Positions 1-64,000 of a stretch of DNA of 64,000 nt are shown here, in pieces; within the stretch, counting starts at the first letter, position 1, and the number at the start of each line of letters is the position of its first letter. Position numbers and translations under genes: made by a program. This stretch comes from Hyaloraphidium curvatum SAG 235-1 (taxonomy: Eukaryota; Fungi; Monoblepharomycota). The DNA lies in assembly GCA_025558095.1 (NCBI GenBank), contig JAIVFI010000012.1, forward strand, positions 722,497 to 786,496, given 5' to 3'. A model generated the notes under the pieces. It searched no databases and was not told the DNA's origin. It was given only the letters and a program-made list of their open reading frames with translations.

Positions 1-253
1 CGGGAAGCGCTTACCAGTGCCTCAGGGCACGGATCACGCGAGGGACGGCAAAATGGGACAATCATGATCATTCTTTGTAGTGTATGTTGCCGCGTGGCTG
101 ATCAGCGTCCCGTGGAGAACACAGGCAGGACATCGCGAGCCAAAAGCGCCTCGCTAGGTCACCTGCGCCTTTGACCGATGACCTGGAGGTGTGGGACGGT
201 CCGATTGTGGACTAGATTGGGCGGATCGCACGCGAGAAGGTCAGACGAGTGAA

Positions 254-805
254 TCAGTCTATTCGCACGACCACCCTTGGCATCCTTTTCCAAGTGTCCG
301 CCGCTGCGGCATCTCCCCCTCTCGACAAGGAGACGTGCACTCGAACGTAAACCTCCAGCGGCTCCAACGCATCCCGCACCTGCTGCATCCACCACACGTC
401 TGCCGGATTACTTCTCGAAAACGACAGATCGATTCGCCGAAGTGCGGCCAGTCGATTGCACATTTCCAGGAGGTCAACCACGTACGAAGGGTCCGGGAGG
501 ACGAGAATGAGGTTGACAACGGAATCTTGCTTCCTGAGTTCTGAAAATTTGTTTCGGTAACGGTCACGTTCCGCATCTTCGTTCAGGGTTCGCCAGTGAA
601 GCTCCAGAGAAATCACAACTGGCCGAAGGTTCTGCAGCTTCAGGACACCAATGCCATCCCCGTCAGACGCCCCAAGCGCAATTGTACGGAGCTTCGACGT
701 CGCAGTCGGGAAGGGCGCGAGACTCGAAGGCTTGATGGGGCGCCAGGTCGGCCATTCTTGCAGCTTCGTCGACTTGTCCAGGAGTGACAGCAGACATTGT
801 CCCAA
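254..805 (-). pseudogene. 5'-truncated paralog of F-box/LRR-like family C (C-terminal half only)
   Basis: LLSLLDKSTKLQEWPTWRPIKPSSLAPFPTATSKLRTI and DTWKRMPRVVVRID align with LLRLIDGCSSLKDWGLWFEVTAEDLEPFPAATSKLRRV and DAWKAMPRVTIDT of 13245-14402. No ATG or F-box; an in-frame TGA lies just upstream of 805. Confidence 0.65.
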
Positions 806-1118
806 AGACCTTCAATGCCCGGATTATAGAGGTCGACTCCCGGTCCCTTGAGGAGGGTGAACGATCCCAGACCGGCAGGCGATCGTTGCCCAACGGGCCG
901 GTGTGTGTGGGAGAACCCGACGACGGCGATCGGGGCAACAATGGGGGCGCAGACGACGACAGTGGCTCGGACTACGGCAACTTCGACTCCGCTGACGACG
1001 GTCACGGCGGTTTCGTGGGGCCCTACCGCCGCAACCACCGTACCCGGGACGAGGGCTGAGCATACGTTGACCTCGGAGGCAATCAGCAAAATCTTTCCAT
1101 CGCAGCAGCTGCAGCGCA

Positions 1119-2891
1119 CTACATCCTGCTCCTGCTCTTCAACCCCGCCCGCATCCGCCCCTCCCGCCCATTCTCGCGATCCCCGTCCCCCTCCTCCCCC
1201 TCCCGCGTCCACCGCGCCTCATCGTGGCCGTTCTTCCTCGTCGACCACCTCCAGGCTCCACACACCACCTGCCCGCCCTCCGCGACGAACCCGAACGGCG
1301 GCCTGAGGAACCCCAGCTTCCCCCTCGCGCACCGCCCGTGCGTGCCCCACCACCCCGGGTTCGCCGCACAGAGCTCATCCACCTGCGGCGCGAGGTGCGA
1401 GAGGAGCACGGGGGCGAGCGAAGCGACGTCCATCCCCGGATCCGAGAGCTGCGCCGGGATCCCGACGCCGGTGCTTCCCTCCTGCATGCCGAAAGAGAGC
1501 ACGTAGAACGCCGTCTGGCACAGCGACGTCTCGAGCATCACGTGCTCTCCCCCATCGTTCGTTGCCAGCGCGGCGAGGAGCCCCATCGCGAGCACTTCGC
1601 CCGTCATGAGGTCCAGCACCGTTGTCGGGAGCATCCGCGGCGTCTCCGCACCCGACGGCATCGCCAAACCAGTGAAGCACTGCGCGATCTGCTCCCACCC
1701 GCCGAGGTGGGACAGAGGGCCCGAGGGGCCGAAGCAGTTCTCGGAGAGGTAGTACAGGGGCCTACTCCGCGGGCGGCGACCGGATACAATCATCTCGTTG
1801 ATGCGGAAGGCGAGGGCGGGGAAGCCCAGGCCGAGCCTGTCGAGCGCGCCGAGGCGGTACCCCTGGATGATGACGTCCGTCTCGGGGAGGATCTCCTCGA
1901 AGAACACGCGGCGGTCCGCGTCCTTCTTCAGGTCCAAGAAAGCGGACCGTTTGCCCAGGGAGGTGTCAAGGACGAAGGCGTCGATGTCCGGCACGGTGGG
2001 GGAGGAGAGCTTGAGGACCTCGGCGCCGAGGGAGGCGAGGAGTTTGGAGGCGTGCGGGCCGGCGAGGATGCGGGAGAGGTCGAGGATTTTGAGGCCGGCG
2101 AGGGGTCGGAATGGCGTTGCTGGCGACAAAGGGTTCGCGGAACGAGATCCTTCCGAGCCGGGCACCGCTCCCGCGGGCCCCCCGGACGGCTTAACCGGCA
2201 GCGTGGATCTGACCAGCAATGGCATGGTGCCCAGCAGCCGCCCCTGCTCGGACTGCAGACACTCTTGCCTGGTCCTGACCATCGCCGCGCATGCCTCGTT
2301 CGCCCACAGCCGCTTCTCCGCCTCCTCGGCGGTCCAACCCGTCGCCGCGATCTTTGCCCTCAGAAACACCCGAGCAATTGCCTTGTCCTTCAGGTCCAGC
2401 TCGCGGAACGTCCTTTCGTCTGCCCGCGAGAACCCAAGCACCTCGAGCGTCCTCCTCGCCCCCATCGATTTGTGCAGGAAAACGTGCCTACCGTCCGCGA
2501 ACGCGTGCAGGCCCGTCAAAACAGAGCCGTACCCCCCGGCCTTGACGGCTTTGGCGAGGATGCCGGAGTCGAACTCCTCGCCGTCGAGCGTGATGAAGTG
2601 GTGGGAGAAGAGCGAGAGCACCGCGTGGGCGGGTGAGGAGGACGTCCGCGGCATGGATCCCGCGCGCCGTTCGGCGACGAGCGCAGCCAGCGCGGCGGTG
2701 GCGAGGGAGATCGCCGCGGCGGGCTCCGCGAGGCGGAACGGCGACGCGGCGGCGAACGCGGCGAGGAAGTCGCGCGCGGCGGCATCGAGCGGCGCGTCGG
2801 CCGCCGCGAGGGCGCGCTGGGCGGCAGCACCGGAGATGCCGAGTCGGAGCAGCAGCGCGCGGGCCGCCATTCCGGTCTGTTCGGGGTTCAT
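1119..2891 (-). CDS. Family III CoA-transferase (CaiB/BaiF-like), intronless, C-terminal SRM (possible PTS1)
   Basis: PLAGLKILDLSRILAGPHASKLLASLGAEVLK, GKRSAFLDL and DVIIQGYRLGALDRLGLG motifs. Start taken at the ATG at 2891 (MNPEQ). Confidence 0.9.
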   Translation of the reverse strand: MNPEQTGMAARALLLRLGISGAAAQRALAAADAPLDAAARDFLAAFAAASPFRLAEPAAAISLATAALAALVAERRAGSMPRTSSSPAHAVLSLFSHHFITLDGEEFDSGILAKAVKAGGYGSVLTGLHAFADGRHVFLHKSMGARRTLEVLGFSRADERTFRELDLKDKAIARVFLRAKIAATGWTAEEAEKRLWANEACAAMVRTRQECLQSEQGRLLGTMPLLVRSTLPVKPSGGPAGAVPGSEGSRSANPLSPATPFRPLAGLKILDLSRILAGPHASKLLASLGAEVLKLSSPTVPDIDAFVLDTSLGKRSAFLDLKKDADRRVFFEEILPETDVIIQGYRLGALDRLGLGFPALAFRINEMIVSGRRPRSRPLYYLSENCFGPSGPLSHLGGWEQIAQCFTGLAMPSGAETPRMLPTTVLDLMTGEVLAMGLLAALATNDGGEHVMLETSLCQTAFYVLSFGMQEGSTGVGIPAQLSDPGMDVASLAPVLLSHLAPQVDELCAANPGWWGTHGRCARGKLGFLRPPFGFVAEGGQVVCGAWRWSTRKNGHDEARWTREGEEGDGDRENGREGRMRAGLKSRSRM

Positions 2892-3284
2892 GTTTGCACG
2901 CGGGAGACAGTCGATCGCGGGCACCGTCACGCGTTCCAGCTTGCCTGTGCCGCAGTCTCCAGGCTCCGTCCGCGCAAAGACGTTCCGACGCGTGGAAAGA
3001 AGGCCATGGAATCCGGGAAAGACCCGAACAGCAGCATACGGCGGCCTCGCCTCTCTCCCGCTCGAGCTGCTCGCCGCCGTCGTGCGCCCGTGAGCAACGG
3101 CAGCGTGGCCCCGCTGAAGCGGCGTGGGACCGGCACCTTCGGGAACAACACAGTGCCTCGAAGATGGCCGGACAAACGGACGTAGACTGCAAGAGACAAT
3201 CAACGACGCTATGGAGCGCAGCCCATGCAATTGTGGCGCACGCAGCCCCCTTCGCCTGCCTTTGCGTCAGGCACATCGATCGAC

Positions 3285-4699
3285 ATGTCCGGGACGGGGA
3301 CAAGCAACGAGCAAAACGAGCCCCCGATGGAGGGCGAATCCTCCCTTTTGGCGGGATTGGCGCTCGCAGTTTGCGGCGGCGTTTTCGCCGGCCTGGGCGC
3401 TGCGCTGCCAGCAGGTGTGCTCGCGCTGGGCGCAGGGGCGTTGCTTCAGCGTTCCAAGCGCGGGGCATTGGGGGAGAGCGCGCGGGAAGACGCGCCGAAG
3501 CGCGCTCGGCACGATGAGCCTAAATCACAGGTGAACGCGGCGGCGCCGCACGCTCCCGCGACGGTGATAGACTTGGACACTGCACCGGCACCGGCACCAA
3601 AGGCGTCGTCTACAATGCTGGTCATCGATCTCACCGACGATGCACCTGTGGCAGTGTCTCCAGCTGCGGGACCCATGGCAGGAAAGCCTGTCGTCTTGCG
3701 CGCAGACACCGACTACTTGCTGGAGGAGAAGGACGTGGACATCGACCACAAGGCAATAATCGGGGAAGGCGGCTTCGGGCAAGTTTTTCGGGGAAAGCTG
3801 CACGGAATCACGGATGTCGCGGTGAAGAAGTGCCGGACATGGAGGGCCCATGGTGAGGCGAGGGACTACTTCCGGGACGAACTGCTCGCGTGGGCAAGGA
3901 TGCCGCCTCGCCCGAATGGTTCGTCCGGCCGACCGACCCGTACCCTTCCCACTAAACCATTCCTTATCAGTGGTCCCCTTGCTTGGGTATCACCTCAACC
4001 CCGACTTCCTGGTTACGCGTTACTACCCTCATTGCAACCTAAAGAAGTACCTCGCGGGCAAAGGATGGCCTGTACGTGAATCTCTCAAGCTCCTCCACGA
4101 CGCCGCAAAGGGCATGGTGTTTATCCACGCCTCTCACATCGTCCACTCCGACCTCAAAGCCGAGAACGTGCTTGTCGACGTCGACAGCGGCGATCATGCC
4201 ACAGCGTTGGTGACGGACTTCGGCCTGGCCAAGCGACGCGTCAAATTCGAGAGCGGCGAGAGCCGCTACGAAGGCGCCCGCGGATTCTCTCTTCACTTTG
4301 CGGCGCCAGAGCTGCTCACACCACGGGGCGCCACGAAACCTTCCTCCGACGTGTGGTCGTTCGGCATGATGTGCTACCAGGTCCTCATGTGTGGCGCCTT
4401 GCCGTACGCCAATAGGGGGACAGACCACGTGGTAAGGCATCGCTCGATCCCGCCCAGTTCTTTTCGTCGCATCTCAACCACCGCCCCAGATCCGTTATGC
4501 CATCTCCAGAGGGGAGCATCCGACCCTAGAAAGTGCATTCAGGATTCCGCCAGCGCTGCGGGAGCTCATGGTGTGCTGCTGGGACTTCACTCCCGAGAGG
4601 CGGCCGACAATGGCGGAAGTTGAGCGGCGACTTTGCCAGATTTGGGAGGACTATGAGGAGGATCGGGATGCCACATTGAGCAGAACTGTATCTAATTGA
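3285..4699 (+). CDS. TKL-like non-RD protein kinase, 2 introns (3919-3970, 4432-4489)
   Basis: IGEGGFGQV, VAVKK, HSDLKAEN, DFG, APE, DVWSFG and CWDFTPERRPTM join in frame after splicing two GT-AG introns; TGA at 4697-4699. Confidence 0.9.
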
Positions 4700-4857
4700 C
4701 TCCCGTTGCGTCATGATAGCTCCACGTGCATGCCCCGACGGGCATGGCCTAACAGCGTGCGGAGTTTCTTCGTCAGCTGGCGATTCTCAACTTCCCGCCT
4801 CGATTTCGACGAACATAAACACCTCCTAGACGCGTCAAAACGGCGTCACTACTGGAG

Positions 4858-5826
4858 ATGGACCCTGCATCAGCAGAAAGCGGCTCGAACGCCCTGCCGC
4901 CGCCGCAGGCGTGCCTCGCGTCGCTCCCGCCCGAGCTGCTCCCCGCCGTCGCTGCACCCGCTGGGGCGCCGGGATCTCGCCCGCTGCGCCGCAACCTGCC
5001 GCGCACTGCACGCCGCCGCGATGCCTCTACTGCTACGCGCCCTGCGGCCCGTGCGACGAGACTTCCCGCTCTTCGAACGCGTGCTCAAGAACCGGCTCCT
5101 CGCGGACATGGTGCGCGAGCTCGATTTGGACGGCGGGCTGGGACAAAAGGACATGGCGTGGTGCCTGCGCGTCTTTCGGAGGATCAGGCAGCTGCGCGTC
5201 GAGTTGGCTTGGAACTGCATCCCCGCGCCGGATGCCCTGCGGGGCATCGAGGGCCTTGAACACCTGGAGCTGGGGTTCCGCGACCACGGCGGCGACGTCT
5301 TTCTGGCTGCGGCGATTTTTCCTCCATCGCTGCGGAGTCTTGCTATAAAGGTGGCACCTTGGGTCACGCAGGCGCCGCCGGAAGGATTGCTGCGGCGGAT
5401 CGAGGAGGGGTCCCCGCGGCTGGATTCGCTCTCGTTCGCACTCGTCACGAGCGACAGCAGGCCGCAATCTTTGTTCCTGAAGCGGCTGGAGAGGATCATC
5501 AGGGCCTCGTGGGGAAGCTCGAGGCACTCACAAGCGGTGCGGCCGCGTTGCCGAGAGAGCTGGTCGAGCACGCGCTGTTCGCTCCGAGGACGCTGGAACT
5601 GCACTTTTCCCACGGGGAAATTGTCCCCGATTGGCTCCTCGCGAGGCCGGCCCACTGCACCGGATCCGCGACTATCCAACGGCAGGGCGGCGCACCCCCA
5701 CACGTACTGCCGATTCTGGGCGGGTTGCCCCATGCCGCCGGGCCGCCTCGTATCAGGCTCCTCAGACGGCAAACTCCTGACGTACCGCCTGCTACTACAC
5801 CGAGTCCGCCACCAAGTGCAACATGA
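4858..5826 (+). pseudogene. Frameshifted paralog of F-box/LRR-like family A (10631-11848)
   Basis: N-terminal DNA closely matches the 10631 copy (LASLPPELLPAV, DGGLGQKDM). There is a +1 G at about 4951 and a -1 indel at about 5492; homology is lost after DWLL. Confidence 0.75.
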
Positions 5827-5910
5827 GGGACCCCGCGGACCCACAACGACGAGGTATCATTCAGAGGCGTTCATCGTTCGCGCCTGTACAGAACACCGCC
5901 GGCAATCGAT

Positions 5911-7077
5911 TCACTCCCCATAGAACACCGACTCGGTTTCCTCGACATACTCCCAGTACCCAGTTCGCCGCAGCTCCTGCGCCAGATGGCCGTCCATGCC
6001 GACGTGACCCGCCCTCTCCCTCCAGTAATCCACCCCCTTCCGCAGCTTGTCCCGCTCTTCCTCGCCGAAGATCAGCGGACCCGGATTGGCCAGGCAGAGG
6101 ATCTCGATGCTGAACCGCAGGTGCTGGTTCCTCTGCAACCAGTCGAGCAGCTTCAGGTGTCCCGAGCGTCCCAGCTCCAGCGCCGAGACCTCGAGGCGAT
6201 CGCTGCGCACCTCGGCCAGCGAAGGCGGCGGGTTGAACGAGACCAGCACGTGCGATCCGAGCGATGCGACCTCGAGGGCGGAAACGGAGGGGAGCCTGGT
6301 GCCGGCGCGTGCGTCCGCGACGAACGACTCGACCTGGGCGGGCCCGCAGTACGTCTTCGACAGGATGACCCTTCGGGGGCGGAAGTCGGGCTCGCTGTAA
6401 AGAACCTCTGCTGTTGGTGCATTGTAGTGCTAGCCCGTAACCCTGGAGAGGGCGTCCCGGTTGTTGCGGCACCAGTTCGTTGCGACGACCGAGGTGAGCT
6501 TCAGATCGACCTGCTCCACGGCCGATGCTCCGGCGACGAGGTCGCGGAACGCGGTGCTGAGCCTCTCGGGATTCATCGCGGTGTACCTGAGCTTCCGAAG
6601 TTTGGGAAAGGCGAAGGTCGATTGCACCAGGGGCCCGTCGGGTTCGCGGAGTCCGAGATGCGTGACCTCGAGCTCTTCGAGGGAGCCCGGTAGACCTTGG
6701 AGAACCGCGCGGATGACTGCATCTTCTTTGAACTGAAATGATGCCGAAACCAGGTTGGTGGCTTCCGACAGGAGCTCCCGCAAAGGCGCGTGTAAGTAAT
6801 GAACGGCGCCCAAGGGCGCGCAGGCGGTGTAAAGGCTTCGCGCGTGGACGAGAAAACCGTGTTAATTCCAGAACGACACCCTCTCGTTCAGGGGAGCCAT
6901 CTGACCCCGCCACCGGTGCGCGAAGTGCGTGAAAAGGAGGCGCGCGAGCATGGCCAAGGAACCGCGCGAGGCGCAGGCGCGCTCGAGCTGCGAGCGGCGC
7001 GGGAGGAAGTCGGCCACGCGGTAGAGGACTTCGGGAGGAAGCAGAGATCGTTCTTCTTGGTACGCCGGGGTCTCCAT
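5911..7077 (-). pseudogene. F-box-like/LRR family B paralog with two in-frame stops (TAA 6862-6864, TAG 6430-6432)
   Basis: Three same-frame ORFs read together align end to end with 11865-13136 and 45187-46404 (LPPEVLYRVADFLP, LPGSLEELEV, PDFRPRRV, LPSVSALE). Confidence 0.8.
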
Positions 7078-7524
7078 GGCCGGTGAGGATGAGCGGAGGA
7101 GCAGTCGATGCCCGGGGGCTTTCACACGCGCCAGCTGTCACCCCGGGCACAACATTGTCCCCCCGAGGTTCCAAATGGCCATCCTCGAGGCTGCTATAGG
7201 GCTCTACGCTCCAGTGCAGCCCGGCACGGATCCTTTGCACCTGCTCGGAAGCCGGCAGAAGGTTCCTCCGGTCTCGGAATCGCTCGCAGATTGTCCCCGG
7301 CGCGACCTGTTCGACCAGCTGCCCGGGCTTGCGGAGTACAGGCGCGCAAGTGTTGTGAAAGCACTTAGAGAGCCTGGAGAGTTCCCGCGGGGGACCAGGG
7401 GCTAGGCGACCACGTACGTTCCCACAACGACTTCTATCGATATCAATGCGCACGCGTGCGACCTAGGCGATCCAATCCCATATCCATCCCAAATACGACC
7501 TACAGCTGGAGCCAAGGAGCGTGA

Positions 7525-8294
7525 TCAGGCTTCCCTGCAGCACCCGCCGATGTTTCCCACCCCCCCCGGCCCAGCGAGCCCGCAATTTCCCGAGCCGGAT
7601 CCCACGACCCCGGTCGAGGTGTCGCACGCCGGCGGATCCCCTGACGTGAACACAGCCATCTCGGTCGTCTTGCCGTCGACGACGCAGACCTTCATGACGT
7701 TGCACCACGAGTCCATCTGCGCGCGTGGCAGGCAGCACCCCATGTTGCAGCTCCCGGTCGACGACTCGGTGCCCTCCGCAAGGGGCAGGCCGGTGGCCCA
7801 GTCGCAGGCGATCCAGCTGTCTACGCCGGCGTTGCACTGCCTGGAGCCGGGGTATTCCGTAGCTTCGCAGAGTGGGTTCGGGCCGGTGTCGTAGCGCTTG
7901 TATAGGGCGCGGGTGTCAAGAGCCCCAACGCAGGCGACAGTGTTGAGGGGAGCACCAGGGTAGGCGAAGTCGCCTAAGGGGGGAAGGGGCAGACATGTCA
8001 GGCCTTCGTCCGCCGCCGGTCAGGCGGGTCCCTCCCACAGAAGTGCTCCGGGTTGCAGTCCGCGCAGCTGCGCCGGAACACGATGGACACGGGGGCGTTG
8101 GCGTCGCTTCCCTTGAGCGGCCTGCAACGTGGGCGTGAGAGAAGCGGATCCGACGCGGTGGGGGATGCGGTACGGTTGGGGGACGGGAATCGAGGGTCAG
8201 CTCGCGCGCAGGAGAGTGACCCCGCAACTTGCCTCGCGACGGCAGCTCCAACGAGCGCCAATGTGGCAGCGGCGAAGAGCAGGAGGCCGTGCAT
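7525..8294 (-). CDS. Small secreted cysteine-rich protein, unknown function
   Basis: Signal peptide MHGLLLFAAATLALVGAAVA. Intron 7974-8038 joins a Cys-rich exon ending GGCCREA*. A possible in-frame GC-AG intron spans 8122-8232. Confidence 0.7.
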
Positions 8295-8973
8295 TGCGAC
8301 AACTTGTTTTCTGGTGGATTGCGGACGTCCCTCAACGCACGGCCACCGTTTTTCCTGAGCTCGAAGGGAAACAACCCCAGCCTCCGCGATCGGGCTGCGG
8401 AACGGCCATCGCGTTGCTCGTTTCGCACCCAGCTTTAGGCAAGCATTTCGGAAAGCAGAACCAGGTCGGTTTCCAGCTCCGCGGTGAATGCGTGAGCGGC
8501 AAACTTTTCGCCAGTTGGTGGCCGTGCCAATTTCGAGGATCCGGTCAGGGGGAGAGCACTCGGAAAAACGGTCCGCAAAGCCCGTCGGGTCGGCCAGAGG
8601 CTTTTGTGCCGCAGTTGAAGCCTTTATCTACCCTGACGTTGGCCTACCGGCCCCCCTGCCATGCCCTAGCCCGACCGTAGCCCTGCCGTATACCCCCCAG
8701 CCCATACCTCCTCGCCCCAGCCGACCCCGGCCGTCGTTTGCATAAGCCCGGCCCTCTCCACGACTTCTGTAGCGTCCAGCGGCGGCAGCGAGGCCGGCCG
8801 ATCGTCGTTCCTCGTGCGGGGTGGATCGGCACGACGCCTCCGCAATATTGCGAGTTGGCAGAGGGGCAGATGGGTGGTCGGACCCGACCCGCTGCCACCC
8901 CTCATCGTTCCCCGCCCGCCGCGTGCGGTGCATTCACCGCACAGAAAGGTGTTCCATTCCACACGACCGCGGC

Positions 8974-10590
8974 TCACGAGCCGGCGCGGCAAGCAAAGTC
9001 CATGGTCGCCGTGATCCCGAGCCCCCTGACGATGCTCCACAGCCCGACCACGAGCGTGACCAGCGTGACCACCACCACGGTCCTCACGACATCGTAATCG
9101 ACCGCAAACCCGAGGAACCTCCCCCGGAACCTCGCCACATCGGCGTACGAGGCGAGCACGGCGTCGTGCCGGCGGATGTCGGCGGCGAGCCCGGTGCCGC
9201 GGACCACGGGCAGCTCGCGGATCTCGCGCTGCGCTTCGAGGTACAGGTCGCGGATGGAGGTCACCTGGGCGTTGGAGGCGGCGAGGGAGATGAGGTCGAT
9301 GAGGGCGTGGCTGAGCAGCACGTTGGCGAGGTATGCAAGGTAGAAGGCGGGAACACACAACCCCGCGATCTGGAAACGCGGCGTGAGAACTCGAGAATAG
9401 AGCCACTCGTTCCGTTGGGGTCTCACGATGTTGATGAGAGCCAAAACAACCGCCCCGAATGACGAGAACAGGGTCAACCTCGAGAAGCTGAAACTGGATA
9501 TCCTCGTCCTCCAAACCGCCGTGAAGACGGCATGGAGCTCCGCGTACGGCTCGTCCGACACCGGCTCGCCGAGACGCGAAGCACCGGAGCGGAGGCGGAG
9601 GAGCAGATCCGCCAGGGCGAGCTTCATGGTCTTGTGTGCGACGCGCTCCGACAGCCTGAAGGTGCCGACATTCCCGGGGAAGCGGCAGATCGGGTTCACG
9701 TTGTGGCCAGCCAGACAGAGAACGGCGAATGCTCCGAGCGCAGCGGACCACGGAGTCGTCCAGAATTCACTCGCGAGGGTTACGACGGGGGTCCAGATCA
9801 TCATGAGCCCCATGCCGGTCATGAGAACCACCCTGAAGGAAGCCTCGAGGATCCGCAGCCAGGCAATGGCGCGGCCCAGGCCACCGGCGCATCCGGGAAG
9901 GCTGCAAGGACAGAGAGGATCGTTCGGATCGTGCGCGAGGAGCAGGAAACGCTCCGATTTCCCGGACCGCACAACGAGCTCCGTCCACCGTGCGAGGCCG
10001 GCGAGAGGGAACGCGTCGAGCAGCCCGGAACCGGATCGGGGCCGCGCGCCGAGCGCCCGGCGGTAGATGTCGAACGAAGGGTTGACGAGGAGGATCTGCG
10101 CCGCAAAGGCGAGCCACGTCGCATAGCCGATGGCGAGCTCCTTCGTGGCGAACAGGTCGCCGCGGAAGGCCCAAGTTGCCGAAACGGCGGCAGCCAGCCC
10201 TATGAAGACAACTGCGCTGCGCTCCAGGCTCCGGGCGGCAAACGGGGTCAACCACAGCTGCAGTGCCGTGATCGAGCGCAGGGCCGGCTGGGCGGCCAAT
10301 CCCGCCAGCAGCTCCTTCTTGCCGAGCGGTCGGGCAATTCGGAGCCGCTCCGCACGATCTGGCGGCGGCGGGATTCCGGAGAAGGAGGGGACGAGCGCCG
10401 GGAACGACGGCACCACGGCGAGGTACTCGGGCGGCGTCACGATGAAGCTCCCTTTGCCGTCCGCGTCCGCCGGGGCCTCTGCCGCGTTTAGTATGTCCAC
10501 GACGACGGCTCTGTCGCCGGTGCCGTGCTCGGGGGCCTCCAGGTGACACTGTGCACTATGCGAGGAAACGTCGGCGGAATCGCGGTCCAT
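8974..10590 (-). CDS. Seven-TM protein resembling the GR-like/DUF3537 (7TM ion channel) superfamily; probable intron 9370-9426
   Basis: Seven hydrophobic segments and no signal peptide. C-terminal LASYADVARFRGRFLGFAVDYDVVRTVVVVTLVTLVVGLW resembles the TM7 region of that superfamily. Confidence 0.65.
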   Translation of the reverse strand: MDRDSADVSSHSAQCHLEAPEHGTGDRAVVVDILNAAEAPADADGKGSFIVTPPEYLAVVPSFPALVPSFSGIPPPPDRAERLRIARPLGKKELLAGLAAQPALRSITALQLWLTPFAARSLERSAVVFIGLAAAVSATWAFRGDLFATKELAIGYATWLAFAAQILLVNPSFDIYRRALGARPRSGSGLLDAFPLAGLARWTELVVRSGKSERFLLLAHDPNDPLCPCSLPGCAGGLGRAIAWLRILEASFRVVLMTGMGLMMIWTPVVTLASEFWTTPWSAALGAFAVLCLAGHNVNPICRFPGNVGTFRLSERVAHKTMKLALADLLLRLRSGASRLGEPVSDEPYAELHAVFTAVWRTRISSFSFSRLTLFSSFGAVVLALINIVRPQRNEWLYSRVLTPRFQIAGLCVPAFYLAYLANVLLSHALIDLISLAASNAQVTSIRDLYLEAQREIRELPVVRGTGLAADIRRHDAVLASYADVARFRGRFLGFAVDYDVVRTVVVVTLVTLVVGLWSIVRGLGITATMDFACRAGS

Positions 10591-10630
10591 CTCGCCGCGC
10601 CAAGGATCCCGACGCCTCGAAGACACGGCA

Positions 10631-11848
10631 ATGGAATTCGAAACTGACGCCGCGGCCCCGACAGGTGCTTCCCCCGCGAGCCTCGCGTCGCTTCCGCCCG
10701 AGCTGCTCCCCGCCGTCCTGCGCCCGCTGGGCCGCCGCGACCTCGCCCGCTGCGCCGCAACCTGCCGTGCGCTCTACTCTGCCGCGATGGCGCTCCTGCT
10801 GCGGTCGCTGCGGCCCGTGCGGCGCGATTTCCCACTCTTCGAACGCGTGCTCGAAAAGACGCACCTCGCGGAAATGGTGCGCGAGCTCAGCCTGGACGGC
10901 GGGCTGGGACAAAAGGACATGTCGTGGTGCCTGCGCGCCTTTCGGAAGGTCAGGCGGCTGCGCGTCGAGCTGGCGAGGGACCGGGCGCCCGCGCCGGACG
11001 TGCTCCAAGGCCTGGAGGACCTGGAGGACCTCGAGCTGCGCTTCAGCGACCACGTGGGCAACGCGTTCCTCGCCGCTGTGGACTTTCCGCCGTTTCTGCG
11101 GAAGCTGGCGATAAGGATGGTGCGCTGGATCAACCACGAGCCGCCGGCGGAGGTGCTCGCGCGGATCGAGGAGATGTGCCCGAGGTTGGAAGCGCTCTCG
11201 CTGGCTCTCTTCCCGGACGGCGGCAGCAGTTTCCTGGAACGGATGGCGCGGGAGCATCCGGGCCTCGTGGGCAAGCTTGGCGTGCTCGAGGTCCCGCCGT
11301 CCGCCATCCCCCGGGCGCTGGCGTCGCACACGCTGTTCGCCCCGGCGGAGCTGGTGCTCCATTTCCCCCGGGCCGCCCGCGGGCAGGCCCCGTCGTCCGT
11401 CGCGCCCGCCTGGCTCTGGGACGCGGTCACCCGCCTGCGCTTTCGGCGGCTTGCCCTGCACGGCTTCCCGACCGCCTCCCTGCTGCGCGGTGTGCCGCGC
11501 ACGGACCTGCTGGTGCTAGCCGGGGACTTTGTTCCCTGCATCCCCGCATCCGATCTGCCCCGCGTCGTTGCAGGGATCGAATCCGCGGTGGGAAAGGTCG
11601 CCGTGGGTCCCTCGGTCCTGGACTCCGACCACGGTGGCGAGCGGGCCGCGTGGCGGCGTCTCGCCGCGCTGCCTCCAAGGACCGCGCCCCGGGCGATCAA
11701 GCTCGTCAAGCGCGATCGCCGGCCACCGCAGGCCGCTCCGCCGGCGCCATCACGGACCCGCATCTCCCGTGAGGATTCGGGCAATGCCACCGCGGGTCCG
11801 GGTCTCGGAAGGGCACCGAGGAAGATCTGGAAAGGGCGCGATGAATGA
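10631..11848 (+). CDS. F-box/LRR-like protein, family A
   Basis: SLASLPPELLPAVLRPLGRRDLARCAATCRAL F-box followed by LxxLxL repeats; intronless. Confidence 0.8.
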   Translation: MEFETDAAAPTGASPASLASLPPELLPAVLRPLGRRDLARCAATCRALYSAAMALLLRSLRPVRRDFPLFERVLEKTHLAEMVRELSLDGGLGQKDMSWCLRAFRKVRRLRVELARDRAPAPDVLQGLEDLEDLELRFSDHVGNAFLAAVDFPPFLRKLAIRMVRWINHEPPAEVLARIEEMCPRLEALSLALFPDGGSSFLERMAREHPGLVGKLGVLEVPPSAIPRALASHTLFAPAELVLHFPRAARGQAPSSVAPAWLWDAVTRLRFRRLALHGFPTASLLRGVPRTDLLVLAGDFVPCIPASDLPRVVAGIESAVGKVAVGPSVLDSDHGGERAAWRRLAALPPRTAPRAIKLVKRDRRPPQAAPPAPSRTRISREDSGNATAGPGLGRAPRKIWKGRDE

Positions 11849-11864
11849 GGGGATCGGATTCAAT

Positions 11865-13136
11865 CTACAGGTCCGCGAAGTCGTCGTCGGAATCCTCGTA
11901 GTACAAGAGGTCCTCCTCGCCGTCCTCGTCGTCGAAGAGGTCCGCGTCCGGCTCAACCCCGAACCGCACGCCATCTCCATCCAGATCGTCGCCGCCGAAT
12001 CCTACATCCGACTCGCCGTCTTCCGACTCTGCCCCCTCCTCGGGCTCGTCGGGCATCAGATCGGCCGCCCCCGGCGCGAGCACCTCGGCCAGCTCGGGCG
12101 TCACCCGCACGACCCCGAGCTCCCCCATCCACGCTGCCACCTCCGCACGCAGGACCTCGACGTCATAGGGGCAAAGCCCCCGGGGCTTGCACAGCTCGCC
12201 GATCGTGATGCGGATGCCGGCGTCGTTCGGAACCAGCAGGTCGACCAGGTCGTCGCCGTGAGGGACGCGGAACAGCGTCGGGAGCAAGCGGTCGACAGTG
12301 AGATCCTGCAGCGATGGCGGCATGCTGATGGTCACCAGCATATGGGAAGCGAGCTCCGAAAAGCGGAGCGAGGTGACGGAGGGCAGCTTGCTGATCGCTT
12401 CGAAGCTCTTCTTGCCAATCCGGGCCCCGTCCGTCTTGATGATCCTCCTCGGACGGAAATCGGGCGTGCCGCAGAGGAACGCAAAGGTGGCGTCGTCGAG
12501 CAAATGCCACGTCGTCACCCGGCAACGGACCATCTTCGCCCCCGCGAAGAAGAGGCCGTGATGGTTGCTGCCGTCCAGGGACACCTCCAGATCCTCGAGC
12601 TCGTCGCTGTGCGCGATGATGTCAGCCAGCACCCGGGACATCGCTCCGAGCTTCTCGCCGCGGTACGCCAACGTCCGCAGGGCGGGGAACTCGAAGGGCT
12701 GGGAATCGTTCCGCCACGAACCGCGGTCCAGCACCTCGAGTTGAGTGACCGAGCGGGGCACGGCACGAAGGACTGCACGCAGGGCGGCTTCGTCCTCGAA
12801 ATCGAGGGAAGCCGACCGGAGATCCTGCAGCTCGGCGAGCAAACGCTTGACGACGTCGACGCCTTCGGCGGTCCGCGCGCCGCAGTCCGTCCGTACGCTC
12901 TTCACGCACGCAAGCCACCCGCGGCGTCGCCAGTCCTCCATGCGGTCGAGCAGAGAGACGGCGAAGGAGCGCATGTGCACGAAGCGCGAGAAGGCGAGCG
13001 GGGTGAGGAGCGCCAGCGCGCCGCGGGACGCGCGGGCAAACTCGGACTGGCGGCGGTGCGGGAGGAACTCGGCGATGCGGTAGAGGATTTCGGGAGGGAA
13101 GACGGGCTCCGCGACGGTCGCTTTGGTTGGCTCCAT
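11865..13136 (-). CDS. F-box-like/LRR protein, family B, with acidic tail
   Basis: VFPPEILYRIAEFLP N-terminus, LxxLxL repeats and a D/E-rich C-terminus; ATG at 13136. Confidence 0.8.
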   Translation of the reverse strand: MEPTKATVAEPVFPPEILYRIAEFLPHRRQSEFARASRGALALLTPLAFSRFVHMRSFAVSLLDRMEDWRRRGWLACVKSVRTDCGARTAEGVDVVKRLLAELQDLRSASLDFEDEAALRAVLRAVPRSVTQLEVLDRGSWRNDSQPFEFPALRTLAYRGEKLGAMSRVLADIIAHSDELEDLEVSLDGSNHHGLFFAGAKMVRCRVTTWHLLDDATFAFLCGTPDFRPRRIIKTDGARIGKKSFEAISKLPSVTSLRFSELASHMLVTISMPPSLQDLTVDRLLPTLFRVPHGDDLVDLLVPNDAGIRITIGELCKPRGLCPYDVEVLRAEVAAWMGELGVVRVTPELAEVLAPGAADLMPDEPEEGAESEDGESDVGFGGDDLDGDGVRFGVEPDADLFDDEDGEEDLLYYEDSDDDFADL

Positions 13137-13244
13137 CGGTGTTTTCGTGTTCGGATGGAGGTGACGAGTCGGTCGCTCGCCAGGTCTGAGTGGCTTCTCC
13201 AGACGACAGCCGACTCTACCCACACTCGTGCCTTGAACGCACCG

Positions 13245-14402
13245 ATGCAAGCCCTTCCTCTAGCCGCCGAGCCCTTCACCGACGACAATATCGTCGCCGC
13301 CGATGCCTCGCCGGTGGCGAGGGTCGCCGGCATCCCCGAGCTGCTCCGCCTCATCGCCAGCTGGTGCCCCTCCGGGTCGCGCACGCTGCTCAACCTGTGC
13401 CTCATGTCGCGGGACTCGTACTCATCGGTGCTTCCGGTGCTCATGGAGACGGTCACCCCGGACTTTCGGACGGAGGAGCAGTTCGAGGCCTTCCTGGGCG
13501 ACTCGCAAGGAACGAACCGCCACGGCCTCGTCCGCGGACTGGACGCCTTGTGCGTGAGGGAGCCGTACAAGCTCAGCGCAATGATACCCCTATGTCGCAA
13601 TCTCAGGACCCTGACGCTGGATTCGGGTGCTCTTTCCGACGAGCTGGTGGCGCTCATTTCTGAAGTCGCCGGAGAGCTCGACGAGCTGGTGCTCGTGGTG
13701 TGGGCCTGGCCTGGGGAGACCTTTGATCTTCTGCGAGGCATGCGCAGGGTCAGTCGGCTCGAGTTCCGGTGCGCATCCCGCGGTATCCGCGTTCCCGAAA
13801 ATGCCGCGCTCCCTGAGGTGTTGGAATCATTCGACATCGTTGATCTATCCGAAAACTGGATTCGGTTCTCTTGGGAAGGGTTCGGAATCCTTCTGCGGTT
13901 GATCGATGGTTGTTCCAGCTTGAAAGACTGGGGGCTGTGGTTCGAGGTTACGGCAGAGGACCTTGAACCCTTTCCAGCAGCCACATCGAAGCTTCGGAGG
14001 GTCACCGTTTCCGCACTTTACGCGATGGATCTGCTGAAGCTTCCGGGGCTCGACCCGTTAGTCATTCACGTCTCAGGGTATCTCCCGGACGAGCATAAGG
14101 AAGAGGTTTTCCGGGCGATCGGGGAGCTCAAGTCTCTCGTCAACGTCATCGTAGCGACGGATGAAGTAGCAGACCTCGTCTCGCTCGTCGAAAGCTGCCT
14201 GCGTCTCCCCGACATCCAGGAGATGAACATCATATATCACGGAACGGAACTGCTCCGGAAATCCAAGGTACAGCCACGGCTGCGCGAGTTGCTGGGTCGT
14301 CCGCATTCTCGGGTTACGATCCGCGTCTTTGGGCTGCTACAAGACGATTTTGCCGAGTTGGACGCATGGAAGGCAATGCCGCGGGTTACCATTGACACTT
14401 AG
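13245..14402 (+). CDS. F-box-like/LRR protein, family C
   Basis: IPELLRLIASWC...TLLNLCLMSR followed by CRNLRTLTL-type repeats. The real start lies inside the 11529 track ORF. Confidence 0.75.
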   Translation: MQALPLAAEPFTDDNIVAADASPVARVAGIPELLRLIASWCPSGSRTLLNLCLMSRDSYSSVLPVLMETVTPDFRTEEQFEAFLGDSQGTNRHGLVRGLDALCVREPYKLSAMIPLCRNLRTLTLDSGALSDELVALISEVAGELDELVLVVWAWPGETFDLLRGMRRVSRLEFRCASRGIRVPENAALPEVLESFDIVDLSENWIRFSWEGFGILLRLIDGCSSLKDWGLWFEVTAEDLEPFPAATSKLRRVTVSALYAMDLLKLPGLDPLVIHVSGYLPDEHKEEVFRAIGELKSLVNVIVATDEVADLVSLVESCLRLPDIQEMNIIYHGTELLRKSKVQPRLRELLGRPHSRVTIRVFGLLQDDFAELDAWKAMPRVTIDT

Positions 14403-14437
14403 AACACGTTGAGCGGCATTGCGAATACTGAGATGGT

Positions 14438-16006
14438 TCACTCCACGATCGGACCGTCCCACGCCTCGAGGTCCGCCAGCTGCGCCTTGGCCTCGTCCCG
14501 CGTCGGCACCCCCCACGCGTCAAAGTACCCCGACAGGTTCCTCCCCACGGCCTTGGAAATGGCGACCAGCCACGCGTCCCGCTTGGCGTCGTCGTCCTGC
14601 GGCCTCTCCTCCTCGGGCATCGCCGCGAACCCAGCAAACGCGTCGTAGAAGGGCTGCCACCCGAACTCGGCGACGAGCCGGGCGTACATGGCCAATGCGA
14701 GGAACGGGTCGTCCTTCCACTTGGCAAAGTCGGGCGCGGCGAGGTATCTCTTCACTTCGGGGAGGGTTTCCTTGATGCGCGGGTTGTCCCACGCGGCCAC
14801 GCCGTTGATCCGCTCCACAGCGTGCAGCACAAACACGTTGTTGGTCACCTCGTCCGTGCCCTCGAAGGTCCACGCGTCGCGCTGGCGGTTGTGCCCGATC
14901 TCGTGGTACGCGCCCCACACGGCGTTGCCGTCCGCGCGGATGGCCTTTTCGTCGAGCACGGCGAACAGCGACTCGTCGTCGGCGTCGTATGTGCCCATCA
15001 GGGGGTACCCGCTGTGCAGGTAGCCGAGCGAGATCTGCCGGTCCGCCACGAGGCGCTCGGGGAAGTTGAACGGCTCCCCGCCGAGCTCCTCGTACGTGAC
15101 CAGCGCGTCCTCCCACAGCTGCATCAGCGACTCGGGGTCCTCCAGCGCCCTGAGCTTGGCCGAGGGGACGGTGAAGATGATGCGGGAACAGGCGAGCTCG
15201 CCCCAGGGAGCGGGGCGGTGACGGATCGAGTCGCGCCATTCGGCAAGAGAAGTCTCGCCGAGGATGAAGGTGGGAGCGGGCACCACGGCGCCGCTGATCT
15301 CGACCTCGAACGAGCCCTCGCCGTCCTCGGGCACCACCACGTAGACGAGCCCGCCGAACGGCGAGGCAATGGTGGTGAGCTCGCCCTCGAGGGGATAGTC
15401 GAACGACAGGTCCGGCCACCGCGTCCATGCCTGCTCCTCGGCGCCCTCCTCGTAATCCTGGTGGCACCCGCGCGCGACTTCCTTCTCGGAGTAGAGCTCG
15501 TCCGCGTGGGCGCCGATCCTGATCCTCAGGCCGCGTTCGATGGCCTCGGGTGCAGCGCGGATCTCGACGATGCCGCCCGGCCTGGCGTAGCGCTGGGTGC
15601 CGATCCAGCGCCCGTAGGTCGCGTCTACCGACACCGTGGCGGGCTCATCGGTCGCATCGTCGGGAACCGAGCCGGGGAAGTCGGCGACGGCGGGGCACAC
15701 GGCCTGCTCCTCGGGCGGCGCGAGCCTCCACGCTTCGGAGAGCACGAACAGCAGCAGCCTGTCGAGCCTGCGCTCCGGCCCGATCGGGTTCTCCCGCGAG
15801 GGCGTCAGCTCGCTTTCCCTGCTCGCAAACGCGTCCTTGGCCGCCGCGCACAGCGCGTCGATCTCGGGCAGCGGCGACTCCTTGGCGGTGCGCAGGGCGG
15901 CGGCGGCGGCCGATGCGGCGCGCGCGAGCTGCTTCTCCGCGGCGGGCAGCTCTTCCTCGCCGGAGATCCACCGCGCCACGAGGGCGAGCGCTTCGGATGC
16001 CTTCAT
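14438..16006 (-). CDS. Peptidase M60-like (TCAF/FAM115-type) zinc metallopeptidase, intronless
   Basis: SPFGGLVY, APWGEL, DRQISLGYLHSGYP and WGAYHEIGHNRQ...EVTNN (HExxH plus downstream E). Confidence 0.9.
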   Translation of the reverse strand: MKASEALALVARWISGEEELPAAEKQLARAASAAAAALRTAKESPLPEIDALCAAAKDAFASRESELTPSRENPIGPERRLDRLLLFVLSEAWRLAPPEEQAVCPAVADFPGSVPDDATDEPATVSVDATYGRWIGTQRYARPGGIVEIRAAPEAIERGLRIRIGAHADELYSEKEVARGCHQDYEEGAEEQAWTRWPDLSFDYPLEGELTTIASPFGGLVYVVVPEDGEGSFEVEISGAVVPAPTFILGETSLAEWRDSIRHRPAPWGELACSRIIFTVPSAKLRALEDPESLMQLWEDALVTYEELGGEPFNFPERLVADRQISLGYLHSGYPLMGTYDADDESLFAVLDEKAIRADGNAVWGAYHEIGHNRQRDAWTFEGTDEVTNNVFVLHAVERINGVAAWDNPRIKETLPEVKRYLAAPDFAKWKDDPFLALAMYARLVAEFGWQPFYDAFAGFAAMPEEERPQDDDAKRDAWLVAISKAVGRNLSGYFDAWGVPTRDEAKAQLADLEAWDGPIVE

Positions 16007-16581
16007 GGTCGGGAACCGCGGAGAGGTTGTCGGGCGGGATGGCAGGACCCGGAAAGGGCCCGCATTCGACTGGTGGGGTGCAACGCGAGGACGTCCCGGG
16101 AAGGAACTGGATTGGGACACCTGTTCGGTCACGAAGCGGAAGAAGAACTACTGGGACCATATCGTGGAGTGGGCGTCGGAAGGACCCTGGCGAGGAGAGC
16201 GACCGACCTGTGAGCGTGAGCCAGCACAACTCGGACGACTCCCGTCCGAATCTGAGCGGGAATCGCATCCCTACGATGAGGTCGGGAGCGACGAGAGTGA
16301 CTGGTGATGTAGACTTCGATCATTGGCTCCTGGAATCGCCCAGGCATGGCCCATGGAGTGGAGGAACGTTTCTCCGCACCTCCTCGATTCTCCGCAAGTT
16401 CTTCGTAGTTGCCCGCAGTCTCGCCTCTCACGATCTGAAGAGCACCGTAGCCATCTCTGTGCCTCATTCTCGGCCAGTGCGTTTGCGCAAGGCGCCTCAC
16501 TCAGGTTGTTCCGTGTGGCCGGGCGTCAGGGGCCACGCGTCCGCAGCAGCGCGTCCCCCCACATCCGCCCGATTGCCCGCC

Positions 16582-19500
16582 ATGGCGGACCCGCCGCCCG
16601 AGCCGGGCTCGCCGGGGTCGCCGCCGCTGCGCATCGAGGTCCAGGAAATCGTCGCGCCGACGCTGACCGTCACGGGCGATTCGTCCCCGACGGTCGAGGT
16701 TGTTGTGCCGCCGCCGCAATCCGGTACCCCCGCGCCGCCGCCCCCTCGCGGGCTCCCTTCTGAGACGGGCGCCGCGGACGGTGCCGCGGGCAAGGCGGCG
16801 GAGGCGGGATTCGCCGGTGCCGGGGCGGACGCGGGCCACGCCCACTTTGCTCCCGCCGGCGACTCGCCGCGGCGGCCCTCCGCGGAACTCGCCGCAAACG
16901 GGCTGCCCGCCGCCGGGATCATGAAGCGCCCCTCCGCGGACCTGAAGGCCGGCGCGCCCCACGCCCCGCTCCCCGCCCCGCGCCCCGGCCCGCGCGCCGT
17001 GAAGGTGGCGACGGACGAGGACCCGCGCCAGCTGTGGGCACTCAAGGAGTACGCCTCGATCCCGCTCTCGATCGTCATCATGATCGTCGGGTCGCGCGGC
17101 GACGTGCAGCCGTTCGTGGCCCTGGGCAAGATGCTGAAGGAGACGTACGGGCACCGCGTCCGCCTCGCGACTCACGAGACCTTCCGGAAGTTTGTGACTG
17201 TCGACGGCGGGCTCGAGTTCTTCCCCCTGGCCGGCGACCCGGCGGAGCTCATGGCCTGTGAGTGGCTCGCGGCGACGATTTTCCGGCCACCCTGCTCACA
17301 GGGGCCCCTTCGCCAGACATGGTCAAGAACCCCGGCCTGATCCCCGGCATGTCCTCCATCCGCGCCGGCGACATCGGCAAGAAGCGTGCCACCGTCGCCG
17401 CCATCCTCGAGACCTGCTGGGACGCGTGCCACAAGCCCGACCCCGGGCCGCCCGCCGCCGCCGCCGCGGGGAGCAAGTCGGCCGTTGACCAGGCCCACGG
17501 CGCCGGGACCGACCAGGCGCCGGCGGGCCCCGCGCAGCCGTTCGTCGCGCAGCTGATTATCTCGAACCCCGTGACCTTCGCCCACATCCACTGCGCGCAG
17601 AAGCTGCGCGTGCCCCTCCACATCATGTTCACCATGTGGGTTGGACTCCAGCTCCTTACCCATTGACGACGACTGACTCTGGTGGGCAGGCCCTGGACCC
17701 CGACCCGCGCCTTCCCCCACCCGCTCATCAAGATCAACTCCTCCGGCGAGCCCGGCGTCATGAACTACCTCTCCTACTCGGTCGTCGAGAACCTCACGTG
17801 GGCCCTGCCGCTGCGGCACACGGCTTTTTGCCCTCTAAACGTCGGCCTCCGCCCCACACCGCAGCTGGTCCGGCATGGGCGACGTCATCAACAACTTCCG
17901 CAAAAACACCCTCAACCTCCCCGTCCTCACCCAGATCACCGGCCCCTACCTCCTCACCTCGCACCCCATCCCCTTCACCTACACCTGGTCCCCCGACCTG
18001 GTCCGCAAGCCCGACGACTGGTGCGCCGGGACCTACCCCGAGACGCGCAAGGCCGCCACCGGGGGTTCCTCGTCGCGGACCGACACGGGCGCGTCGCGAA
18101 ACACCCGCGCCGCGACGGCGACCATCCTCCGCGGGGCCGCGGAGGACAGGGAGCTGATCGACGTGTGCGGGTTCCTGTACCTCGACTCGCTCACGGCCAA
18201 CTACGCCCCGCCCGCGGAGCTCGCCTCCTTTCTGGAGCGCAAGACGGACAAGAAGATCGTCTACATCGGCTTCGGCTCCATCGTCATCCCCGACCCCGAC
18301 GCCTTCACGAAGCTCATCCTCGAGGCCGTCAAGCTCGCGGGGGTGCGGGCGCTGGTCAGCCAGGGGTGGGGCGGGCTGGGGATGGGCGACCAGGCGGTCG
18401 AGGTGGTGGACGGGGAGAAGCAGGTCATGGTGATCGGCAACACGCCGCACGATTGGCTGTTCCTGCAGGTGGGCCGGCGGTCCGCGGCCGGGGAGCTTCC
18501 GGGACTGACGCGCATCGACGCTGCAGATCGACGCGGTGGTGCATCATGGAGGCGCGGGCACGACGGCGGCAGGGCTCAAGGCGGGGCGCCCGACGATGGT
18601 GGTTCCCTTTTTCGGCGACCAGCCCTTCTGGTTGGCTCCCCTTTCGTGCCTCTACCATTCTTCTGCTTACCATCTCGCGCGCAGGGGCGCCATGGTCAAC
18701 CGGATGGGCGTCGGTGCGGCGCCGATCCCGTTCAAGAAGCTCACTGCGCAGAACCTGGCCGAGTCGCTGCGGCACCTGATCAAGCCCGAGGTCCGAGCCA
18801 AGGCCGAGGAGATCGGCGAGAAGATGCGCGAGGAGACGGGGTGCGTCCTCCCAGCCCGCAGTCGTGCCTGAAGCTCACCCCCGGGTTCCCAAAGGGTCCT
18901 CAACGCCTGCCGCTCCATCCACCGGCACCTTCCCCTCGCCCAGATGACCTGCGACATCTTCCCGGACCGCCTCGCGACGCACTACCTCGCCCCCCGGGCG
19001 TTCGACAAGAGCCTGCCGCTCATCTCGGTGTGCAAGCCCGTGCGGGACCTGCTGATCCAGACCGGCGAGGTGCCCAAGAGCAAGTGGAAGTCGAGGGAGG
19101 GCGGGTTCGTCAAGTGGAACCTGGACGACGTTTCGCGGAACCGTGGGTCGCGGCCGGCTTCTGGCCTTGAAGGGGAGTCTAACTTTGCGCTCAGTGATCG
19201 AGGGCACCCTCCGCGCCGCCAAGGACCTCGCCGTCGAGACCGTCAAGGGCGCCGGATCCCTGTTCTACGAACCGGCCGTCGGTTTCAAGGCCGCGGCCTC
19301 GGCCACCACCCCCGGCGCCAAGACCAAGGAGGTCTTCCGCGGGCTGGGCCGCGGGCTCGGCCACTTCGTCTACTACCCCATCAAGGGCGGCGGCAAGGTC
19401 ATCGGCGACCTCGCCGACGGCCTCCGCAACACGCCCAACACCCTCGAAGGGCGGCCGATGGAGTCCCGCAGGCAGGTGCACCACGCGGCCGACGGGATCG

Positions 19501-20288
19501 GGTGGGGCACGGTGGCGCTCGGGCAGGGGGTCGCCGAGGGGCTCTATGACTTTTTCGCAAAGCCCGTGACCATCTCCATGGACAAGGGGCCGGCGATCGG
19601 GGTGCCGCTCGGGATCCTCACGGGGTCCCTGTCGGTGGTGTTCAAGCCCATGGCGGGGGCGATGGACTTTGTCTACATGAGCGGCAGAGGTATCAAGGAG
19701 ACCACGCGGGATCTGTTTGACCGGAAGGGCGCCAAACGGAGGAAGGAGGCCGACAAGGCGTACAAGAAGGTCGGGGTCATCGGCGGGGTGCTGCCCTCTG
19801 CCGAGCACCACCTGGAGGAGGACACCCCGCGCATGCGGACGCCATCGCCTCGGCCACCGAGCAGGGCCTCTGCGGGAGCTGCGGCCGGGGCTGCGGCCGC
19901 GAACGGGAACCTGGCGGTCCCCGTGGCGGGTTCCGCGAACCTGGTCTCCACGACGGGGGAGCGGTACGCCAGCTTCTACAGCTTCGCGTCGAACGCGGTG
20001 CCGCACTCGGACGAGCTCACCGAAGCCGAGAAGGAGTACGCCCTCGCACGCTTCAGGGAGATGCGCGAGGCCCAGCGGGGCGAGACCGAGCTGTTCAAGA
20101 AGCAGCGGGACCAGGCTCGGCAGGAGCGCGAGGAGGAGGTGCTCCAGGAGAAGGCGCTGGAGGAGCGCATCCAGGCCGGCAGGGAGGCCACGGCGATCCT
20201 GGGGAACAGGACGATCCAGGTGGACCGCGTGCTGATCGGGGCGGACAACGACGTCCTCTCGCTGGGGTCCCTCGTGGACCAACTCTAG
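16582..20288 (+). CDS. Sterol 3-beta-glucosyltransferase-like GT1 enzyme, multi-exon
   Basis: [48 protein letters not shown] and PFFGDQPFW across short GT-AG introns (first 17258-17316). Confidence 0.93.
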
Positions 20289-20440
20289 GGACGGCGCGGT
20301 TGGATCTCGTTCTGATTTCTGGGCATGTATGGAACGTTTTGATTAACTGTCTCTTTCGGAAGAGTTCGGATCGCGGGCAGCGGGGGGGCGTGCGCTACGG
20401 CAACGTGTGCGAATCCGCCTAATCTCCAGACGCACCGCCC

Positions 20441-21101
20441 ATGGCCTCCCTGGACGAGCTGAAGGCGTTCGAGGGCACCTGGGTGCTCAACCGAGCCGCC
20501 TCGGACAATGCCGTGCTGGACGAGGTGCTCGCGATGCAGGGTGCGGGGCGGCACGGCGCGTCTCCCGATGGACGGAGCTGACCTCGGCGACCGTCCAGGC
20601 ATGCCGTGGCTCATGAGGAAAGCCGCATCACGTTCGTTGACTATCAGCGGCCTCTAAGGATGTGGAATTGACGCGTCTCGTCCGCCAGTCGCGACGCCGT
20701 CGGTCACGGTCAAGGTGGTCTCAAAGAAGCTCGCGGAAGTGGACTGGGACGGCAAGGGGCTCGACGGCGACGAACACGACCCCGAGGAAGAGACCATCGT
20801 CTTCGAGGTGGCCATGCACGCCGGGATCCCGGCGATGCCGACGCGGACGCAGCACAACCCGCTCCACGGGCGGAAGGTTTCCCATGAGATCAGAATTCCC
20901 GGGTTTCCTCCGAAGGTCATCGTCTTCGTTTCGAACCGCACCGAAGGAGGGATCGTTGTACGGAGCGAGAACGAGGCGGAAGGTTGGACCAACGAGGCGC
21001 GGTGGAGTCTCGAGGACGGGGGGAAGACGATCTGCAGGGACATGGTCTTCACCAAGGGCGGCAAGACCAAGAAGTACGTTCTGAGGAACACGAAGCAGTA
21101 G
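20441..21101 (+). CDS. Calycin/FABP-like small beta-barrel protein, 2 introns
   Basis: FEGTWVLNRAASDN...DEVLAMQG|MPWLMRKAA resembles the FABP N-terminal motif; the C-terminus is beta-rich. Confidence 0.65.
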
Positions 21102-21195
21102 GGGGCTCCTCTGGGCGGTGGCAGATAACTGGGAGGGCGACGCAGATGTACTCACTCTAGACAAAGCTCTCTATCTCTTTTGTCTTCTCTTCCAC

Positions 21196-23751
21196 CTAAG
21201 GGGTGTTCACGTCGACGCATGGGCCGCCGTTGACCATGATCGTCCACATGGTTATTGAGGCCTTGACGATGGTGCAGACCGGAAGGCAGAAGCAGCTTCC
21301 GTCCGGATGCCAGTTGGCGTACGCGTACCCACCGGATGCGCAAGAAGCACCACATGCGTCAATCGGGCCGAAAGGCATCTGGACGGGCCAATCGCCGGGC
21401 CCGGGTGGAAAAACGGGGTTGACGTCATCGCAGAAGCGGTTCGCGCAGGTGGTCCTGGTGGCGGTCTGATGATCCGAGGCAGGGTCAGGCCCGCTGAATG
21501 GCGACAGACGCCGCCCGCTCACCTCGCAGTTGGTTCCCGTGAAACTCGACGGACACACGCACGAGTAGCTTCCGCCGCCGAGATCGACGCAGGTACCGCC
21601 GTTCTGGCACGGATCGGAAGCGCAAGCCGAGACGGGCACAGTTGCGGCTGCGGTCGAGCTCGTAGCCGTTTCCGAGGTCGTCGCCGTCTCCGACGTGCTC
21701 GTTGCCGTCTCGGAGGCGCTGGTGGCCGTTTCGGACGTGCTTGTCGCGGTCTCCGAAGTGCTCGTCGCGGCCATCTGGGAGCGATCCGGCCCGTCAGCCC
21801 ACCTGCTCGCTGCTTGCACGATCCCTCCAGCAGACGCACCTCGCAATCGAACCCCACGAATCCGTGCGGGCACACGCAGATGTAGCCGTCTGGAAGGTTG
21901 ACGCACGTGCCCCCGTTCTGACAGGGATGCGCGGCGCACGCGGGGGCGTTGGTTGTGAGCGAGGACGACGTGCCTTGTGGCCGTCTCCGTAGTGCTCGGC
22001 GTCCAGACGGTGGTGCTCGTGGGCAGCTCAGCGGTGCTGGTGGTCGACAAGAAGATCGTGGTGCTGGATGACGTCAGGCTCCAGGTGATCACGCAGATGC
22101 AGCCGCCGCCCGGCTGCGGGACGCAGATGCCTATGCAAGCGCTGGTCGTTGTCGCAAGGGACGCCGTGCGGGTGAGGCTATGAGACTCCGTGGTCGTTGG
22201 GGTGTAGCTCAAAGTCGACGAAGTCAGGGATTCCGAGCTGGTGGAAGAGGTGGGAGTCTGGCTCAATGTCGAGGAGGTGGCCGTCTCCGACAGGGTGGAA
22301 GAAGTACAGGTCTCGCTCGAGGACGACGAGGTCAGCGTGTCGCTGGATGTCGAGGACGTGAGGCTTTCCGAAAAGGTGGAGGACGTCACGGTTGCCGATG
22401 CAGTCTTGCTGGTATCGGCCGTCAAGCTTTGGGTGATTGAGGTCGTGGCCGTCAGACTCTGCGACTCTGAAGTCGTGGCAGTCATGGAACCGCTCTTGCT
22501 GGTGGTTGCCGTGAGACTGCGAGTGTCCGATGTCGTCGCCGTCAGGCTCTGGGAAGCAGTGACCGTACGGCTCGACGTGGAAGGCGTGACGGATTCTGAG
22601 TGCGTGGAAGACGTGAGGGTCCCCGACAGAGTCGACTCCGTGGTGCGCGTCGGATGTCGAACTTGCGTCCGCGTCGTCCGCGATGTCGTGCCGTCCGAGG
22701 TCGGAGTTGCCGCTGTCGCTGATTTCGACGCTGAAGATGTTGGCCTACCGGCTGAGGTGCTGCTCGTCGCCAGCGGAATCGGGAACGGCCGCACCTGGTT
22801 GAATGGCGGCGGTGCGCCCTGGAAGTCGATTGGCAGGCTGCCCACGGGATCCGAGGAGCTTGGTTGCCCGCCGGAGCCTGGCACGACAAGACAGACAGAT
22901 CCAGGAGGCATTGAGGCTGAAGGTGGGCAGGCAAAGACGAATAGACCATTGGCACCAGTAACGCAGTTGCAGACGACCTCCATGCCTGCGGCCCGGGTCG
23001 TCGCCATGGGGCACTGCAGTTGCAGCGGCACGCCAACCTGGGGGATGTCCCCCGGTTGGTACGTCCCCGTCCCCGTGACGTCAATGAACAGCTGGCCACC
23101 GGCAACGGCCGTCAGCGTCACGATCGAGGTCGTCGTCCGCCGCACGGTTTTGGTGGCCACGACGGCCGTCCTGGTCTGAGTGCTCGTGACAGTTGACCTT
23201 TCAGGACAGCAGAAGCGGGCCGCGCGGCCCCTGACGCGGGCGACTGGAACGCCGGAGGGACAGGAGGGGCAGAGATGGCGGGCGTAGAGGCGGCGCTCGG
23301 CCTCCTCTTGCTCCAGAGCGCCGAGTGATCCGTTGGTCCACGCGGGGAGCTGCGCCGGCCGCAGCCGCGCCACGCCCGGGATTCGGCCGGTACCAACGCG
23401 ATTTCGTGCGAAAATGGTGGTTGTCCGCGTCGCCGTGGTCCACCTAGTCCGCGTCACGGTGCGGCGGGCCGTTGACGTGTGCCACGACGTGACAACTCGG
23501 CGCCGCGCGCAGCAGCAGCCCGAATCGTAGCCGCAGCCCGCACTTGGGGGAGCGAGGATTACGGAGTGAGCCCGAGAATAATGATCACACGTCGTCTGTC
23601 CTCACCAGCAGGTGTCGGCGTAGGTCCAGGGGCCCCAGTGGACGTTCACCGGAGGGGTCGCACGCTGCAGCGCGGCGAGCTGCGCGGCTACGGGAGAAGG
23701 GAAGATCGCCGCGGCGATCAGCAGCGCCGAAAAAAGGATCAGGGTGCTCAT
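21196..23751 (-). CDS. Secreted mucin-like protein with an SdrD-B/Cna-like domain, S/T stalk and two EGF-like modules
   Basis: Signal peptide MSTLILFSALLIAAAIF; GQLFIDVTGTGTYQPGD...CVTGANGLF; CASDPCQNGGTCVDLGGGSYSCVCPSSFTGTNCE. The other EGF module is out of frame by 1 nt at about 21973. Confidence 0.75.
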
Positions 23752-24256
23752 TGTCTTCGAGATTCGTTCGGTTTGAGCCTTCAGACTCCATGGGGGATCC
23801 GTCTGACTCCACAAGGGACGCCAGGGTCCAGGCCTGGGGTCGGGATGACTCGCCTCCGGGGTCCGGTGGAAATCGTCCCGCAGCAGGCGGCCGATCCTGC
23901 CAAAAACGGACTGCAGGGAAGCACGTTGATGCGCCGATCGTCAGGAGGGTTCCTATATGCCATTGGGACACGGTGACTCGACCAAGGAGTCCGGGGGGAT
24001 CCGTGCCCTGAACTCAGCCCCGACGTGACGACATGACCAAATTAACTTGCTGAGGTCAGGCCGACACGCCCGAGTCCGGGTCCATGGCGGCACACGGTCA
24101 CTGCGTCGATTTCGCAGTGAGGAGCGATTGCCCGCGGTCTACCTTGCCCGAGGCACGCCCCGACGAGCTTTCTCTGGCAAAGATACCCGCAGTGGCTTCG
24201 AACGCGTCAGAGGCGTTGAAGCCGTGGGAAGCACAGTGTCCAGTGGAACAGCCATG

Positions 24257-24954
24257 CTAGTCCTTGCCGGGGAATGCTTCCTCCCTGTCCGCGATCAGGA
24301 ACCCGAGCGCTATGACCTTGTTGCGCCCAGTTTCAGTTCATCAGTATCGCGGTGTCCAACTGCGTCCACCCACGTATCCGAACAAGATGGAACACGACGC
24401 AATGACCCTGTCCCGGGACAGGTACCAGAAGTAGTTGAACAGCGCGTCCATGCACGGGTCCCTGCCCTCGCACCCGGTGGCCTGCTCCAAGTACTCCTTC
24501 TCCCCTTCCGACAGGTTATCCCAAAGCACGAGCGTGCCGCGGGGGTCCTGAAGCCGGAAGGAGGTGAAGTGGGCGAGGGAGGCGACGAACCACGCGAAGC
24601 AGAGCGCGGCGGCGACGACAACCGTCCATGAGGCCGCGAGGGTACCGCGCCTTGCAAAAACATCGGGGCGGAGGGTCGCGGAGATGCCGAGGATGCCGGC
24701 GGATAGTCCGACGAGCCCTGTAATCATGGCGAGCGAGACTTCCGCGGGCAATGCGGTGGGTGGGCGGGGCGGGACAGATCACCGCTGACCGCGACTTCGT
24801 GCTCGCCAAACCCACTGGAGAGCACAACGGGTGTGCCGTAGTGGTCCCAGCCCGCAGAGATGGCGAAGGACGCGAGTCCAATGGGGGCAACGCCGGCGAA
24901 GGCGGACATGAAGAAGCCCTTCGTCCGCGGGGCATCGACGACCTCGCGCGCCAT
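24257..24954 (-). CDS. Four-TM tetraspanin-like protein, paralog 1 (2 introns)
   Basis: Four hydrophobic helices; loop LWDNLSEGEKEYLEQATGCEGRDPC; ends FPGKD*. Homologous to 54634 and 56014. Confidence 0.7.
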
Positions 24955-25595
24955 GGCGCGCGGCGAGGAGACCTCCCCGTCAAATAGGCTGGCTCGCAGG
25001 GGTAGAGGCCCGACAGGCGGAGCGGAGTGTGGGAAGCCGCCGCCGGGGAGCTGGCTGGCCAATGCGGCTAAACGATCCCGTGGCCCTCGCACCGCTGCAA
25101 TCCGGGTGATCGCACTATCGCTTGCGCTAGTCGGCACAAAGGCGGTGAGGCGGAGGAGTTTTGGACGCAGAAGGCAAGAATACGAACTCCAGCTTGTGGT
25201 GGCTTTCCACGTGATGTGAGCGGGTGTGTGGCATGGATACAAAGAACGCGATGGAACGCGGCCATCGGAAAGGGTGCCACCAACAGGGAAGCTTTCTTTC
25301 AAAGCTGGAGATGCTTTCCTAGCATTCAAGCTGGGCTTATCATGGCAGGTCGCCGCTGGCTCGTGGTCACGCGCCCGTGGGAGACAGTTGAACGCAAGGG
25401 ACACCCCGTTCCGATAAAGACCGCCATTCCACCATGGCAGTCATTTATGGAGACCCTGAGTTCGTGTTCACAGCTACATCGCGATTCGACCTGTTCCGTC
25501 GACCCTCCCGCAACAACTTGGGTCCGCGCTGGCGCCGGGCTGTGCCGCCGCAACAACTTCCCAACCCCCGCCAAGGCCCCGCCCACTCCCAGACG

Positions 25596-26653
25596 ATGAG
25601 GCGCGCTCTCCTGCCCCTGCTCCTCGCTATCGTCGTCCTCGGCGCTATCACGGCGACCGCGGCGCCCACGAAGAGGCAGTGCGACCAGGCCGACGACTCC
25701 TGCGAGACCGAGTCCCCGCCAACAGACCCGCCAGTGCCCCCGCCGGCCGAGGGATCGCCTCCTTCTCCACGTTCGTAGCCGTGCTTCGATCACGACAGTC
25801 AGCTTATTTCGTATTCGCGCAGCGCCCGAGGCCGCGGGCTGCACCCGTTCCGACGACCTCGACGGCACGCTTTCGGAGTGTTCGACGGGGTGCTGCATCG
25901 ACAGCGCCTGCAAACCATGGCCCGAATGCTTCGACAAAAGCACAGACATCTGCCGCGCGAACGATGACTGCGTGTCGGGCTGCTGCGTGGACAGGAAGTG
26001 CGTCGACGCGGGCGCCTGCGGCGGATCCGGGATCGCCGGGGGCCCCGTGGCGCCGCAGTGCACGAGGTCAGACTCCCTGGACGGCTCAATCAAGAGCGAG
26101 TGCCCTTCGGGTTGCTGCATCCTTCAGTCGTGCAGGGAGAGGACGGAATGCTTTGGCGATGGGGGGCCCCCGACGCCGCCCACCACCGAAGTTCCTCCGG
26201 CGGATGGCGGATCACCTCCCCCACGTGGGCCGAACAGCTTCGCATCCGGCTCCCTGCGTTGATTGCGCCTTTCACCGCAGCCTCTCCGCCTGCGACACCG
26301 GAATGCACGCGCAGCGACGACATCTTCAAGCTGGGCGTGATGGGTTCTGGGGACGAGAGGAGCGAGTGCGCCAGCGGATGCTGCATCAATGGAGCCTGTC
26401 GGCCGTTCTCGGAGTGCTTCAACCCCCCGCCCGCGCCGAGTGCGTCCGCCCATGCCGCGGATCCCGTGCATCCCTTTGACCGCCTCCTTCCGCAGACTCT
26501 GGTACCTGCCAGTTCGGCACGACCGACTCGAAGTATCCGTTCAGCGTCCCGTGCCTTTTTTCGCTCCCCTGCCGGGAGTGCTTCAGCGGCTGCTGCTCCG
26601 GTGGCTTTTGCAACGACTACGCGCTTTGTTTCGGCGGAGCCCGTGGATTCTGA
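25596..26653 (+). CDS. Secreted protein with five C-C-CC-C-C cysteine modules (3 phase-1 introns)
   Basis: Signal peptide, then KR, then repeats such as CTRSDDLDGTLSECSTGCCIDSACKPWPEC and ECASGCCINGACRPFSEC; the spliced frame ends GARGF*. Confidence 0.8.
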
Positions 26654-26780
26654 GGCGATCGGCTTTGGGCGCTGAACATTCTAGGCGAACGATCGGTAGT
26701 TGCAGCCTCGCGTGTACAACATTCGCGGTCTATGGGTTTCCGTGCTCACAAGATGGACCCCAATAACGCTCCGTCCGTCC

Positions 26781-28970
26781 TCACGCCATCTCCATGTCCA
26801 CCACCACGTCCTTTGCCTCGAGCCCCTTCTCCCCCTTCTCCTCCGCCGCCTTCTTCTTGTCCCCGGGCCTGTGCCCCTTGAGCGGCACGTGCTTCAAGAA
26901 CAGGACCACCAGCCACCCCACCGCGCACAGCGGCACGAACCCGATGAACACCCTCGAGAACCCCTGCGCGTACGCCGCGCGCACGGCAGCCTGCCCGCCG
27001 TCGATCGCGGCCTGCGTCACGTTCGCGGAGGGGGAGGTCGCGGTGCCGGCGAGGGAGTTGGTGACCACGGTGCCCATGGCCTGGGGGGTGACGCCGAACT
27101 GCGCGGCGAGGGCCGTGACGGACGAGGGGGTGATGAGGGATTGGACGGTGTTCTGGAGGATGGTGCCGCCGACGCCGATGCCCATCGTGCCCCCGATCGT
27201 GCGCAAGAACGTTCCGACCTGCGTTTGGGGCGGGATCAGGGTCGCTCCGAAGATCCCGGACGCTTGGACGCACCGTTGTGCCTGGCCCGATGTCCCGCAG
27301 CTCGCAATTTGCTTGCACCGCCAGCATCACGATGCCCAGCGAGGCGCCGAACCCAACGCCCATCATCGCCAGGAACCCGGCGATCTCGGCATACGGCGTC
27401 GTCAGGCTCAGCATGCTCAGCAGGCCGAGGGCGACGGTGGCGACCGCGAGGCCGACCTTGGGGAAGGGGGTGTAGATTCCCTTCCGGGAGGAGACGATGC
27501 CGCAGGCCATCGAGACCGGCATGAACGGGGCGATCCAAGGGAGCGCCGACAGGCCCGACTGCGATGCCGACTGCCCGTAGACGAGCTGGAAAACTTGGGG
27601 GATGTAGAATGCCGCGCCGTTCATCGACCACCTGCGAGCCCGATCGATCAGCGCCCGCCGATCCCCGGCAACCGAACCACGCACCCCATGGTGAACATCA
27701 CGAACACGCAGATGGAAAAGTTGCGGTTCCGGAAGAGCCTCAGCGGCACGTTTGGCTCCGCCGGCACCTTCCACTCGTACAGCACGAACCCGACCATCAG
27801 CGCCACCCCAATGAGCAGCGGCGCCAGGCACTTTGCGCTCGCCCACCCCGCCTCGATCGACCACGTCAGTCCGAGCAGGAACAGCGTCACGCCGACGATG
27901 CACAGCGCGGCGCCGCCATAGTCCACGCGGCGGAGCATCGCGCGTATGGACTTGTCGGGTGGCGGGGGAACCCGCAGGAAAAGGACGATGCCGGCCATGG
28001 CTAAAGCGCCGGCGGGGAGATTGATCCAGAAGATGCCGGTCCAGGACCAGTAGTCCGTCACCACGCCGCCTGGACGGGGTGGGATCAGACGCACGTTGAA
28101 ACCCTCCCCTGCGAGGGGACCCACCGAGGAAGGGGCCCAGGATGAAGCACACCCCCGTGATCACGCTCATCAGCGCCTGGTACGTGCCCCTTTCCCGCAT
28201 GGTCACCACGTCCGAGATGAGCACGAACACCAGGCTCTGGACGCCGCCGCCGCCGACGCCCTGCAGCCCTCTCCCGACGATCAGAATGACCATGGTGGGG
28301 GCAAGGGCGCACAGGACGGAGGCGAGGATGAAGAGGAGGATGTTGAGGAGGAGGAGGTTGCGGCGGCCGAAGATGTCGCTGCGCAAGGGGGGAATAGAGG
28401 ATCAGAAGGTCGTCTGGAGGGACGGAGGGCGTAAACGCACCCCAGCTTGCCCCAGAGCGGTGCGATGGCCGTCGACGTAAGGAGATACTGTGGGAGAGTT
28501 TCACATCGCATATCGGATCAGAGAGTCCTGTATGATCCGGCAGTGCGGCTTCCACCCACCGCCGTCCCGACCCAGGTCAGCAAATCCTCCCCGTGCAGCT
28601 GGTTCGCGATGGTCGGCAGCGCCGTCGACACCATCGTCGCATCCAGCGCGTACAGCGTCATCGCCAGGCTGAGGCTCATCATGCCGAGGATCTTGTTGGC
28701 CGTCGACATGGTGGCCGCAGACCCCTCGTCCTGCGGCGGCGGGGCGGCGGCGCCGTGGATCTCGGCGGCTTCCTTGGCGAGCTCCGCCGAGGCGCCGGTG
28801 GGGGAGGGGATGCCGTCGTCGTCGATTATTTCCAGAGTGGGGGAGGAGGGCGGCGTGGCGCTCTCGCCGCCGTCCGACTCGGAGGGCGCCGGCGGTGCGG
28901 CCGCGGTCGTCGCCATCTCCGCCTCGGCGTTCGCCGGGGACGCCGTCGCGGCGGGAGCCTCGGACGACAT
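26781..28970 (-). CDS. MFS drug:H+ antiporter, DHA2 (14-TM) family, multi-exon
   Basis: ALDATMVSTALPTI, SDIFGRR, GRGLQGVGGGG, IFWINLPAG and RTIGGTMG motifs. Confidence 0.92.
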
Positions 28971-29263
28971 GGGGGAGGTTGTGGGAGAAAGGGTTAGGCG
29001 CCGGGTGGTTTACGAGAGCGTCGCCTAAACCCTGGGCGGGAGCGGTGGCAAGTTGTTGCCGCTAGTTTGGAGACGCGGATGAACCGTTGGATTTGCCGGG
29101 CGGGGAACTCGGATCGATGCTCGCCATCGGATCGAGGCCAATAGAGGAATGGAAACGACAGAGAGGGATACATAGATGGATCGAGCGGCGCGGCCTTGGC
29201 CCCAGTTGGCGGAACAGCTCCACGTCAAAAAGCCACACTCCGTGATCGCCGGATCCCCTGCGA

Positions 29264-30484
29264 TCACCGGTCCTTGCCCCGCTTCGCCCTCTTCCTCCCC
29301 CTGAACGCCCCCGGCGCCCCCGTGGCGCCGCCTGCGCCCGTGGCCGTCGGCGCCCCCGTCGCACCCGTCGCGGCCGGGGAGGCGGAGATCCCCGTCGCTC
29401 CCGTGGCACCGGTGGCACCTGTGGCACCCGTTGCTCCCGTCGCGGCGGTGGAGGCGGGGGAGGTGGTGGTCGAGTCCAGGGGGCTGGGGGTGAGGGCTTC
29501 GATGCTGGGGGTGAACTCCGAAGTCGGGCGGAGGGGGGAGGCGGAGGATGCGGAGGTGGGGGGAAACGTTGGGGCGACGGTTGGCGAGAGCGTGAAGGGG
29601 GAGGGAGAGACGGAGGAGGAGGGAGAGAGGGGGAGGGTGGAGGTAGGCGGGAGGGGGGCTGGTGGTGAAGTTGGAGGAAGGAGGGATGGGAATGACGGGG
29701 AGGAAGATGGCAGCGAAGGGGATGGCAGCAGGGAAAGCGAGGTCGGCCCCGGCGTCGCAGTGGGCCCTATCGGGGTCGGGAGGGTCGAAAGAGGCGCCGT
29801 CGTGGCAGCCGACAACCCGCCTCCGGCGGCGGTCGTCGTCACCGTCTGTACCGGCGTAGGCTCATCCGTCGGCGTCCTTGTCTTTGGCGGCAGCACGGCT
29901 CCGTTCCCGCACGTCGCGGTGGAGTTGCCCCAGCACACCCCGAACCCGACCTGGCACGCGTCCTGGCACCACTCGGTCCCGTTGCCGCAGTAGCCGTGCA
30001 CGGAGCAGCAGAACCACCCCCTGCAACGCAGATCGCCGTGCTGCCGGCCGCACCGCGCTGTTTGGGTGAAGTTCAGGTCGGGGCAGGGGCGCGTTGTGAC
30101 GTTGGGGTACGACGAATAGTCCGAGTCGCTGAGCATGGGCGGCTGGCGCAGCTCGATGTCGCTGAGGCCGTCGGGATCGTATTCCTCCGACGGAGCAGAA
30201 TATTCGTCCTCCGGGAGCAGCACCGGCAAGATGCCGGCGGGCAAGCTCGCTTCCACCGCGGCGGAAATGTCCTCGGGCGACACGTCCAGCAGCGCGTAGC
30301 CGTAGTCCCGCTCCCCCGCCGCCTCCTCTCCTGCAAACAAGGACGCGGGTTCGGGCAGCTGCGCGGAAGCGCGCGACAGGAGGAGTAGCAGGGCGGTGAA
30401 GAGCGCGGGGAGAAGAGATAGGGGGCATGGCGGCCGCGCGCGTCGGGCGGCCCCGGACCGGGTTCCGCGACCCGGACGGGGCAT
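29264..30484 (-). CDS. Secreted CBM18 (hevein-type) chitin-binding protein with P/S/T stalk and (GAT)n tail
   Basis: RCGRQHGDLRCRGWFCCSVHGYCGNGTEWCQDACQVGFGVC after a hydrophobic leader ending ASAQ. Confidence 0.85.
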   Translation of the reverse strand: MPRPGRGTRSGAARRARPPCPLSLLPALFTALLLLLSRASAQLPEPASLFAGEEAAGERDYGYALLDVSPEDISAAVEASLPAGILPVLLPEDEYSAPSEEYDPDGLSDIELRQPPMLSDSDYSSYPNVTTRPCPDLNFTQTARCGRQHGDLRCRGWFCCSVHGYCGNGTEWCQDACQVGFGVCWGNSTATCGNGAVLPPKTRTPTDEPTPVQTVTTTAAGGGLSAATTAPLSTLPTPIGPTATPGPTSLSLLPSPSLPSSSPSFPSLLPPTSPPAPLPPTSTLPLSPSSSVSPSPFTLSPTVAPTFPPTSASSASPLRPTSEFTPSIEALTPSPLDSTTTSPASTAATGATGATGATGATGATGISASPAATGATGAPTATGAGGATGAPGAFRGRKRAKRGKDR

Positions 30485-31185
30485 CGAGGCCGCCGCCGGG
30501 TTGGGAAAGGAAGCGATCGCGTGCAGAGGGGCCGTTGCGCGGCGGAGGAGGCCGGTCGGCCGCGGTTTGGGGTTCGTCCGTGTCGGCGGTGTCGGCGGTC
30601 GGAGGGTCCGCGCCCAGTCACACTCGCGCTGCCCGATCGCGACGGCGGCGGTGATGGCCTACCCGCCCGAGACGAACTACAAGGAGAAGGACAGCCAGAA
30701 GGAGAAGCCTTGCTGGCAGGAAAGTATAGGTGCCTCGAAAGGAACGATGGCCTGCGCTGACAAGTGCCCCGGTCCCACCAGGTCCGCGAAGCGGCCCAGA
30801 AGGCCGAGAGAGACTGCTGGCGGGGCACTTACAAGTCATGCCGAACCGTCCTCTCCTGCTCCGACGCTCTTTACGTGCGCGGCAGGGGCGGACCATAGTG
30901 CGAGGGTTGCCGGAGCTAGGACCGGACCTGAGCGGGTGGAACTACGACACCAAGGCCGGATCGTGGATCTGAAGACTCGATATGTGGTTGACGGCGGTCT
31001 TGCGATCTGATTGGTAGTACAATGCCGACTAGACATCGGATGGAGATTGAAGTTCTTGCGGCAGGCCGGCGGACCCGTCGATGCGCCGCGGCGAACCCCT
31101 TGAACCGACCACTCCGACTCGGCCCCGGCGGGGGAGCTCCTAACCCGACAATCGGCCTCCGACGCGACGCGGACATAGCGGCGCG

Positions 31186-32401
31186 ATGCGGGGCCGCAGC
31201 CTGCTGCCGCGTAGGTTGCGCGCCGCGCGGCCCGCGGTCCCCTTTTGACGCTCCCCCAGTGGCGCTCCTATTCCTGCTCCTCATGCTCCTCGCCTCGCCC
31301 GCCTTCGGCCTGTTCAAGAAGAAGAAGACCACGAACAAGAAGACGGTGCCGAAGCCGCCCAAGATCGTCGTGACGGCCAACAAGGGCAAGATGACCGAGA
31401 AGGGCTACACGAAGGTCCCCTACCTGAACCAGGTGCGCGTGCCGCGGTGCCGTGCCGGTCCGCACTGATCGCCGGCGGTCGCCAAGGTGTGTCCCAACGG
31501 CATCACCGCCACCACCAAGAGCTACGTGGACGGGTGGTTCGCGATGCACGACTCACTTTTCAACCCCGCGCTGGCCGACTACCTCTGCAAGGACCCCCTC
31601 ATCGGCAAGAACCCCAACAAGGCCGGCTGCATCTACTACAACTTCCTCCAGGACGCCATGTCGCAGGATCAGGGCGGGGCCCCGGACAGGGTGGCGGCCC
31701 GCCCGGCCGAGACCAAAGCCCTTTACGACAAGTACCTCGCCAACGGCGCGCCGCAGAAGGTCGCCACGGCGGGCCAGGCCTGCCAGGCCGACATCGCCAA
31801 CTACCAGCAGGTGGCGCAGAACCTCGGCCGGCGCCGGCTGGCGCGGAGGGAGGACGACGACGACGACGCGGGCGGCGGCGATGACGACGGCGGCGACGCC
31901 GTGGTCGAGTTCATCATCGCCGAGCTCTTCATGCACTGCATCGTCGACGGGTACACCTACGTCGACAACACCTACATGGCCGGCTTCCGCAGCTCCTCGG
32001 GTTTCAAGAAGGTCACCACGGCCTGGAACAAGGCGTTCGCGCCGCACAAGCCCAAGTGCCCCGTGGTACCGGACTCCCTCCTCAAGGGGTACTGCGGGCG
32101 CGGGTACTGCTGGGCGGACGCCAAGGCGCTCGTGGAGCAGAAGATCCAGGCGATTCCGGGGCGGAACGAGTAGGTCTTTGCGGGTTCCTTTGCTGGCCGA
32201 CACGTCTCACGCCGTCTGCCTCCAAGCCCCCCCAAGCGCGTCAACAAGAAGTGCTCGTCGTGGACCCTGGCCACGGATCCCAACGACAACGCGGACGGGG
32301 CGTGCGGCGGAGGGGGTGGGGACGACGAGGAGGACTCCTCGCTGGACGACGGGAACGGCGATGGCGGCGACGGCGGCGACGGCGGCGACGGCACGGAGTG
32401 A
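31186..32401 (+). CDS. Secreted Cys-containing protein of unknown function (3 introns)
   Basis: Spliced leader MRGRSLLPLALLFLLLMLLASPAFG, Lys-rich N-terminus, internal RRRLARR followed by an acidic patch, D/G-rich C-terminus; strong GC3 codon bias. Confidence 0.7.
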
Positions 32402-32702
32402 TGTCATTCCGGATGCTCGGGCGGCGGAGTGGGGGGGGGAATGGAAGAGCTATCGGGGCGCATGCTTGTTCCTATGAATCACAATCCGTCTTTCACGTTC
32501 TTCTCGAACGAGAGACGTTGAGCCTTTCGGATGGCGAACTAGAGCCAAGAACGTCTGTTGCAAGCGACGCCGGGACGCGCGAAGCGGGCTGAATGACCGT
32601 CCGTCTGAATTCCCGGCATGTCCCCATATCCGTCCCGTGGCTCCGGGTCGCGGTGACGATCCCCGTCCTCCCTTCCCTCCGACCGCGCGCAAACGTGCCC
32701 CG

Positions 32703-34182
32703 TCACAGCTCGTCCGCCGCCCCCCTCATCCCCGGCGCCGTCGCGCACACGATGCTCGTCGTCACGATCGTCGCCACGATCTCCAGCAGCGCCAGCCCCG
32801 CATCCCGGTTCCACATCCCCCGCAGCGCCTCGGTCTTGTCCTTGCCGGGGGGCATCACGAGCGCCGCGAACCACGCCGCGCACTTGCGGCCGCGCTTCTT
32901 CGGGGGGGGCAGGCCGCCGTTGGAGGAGGGCGCGGGGGTGGGAGGGGAGAGGGGGAACCACGGGCGGTGCGGAGGTTCCGGGGGGGGTTGGGGGTCGCCG
33001 GTCGCAGTCCCGGACGGGGGGACGGCGGAGTCCGGGGGTTCGGGGGAGTGCGGGGGGACCAAGAGAACGTGGTCCCCGTCCGGCGGCTGCGCGCCGGATT
33101 CGGAGATGCCGTCCGCGAGCGCGGTCTTCTCGTCCGCGTCGCCGTCCGCGGTCCCCGGGGGCTTTGGGGGGTAGTTGATACCCCAGCCCATCTCGGCGGC
33201 GGAGTACTGGAATTCGTCCAGGAGGATGACGGCGAGGTTGAGGGTGAAGAAGATGTAGGCTGCGCGGGGAGCGGTCAGCGAGATCAGAGGAGGGGGGGCG
33301 GAGGGACGCACCCATGACGTAGATCTGGTCCAGCACCACCAGGTACGTCCGGTTGAACAGCGACAAGGCCGCCTGCTGCAAGAACACCGCCGTCAACAGC
33401 GCCGTTGTTCCCAGCGCGATCCGGGAGTCGGCGCGGTCGGGCGAGACGATCAGCGAAAGCCAAGAGAGGCAGAGCACGAACACGAGGGGCAGGATCTGCC
33501 ACGCGAGGAGGAAGTTGCCGCGGGAGATGTTGACGGCAAAGACGGCGGCGGGGAACAGGGTGCCCCGCGGGAAGACGCCCAGGCCGGAGCCGTAGTCCCG
33601 CACGGCGGCGGCGGCGGAGAGGTCGCCGGCGACCCAGCCCGGGATCGAAAAGTCCCTGTCGAAGCCCGACTCGGCGACGTCGGGGAGGTACCACACCGCG
33701 TCGGCGGGGTTGGTCGAGTCCTCGACGACGATGGCGAGCGAGTGCTTGTCGACTGGGAAGGCCTGCAGGTCGAAGGCGCGGCCGAAGCGGCTGTTGGCGC
33801 GGAACAGCATCGCGAAGGTGACGTTGTCGGACGTCAGGGGGGCGTCGAAGGCCTTGGCGAGCACGGTGCTGCCGATGTCGATGGCGTTGGAGAGGTACAG
33901 CGTCGCCGTGGGGTTGGGCGTCGCGGGGTCGGAGAAGTTGGCGGCTGCGCCATTGGGGTCGCGCCACGACATCCAGAGGTCGAAGGTGCACTGCCACGTG
34001 TCCGTGGTCGGGTCAAAGTCGTACACTTTGCGCACGTAGATGCCGACGGTGACGACGAGCGCCGACGCCGGCGGGGCCTGCCCGGCCGGGCGCCGGACCA
34101 GCCGGCCCGACGACACGAAGGCCGCGGCCGGGCATGCCAGCAGCAGCGGCAGCAGTGCCGCGGCGGCGATGGGGACGCGCAT
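32703..34182 (-). CDS. Pentameric ligand-gated ion channel subunit (Cys-less, Pro-loop type); intron 33260-33311
   Basis: Signal peptide; VTVGIYV; FDLWMSWRDP; FDLQAFPVD; IPGW; pre-M1 Arg; M1 QILPL; M2 RIALGTTALLT; YLVVLDQIY into M3; M4 after a long Pro-rich loop. Confidence 0.9.
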
Positions 34183-34489
34183 CGGGACGCTTTCGCGGTG
34201 GCCGTGTGATCGAGATCGGTTGATGGCGGCTTCAGGGTCCTCGGGACGCTTGTCCCCCGCCCTCGGGGCCGCCCGCCGCGAGGGAGGGGAGAAAAGGGGG
34301 GCGGATCGGTCGGACTTGCATTCCATGCACCTGTCGGTCACGTCGGACTGGGCCGGGAAGGGGACGGAGGCCGCCGTGCGCAGAATTGCGGGCCGATCGC
34401 GGCGGGCCCTGGCGGCGAGACCGGGCGGTGCTGCGCCTGCCGGCCGCGCCAAGCCCATCGCGGGGCAGGCGGGGCAGGCAGCCGCCGGC

Positions 34490-37400
34490 ATGCGGCCCCG
34501 GGCGGTCCTCGTTGTGCTCGCCGCGCTGCTGCTGATTGCGGGGCACGCGGCCGCCGCCCCGCTCGTCCCGCGGTTCCTGCTCGCGGCCATCGCGCGGCTC
34601 AACTTTGCCGAGAAGCACCGCAAAGGGGCGGCCGGCGCCGCGGAGAAGGCGCAGCGCGGGCAGCTCGGCGGGCACCGCGCAAAGCCGGCCGACGAGGCGC
34701 ATGCGGCGTTCCGCTTCGAGCGGCCGGCGGGCGTCGCGGGCGACGTGCAGTATGCCGCGAGAGGGGCCGCCGTTGCCGCGCCGCTGTGGGTCGCGGCGGT
34801 TGCTGCTCGCACGTCGTCGCGCGGGGGGTCGGGGACGCTGGCGCCGCTGGAGATCAGCCGCACTGCCAGCCGGACGTCTCGGCCAACGGCGACCGGCCCA
34901 ACGGCGACGTCCTCCGGCTCGGCTGGGACCCGAACCGGGCCTGCTCCGACCGGGACCGCGGGCGTCATTTCCGGCTCAGATACCACGCGGCCTGTCCCTG
35001 CCCCCGACTCGCCGACGGGGGCTCCCACGGGCGGCGGCGCGACCGGCGGCACGAGCAACGGGGCTGCCCAGCCGACCGCGTCGCCGGCGCCCGCCGATCC
35101 CGCTGCCCCCTCGGCCGGCGATCCGCAGGCGGGTCCCACTACGGTGCCCTCCGCACCGGATCCTGCCGCGTCTCCGTCGGCCTCTGACACCCAACCGACT
35201 TCCGCGGCGAGCGAGGCGCCCGGCGAGACGCCGACTGCCGATCCGCCCTCGCCTCCGCCTGCGCCTCCCCCCGCGGTGGAGACAACGCCGGCGGACCCCG
35301 GGCAGGCAACGACCTTGCCTGCCGCACCCTCCGCCACGGGAGGCGCACAGACCGCCGCGCCGGTCAGCCCGACCCCCGTTGCCCCGCTGACCCGGCCCTC
35401 GCGTACAACGCGGACGACCGATGCGGCGCCCGTCACCTCGGCGCGATCGGATACTGGGGGACGGATTGTCACGGGTGGGCTCCTGCGGGTGACGGGGACG
35501 AAAGTGGCTGCGGTTGCGGGGCCGACGGCGGGCACCTCGAAAGCCGCCGCGACGACGACCCCACCGGTGCCCAGCCCACCTTCCCCACCCCCGCCTTCTC
35601 CGCCTCCCCCGCCTCCGCCGCCACCCGCGGTCGAAACAACCCCCGATCCCGAACCGACGATCGCGCCTTCGCCTCCCCCTGCCCCTCCCCCGACCCCACC
35701 TCCCGCTCCGCCGCCGCCGGCCCCGGCGCCCACTACAACCACCGCTCGGCGCACCACCACCCGCACCCGCACCACCACGACGACCACCGCCGGCATCGCG
35801 ATCCCCGTCTTTGCATTCAACGGTCTGCCCGTTGCCTCCCGGCCCCTCCCTCTCGTTAACCCGCCCTTCCGCTCCAGACGTCGCCGGCGACGGCCTCTTC
35901 CAATCCCCGCCCGACACCCCCCTCCCCGCGGTCCGCATCACCCTCGACGGCCCCTCCCCCCTGCGCCTCCTGCGGCGCCAGTCCACCGTCGCGGAATGCA
36001 CCACCGGCGCCGACGGCCGCTGCACCATCCGCGTGCCCGTGGCGCTGGTCCCCGGCGCCGAGTACGAGATCGTCGTGCACGGGCCCGGCGGGCCCAGGGG
36101 GGGAGGCGGGTTCACGGTGGACGGGGGGGGGAGGCCGCCGCCCCCCGAGGGCGGGGCGGGGGGTATCTACCCCGTGGGGGTCGTGCTGGGAACTACTAGC
36201 ACCACGACGGTGGGTTCGGTTCCGCCAAGGGGGTAACCGGGGCGTGCTAAACTGGGGTTTGCGGGCAGGCGACGGCGACGCGGACGCGGACGAGGACGAC
36301 GACGGAGGTTCCGGCTGGGGTCCCGCCGCCGACGACACGGACGGCGACGAGCTCCGGCCTCTCGGGGACATCGTCGAGCAGGTCGGCGACGCCGTCCACT
36401 TCGAGCCGGACGGGGACCACGTCGAGCGTGTCGAGGACCACGTCGAGCAGGTCGGGGACCTCCTCCAGCCGGTCGGCGACCACGTCGACCCTCTCCATCA
36501 CCTCCTCGAGCCTGTCGATCACCTCGTCGAGCTGGTCGGCCACCACCTCGAGCGCGTCGATCACGACGTCCAGCCTGTCGGACACGACGTCCAGCCGCAC
36601 GGTCTCGCGGACGGCGACGACCACGAGCCGCAGCGCGACCAGCTCGTCGGCTTCGCGGACGGCAACGTCGACGACCTTGAGCGCCACCAGCTCGACCACG
36701 TCAAGGACGAGCTCGACGGCCACTCGGACGGGCACCAGCTCCACGGCGTCGCGGACGCGGACCTCGACAAGCTTCAGCGCGACCAGCTCGACCCTCTCGG
36801 AAACCGCTACGACCTCGAGCCTCAGCCGGACGAGCTCCACCTCGGCCTCCCGGACCACCTCGTCGGTTTCGCCCACGAGCTCGACAAACAGCCGGTCGGC
36901 GACGAGCTCGACCGTGTCCCGGACCAGCTCGACAGCGAGCGCGACTGCCAGCTTCACGGCGACCAGTTCGACGGCATTGAAGACGAGTTCCACGCTCTCG
37001 GTGACCGCCAGCTTCACGTCCTCGACGTCCTCGGTTGGTCTTTCACCCCGGCCGCCCGTGCTTCCATGGATGCTGATCCCCCTGCAGACCAGCCGCTCGC
37101 GGACGACGACGACGGCCGACACGGACATCGACGTCCTGTCGATCACCTCGACCGTCACACTGGCGCCCACCGCTCGCCCCTCGACCACGTACACCAACGC
37201 CTGCGGTTCCATGCCCACCCCGGCGTGCGGGGTGGTCATCCGCCCCGCCGGGCCGGCCACCTACTTGCACATGCGCGAGGTCGTCCTCGTTATCGGCGGC
37301 GCGCAGATCCCGCGCTCCGCCGTGTCGCCCTCGCTCTCCTCCGTCTTGGTCAACCTTGGGGTGCCCCTCGTGGCCGGTTTCTGCACGGATGGCAGACTGC

Positions 37401-39698
37401 GGAACTATCTGCCGGCGTCGGGCGAGCTGTGCCATACCAATACGGGCGATCCCTGCCCGAGCTTCGTCGCATCGTACGACTGCGCGCTGGGTGCGCTCGA
37501 GCTCGTCGTGGTCCACAACAGGCTCGACGACGGTTACCGGCACCTCATCAACGACTTTGCCGCGGACGTGGTGCAGGGCAACCTCACGGTGGCGAGCTAC
37601 AGGTTCGCCGGGACGGACGTACGGAGGTTCTACTTGGACGTCAACGCGGCGGGGCCGTCGACGACCAGCGCGACCGGGACGAGGTCGAAGACACGCTCGA
37701 CAAGCCTTCTGACCAGCTCGACGGCGAGCTCCACGCTCACGACGTCGTCGGTGAGTGCACCTCCCCGATCGCCCCGTTGCAGGCATGCTGATCTCCTTTT
37801 AGACCACCGCGACGGCCACGATCGACCCCGACCCCGACGTGAAGTCGGTCTCCTCTACGGCCACCCTGTCGCCTACCGCGCGTCCTTCGACCACGTACAG
37901 CAATGTCTGCGGCACCATGCCCACCCCTTCCTGCGGCGTCGTCATCCGCCCCGCGGCGCCCCCTATAGCCTTCGGCAACTACTTGCACATGCGCGAGGTC
38001 ACCCTCGTCGCCGGCGGCGTCCCCCTGCCCCTGTCCGCCGTCTCCCCCGCGCTCTCGTCGACCTTCATCTTCATCGGCGTGCCGCTGGCCGCCTCGTACT
38101 GCAACGACGGCAGCCTGCGCAATATACCCCCGACCTCGGGGGAGATATGCCAGACCGCGCTGGGGGACGCGTGCGGCACCTTCGTGGCCTCGTACGACTG
38201 CGCCCTAGGGGGAATCGACACGGTGGTTGTGCACAACAGGCTGGACAACGGGTTCGCCGACCAGCTGAACCTCTTCTCCGCGGACGTGGTGCGGAACGGC
38301 CTGACGGTCGCGAGCTTCAAGTTCGCGGGGTCGCAGGTGCGCAGGTTCTACCTAGATGTCACCGTGCCCGGGCCATCGACGACGGCCACGCCTACCACCT
38401 CGCGCACCACTTCCCGGAGCGCCACGACCACCGCCTCGCGGACGGCCACGACGACAAACCCGGATCCAGACTTCCCGGGCATCACCTCGACGGTGACGCT
38501 GGCGCCGACCGCGCGTCCCTCGACGACCTTCACCAATATCTGCGGGGCCATGGCGACCCCGTCCTGCGGCATCGTTTTCCAGCCCGCCGCATTCCCCCTC
38601 CAGCCGCCGCTCACCACGGACCGGACCTTTAACTTGCGCGAGGTGCAGCTGTTCACGGCCGGCGGCGCCCAGGTGCCCCTCGTCAACGTCACTCCGGCCC
38701 TCTCGACGGTCTACAACCAGGGGCTCCCGCTGGCGGCGCGGTTCTGCAACGACGGGAGCCTGTGGAACCGGATCGCCCCGGGAGGCGCGTGGAACAACGG
38801 GCCGGGCCAGATCTGCGCCACGCAGGAGCTCAACGACCCCTGCCCCGCCTTCACCGTCGCGTACGACTGCACCTTTGGGCCCCTGGAGACCGTGGTCCTG
38901 CACAACAGGCTCGACTGCTGCTGGGACAGGATCACGTCGTTCAAGGCGACCGTGCTGGACGCGGGCGTGGCTGTGGCAAGCTTCAGGTTCCCCGGGACGC
39001 AGGTTCGCAGGTACCACCTCGATGTCACCGCGCCGGGGGCATCCACGACGGCCACGTCGACCACCTCGCGCACCACCTCGCGGAGCGCGACGACGACCGC
39101 CTCGCGGACCTCGACGACGGTCGACCCGGACCCCGATTTCCCCACTATCACCTCGACGGTGACGCTCGCCCCCACCGCGCGGCCCTCGACGACCTTCGCC
39201 AATATCTGCGGCGCCATGGCGACCCCGTCCTGCGGCGTCGTCATCCAGCCCGCCGCGGTCCCGCTCCCCGCGCCGCTCAACACCGACCCTTCCTTCTACT
39301 CGCGCGAGGTGCAGCTGTTTGCCGCCGGGGGCGCCCAGATCCCTACCGCGAACATCACCGCGGCCATGTCGACGGTGTACAACACTTACGGGGTCCCCCT
39401 GAGCGCCTCTTACTGCAATGACGGCAGCCTGTGGAACCGCGTCGCGCCGGGGGGGCTGTGGAACACGGGCCCGGGGCAGATCTGCGCGACGAGGGGGACG
39501 TCGGACCCGTGCCCGGCCTTCACCATGTCGTACGACTGCGCGTTCGGCGCGCTGTCGAGGGTGATCGTGCACAACAGACTGGACTGCTGCAGGGACAACT
39601 TGCCGGCGTACAGGGCGGTCGTGGTGCAGGGTGGGCTGGCGGTGGCCAGCTTCAGGTTCAACGGGACGCAGGTGAGGCGTTACTACCTGGACGTCTGA
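34490..39698 (+). CDS. Giant secreted mucin with an SdrD-B-like domain and four F-type-lectin/discoidin-like repeats (about 4 introns)
   Basis: Signal peptide MRPRAVLVVLAALLLIAGHAAA, P/T/S tracts, FNDVAGDGLFQSPPDTPLPAVRITL, and four repeats carrying REV...DG.L...HNRLD...YLDV. Confidence 0.8.
37140..39698 (+). repeat. Four intragenic tandem domain repeats (about 0.65-0.7 kb units)
   Basis: Each unit begins STxTLxPTARPSTT and ends YLDV. Units 3 and 4 share closely similar linker DNA. Confidence 0.9.
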
Positions 39699-39899
39699 CC
39701 TCGATGAAGAAAGTGTACTATCTCACGGAACTCGAATGCACGGTTTGAATGCGACCGAGAGGCCCGGAACGCAAATGAGTCCGATTGCAGCAAGCATCTG
39801 TCTACATCACTCCAAGTAGCAGCACCGCGGCTCATACGAGTTCTCAACACACGGGGGGAAATGAGGATAATGGGATGACTAGAGACATTCACGGTCCAG

Positions 39900-41530
39900 C
39901 TAATCGACGGACTCCATCTCCACATCGCCCGTCCCTGCGTCCGGCCCGACCAACGCATGCGGTCCCGTCCCAGCCTCCCACCTCTCGAGCTCGTCCCTCG
40001 CCCTCAAATACCTCGCGAAACGCCCCTCGTCCAGCCCGTCGTCCAAATACGCCGGCCACTCGACCCACCAACCCAGCCGCACCTTCCACCTCTCCCCCCC
40101 GCCCTCGAGCTCCAGCCTCCCGCGCATCCAACGAACGGGGTCGGCGCCCCTGTCCGGAAACCCCCGCACGGGGGGCAGCGGCGAATCGCGGTACCCGTAC
40201 CCCGTGGTCACGGCCTCCCATTCCTCCCCCGGGGAGAGCACCGGCATCCCGTTGATGTTGTTCCCCAGGTCCTCCTCGACCCTCCCCGAAGAAGCGTAGG
40301 CGAACGTCCACCACCTCGCCGCAAGGCGGACCTCCTTGTACGGGCACGTGGGAAGAACGCGGATGCGCAGCCGCCACGCGAACTGTCCGCCGACGCGGGG
40401 GGTGCTTTCGAGGAGGGTGACGCAGGAGACATGCGCTTCGACGCCGCGGGAGGTGGTGCGGGAGGTGTACGGGCCGCGTTCGGGGAAGAGGGAGACGCGG
40501 CCGTCGGCGCACGATCAGTTCCCCGAGGTGAGGTCCGCGACGAAGGCGGAGAGGAAGGAGAGGAAGGGCCCGCGGTCCAGGAAGCGGCGCGAGCGGAGGC
40601 CGGGGATCCGCGGGTCGAACTCCAGCTGCACGACGCGGTGCCGCAGGAACGCGTGCCCGGGGTGTGTGCCGACGACGATGCCGAGGTTCGTGCCCGTGCT
40701 GGGACAGAGGGAAAACATGCCGACGGCGAAGCCAGGGAGGAATAGGATGCCTTTGAGAAGGGACTGGCGGTCCAGGGCGAGGGAACGCGTTCTCCCTGTT
40801 TGCGGGCCGGGCGTCAGGCGGAGAAATCTGAGGGGAAACACTGGAGTGCGAGCTTACCTGACGTGAACGAGCCAAAGAGCCCAAAGTCAAGCAGAGGCAG
40901 CATCGCACCCTCCATCCCTTGCTGCCCGCCGATCAGCGAGTACATGACCGCCAGCGCCCTGGCGTCGATGCCCAGCGGGATCCCGGCGTGCTCCAGGACG
41001 CGGAGGAGGCTCGATTTCGAGGTCCGGATAACGTCGAAGGGGTTGCCGTCGAGGAGGGTGGACACGATGTCAGGGGCGTGCGCGGCGAGGTGAGCGAGGA
41101 GACGACGAGTGAGGGGCCGCACATGGCGGTATGCGTCCAGGAAGCCGCGGTATTCCAAGCCGAAGGACGCCAGCTCCCGGCGGACGTGCGACGCGTCGGC
41201 CTCGACTCCGTGGCGCCGAACGAAGTCGTCGAAATCCGGCGGGTCCCACGCCTCCAGCATCCGCCGCCAGAGCACGTCGTCGTCCCAGAGCGCATCTCGC
41301 GCCGGGCGGCACGCCCCGGCGAACTTCGCGACGTCCGGGAACGCGGGAAACAGATCCCACGCGATTTTTGACAGCAGCTCCGGGGGCAGGCTCGCCAACG
41401 TCGGCGGCTCGCGCCGGTCGTCGTGTTTGGGCCGGGCGGGCTCGGGACGGAGTTGCTCGTCCTCGTGGCGCAAGTCCGCGTTGACGCGCCGGGAATGGCC
41501 GAGCGCGGAGCTCTGCGCGTCGTTTTCCAT
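39900..41530 (-). CDS. F-box + SMI1/KNR4-like + ApaG-like protein (FBXO3/SKIP16-type) with one in-frame TGA at 40515-40517; intron 40796-40857
   Basis: LASLPPELL F-box, GLFGSF and RWWTFAYASSGRVEED; colinear with 58504-60108 on both sides of the TGA. May be a pseudogene. Confidence 0.65.
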
Positions 41531-41642
41531 GCTGGGCGCCTAGATTCGGAGGCGGTGGATCTCCAGGACGTGCGGGTCGTCCGCCATGCCGGCGACGGTT
41601 TGGTCAAGGGGTTTCCCCGCCAGGGACGGACTGTGCTTGCCT

Positions 41643-43162
41643 CTAGAAGAGGCCGTAGAAGTAATCCAGCCCTGCGACGCCGCGTCAGCCCCGTGCAACG
41701 CGCCACTCGGCTCGGCGCGGCACCCACCCTGCCCCGTCTCCCACAGCGCTACCCCCACCCCCAGCTCCTCCGCCAGCTCCAGCCTCAGCCGCACAAACTC
41801 CTCCGTCGGGAAAACCGCCCTACAATCCCGCAGCTCGCCCCCCTCGCCGATGTCCACGACGTCCAGGAACCCCTCCCCCGCCCTCTGGTCCCACCCGACC
41901 CTCTTGACGCCCCGGTCGGCCTCGGATTTCAGGTAGGAGAGCCAGTCCCGGCCCAGGATCGCCTTCTGCAGCTTGCCGCCGCACCAGAGGTAGCCGTACA
42001 TGGGGATTCCGAGGAGGATGCGGGAGCGGTGCGGGGAGGAGAGGAAGGGGGCGAGGGAGAGGCGGATGAGGGGGAGGGGGGAGTTGGGCCCGGGTTCTTG
42101 GCTGTCGCGACCCGAGGGAGCGCGGTGGGTCAGCGAGATGCTGCGGTTGGGGAAACAGGCGCGAAGGGAACACGCACGCGAAATCGTAGGTCATGAACTG
42201 CACCCGCACGTTGTCCCGCTCCATCAGCGCGTCGAACGCCTCCCTGCTGAACTGTTGCTGGTTCGGCTCGCCGCCCTCGGGGGCCGGCGGCGACACCACC
42301 ACGACCTCCATCCCCTCCTCGGCGAGCGCCCCCGCGAGGCGGCCCAGCAGCGCGACGAACAGCCTCGGGAAGGGCAGCTCGATCACCAGCCCGTCAAACC
42401 CGTGCGAGAGGAGCTCGTTGGCAATTGTCGACACGACGTCGTCCATGGCGCGCTCGCCGTCCTCCGGCGTCGCGGGGCGGAGGATCTTCATCCAGTCCGG
42501 GTCCTGGAACCCCTCGAACACGAACCGCGGGAGCACCTTTGCCCTCCTTCCCCTCTCCTCCTTCCGCACGTCCTCGACCCACCCCTTGTCCACGTCGTGC
42601 CCGCCGCGCAGCGCGTACCCGCCGCCGGGTTTGGGGAGCAGCTGGTACCACACAGGCGCGACGTGGGTGAACTTGCCGCGGAAGATCTTGACGATGTCGT
42701 AGCCGCGGTTGTTCCAGGGGGTCACGTAGGCCAGGACGGGGTTGGGGAAGCGCGGGGTGTGCGGGTCCGGAGGGATGGCGGCGTGGCGGGCGAGGATGTC
42801 GGCGATGAGGGGCCTGAATGGGTCGAAAGTGGCGATGAGCAACGACTGGAATGAATGGAGATAGGCAGGAAGACGTCCCACCCCTCGACGTCCCCTCCGA
42901 CGACGCGTATTTGGGGCATCCCGCCCATCCCGGACAGCTCCTCCTCGTCCTCGTCCGCATCGGGCTCCGGCGGCGGCGGCGCGGGTTCGGGCGGGGGCGG
43001 CGGCGCGTCGGGCGCGTCCTCGTCGTCGAACAGGTCGGCGGCGGCGTTGCGTGCCGAGGTCGGGCGCGCGAGGAGAGCGAGGAGGAGGAGCGCGGCGAGG
43101 GCAAACAGCACGCCAACGGGGGCGCTCCGGCGCGGGTGCCGGTATTTGCAAGGGGAGGACAT
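41643..43162 (-). CDS. CHID1: Chitinase domain-containing protein 1 (inactive GH18)
   Basis: VLAYVTPWNNRGYD, KFTHVAPVWYQL, HDVDKGW, FDGLVIE, MTYDF, GPNSP and spliced C-terminus WETGQGLDYFYGLF*. Confidence 0.9.
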
Positions 43163-43460
43163 CGCGAAGAAGGCCGTGGAACGCGTCGGAATCGCGGGAG
43201 GCGGCGCGACCTGGGTCCGGCGGTGTGACTGGAAAGATCGCGAGCACGCGCCTGGCGTGTTGATAGGACGTCCAACGCGTCGCCGCATGGACGCGTCGCG
43301 TCACTACGATGGGATTTCATACTTTCCAAAGCTACAGGGCAAGTCGGGGGCCGATGGTGGGAAGGGCAGTAAGTGAATCGGACAGCGACGAGGCCCGGGA
43401 GGGACCGCGGGGGAAGATGAAAGTATTCTGCTTGCGTGTTCGAAGCAAAAGAAACAGAGA

Positions 43461-44782
43461 TCACTTCAGGTCCTTGCCCGCCACGAGCCTTCCCTCCTTC
43501 TTCAGCTGCGCCTGGTACTCCGGGTCGATGGCCAGCACCAGCTGCAACAACTCCCGTCAGCACGACCCGAAGCGCTCCGGCTGCAGTCGGTCACCCACCT
43601 TCCCCCGCGAGTTCCCCGCCCGGAAGAACTTGTACACGTCCGCCGCGTCCTCGATCGCCCCCACCGCCTGCACCTCCGGGTCCAGCTTCCCCTCTTTGGT
43701 CATCTGCAAGATCTTCCCCAGATCCTCCTTGAACTCGGCCACCGACTTGTCCTTGTAGTCCGTGATCACGTACACCTCGGCCGAGTGCTTGTACCCGAAC
43801 AGCCTGCCCACCGCCGCGGGGATGAACACGCTGAAGGCGGTCTTGGCGATGGCCCAGATCATGGAGCCGCCGCCGGCCACGTCGCGGGTGAAGCCGTAGA
43901 TCACGAGGGCCCCCTCGGGGGACAGGGCCGCGTAGCTCTTCTTGAAGCTCTCGGAGCCCACCGAGTCGAAGATGGCGCTGGCGCCCCCGGGTGCCAGCTC
44001 CTTGGCCTTCACGGTCCAATCTTCCGAGTTGTAGTCCACCGCGATGCCGCCGCGCTCCTCGACCAGCTTCTTCTTCGAGGCCGAGCAGGTCCCGAGGACC
44101 TTGGCCTTGGGGTACTCGGCGCGGAGGATGTCGAGGAGGGCGGTGCCGACGCCGCCCGAGGCGGCGTGGACGACAAAGAGGCCGGCGTGGTCGGTGCCGA
44201 ACTTTTTCGCGCGTGTTCTGGGCGGGGTGTGGACCGGGATCAGCGAACCCGGGAGGAGGGGCCTCCGTGGTCGCCCACCGGTGCAGCATCTGGTACGCCG
44301 TCACGTAGTTGAGCACGCAGCTCACCGCGACCGCCGGGTCCAGTCCCTCGGGCACCGGTACCAGGTCGTCGGCCTTCCGGACCGAGTAGGTCTGGTTCGA
44401 CCCGTGCACCGTCAGCGCGGCAACCAGCTGGCCCTCCTTCAGGCTGACGCCGCTGCCGGCCTTGAGCACGCGTGCCACCGTGTCGTAGCCCAGCACGATG
44501 GGGTAGTCCTTGGCGCCGATGGCGGGGTACTTGCCTAGCCGGGTAGACGCGGTGAGCTTCACGCGTCCGGACCCGGGATCCCCTTGGAAGGGACGGCAAG
44601 GAAGACACACCCTCGGCCATCATCGTGTCGGCCCACGCCAGCCCGCCCGCGAGGTGCTGCAGCAGCACCTCGCCCGCGCCGGGTTCGGGCAGCGCGACGT
44701 CCTCCGTGACCACCTTCAGCGGTGGCTCGGCGCCGGTCCACGTGCCGGGAGCTTGTACAAAGACCTTCGACCAATTCGGCAT
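43461..44782 (-). CDS. MDR-superfamily NAD(P)-dependent oxidoreductase (quinone reductase-like), 3 introns
   Basis: PEPGAGEVL, PIVLGYD, NYVTAYQML, HAASGGVGTA, AIFDSVG and RGK|LVL. Confidence 0.88.
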
Positions 44783-45186
44783 AGCGTGATGGGACGGGAG
44801 GGAAGGGAGAGGGCGGGGAAGTGGATTGCGTTGCGCCGGATATCGCGATCGGCGCGGCGGGGATTCTAGAGCTGCACCGGCGGGTCCCCGCCCTCCGCGC
44901 CCCTAAGATGCCTGATGTAGGCGAAGGATTCTTCTTGAATAGCAATTGGTCGCGCCTCGATTTCCAACAAAGGCGGGGACGCGACGAGTGACTTCGGGCT
45001 GCGCCTGCTGACCCATTCAAGGACGAGACCGAAGGGTATCAACGGCATCAATATCTTAATCTGCAACGTTGAGGAATAGATGGTCTTTCTCCCTGTTAGA
45101 TTCTTGACTCCTTTCGGCCCTGGAGGTTTGACGCCTGCGGCTTCGCGAGTCGAGTCACTCGGACCGCCACGCCATCACTTGCCGCG

Positions 45187-46404
45187 ATGGAACCCACCGA
45201 GAGCCCCGATGGCCCCGTCTTCCCGCCCGAAGTCGTCTATCGAATTGCAGAGCTCCTTCCGCACCGCGTCCGGCTCGAGGTGGCCCTCGCTTCCCGGGCC
45301 ATCCTGGAGCTTCTCGCGCCCCTGGTCTTTCCGCGCTTTGCACACCTCGGCGCCGAAGGTACCGACTTTGGCGACCGCGTTGCCATCTGGAAGCGCTTCG
45401 GCTTGCTGTCCCATGTGCGGAGCGTGGCCTTGGATTCCGCCTGCCTCAAAGCCCGCGCCGGGGAGGCCGCCGTCCAGCGCCTCTTCGCCGGCGTGACGCC
45501 GCTCGCCTCCGTCTACGTGTCCTCTCGCGACGACGAGATCTCTCTCCGCGCGGTCCTGTGCGCGCTTCCGTGCACCGTCAGGGAGCTCGAAGTCGTCGAC
45601 CGTGGAGCCCAAGCAGTGGGATTCGACCAGGAGCGCCTCGAATTGCCGCAGCTCCGCCGCCTCAAGTACACCAGGGAAAGGAACAAAAGCATGAGCAGCA
45701 CCGTGCTCGCCGACATCATCGCGCGAAGCCCTGACCTCGAGGAACTCGAGGTCTCCCTGGCCGCTAAGCTATCCGCCTTTGAAAGTGATCCAAGCGATCT
45801 CGTCGGAGACAAAGTGCGGCCCAGGATCACGGCGTGGGACATCCGCGACGAATACCTCTTCTCGAAGCTGTGCCAGAAACGTGATTTCAAGCCCAGGAGG
45901 ATCACGGCGTCGGACATCCGCTGGCCCGTGCGGGAGGCCACGCTTCGCGCCCTCGGTGCTATGGATTCCGTCACCACCATGCACTTCGCGGTTCTCGAGT
46001 CGGACGAACTGCTGGCCGTCGAGCTATCGCGTTCCATCGAGGAGCTCTCGATCGACCGCCTGCGTCCGACCATGTTTGCCGGTGTTGGCGGCGCGATCGC
46101 AGTGGTTGAGCAGGGCGGGGCGGATGCGATCCCGCAGGCCGTGGCAGGCTTCCGCGAGCGTCACCCCCACGTCAGGATGCGGATCGGCAAGCTAACGAGG
46201 TTCCCCGAGACCATCCGCACGAGCTTGTTGCCCGCCGTGCGCCAGGAGGTCGAGGAGTGGAGGCGGCTGATCCCCGGGCTTCGCGTGTCGCGTGACCTAG
46301 CGGAGCTCGTGCGTGCGGGTGGCGGTGGGGTTCCGGCTGACGAGGTGGAGGACGAGAGCGATGACCGGGAAGTGGATCGGGACGTTCGGAGCGACGCCGA
46401 GTGA
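45187..46404 (+). CDS. F-box-like/LRR protein, family B
   Basis: MEPTESPDGPVFPPEVVYRIAELLPHR, colinear with 11865-13136. Confidence 0.8.
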   Translation: MEPTESPDGPVFPPEVVYRIAELLPHRVRLEVALASRAILELLAPLVFPRFAHLGAEGTDFGDRVAIWKRFGLLSHVRSVALDSACLKARAGEAAVQRLFAGVTPLASVYVSSRDDEISLRAVLCALPCTVRELEVVDRGAQAVGFDQERLELPQLRRLKYTRERNKSMSSTVLADIIARSPDLEELEVSLAAKLSAFESDPSDLVGDKVRPRITAWDIRDEYLFSKLCQKRDFKPRRITASDIRWPVREATLRALGAMDSVTTMHFAVLESDELLAVELSRSIEELSIDRLRPTMFAGVGGAIAVVEQGGADAIPQAVAGFRERHPHVRMRIGKLTRFPETIRTSLLPAVRQEVEEWRRLIPGLRVSRDLAELVRAGGGGVPADEVEDESDDREVDRDVRSDAE

Positions 46405-46618
46405 CCGATGGACGCATCCAGTCCGAATGCACGAGATTGGGGTTGCCGCTCGGCTTGAAGCCCACCATTCCGTCCGTCCTGCTCGGCACTACAGTGCCAA
46501 ACTTCCGTTCCGCCTCGATCCCATCACGCCGCCGGAAGATGAAGGCATACAGACCCCGGGACGTGCTTCTGGGCATCCAATCATCTATAGTCGCGGATCC
46601 AAAGACCGACGCGCCGGC

Positions 46619-47768
46619 TCACGCCTCCAGCTTGGCAAACTCCCACCCCAGCGCCGCCCCGGGCCCCACCACCGCCGCCCGCGCCGCGAACTTGGCCACA
46701 TCCGCGGTCCCCCACCCGGCCCTGGCGGCCACGAGGTACCCCGTGGCGAGGAACAGCCCGACGGCGTCCCACGCGAGGAAGTTGGCCGTGCCCATCCCCG
46801 GCGAGCTCGCGGCGGCCGAGGGGACGAACGCCGAGAAGGTCTTGCGGAGCAGCGCGGGGTCGCGGACGAAGGAGGAGACGAGGCGCAGGTGGCCGGTGAA
46901 GGAGAGCAGGGCGAGGCCGCGGTGCAGGTTGGAGACGAGGTTCGCCGGGGCGGCGGGGATTTGCTTCAGGAGGGGGTGGTCGTCGGGGATGAAGGGGGTG
47001 AAGGACCAGGCGAGCCACGACAGGGCGGGGACCTGAATGGGACGCGGATCTGGTCAGCTAAACGCTTGGATCCGGTGCCGTGCGGAAGCCCACGATCTGG
47101 AACAGCGCGATGAACTTGGCCCGCTGCGGCTCCGGCGCGGCGAGGTTGGCCATGACGTAGATGTTGGCAGCGTGTCCGGCGCAGAGCAGCGCGAGGGCCA
47201 GCGTGGTCTTCGGGGTGCTCGGGAGGGGCCCGGTCGGCGGGCGGCGGAGCATCATGGGGACCCACACGAGGGGGGTGATGAAGCCGACGCCGAACACCTG
47301 CGGGCAGAAGAGCGTTAATCGACGTCCAATGAGTGACGCCAGGGAGAGACGGACCTGCATCCCCAGCGTCATGGTCGGGTACAGCCAGTGCAGCGTCCGC
47401 CCGCCGGGCTTGAGCCCCTCGACCGACGCGTAGAACAGCCACGGCGTGATCATCCCCGCCAGCGTGTCGAGCCACGCGCTGGCAGCCGAGTCCCCGACGA
47501 CGAAGCGGAAGAACTGTCGTGCGGAAGCGTGTCAGACGCGTCCCCGTTGGAAGGAAGCGGTGCCGCCCACCGGCACGATGGCGCCCAGGAACGCGTCGAC
47601 GGGCGCCGACCCCGTCCGCACGGCCGAGATGTCCGTCACGGGGTCGTCCTTGGCCAGGCTCTCCGCGGCCGAGTTGATGTAGCCCAGCGACGCGCCGAAC
47701 TGCCGCCCGACGAGGAGGGCGAGGGGCGCCGTGGCCCACGTGGCGAAGGTGGAGAGGACGGCGGGCAT
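46619..47768 (-). CDS. Multi-TM fungal membrane protein, possibly CtvD/AurD-like, 3 introns
   Basis: Spliced model has VDAFL, YP...Q|VFGVGFITP, NFLAWD and VVGPGAAL. The family assignment is recalled from memory. Confidence 0.55.
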
Positions 47769-47947
47769 GGCGGGGGTGCGAGGGAGGCGCGATTCGGGCG
47801 GGAGCGCGCTGGCGGTGCGGGAGAAGGTGCGGGAAACGCGGGAGGTCGAGGCGAACAGGCGGAAGATCCTCTGGCCCGCCCGGCGCTTCCCGATGCTCCG
47901 CACTGCTCCGCACAATGATCCGCGGGGTGTAGCTATGCGCCGAGCAA

Positions 47948-48487
47948 GTGCACGTTCTGCCGGAGAACCCTGTCACCATGCGTGCGATCCGGTCCCTGGC
48001 TTCCGTGACTTCGCTGCACCTCGGATTCCTCCGCTCCTACACGCTCATCAGCGTCGGACTGCCGCCTGCCCTCCAGGAACTCTCCGTCGGGACTCTGATT
48101 TTGACAATGTTCGAGGTGCGGGGTCTCGGCGTCGAGGCTAGCGTCCCCGCCTTCCTCAATGCCTACCCGGACTTGCGGATCCACATTTACGAGCTCGACC
48201 AGCGCTTTGTTAATCCTTCCACCGCGGCAGAATGGGATGCCATGGAGGAGGAGTTCTGGGCCTGGAAGGAAATCTTTCCCGACGTCATCGTGGCATCCAA
48301 GATCGCACCGATCGTGGAACCCGACCTCGCCGACGAGGACGCGGATGAGGACGACCAACTCGAAGAGGGCAAAATCGCGACGGCCATTTCCGGAAATGGG
48401 CAATCGGACGGCGGAGTCCATCGATGCGCTTGCGGGAACCAGGCCGATGTGATTGGCATCGACAATGAATCGCACACAAAGCAATAG
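47948..48487 (+). pseudogene. C-terminal fragment of F-box-like/LRR family B
   Basis: AIRSLASVTSLHLGFLRSYTLISVGLPPALQELSVGTLILTMF aligns with AISKLPSVTSLRFSELASHMLVTISMPPSLQDLTVDRLLPTLF. There is no room upstream for the N-terminal half. Confidence 0.7.
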
Positions 48488-48781
48488 CATCTCCCGAATC
48501 GGTCGAGTCGCCGCTGAGGGCGGTGCCGAGGTCCGTCGGGGAACCGGAACCTAACCCGGGCCGATCGACGCGGCCCGCGCGTTCTTCGCGTCGCCGACCG
48601 CCATGCAACTCCGCCCAAGAGTGAACCAAAACCATGGCATCTAGCGGGATCTGGAGCGCGGGGACGGCATGGAGACCGGAGCACGGGGACGGAAGATCGC
48701 GGTGTGCGTCATTGCATTCCACAGTCAGTACATCGCCACAGGCATTAGGAGTCTGCTGCAGACGAACTCAGAGCCCCCCAA

Positions 48782-50861
48782 TCACCGCCCAGACCAATCG
48801 ATGCCGAACCCTTCGGACCCGTCGTCCTTCCCCGACGCATCGCCCATCCCGGATCCGCCGTTGCTCCCGGATCCCTCGGATCCGTCCTCCCCTCCCGGCC
48901 CACCGTTGTCCTCCGGCTCGCCCTCGTCCGCCCCCCCACCGTCCTCTTCCGAGTCCGCGCCGTCCATCTTGCCCCTCTGCGCCCCCCTGTTGTCCTCGTC
49001 GTCCCCCTCTCCCTCGCTCACGTCGATGATCTTCTTCCCCCCGAGCGCCCTGACCGCCGCGTTCGCCGTGTCGATCGCCGCCTTCCCCACCGGATCGCCC
49101 CGCAGCATCGGCAGCGCCGCCCTCGGCTCGTCCTCTAGCCCCTTCGTGCCCTGCGGATCCAGATCCAGCGCGTCCAGGGCGTCCCCGAGGTTCTTGGCCC
49201 CCCGCGCCGGCGTCGCGGCGGTCTCCGCGCCGCGGCCCCCGCGCCCCGCGCGGGGCGCGAGCACGCCCAGCGGGCCCGGCGCCCGGTTGTCGTCCGCCGC
49301 GGCCTTCATCCCGACAAGGAGCAGGTCCGCGAGGCGCACCCCGGCGGTGGCGAAGAACCGGTGCGAGAGCACCGCCCCTGCGTCCTGCAGCCTCGTCGCC
49401 GGGTCGAAGTCGAGCAGCCTGGCGATGAGGTCCTTGAGCGCCGCGCGGGCGGCGGGATCCCGCACGGTGCGATCCAGGGCCGCCAGGTCCAGAGGCGCCG
49501 AAAAATCAGGGATGATGGACATGCTGTTCGGGCCCAACGTGTTGCGGTACGGCAGGACGCGGGGCATTTTCGAGGAGCCCATGCCCGTGTATAGGTCCCA
49601 CAGCGTCATGCCGAGGGCGTAGTAATCCAGCCCCTTGCCGTAGCTCCGTTGCTTGAGGGCCGCGAGCTGCGCGTCCAAGGCCCGCGCGGCGCGCCGGATC
49701 TTGGGCTCCAGATCCGCGCGGATCGCTGCCCGCTCGGCAGCCTTCAGCTTGTACTTGTTGATGTCCTTGCGGTTGGTCGTGTACCATACGTTGACGGCCT
49801 GGTCTGCCATGGCCTCGACCATGTTGCTGCGGAGCTTTCGGATTTCGATCTGGCGGGCGGTCGGTGCACGGTTACGCGCAGGTGGCGGGCGAGTCGAGCA
49901 GACCCACGAAAAACAAAGATTCTGGGGATCGGTAAGCTTCGTTGTCGAAAGTGTTATCTGGTTTTCGGCTGCCCTTGCCGGGCAGTACGACGTTGGCGGT
50001 GGCTTCGCGGAGCTGGCTTAGCCCCTTGTACCCCACGTCCCCGATGCGGTTCAGCGTGTCCTGCCAGATCACTTCGCGATCGTTCTTAATGGAGGTGCCG
50101 AAGTCGGCCAGCCTGAGGACGTCGTCCTCGCCGAACAGGAACTGGCTCGGCTTGAGGTCGCGGTGCAAGTAGCCCCTCCAGTGCAGGATGGCGACCGCGA
50201 CGACCATCTGCGCGAGCATCTTGCGCGTGTCGTCCGACGTGTCCAGGGGCCCGCGGAGGGCGCGGTCCTCGAGGGTGCCCTTCGCTGCGGACGGGGGATC
50301 GGGATTCAGGGAGGCGTAGCGTGCCTGCAGGGAAGCCTCTGCACCTTTGGCCAGGAAGATGGAGGCTTCCAGCGTCAGCTTGCTTCGGTCCGCCGGGTCG
50401 CGCCTCTTCTTGTGGACCCCGCCGAGGAAGCGGACCATGAAGGGGAGCCCGTTCATCTTGCGGGTGATTGCCATCTCGTTCAGGACCGTGTCGAACGTGT
50501 CGTGGCCTTTCTGCCAGCTCTCCTCGCCCTTGACGACCTTGATCTCGAAGCTCTTGATGACCACGGCGGGGCCCGCGACGCGCATCGGCTCGGCAATGAC
50601 GACGGTGCTCGGCGGGTTGCTCGACAGCCGCTTCTTCGCCTGCCACAGCGCGGGGTCGACGAGCTCGGGCCGGAGGACGTTGATCTTCTTGGGCGAGAGG
50701 AAGCGCGCGCGCGCGAGCTCGGCCTCGACGTTCACCGCGCCGGCGGCCGCGGGGGGCCGCTTCCGGCGCGGCCGCCCGAGCGCGTCCGCCGGCGGCACCG
50801 CGACAGCCAGCAGCACGAGCACGGCCAGCAGGAGCAGCAGCGGCACGCGGCGACGCGCCAT
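48782..50861 (-). CDS. Atypical protein kinase with an N-terminal signal peptide; intron 49850-49907
   Basis: MARRRVPLLLLLAVLVLLAVAVPPADA, VVIK, NE, HRDLKPSQ, DFG, YRSPE, DYYALG and LIARLLDFDPATRL. Confidence 0.82.
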
Positions 50862-51137
50862 GGCGCGTGTTGCGAGGGGTGCGGAAGATGAACGGGTCCA
50901 CGCCGGCGGCGCCCTTGGATCGAGATCGAGACGACCTGATCGACGAGCAGTCAGCAGCTTAATCAATAAATCAATTATTCGCGCATCGTCAACCGTGCTC
51001 CATCGACGGACACCACCGCGGACGACCTGCGGAACCTCCTCACGCCCTCCTCTTCGCCATGAGGAGCAGGCTCCCGCTTCTCGGCTTATGTACCGATGCG
51101 CAATGGGATCGATCGACAAACACTTGCGCGCAGTACA

Positions 51138-53967
51138 TCAATCGCCGTGCGTCCTTAGCCTCCTCCCCGTCACGCCCCTCCGCGCAGCAACCACCGCCTC
51201 GGCGCGCACCGCCACCACCTCCCCGTCCCCAGCGCTCCCGTCCCTCTTCCGCGATGGGACAAGTTCCTCCCAATACTCTACCGTGGCGGAAACCTGCAGC
51301 GCCAACATCGTAGCCTCCGCGCCGTCGTCCACCCCGGCCTCGAGCGCCGCGAAGCTGGGGGAGCTCCCGACGTCGATCCGCACCGCCACCGTCGTGCAGT
51401 TTGCCGAGTCCGTCGCGTTCCCCGACGGGCACTCGGCCGGGTCGTAGAGTACCGCAAGGCCCTGGAAGCCCAGCGCGGTGCCGAGGGGGGTCAGCGTGCC
51501 GCCGGATGTTGCCAGCGTGCGGGATCTCCAGGGATCGGATTGCGGGCGGTCCGGGAGCTCCAGCGTCGCCGTGCGGAGGCGGATGGCCCGCATCGAGGCC
51601 GATGTGCGGAAGCGCAGGGTCCAGATTGCCCAACCCCCAGGAAAAACGGGCGCGCTGCCTTGCAACGTGGCCTGCACGGTTGGCGGCGCCACCTCGCGCA
51701 CGGTCGAGGCGTTCTCGCGGCACCATCGCTGTTCGGCCCCCACGAACGCCTCGATCTGGAAAGGCGGGAGCTCCGGGCACGGTGGCTCGCACGAGGGGGC
51801 GAATCGTACGCCGTAGGTCCCCGGCGCCGCGCACGCATCCGGGCCGATCGGCGCGCGGACGGTGCCGGCGACCGACTCGAGCATCCCGGGCACCTCGCGC
51901 GAGAAATCCAGGGAGAGCATGAATCGCGACACGGTGTTCTGTTCCCAGGTCCCCGGGGAGTCGGAAAACCAGTTGCTCGGCTCCGAGATGACGGCGACGT
52001 CCGTCCCCGGCGCGGTACCGAACGAATTGACCCACCCCGGCCCGGGGATACTGCACGACCCCACCACGAGCGCGTACCTCCCGTTCGCCTTGAGTGTCAC
52101 CTGCGCAAGCTCGTCGGGGGCCTGGTGCGCAAAGTCGTTGCTCGGATCGTACTCGGGCTGGTTGAGCTGGGCGCTGGCGAGCGCCGTGTCCTCCGGCCGG
52201 CCCACGGGTGCCACGCGGGAGGCACGGTGGATCGACACGAAGCACGAGTAGAAGAAAATGCCTCCGAAACGCAGCCGGATCCGGTCCAGGCGGAGGTTCC
52301 TCTCGCCGACCAGGAACGAGAAGGCGGCCGACCGGTCCAGCCCAAGAGAGTAGCTGCTCGTGGGCGTGAGCCCGAGGGAATCGTACGCCCCCGGCCGCAG
52401 GTCGAAGCCCGGGGTGTCTACCTCCAGGTCGAACGGCCACCTGACGTCGTTGTCGGCCGGCACCCAAGGCCCGTTTTCCTCATAGGTGTGCATGCCCACC
52501 CCGACCGCGAACCCGTTGGCCGTCCGCAGCAGGAATCCGGGTACGGTCGCGGGGTACTCCACCGCGGGGCAGAGCAGCACGATGGCGTAGGACGTCGAAG
52601 GTTGCAGCACGAAGGAGGCGATGTTTGGGAGATCGGCGCGCCCCAGCGCGGGCCTGGCGATGCCCTCCGGATCGGGCCGCCCCTGGATCAGCACCCCGAA
52701 ATCCTCGGCAGGCGGCGGGTCCCACGACGGGGGGCCGCCCCCGGGAGCCGCGCGGAGGGCGAAATCGCACGACTGGAAGTAGTCCCCGCCCGTGGGCCTG
52801 GCGGCGAACCGGAAGGTGCGGATTCGGGAGGGCACCGGGCCGGTGGTGAACCTGAAGGCGGCGTAGAGGAGCTGCGCGCAGCAGGTGAAGAAGAATATGT
52901 TGTTGGGCACGCCGGTGAGGAGGTTGATCGCATAGCCGCGGAGCGGGCCGCTGTAGGTGGTCTGGCCTCCGGATGAGCGGGTTCCAGGAGCTGGCGAGGA
53001 AGAAACCTACCTGGACCAGCTCCGCGGAACCGGCCGAGACATCCCCGAGGGTCGGCGCCAGCGTGTATGTCGCCTTGTCGTATGTCGCGTTGAAGCCAAT
53101 GTCCATAAACGAGGTGCCCCCGGGCTCCGGCGCCAGGGCCACGCTGAACGATGTGAACCCGACCGTCTCCACCGCGTTGTAGGCCGAGTGCGAGGTCCTG
53201 AAGATGGAGTACATCTCCTCGGGAGATACGGCCCCGATGTAGACGCGGATGTCGTCGGCGTACCCGGACCACTGGTCCGTCGAGGTGGCGGCGAACTTGT
53301 AGGTGCCGAGGGTGGTGTTGACGGCCGAAGACAAGTCGCCCACGCCCGGGGCGGGGAAGTCGCCGGATTGGACGCCGTCCACGAAGATGCGGATCTCGGT
53401 GCCGGTGCGTGTGAATGCGATGTGGTACCACTTTGGCGTGCTTGGGGTGCCAAAGACGTTGCCCCCGCCGGCGTCGTAGAAGGAGACGTCCGCCCCGGTG
53501 GTAATGGCCAGCTCGACGTTGCCGAACCCCACGCCGAACGAGAGCTTTGTGTCGGTGTTCGGGTTCGCGCCGATTGCGTCCAGCAGGATCGAGCGGTCGT
53601 CGAAGGTCGACACGTGCGGCCACACCCAGGCCGATACGGCAAAGTCCCTGGTGCCCACGGCGGCGAGCAGGCCGTCGACGGGGATCACGCGGTCCGGCAG
53701 GATGGCGCCGCGGGGCGGGACCGCGCCGGGCAGCGGCACGATGCCTGCGGGGCCGGCGCCGGCAATGGTGCCCCGGCACGGCACGATGCCGAGTTCCACG
53801 TCGAACGCCAGCCGCTCGAAGAGCACGGCGGAGCGCAGCGTGGGGCCGGCGCCGTAGGAGCAACTCTGCTGCGCCGAAGCCCGCCAGAAGAGCGCCGCCA
53901 GGACGCCCGCGGCGAGCAGCAGGGCGGCCGGCCGCGGCAAGCGGCAGCACGGGCGGTGCCGCGGCAT
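51138..53967 (-). CDS. Secreted LamG/ConA-like lectin-domain protein with further beta-sandwich domains; intron 52962-53010
   Basis: Signal peptide ending ASAQ; FAVSAWV, KWYHIAFTR, IRIFVDG and GYADDIRVY (Laminin_G_3 pattern). Confidence 0.8.
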
Positions 53968-54633
53968 GGTGCCGAGGTAGCTTGTACGCCCTGACTCGTG
54001 TGCCCCGTCGTTGGCCGGTCGTGCGGAACGATCGGAGTGGCCGTGCGGTGGAGCACAGCCCTCGCCGCAGGGTTCCCAGGACTCGACTCCGCCCGAAGAG
54101 CACGTCGGGCCATGGATCCTCGGCCCAAAAAGCAAAGGCAAAACTCCAAGTCTCGCCTCACATCGCTTCGGCCGCGTACATGGTCGGATTGAACGTGCTA
54201 GCCAAGGTGCGACACAGGATCGCTGCTGCGCTGAAGGCGGCGGAAGAAGTGGCTTGCTGCGCACCAGAACCGCCCGGGGCGATTTCTTCGGTTAGAGGAT
54301 CAACTCACATCTTCTCTGCGTTGAGCCGGCGCCGGCATCGCGACCGGATCTTCTGTGCGACCTACTTCGGACCCCTTTCGCGGCTCGGGCATCGACCCAT
54401 CTTCATGGCCCGGGGGCGGCTGGCCCAGGATGCCGTGTTCCGCGAATCTGCACTTTTTTTTTCGGAAGACCCAAGGGCTCAAGGGGAGCTCACGGCTGCA
54501 CGGCGATCCGAGTTGCCGCCGCCCGCAAAGGCACCGAAGCCGCGCCGGACACCTTCGCGTCTCCCCGCCCCTCGCGGGGCCTGCCCCCCTCCCCTGAACG
54601 GCCCCCGCCACCCCCCAAGCCTCGGCTGGCGCC

Positions 54634-55319
54634 ATGAGGCATGAAGTCGCGGAAGCTCCGCGGACCAAGGGGTATTTTATGTCTCTGGCGGTGGGCGTCG
54701 CGCCGATGGGACTCGCGTCGTACGCTATCTGGGCGGGCTGGGGCGACTACGGACCGCCCGTGGTGTTTTCCAGTGGGTCCCACGCGGCAGGCGAGCCGTC
54801 GAGGGTCGCGATTCACCCCTTCCCGTCGCTTTCCAAATCAGTATCGGCCGCCATGGTGACGGGCCTCTTCGGCCTGACCGGCGGCATCCTCGGCATCTCC
54901 GCCACCCTCCGCCCCGACGTCTTCCACCGCCCGGGCATGCTGGCCGCCTCGTGGTTGGTCGTCGTCGCCACCCTCTTCTGCTTCGCGTGGTTCATCGCCT
55001 GCGTCGCCAACTTCACCTCCTTCTCCAACCTGAGCCCCGAGTTCACGCTCGCGGTGTACGATACCCTCACGGAGGAGGAGAAGCACAGCATCGCGGAGGC
55101 GTCGGGGTGTGAGGGCAGGGACGCGTGCATCGACGCGCTGTTCACGTACTTCTGGTACCTGTCGCGGGACAGGCTGATCTCGGCGTCGTGTATCCTGTTC
55201 GGATACGTGGGTGGACCTCCCCCGGGGCCCGGCTCGACGTCTGACCAAGGGCGCCGCAGCTCGTCGCGCTCGGGTTCCTCATCGCGGACAGGGACGAGAC
55301 CTTCCCCGGCAAAGAGTAG
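54634..55319 (+). CDS. Four-TM tetraspanin-like protein, paralog 2
   Basis: Colinear with 24257-24954, same two intron positions, ends FPGKE*. Confidence 0.72.
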
Positions 55320-56013
55320 CGCAATTCCGGACACCCCTCCGCCTCCTTCGATTTGGGGCGCACCCCGCATGGCTCTCGCCGCCAACTCCTGCCGCGCGTA
55401 GCCCCCTCCCGCGACGCCTGGCGTGCCCGACGGCCCGGGATCGCCGCGCCGTGCGTCCCGTCTGCCTCCCTAGCCGGAACTGGACCGACCCCGACAGCCC
55501 GAAGGTCTAGTTTTGCGCGGGATGGGTCGGTCGGCCAGGAGCTCACGGACGGTAGTCGCGAGGCCATCTGCCGCAAGGCCATCTGCCGCAAGGCCAGCTG
55601 GCGCGGCCTTCCACGGCTCCGTGGGATTGAGCCTACGAGGCGTGCCTTCATACCCACCGGGTTCCAGATTGTGTATCGTGTTGCATCCGGGCAGCTTGCG
55701 TTCCCTACCGGACAAAGCGGCACCTGGGGAATGCCGCCGGCCGTGCCAATGCCGGGTGCCGTCCCACGCCAGATCGGACCCCCTTACCCTGTCTCCGCGG
55801 GCCAAATAGACCGATCAACGGCAAATCTATCGCAGTGGCATCCAACGGTGCGGGAAACAGCTGCCGTCCGGTCTGCGGGGGAATCGCGGGACGGCCGCCT
55901 CGCCGCCGCGCCAGGGTCCGCAAACTCTCCGGAGATACGATTCTCCGCCCTCACTCACCCACACCGCCCCTCCCTGCCCGTCCCTACCCACAGTATTCCC
56001 TCCCCGCGGTGCC

Positions 56014-56747
56014 ATGGAACTCCCCCCCGCCGCCGCGGAGCCCCCGCCCGCCGCGGGGGGGAACCCCCGCCGCGGCGAAGCCGCGAGGTACCGCCGCACC
56101 GTGGGCTACTTCATGTGCCTGGCGACGTCGGTGGCCCCGCTGGGAATCGGCGCGTTTTCGATACGGATGGGGTACCAGCTGTACGGCGCCCCGGTGGTGT
56201 TTTTCAGTGGGTCAGCGCGCCTTGCCCGTGCCGGGACGGCGCCGACACCCCTTCCGCCGCAACAGTTTCCATCTCCATGATCCTCGGGTCCGTCGGCATC
56301 GCAGGCGGTGCCCTCGGCCTCGCCGCCACCCTGCACCCCGTCAAGCTGGGCCGCGCGGGAACCCTCGCCGCCTCGTGGCTCGTCGTCGCGTCCACCGCGC
56401 TGTGTTTGATCTGGGCGGTCGCCGCCGCGGCGGGATACGCGCAGTTCGCGACGTTCACCCCGCAGTTCGTTCAGGCGGTGTGGGATTCCTTGCCGCCTTC
56501 GGCGCAGGAGAGCCTGCAGGGGGATTTCGACTGCGTGGGGTGGGAACAGTGCGGCCCGCCGCTGTTCAACTTCCTGCAGGCGCTGGCCAAAGACAGGGTG
56601 ATCATGTCGTTCTGCCTGCTCTTTGGCTACGTGGGTCGCGGGCCGTCGGCCGGGAGCGGGGAGATGGGCTGACGGTGCGTTCGGCAGATCGTTTCGCTGG
56701 GGTACCTCATCGCCGAGAAGGACGAGACGTTCCCGACAAAGGACTGA
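56014..56747 (+). CDS. Four-TM tetraspanin-like protein, paralog 3
   Basis: VWDSLPPSAQESLQGDFDCVGWEQC loop, same intron positions, ends FPTKD*. Confidence 0.72.
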
Positions 56748-57413
56748 CGGGCCCCTTCTGGTGCGGAGAAATGGATCGACCGCCTGCGCGGGACCTGCCT
56801 GGGGGGCACGTTACGGACGCCGGCCGGCTGCCTGCCTCGCGTGCGTGGCTTCGATGGCGCGCCTCCTGCACGATCGCATCACATGCGGAGGTGCCGTTGG
56901 TTGTGCCAGTGATCTTTCGGCCCCCTGAAACTGCTGCGGGCCAGCTGCGGCCCGGTCCGAGTGACGGACTGAGTTCCAACTTGGGACGCCGCGCACGTGA
57001 AAGCCGGGGCTGGCGGCCCCAGCTCCCACTCGGATGGAGGAAAGTGGAGCAATATGATTTCGTCCCACTGGTCGGATTGCATCGGCAATTGGAGTGTGCT
57101 ATGGAGGACGGCGGTCCCTATTTGTCACAGCGAGTGAGCAACCCGCGGTGCCCCGGGAGTGCTCAGCCGGCTCCCCTGCGGCGGGATCGTCTAGAACAGC
57201 ACGTTGATCGCCTTGAACGCCGATCGGCCCGGCGGCCGCCCTGCGCGCCCGCAGCAGCGGACAGAACGGTTCCCGGGTCCGGTTGAGAAGGTCCCTTCGA
57301 AAAAGGGAACGATCGGTCCCTAGTCGAGCAGGGAAAGCACCGCCCGCCGACGCCGTCACGCACGCACCCCCGGCGTTCTGCGGACGGATCTCGCCTCCGA
57401 CAACGCAAAGAAC

Positions 57414-58355
57414 ATGCCGGCGGCAGTCAGCGTGCCCACCGCGCGGCGGCAGCCCGCGGCCCCGGCCCGGCAACCCCAGACCATCCCCCGACAGCATACC
57501 GCTCCCCCCGGCATAGCGAATTTCCAGGCGGTCGCCTCGGCTGCCCTGGCAGGCCTCCGGGCCGAACTGGACGCCGCCCGGTCTCAGATCGACTACGAGC
57601 GCGCCGAGGCGGCGCGTGCGCGGGAGGCGCTGGCCCGCGAGCGGGACACTTTTGTGCGGGAGCGCGAGGCGGTGCAGCGCGAGATCCACGCCGAGCGCGC
57701 CGCCGCCGCCGCGGTGCTCGCTGCCGCCCGCGGAGAGGCCGAGGCGCTGCGGGCGGCGCTCGCCGACACGCACTCGCAGCTGGCGGTCGCGCGGGCGGGG
57801 CTGCTCGAGGCGTCGCACGCGCTGGACGAGGGCGCGGAGAGGCTCGGCCGCGCGCAGACGGAGCTGTGGCACGAGAGGGCGCACCACAAGGACACTGCCG
57901 CGGAGCTGAGGGACGAGCAGGCGACGGCGTTCGCGATGCGCAAGCGGCTCGAGGCGGCGGAAGCCAGGGCGGCCGACGCAGAGGCGGAGGCGTTCGAGGG
58001 CGCGCGGGCGCTCGAGGCCGAGAGGCGGGCGCACGCAGAGACGAGCAGGCTGCTCGAGGACTACCGCGCCGCCAAGATGGCGTCCATCTCGCGGGCTTCG
58101 GACGACGAGAGGACGGTGGCGGACCGCGAGGCCGATGCGGATGCAGGCGACGATGAAGATGAGGGCAGCCACGTGACCGTGGACTCGCTGGCGGAGGAGG
58201 AGGAGCGGCCGACCGTCGCCGCCAGCGATGCGCAAAGCGTCGACGGGGACACGGCGGCCGCGTGGCGCAGGCGGCTTGCGCAGGTCGAAGCCAAGCTGGA
58301 CGCCAGGGCGCGCCGTTCGAGGTCGCTGGCCTCGCACCGCAGCTACACCGGCTGA
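57414..58355 (+). CDS. Coiled-coil protein of unknown function
   Basis: Long A/E/R-rich heptad pattern with coding-like GC3; the start is uncertain. Confidence 0.55.
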   Translation: MPAAVSVPTARRQPAAPARQPQTIPRQHTAPPGIANFQAVASAALAGLRAELDAARSQIDYERAEAARAREALARERDTFVREREAVQREIHAERAAAAAVLAAARGEAEALRAALADTHSQLAVARAGLLEASHALDEGAERLGRAQTELWHERAHHKDTAAELRDEQATAFAMRKRLEAAEARAADAEAEAFEGARALEAERRAHAETSRLLEDYRAAKMASISRASDDERTVADREADADAGDDEDEGSHVTVDSLAEEEERPTVAASDAQSVDGDTAAAWRRRLAQVEAKLDARARRSRSLASHRSYTG

Positions 58356-58503
58356 AGTAAAGAACGACCGGCGATGTACAGGACTGGAACGAGGTCGGAT
58401 GTATAGGCCAAAACTTGCCATCAATCCTGCTATCGCGTCCGCCGTCCGGCCCCGACTTCCATTCCAGGCCAGCACCGCATCGTGCCTCCGCCGCCACCGA
58501 CCT

Positions 58504-60108
58504 TCAATCCACCGGCCCCGGCACCGCCTCCGCCGTCACCCACGGCCCCTCCCCCTCCGGCGTCCCCTCCACCCCCCTCCTCCCCTCCAAGAACGCCCGC
58601 CAATCCCCCTCGCCCATGCCCCCGTCCACCCACGCGGGCCACTCCACGAACCAGCCCTGCCGCACCTCCCACTCGTCCCCGCCGTCCGCGACGAACCGCA
58701 GCCTGCCCGCCATCCACCTGACGGGGTCCGCGCCGGGGTCCGGGAACGCCCGCGGGCCGGGGAGCGGCGAGTCGGCGTACCCGTTGGCCACGCTCACGGC
58801 TTCCCACTCCGGTTGCTGCGGGGTGAGCGTGGGGATGCCGCCGACGAGCTGTCCGGGGTCTTCCTCGACGCGGCCCGAGGAGGCGTAGGCGAACGTCCAC
58901 CACCGCCCCGCGAGGGTGACGGACGAGTAGGGGCACGAGGGGAGCAGCGAGAGGCGCAGGCGGAACGCGTGGCGGCCGCACGTCCCGGCGTCGGGTTCCA
59001 GCAGCGGGAAGGTGGAGATGGCCGCGAGCACGCCGCGGGATTCCGCCCGGGCGGTGTAGGGGCCTCGCGTGGGGAACGGGGACGGCCGGCCGCCGGGGCA
59101 TTCCAGCGTGCCGGACTCGAGGTCCGCCACCCATTGCGCGAGGAAGGAAGTGAACGGCCCCCGGTCGAGGAACCGCCCCGACCTCGCGCCGTTGGGGCCG
59201 AGGTCGACCATCGCCACCCTGTGCCGCAGGAAGGCCAGCCTCCTCGGGGTGTCGACCACGATGGCGAGGTTCAATGCGGTCGAGGGGCAAAAGGCAAAGA
59301 TGGCCGCCGTCAGCCCGCCCGGCAGGGGCATCGCGTGCAGGCGGGACATGGGCACCAGGGAGAGCGAGCGCGTGGTGATGCCCGTGCGGAAGGCGCCAAA
59401 GAGCCCGTGGTCGCGGGGCATCCCCGGGCCGCCGGCGGGGCGGTGCTGGCCGTCCGCGAAGGAGTAGAAGAGGGCAAATGCGCGGGCTTCGGGGTCCCGG
59501 GGGGCGTGCGGGAGGAGGTCCAGCACCGCGGCGTGCGGGGGCCGGGTGCGCAGCACGGGGAGGGGGGTGGGGGGGCCGAGGGAGGCGAAGGTGCGGGGGG
59601 CGTGCAGGGAGAGGTGCCGGTGCAGGCGGCGCAAGAGGGGCCGCACGGCAAAGTGCGCGTCGAGGAAGCCGGCGTGGTCAGCGGCAAAGACGGCGAAGGA
59701 GGAGCGCAGGCGCGGGCCGTCGGCGAGGGAGGACGCGTCGCCCAGCGTGGTCTCGAGGTCGGGAGGGTCCCACGCCTCGAGGAGGCGCCGCCAGAGCACC
59801 GCGTCGTCCCACAGCGCGGAACGCGTGGCGCGGCACGCCGCCGACAGGGTGACGACGTCGCCGAACGCGGGCACCAGCATCGCGGCAACTTTGCAGATAA
59901 GTTCGGGAGGCAGGTCGGCCAGGCCGGGCCGCGGCGGCAGCCCCAGCAGCGCGCGCAGCTCGGATATCTCCTCGAGCACGAGCCGGTGCTCCTCCAGCCG
60001 CGCCGCCGTCGGCGACCGCGCGGCATCGGCGACGGCCTCGTGGGCTTCATTCTGCGCGCGGAGGGCCGCGTTCAGGCGGCGGTAGAGTGTGTCGAGGCGG
60101 TCTTCCAT
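58504..60108 (-). CDS. F-box + SMI1/KNR4-like + ApaG-like protein (FBXO3/SKIP16-type), intact and intronless
   Basis: LADLPPELI, DDAVLWRR, ADGQ...GLFGAF, AFRLRL...RWWTF...VGGIPTL and MAGRLRF. Confidence 0.78.
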   Translation of the reverse strand: MEDRLDTLYRRLNAALRAQNEAHEAVADAARSPTAARLEEHRLVLEEISELRALLGLPPRPGLADLPPELICKVAAMLVPAFGDVVTLSAACRATRSALWDDAVLWRRLLEAWDPPDLETTLGDASSLADGPRLRSSFAVFAADHAGFLDAHFAVRPLLRRLHRHLSLHAPRTFASLGPPTPLPVLRTRPPHAAVLDLLPHAPRDPEARAFALFYSFADGQHRPAGGPGMPRDHGLFGAFRTGITTRSLSLVPMSRLHAMPLPGGLTAAIFAFCPSTALNLAIVVDTPRRLAFLRHRVAMVDLGPNGARSGRFLDRGPFTSFLAQWVADLESGTLECPGGRPSPFPTRGPYTARAESRGVLAAISTFPLLEPDAGTCGRHAFRLRLSLLPSCPYSSVTLAGRWWTFAYASSGRVEEDPGQLVGGIPTLTPQQPEWEAVSVANGYADSPLPGPRAFPDPGADPVRWMAGRLRFVADGGDEWEVRQGWFVEWPAWVDGGMGEGDWRAFLEGRRGVEGTPEGEGPWVTAEAVPGPVD

Positions 60109-60400
60109 GGCGTCGAGAGGGGAGGGGTGACGGGGCGGTTGAGATGCGACGCTGGTCCGTCCCACTTCCGGCGGTTCGACCGGCCAGAGAAGTTTTGGCC
60201 GCGATCAATTGTAACGTAACGCTACGAAGCTACTCTCGACAGCTGCCTCTCGATAGGTGCCCCGCCGGGATAGCGAGGGGTTTGGACACCGCGGATGGCC
60301 GATGCCATTCGGGCGAGCCCGGCATCGGCTCCGGACCATCCACGCACCGCGGTGGCGGCAAATCAATATTCCTTTGCTACGAAAACAGTCAGTATCTCCA

Positions 60401-60746
60401 AGTTGAACCCCGCGGCCGCATTGCAGGCGAGGCGCGGGTGTCGGGGCCTGGTCGGCGCTCCCCGGCCGGAGTCCGCCGCCGGCAGGCACCCCGGCGACCA
60501 TCCACCCAAAAGAGTGTTCGAGCGAGGCAAAAGGATGCTGGAGGTTGCGGGAGCTGAACCCCGCGGCCGCATTGCAGGCGAGGCGCGGGTGTCGGGGCCT
60601 GGTCGGCGCTCCCCGGCAGGAGGCCGCCGCCGGCAGGTACCGGCCACCATCCACCCAATAACATGTTCGAGCACCACCCAAAAGCGTGTTCGAGCGAGGC
60701 AAAAGGATGCTGGAGGTTGCGGGAGTTGAACCCGCGGCCTATTGCA
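60401..60746. repeat. Tandem repeat (units of about 151 and 172 bp) containing tRNA-Ala 3'-exon copies
   Basis: agYtgaacccc?gcggcc..attgcag recurs at 60401, 60552 and 60724; gtgttcgagcgaggcaaaaggatgctggaggttgcgggag occurs twice. Confidence 0.88.
60701..60704 (-). terminator. Probable Pol III T-tract terminator of tRNA-Ala
   Basis: TTTT six nt downstream of the tRNA discriminator base. Confidence 0.55.
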
Positions 60747-60795
60747 GATTCGGAGAAGTGCGAAGCAACCGCGCTAACCACTGCGCCAAACCCCC
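60711..60795 (-). tRNA. tRNA-Ala(CGC) with a 12-nt intron (60747-60758)
   Basis: Acceptor stem GGGGGTT/AACCTCC-A with G3:U70; D arm GCGC/GCGC; anticodon stem GTTGC/GCAAT with CGC and the intron after position 37; T arm GCGGG-TTCAACT-CCCGC. Confidence 0.92.
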
Positions 60796-61524
60796 AGAAA
60801 ACGTTTAACCAGCATTTCGGGGCAACAGCGAGATTCGAAAACAAGCAATCGGGCGCAAGTGGAGAGGCCTCGGGGTCCAAGACCGCGAAGCGGATGCGGG
60901 GAGGGCGGGGACGGTGTGTCGGGTCGGGAAACTGCTGTGGATGCTCCGGTTTGGTGGGTTTTGTGATCGGCGCATGTGGGGAGCCGCGGCCATGACTGTA
61001 CCCGGCAGCTCGGCGGACATCTAACCCCTCCCCTCTTCCCCGAATTCAATGTATATGGCGTGACGTGATGTATCGGGGTTGGGGGCCGCTCAGCGCCTGT
61101 GATAGAGATCTGACATGCGGCAGCCTGCCCACGGCGGCGGAACCCTTGCCGCCAAGTCCGCGCCCCGCCTGGCCGCCCGCAACCAGACAGCCTCTGGCGA
61201 CCTTGCAGGACGCGTCTAGAGGTGGGGGCCGTCTTCTCCCCCCCCGGTTCCCCGGAATCGAGTTCCCCCGCGGACCGATCGAGCCGACGGGGGCTGGTGA
61301 GGGGTTCGGCCACGCCGTGGCGACCGCTTGTGCCCGCACCTCCGGGGTTCCGGGGGGCTGGGAAAGGGAGATCGAACGAAGATTTCACACTCGTTGCATC
61401 GGTGATTGTGTGCGGTGGGCGGGGACCCGGGCCGTCAGGGGGTTCGTGGGCCGCGGCCGGAAGGAAGGGCCTCGCTCGCATTCGGCTGCGGCGCCGAGCC
61501 CCTCCCCGCTCCTCCCCCGTCACG

Positions 61525-63016
61525 ATGGCGGCCACCCGCCGCGTCCTCCGCACGCCCGACCCGAGCTCGCGGCCGACGGTTGTGACCTCGTTCCGCCTCA
61601 GCGCGGCCGGGGGCAAGCCCGAGCCGGTCCGCGATCCGCTGCTCCAAAGCCCCGAGGCAGCAGCGAGGGCGCACCGCCGCCTCGCCGAGGAGCGGGCGGC
61701 GCGCAGCCCATCGCGGCGGGCGTCGCCGGGCGGCTCCGCTGGCGGCTCGCCGCGGGCGTCGCCGCGGGCATCGACGGCCGACGACCAGCTGGCCGCCGAC
61801 CTGGCCGCGCTGCTCCTCGGCGCCGGGCCCCCGTCGCCCCGCCTGGACACCGCCTCCAAGAGGGCATCGATCATCTCGGCCGACGGGGGCGGCGGCCGCC
61901 CCGCTGCCCGCACCCCCGCCTCGCTCGCGCACTCCCCGCTGTGCGTGCCCGACGGCGAGCTGCACGTCGACTCGCGCGCCTTCATCGGCCGCGGCGGCTT
62001 CGCGGACGTCTACAAGGGCGAGCTGCGGGGGAAGGAGGTCGCCGTCAAGCTGCTGCGCGGGCCGGGCGGCGGCAGGCTGCTGCTGCCCGCAGAGGTCGAG
62101 GCGTGCTGCGCCGCCCCCGAGCACCCGAATGGTGGGTCCCGCCCGCCCCTCTGGCCCTTCAAGCCCCCTGTGGCTAACCGCCGCCCCGCTCGCCGCCCCT
62201 CCCCATCCAGTCGTTCCGATCCTCGGCTTCCGCCCCTCGCCGCCCCTCATCGTCCTCCCGTACTACCCTGCCGGCTCGCTCGCCGAGCACCTCTCCCGCC
62301 TCGGCTGGCCCCGCGCCGCCGCCCTCCCCCTGCTCCGCGACGCCGCCCTCGGTGCAGCCCACCTGCACGCACACGGCGTCGTGCACGGCGACATCAAGCC
62401 CGCCAACGTGCTCGTGCACCTGCCCCCCGGCGGCGGGGAAGCGACCGCGCTGCTCGCCGACCCGGCGCTGTCGAGGGGGAAGGGGGGCGGGAGGACGATG
62501 CGGTACGCGGCGCCGGAGCTGTTCCGCCTCCGCTCGGCGCCGTCTCCGGCCTCGGACGCCTGGGCGTTCGGGATGGCGTGCTGGGCCGTGCTTTCCGGAG
62601 GCGTGGAGCCCTACGCCCACTGCGCGTACGAGAGGGTGGTGGGTTGCTGCCGTCGCTCGGGCCGCCGGTCGCTCTTGCTGATCTCCATCGCCCGCTTCCA
62701 GCTGATGCGCTCCTACGAGCGCGGCGAGCGCCCTCCGCGCCCCGACCGCGTCCCCGACGCCCTCTGGGACCTCCTCGCAAGGTGCTGGGCCGAGCGGCCC
62801 GCGGAACGGCCCGCGCTTGCCGACGCCGCGGCGACCATCGCGGCGCTCATCGACTCGGGGGCCTTCGACGGGGCCGAGTTCGCCGCCCCTGCGGCGGTCG
62901 GTGCGGACGAGGGGCAGCTGCCGTCGCCTTCGTCCTCCGGCGGTGAGGGCGGCGACGGGGATGGGTCCTCCGTGGACGGAGGGGAGGACGGCGGGGACGC
63001 CTCGGGCGGGAGGTAG
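61525..63016 (+). CDS. TKL-like non-RD kinase or pseudokinase (DFG replaced by DPA); introns 62132-62210 and 62639-62701
   Basis: IGRGGFADV, VAVK, HGDIKPAN, ADPA, YAAPE, DAWAFG and CWAERPAERP; same intron positions as the 3285 kinase. Confidence 0.85.
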
Positions 63017-63856
63017 CGACCGGCGATGGGCGGCGGCGGCGGAAAACGGGGGGCTCTCTTTCTCTTTGTCTGTACCATACTATTACGCTCTGTCTCTTCA
63101 CGAACGATTAGAATGTACGATCAACGAGTGGGAACGGCGGCCGGGGGGTTCCCCCCTTCCCTGGAGGCGCGAATCTGGCAAGAGGTAGTGGCAAGAGGAG
63201 GGGAGAGGCGGCCCTTCGCTCGTCCAAACGGAGGGCAAGTTTTCCGAACGCCGTTCGGAAGACTTGCCATCCCGGACCCGCCACTCCGGACGACCACTGT
63301 GCCCCCCCGGCGATTGCGGACGCCGGTTCCCGGGTACCATTGGCTTGAGCAGGTCCGGCGCTGTCTTCTGCCGGGTGGAGAGCCGGGAGGAAGGCGAAGA
63401 GCCCCGACGCCGGCGAGGAAGGCAGCAGGAGGAGGACGTCCAGTTGGCGGAGCTTCGTCGGTTCCCCCTCCGCCGGGCGCTCGATCCCAGGGTAGAATAG
63501 AGCCTATCGCGCCGTTTTGCATGCGGGGGAAGGACGCCTGACGAGGTCCTGCTCGGGGTGGGGTGAGCCGGCCTCGGGGGAACGGCGCCCTCGTCTTGGG
63601 ACCCTCTCGTGGCGTCGCCGCCCCCTCCCCTCCCCGGCCTCTCCCCGCCTCGGCACCCCCACCAGCTGTAACGCGCCGGCGTCGGGGCAAGGGGGACGGT
63701 GGTCCCCGGCGAGGGAAGACTAGGCGCAGTGCTGTGTAGTGACTCCTCAACGTCGTCAACACAGGTCTTTACGGGTCCCCCGCGCCCCGTCCTGACAGTT
63801 TGACGACGTTCCAACCCTGAATCCACGTTTCCCGTTCCCCGTGACCTCGCCCTCGG

Positions 63857-64000
63857 TTAGGGTTTAGGTTAGGTTAGGTTAGGTTAGGTTAGGTTAGGTT
63901 AGGTTAGGTTAGGTTAGGTTAGGTTAGGTTAGGTTAGGTTAGGTTAGGTTAGGTTAGGTTAGGTTAGGTTAGGTTAGGTTAGGTTAGGTTAGGTTTTAGG
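63857..64000 (+). repeat. Telomeric array (TTAGG)n
   Basis: One TTAGGG (63857-63862), a T, 26 perfect TTAGG units (63864-63993), then TTTTAGG at the sequence end; G-rich strand runs outward. Confidence 0.95.

Follow-up and report, generated by a model that had tools for sequence, protein, structure and literature searches.

A Cys-less, GLIC-like pentameric ligand-gated ion channel gene in the fungus Hyaloraphidium curvatum, probably captured from bacteria

The stretch of DNA analyzed here, referred to as the window, is 64,000 nucleotides long and represents positions 722497-786496 of contig 12, reaching the contig end, in the 31.9-Mb, 55-contig genome assembly of Hyaloraphidium curvatum that we searched. 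On its minus strand, positions 32703-34182 contain an intact ORF of two exons encoding a subunit of a pentameric ligand-gated ion channel, or pLGIC. The gene product (P0001) is NCBI KAI9024880.1, a 475-aa protein deposited as 'hypothetical protein DFJ74DRAFT_719410 [Hyaloraphidium curvatum]'. When this record was used in tblastn, residues 1-290 fell on exon 1 and residues 291-475 on exon 2, both at 100%. We searched the two exons separately and used the public record for full-length alignment and folding, rather than joining the exons by hand. Every feature named in the initial annotation (signal peptide, WRDP, cysteine-free FPVD Pro-loop, GW strand, pre-M1 Arg, M1 Pro, M2 with Leu at 9', and four TM helices) was found on the minus strand where it had been placed, as judged from the sequence, its translation, and the protein mapping. 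The features of the locus are as follows, with M2 positions numbered by HMMER alignment with the GlyR M2 in chimera 4x5t.

34182-34180, minus strand: start codon ATG
33312..34182, minus strand: exon 1; 290 codons plus the first base of codon 291, encoding the signal-like peptide, extracellular domain, M1, M2, and early M3; 100% match to KAI9024880.1 residues 1-290
34120..34182, minus strand: N-terminal hydrophobic signal-like peptide, residues 1-21, read from the sequence; low pLDDT, outside the folded domain
33517..34119, minus strand: extracellular beta-sandwich domain, residues 22-222; AlphaFold strands 27-220 with pLDDT >90, aligned to the extracellular domains (ECDs) of GLIC, GluCl, and GlyR
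33748..33759, minus strand: Pro-loop core FPVD, residues 142-145, without flanking cysteines
33448..33516, minus strand: M1 helix, residues 223-245, from AlphaFold; contains P232, nearly invariant in the 85-sequence alignment
33364..33432, minus strand: M2 pore helix, residues 251-273; D252 is -2', R254 is 0', T260 is 6', and L263 is 9'
33183..33336, minus strand: M3 helix, residues 283-316, from AlphaFold; split by the intron
33260..33311, minus strand: spliceosomal intron of 52 nt, phase 1, inside M3
32703..33259, minus strand: exon 2; remaining M3, long cytoplasmic M3-M4 loop, M4, and stop TGA at 32705-32703; 100% match to KAI9024880.1 residues 291-475
32838..33182, minus strand: cytoplasmic M3-M4 loop, residues 317-431; Pro-rich, predicted disordered, pLDDT about 50
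32742..32837, minus strand: M4 helix, residues 432-463, from AlphaFold; aligned to M4 of GLIC, GlyR, and alpha7

The 52-nt GT-AG intron, recognized at the outset from the sequence, held up. It reads GTGCGT...CTGAC...CAG, with the CTGAC branch-like site 14 nt upstream of the 3' CAG, and its length is not a multiple of 3. The unspliced reading frame runs into Pro/Arg-rich nonsense and loses M4, and intron removal is needed for both M3 and M4. Splicing joins YVM to AYIFF at the junction, and this splice is independently supported because homologs are continuous across the same site: the intronless paralog L002 (L002:1450-2718, contig 15) reads YAMAYAFF, and the orthologs P0002, P0003, P0004, and P0015 read YIMAYV... 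Since the intron is missing from this paralog and from the orthologs, it is most simply explained as a later gain.

By profile search and by fold, the gene is a complete Cys-less pLGIC, as had been proposed. In a phmmer search of the PDB, exon 1 matched the GLIC/GlyR chimera 4x5t at 4.6e-11 and GLIC at about 5e-6, and a 13-member family profile improved these values to 1.8e-27 for the chimera and 1e-22 to 1e-23 for GLIC, with the match running from the ECD through M4. AlphaFold2, given an 85-sequence alignment, returned a model with pLDDT 82 and pTM 0.72 (>90 pLDDT in both the ECD and the TM domain) consisting of a beta-sandwich (residues 27-220), four TM helices, and a low-confidence loop (about 317-414). 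Foldseek retrieved pLGICs only, with GLIC at E 1e-17 and TM 0.69-0.70, and VIA-align gave Z 22.7-23.4 to GluCl, GlyR, GLIC, and alpha7 nAChR over about 290 residues (model positions 38-466). Of the pentamer comparison with GLIC and ELIC that the initial annotation had proposed, the monomer was covered, with the AlphaFold model set against GLIC (TM 0.70, Z 23). In the ESM Atlas, the predicted folds closest to the model were bacterial clusters (TM 0.81-0.87). A complex prediction of residues 36-320, made with two copies, scored 0.01 without a verdict and speaks neither for assembly nor against it.

The Pfam route to the same assignment, through Neur_chan_LBD and Neur_chan_memb, stayed below the cut-offs, and it was the family profile and fold searches that found pLGICs. 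Exon 1, exon 2, and the full protein gave only a sub-threshold Pfam match, to Neur_chan_memb (PF02932) at 11.5 bits versus a cut-off of 28.1, with no other match, so we based membership on the PDB profile search and the fold. The relatives also fell under the Pfam cut-offs, at 12-23 bits, and the whole bacterial-type clade lies below threshold, which accounts for the 'hypothetical protein' label and means that the clade is under-counted by standard annotation. The sub-threshold score does not contradict membership of the pLGIC superfamily.

The pLGIC hallmarks are all present in the protein: the proline of the [FY]-P-x-D Pro-loop, between beta6 and beta7, R221, P232, a hydrophobic 9' residue (L263), and a polar 6' residue (T260). 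Landmarks of the ECD are WRDP (73-76), GW (182-183), a loop-C-like hairpin (194-208), and the pre-M1 arginine R221; within the Pro-loop, all 85 aligned sequences keep P143 and at least 90% of them keep D145. Cys-loop receptors sensu stricto carry a disulfide cysteine pair, 13 residues apart, that flanks the Pro-loop. This pair is absent here. The protein has cysteines at 17, 65, 238, 417, and 462, and because C65 is the sole cysteine of the ECD and there is none near residues 135-150, it is a Cys-less pLGIC and not a Cys-loop receptor sensu stricto.

These features suggest how such a protein could work. Five subunits, either all of this protein or combined with the 63% paralog described below, would assemble around an M2-lined pore in which a ring of L263 (9') would form the hydrophobic gate and D252 (-2') would confer cation selectivity. 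Anion-selective channels are marked by P-A-R at this point, while GLIC has a glutamate at -2' and nAChR a glutamate at -1'. The cytoplasmic mouth of the H. curvatum pore is D-S-R (E-V-R in the bacterial relatives) and not P-A-R, and by analogy with GLIC and nAChR we infer that the channel is cation-selective. A chemical cue would dock in the extracellular beta-sandwich, and the signal would then cross the interface formed by a beta1-beta2 Asp, the Pro-loop Asp145, and the pre-M1 Arg221 to open the pore. The residues of this gating interface are intact (the beta1-beta2 acidic residues at 55-61, D145, and R221), and L263 and T260 are canonical. Precedents for the ligand, from GLIC and ELIC, are protons and a small amine or amino acid. 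By this means, a non-motile planktonic cell could convert an external chemical signal into a change of membrane potential or Ca2+.

Across six long-clade sequences, the M2 core (T259/T260 to L281) is near-identical; P0003, P0015, and P0004 show single conservative changes. M2 through the M2-M3 linker is near-identical at about 60% overall identity, with the cytoplasmic loop free to vary. As read from these sequences, this pattern argues for purifying selection on the pore. In the ECD, the loop-C motif H-D-Y-G-T-x-F-G is conserved family-wide, and in this copy R195 replaces the His. The ligand or response may consequently differ from those of relatives and paralogs, and the gene at 32703-34182 may respond to a different ligand than its relatives do.

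We were mindful that the same loop-C substitution, together with the basic KKRGRK patch in the long loop, could instead mark a real pLGIC homolog that is no plasma-membrane ligand-gated cation channel. Such a protein could conduct anions, work as a channel in an organelle or endomembrane, serve as an obligate accessory subunit, or represent a copy in decay. We consider this unlikely. The gene has an intact ORF; conservation extends to the residues of the gating interface, the 9' Leu, the 6' Thr, and an acidic residue at -2'; M2 hardly varies between orthologs; and the N terminus resembles a secretory signal and not a mitochondrial presequence.

The most variable part of the protein is the cytoplasmic link between M3 and M4. 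It measures about 15 residues in the bacterial members and about 55-60 in the paralogs C27 and C31; long-clade loops span 90-170 residues, that of the protein studied here being about 115. In the long clade, the loop is biased in composition and variable, and it keeps an acidic start after M3 and an H/R-x-P-[WYF]-F motif. In the H. curvatum protein, this motif falls in PWFPL (390-394) and is followed by the basic stretch KKRGRK (411-416), with a short helix (415-425) preceding M4; the pre-M4 segment, of the R-I-[RK]-x-R-D type in the long clade, is MWNRD here.

The genome was also searched for further copies, a paralog count that the initial annotation had recommended, and it holds six loci of the GLIC-like family including the gene at 32703-34182. 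The other five lie on five other contigs, and their gene structures differ.

C15 (L002): 63% identity; intronless, with a shorter loop
C16 and C13: form a pair at 72%; an N-terminal intron is present in C13, and C16 probably has one after M3
C27 (P0016): single exon
C31: three matched segments, so two introns

Beyond the genome, four sequences at 59-63% identity (P0002, P0003, P0004, and P0015) came from eukaryotic environmental contigs, P0002 and P0004 from a single sequencing run (SRR26194948) and P0015 from a JGI metagenome. These contigs are eukaryotic-looking with fragmented gene calls. Adjoining the channel gene on the P0015 contig is a split squalene epoxidase whose best named match is H. 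curvatum at 63%, versus about 53% for chytrids; since this neighbor is nearest to H. curvatum, we took P0002-P0004 and P0015 to be orthologs in uncultured relatives of Hyaloraphidium. A tblastx comparison of one ortholog contig (L008) with the window found no synteny outside the pLGIC gene itself.

A HMMER search over 1.84 billion representatives yielded 1116 relatives at E <=1e-3. Among the best 150 of these 1116 matches, identity exceeded 50% only in the gene's own cluster (P0001), P0015, and P0004, and the remaining listed relatives were 24-39% identical and mostly 320-410 aa long. P0002 and P0003, which came from a separate homolog search, have an identity level similar to that of P0015 and P0004, and a further homolog search added three relatives (P0200-P0202). 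For twenty further top matches, looking up the names gave cyanobacterial ones only, none fungal. Among the matches inspected, from the best 150 of the 1116, there was no sign of the well-described orthologs already widespread in fungi that would have refuted the proposal.

The short relatives sit in bacterial surroundings. P0164 is flanked by aminotransferase genes on one side and a LacI-containing gal operon on the other, and the neighbors of P0195 are RecJ, an outer-membrane barrel, and glycosyltransferases. From GTDB genomes we collected 79 loci, which by the taxonomy labels of the metagenome-assembled genomes (MAGs), on which our naming of donors is based, belong to Actinomycetota, Chloroflexota, Chlorobiaceae, Cyanobiaceae, Alphaproteobacteria, and Saprospiraceae; most are MAGs, many of them from lakes and rivers. 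A Planktothrix cluster is named in both NCBI and UniRef, the UniRef name being 'Neurotransmitter-gated ion-channel ligand-binding domain-containing protein'.

We then placed the eukaryotic copies among these bacterial homologs in a careful maximum likelihood tree of 58 rows (LG+C20+F+G4, UFBoot/SH-aLRT) and a quick tree of 130 rows. In the careful tree, all 10 eukaryotic rows form a clade with nine freshwater Actinomycetota-type rows (support 99/99). This 19-row clade is inside a 30-row clade (99/97) that adds Chloroflexota and Chlorobiaceae, which is in turn inside a 35-row clade (100/97), with the more distant bacterial groups outside. The 130-row tree showed the same nesting. Constraining the 25 inner bacterial rows to group to the exclusion of the eukaryotes cost 36 log-likelihood units (AU test, p 0.0018), for a group that was chosen after the tree was seen. 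The eukaryotic rows themselves are monophyletic at 77/88, which corresponds to one label change on the tree; as this monophyly is only moderate, there may have been more than one transfer. Of the phylogeny that the initial annotation had proposed, with prokaryotic and protist pLGICs, the prokaryotic part nests the eukaryotic copies in bacteria; the protist Cys-less pLGICs lie outside its scope, the trees being built without them and without solved reference pLGICs as named outgroups.

The initial annotation had left open whether the gene was retained from an ancestor or acquired. Under retention, an ancient eukaryotic Cys-less pLGIC would have been lost in most fungi, and the bacterial resemblance would reflect slow evolution or eukaryote-to-bacteria transfers. 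Such a history would fit the patchy occurrence of pLGICs in unicellular eukaryotes, including opisthokont protists (PMC4795631), a language-model search that scored haptophyte and diatom clusters equal to a bacterial one, and the presence in the same genome of an animal-like pLGIC family, by which this lineage did keep pLGICs. However, the animal-like family is closest to GABA-A/GlyR and the GLIC-like family to GLIC, the best sequence and fold matches of the latter are bacterial, its ten eukaryotic sequences sit inside three successive well-supported and otherwise bacterial clades, and the AU test speaks against non-nesting. We therefore favor acquisition from bacteria and regard vertical retention as quite unlikely.

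A third possibility, that a bacterial contaminant or chimeric assembly contributed the gene of a co-sequenced bacterium, could draw on the nearest homologs being bacterial but is effectively refuted, and we give it next to no probability, because the gene has a 52-nt GT-AG intron with a branch-point motif in M3, lies within a 786-kb contig where host-like ORFs surround it (a chitin-binding domain is encoded by one of them), is accompanied by five further paralogs, some of them intron-bearing, on other large contigs, and encodes a 115-residue cytoplasmic loop missing from bacterial relatives. The initial annotation had argued against contamination from the intron and from host-like GC3. The intron part of that argument is valid and, with the 786-kb contig and the intron-bearing paralogs, excludes a bacterial source; the GC3 part (0.96 in exon 1 and 0.93 in exon 2, with 0.91-0.96 in adjacent coding ORFs) is weak, since GC3 is just as high (0.86-0.98) in some of the closest bacterial homologs. 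In Pfam searches of the neighboring high-GC3 ORFs, the chitin-binding domain, in one ORF, was the single match. The host is indeed a fungus, as had been supposed: H. curvatum is an aquatic single-celled organism classified in Fungi; chytridiomyceta; Monoblepharomycota.

We conclude that H. curvatum probably has here a resident nuclear gene for a single pLGIC subunit of prokaryote type (GLIC-like, Cys-less 'Pro-loop'), with a history of bacterial capture followed by duplication. The most economical reading of the sequences is that a single transfer from bacterium to fungus preceded the divergence between Hyaloraphidium and these uncultured relatives and that duplication came later. In this scheme, the common ancestor of Hyaloraphidium and these relatives would have captured one bacterial gene, which would then have duplicated and gained spliceosomal introns, and a long sub-clade would have grown a disordered cytoplasmic M3-M4 loop of 90-170 residues with its own conserved motifs.

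GLIC, the proton-gated pLGIC of Gloeobacter violaceus (PDB 3eam, 4hfi), likewise has a Cys-less Pro-loop, a beta-sandwich ECD, and four TM helices; it is both the best solved sequence relative (profile E 1e-22) and a top structural match (Z 23, TM 0.70), and both proteins have an acidic -2' residue at the cytoplasmic pore mouth. The two differ in that they are no more than about 18-20% identical, the M3-M4 linker is minimal in GLIC versus about 115 residues, and 9' is Ile in GLIC versus Leu. The direct phylogenetic relatives, at 33-49% identity, are bacterial proteins of freshwater Actinomycetota, Chloroflexota, Chlorobiaceae, and Cyanobacteria that form one clade and include the P0017/P0164 cluster and those of Planktothrix; they have in common with the fungal copies the M2 motif R-T/I-A-..-T-A-L-L-T-.-V-F-L-Q-Q, a YPLD/FPVD Pro-loop, PGW, and an H/R-D-Y-G loop. 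These bacterial proteins are 340-370 aa long with an M3-M4 loop of about 15 residues and no introns, whereas introns and lengthened cytoplasmic loops mark the fungal copies. The Cys-less pLGICs of unicellular eukaryotes (PMC4795631) resemble the fungal family in their eukaryotic hosts, Pro-loop without cysteines, and patchy distribution. The animal anionic Cys-loop receptors GlyR, GABA-A, and GluCl have the same fold (Z about 23) and, as in the fungal protein, a long intracellular loop, and the GlyR alpha1 M2 matches the fungal M2 at R0', L3', G4', T6', L9', and T10'. Unlike them, the fungal protein has no Cys-loop disulfide and has D-S-R instead of P-A-R. The fungal intracellular loop is not homologous to the animal one and is most likely of independent origin.

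pLGICs are usually described as absent from fungi, as the initial annotation had noted. Jaiteh, Taly and Henin (2016) detected none in Fungi (PMC4795631), and a 2021 review repeats this absence (PMC8634148). Our literature search found no report of Cys-loop, ligand-gated, or neurotransmitter-gated channels in chytrids, zoosporic fungi, or Hyaloraphidium. The gene described here corrects the known distribution of the pLGIC family and, on the history favored above, would record the transfer of an ion channel from a bacterium to a fungus, in which the channel was retained, increased in number, and 'eukaryotised' by the addition of introns and a long cytoplasmic loop. It offers a tractable way to study what pLGICs sense in a non-motile planktonic fungus, and the short-loop bacterial parents and long-loop fungal descendants form a comparison set for the gain of intracellular domains and of trafficking or regulatory motifs. 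A broader reading, on which we are evenly divided, is that an early-diverging fungal lineage runs ionotropic chemical signaling with two separately originated pLGIC families: a six-gene bacterial-type family, domesticated after horizontal transfer and independently evolving a long, motif-bearing intracellular domain, and an animal-like Cys-less family of about 8-9 genes. If true, this reading would overturn the statement that there are no pLGICs in Fungi, and would amount to a natural experiment on the origin of the eukaryotic intracellular domain in pLGICs.

The animal-like genes were seen in a scan of the genome with PF02931, which gave nine further places scoring above the Pfam cut-off, at 57-88 bits. 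They are spread over contigs 1, 6, 37, and 39, and several are paired. The Pro-loops of four members were read, and all are without cysteines. One member, L094:1624-2658 on the minus strand, matched GABA-A delta and GlyR alpha at 1e-23. From the PF02931 matches and this GABA-A/GlyR affinity, we distinguish these genes as a family separate from the GLIC-like one.

The H. curvatum genome contains a second family of pLGICs, which is animal-like, Cys-less and separate from the GLIC-like family of the studied gene. The Pfam profile Neur_chan_LBD matched above its cut-off at nine places in this genome (57-88 bits; loci L093-L097), several of which form tandem or divergent pairs:

C6:45168-45806 and 47131-47763, two Neur_chan_LBD matches
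C6:861959-862591 and 863219-863872, two Neur_chan_LBD matches
C1:280170-280802 and 281617-282228, two Neur_chan_LBD matches
C39:459761-460393, single Neur_chan_LBD match
C37:166327-166713 and 167882-168319, two Neur_chan_LBD matches

One member of this family (L094:1624-2658, minus strand) matched GABA-A delta and GlyR alpha subunits at 1e-23. Cysteines were absent from all four Pro-loops that we read in the family (e.g. ..SFPFDRQNL..), and the mouth of its M2 helix reads P-E-R.

In the uncultured relative of Hyaloraphidium from run SRR26194948, the ortholog of the studied gene (P0004; L091:10001-11251) adjoins a 681-amino-acid gene (L091:11405-13450, minus strand) carrying PF00060 Lig_chan, the ionotropic glutamate receptor type, and thus genes for ligand-gated channels from two different superfamilies lie side by side. 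The relatives matched by the HMMER search also include far longer bacterial proteins, namely P0100 (816 aa), P0149 (861 aa) and P0129 (2697 aa). P0129 has five matched stretches. P0100 comes from an Oscillatoriaceae MAG and bears the annotation ABC-transporter substrate-binding protein, suggesting fusions between pLGICs and periplasmic binding domains.

Around the studied gene itself (window 22000-46000), the neighborhood is made up of lineage-specific orphans. Seven of the eight ORFs scanned there had no Pfam domain at E ≤ 1e-3, and several of the eight have high GC3. One nearby ORF gave a match above the Pfam cut-off:

29264-30484, minus strand, ORF carrying a hevein-type chitin-binding domain (Chitin_bind_1, E 1.4e-6)

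It also weakly matched a collagen-like repeat, and its product may be a cell-wall protein. Just upstream of the pLGIC gene, positions 34200-36200 have the highest GC in the window (0.76) and hold long open frames on both strands encoding Pro/Ala/Gly/Thr-rich low-complexity sequence (e.g. poly-Pro with TTPxP repeats); this stretch may represent a mucin- or extensin-like gene or else non-coding DNA.
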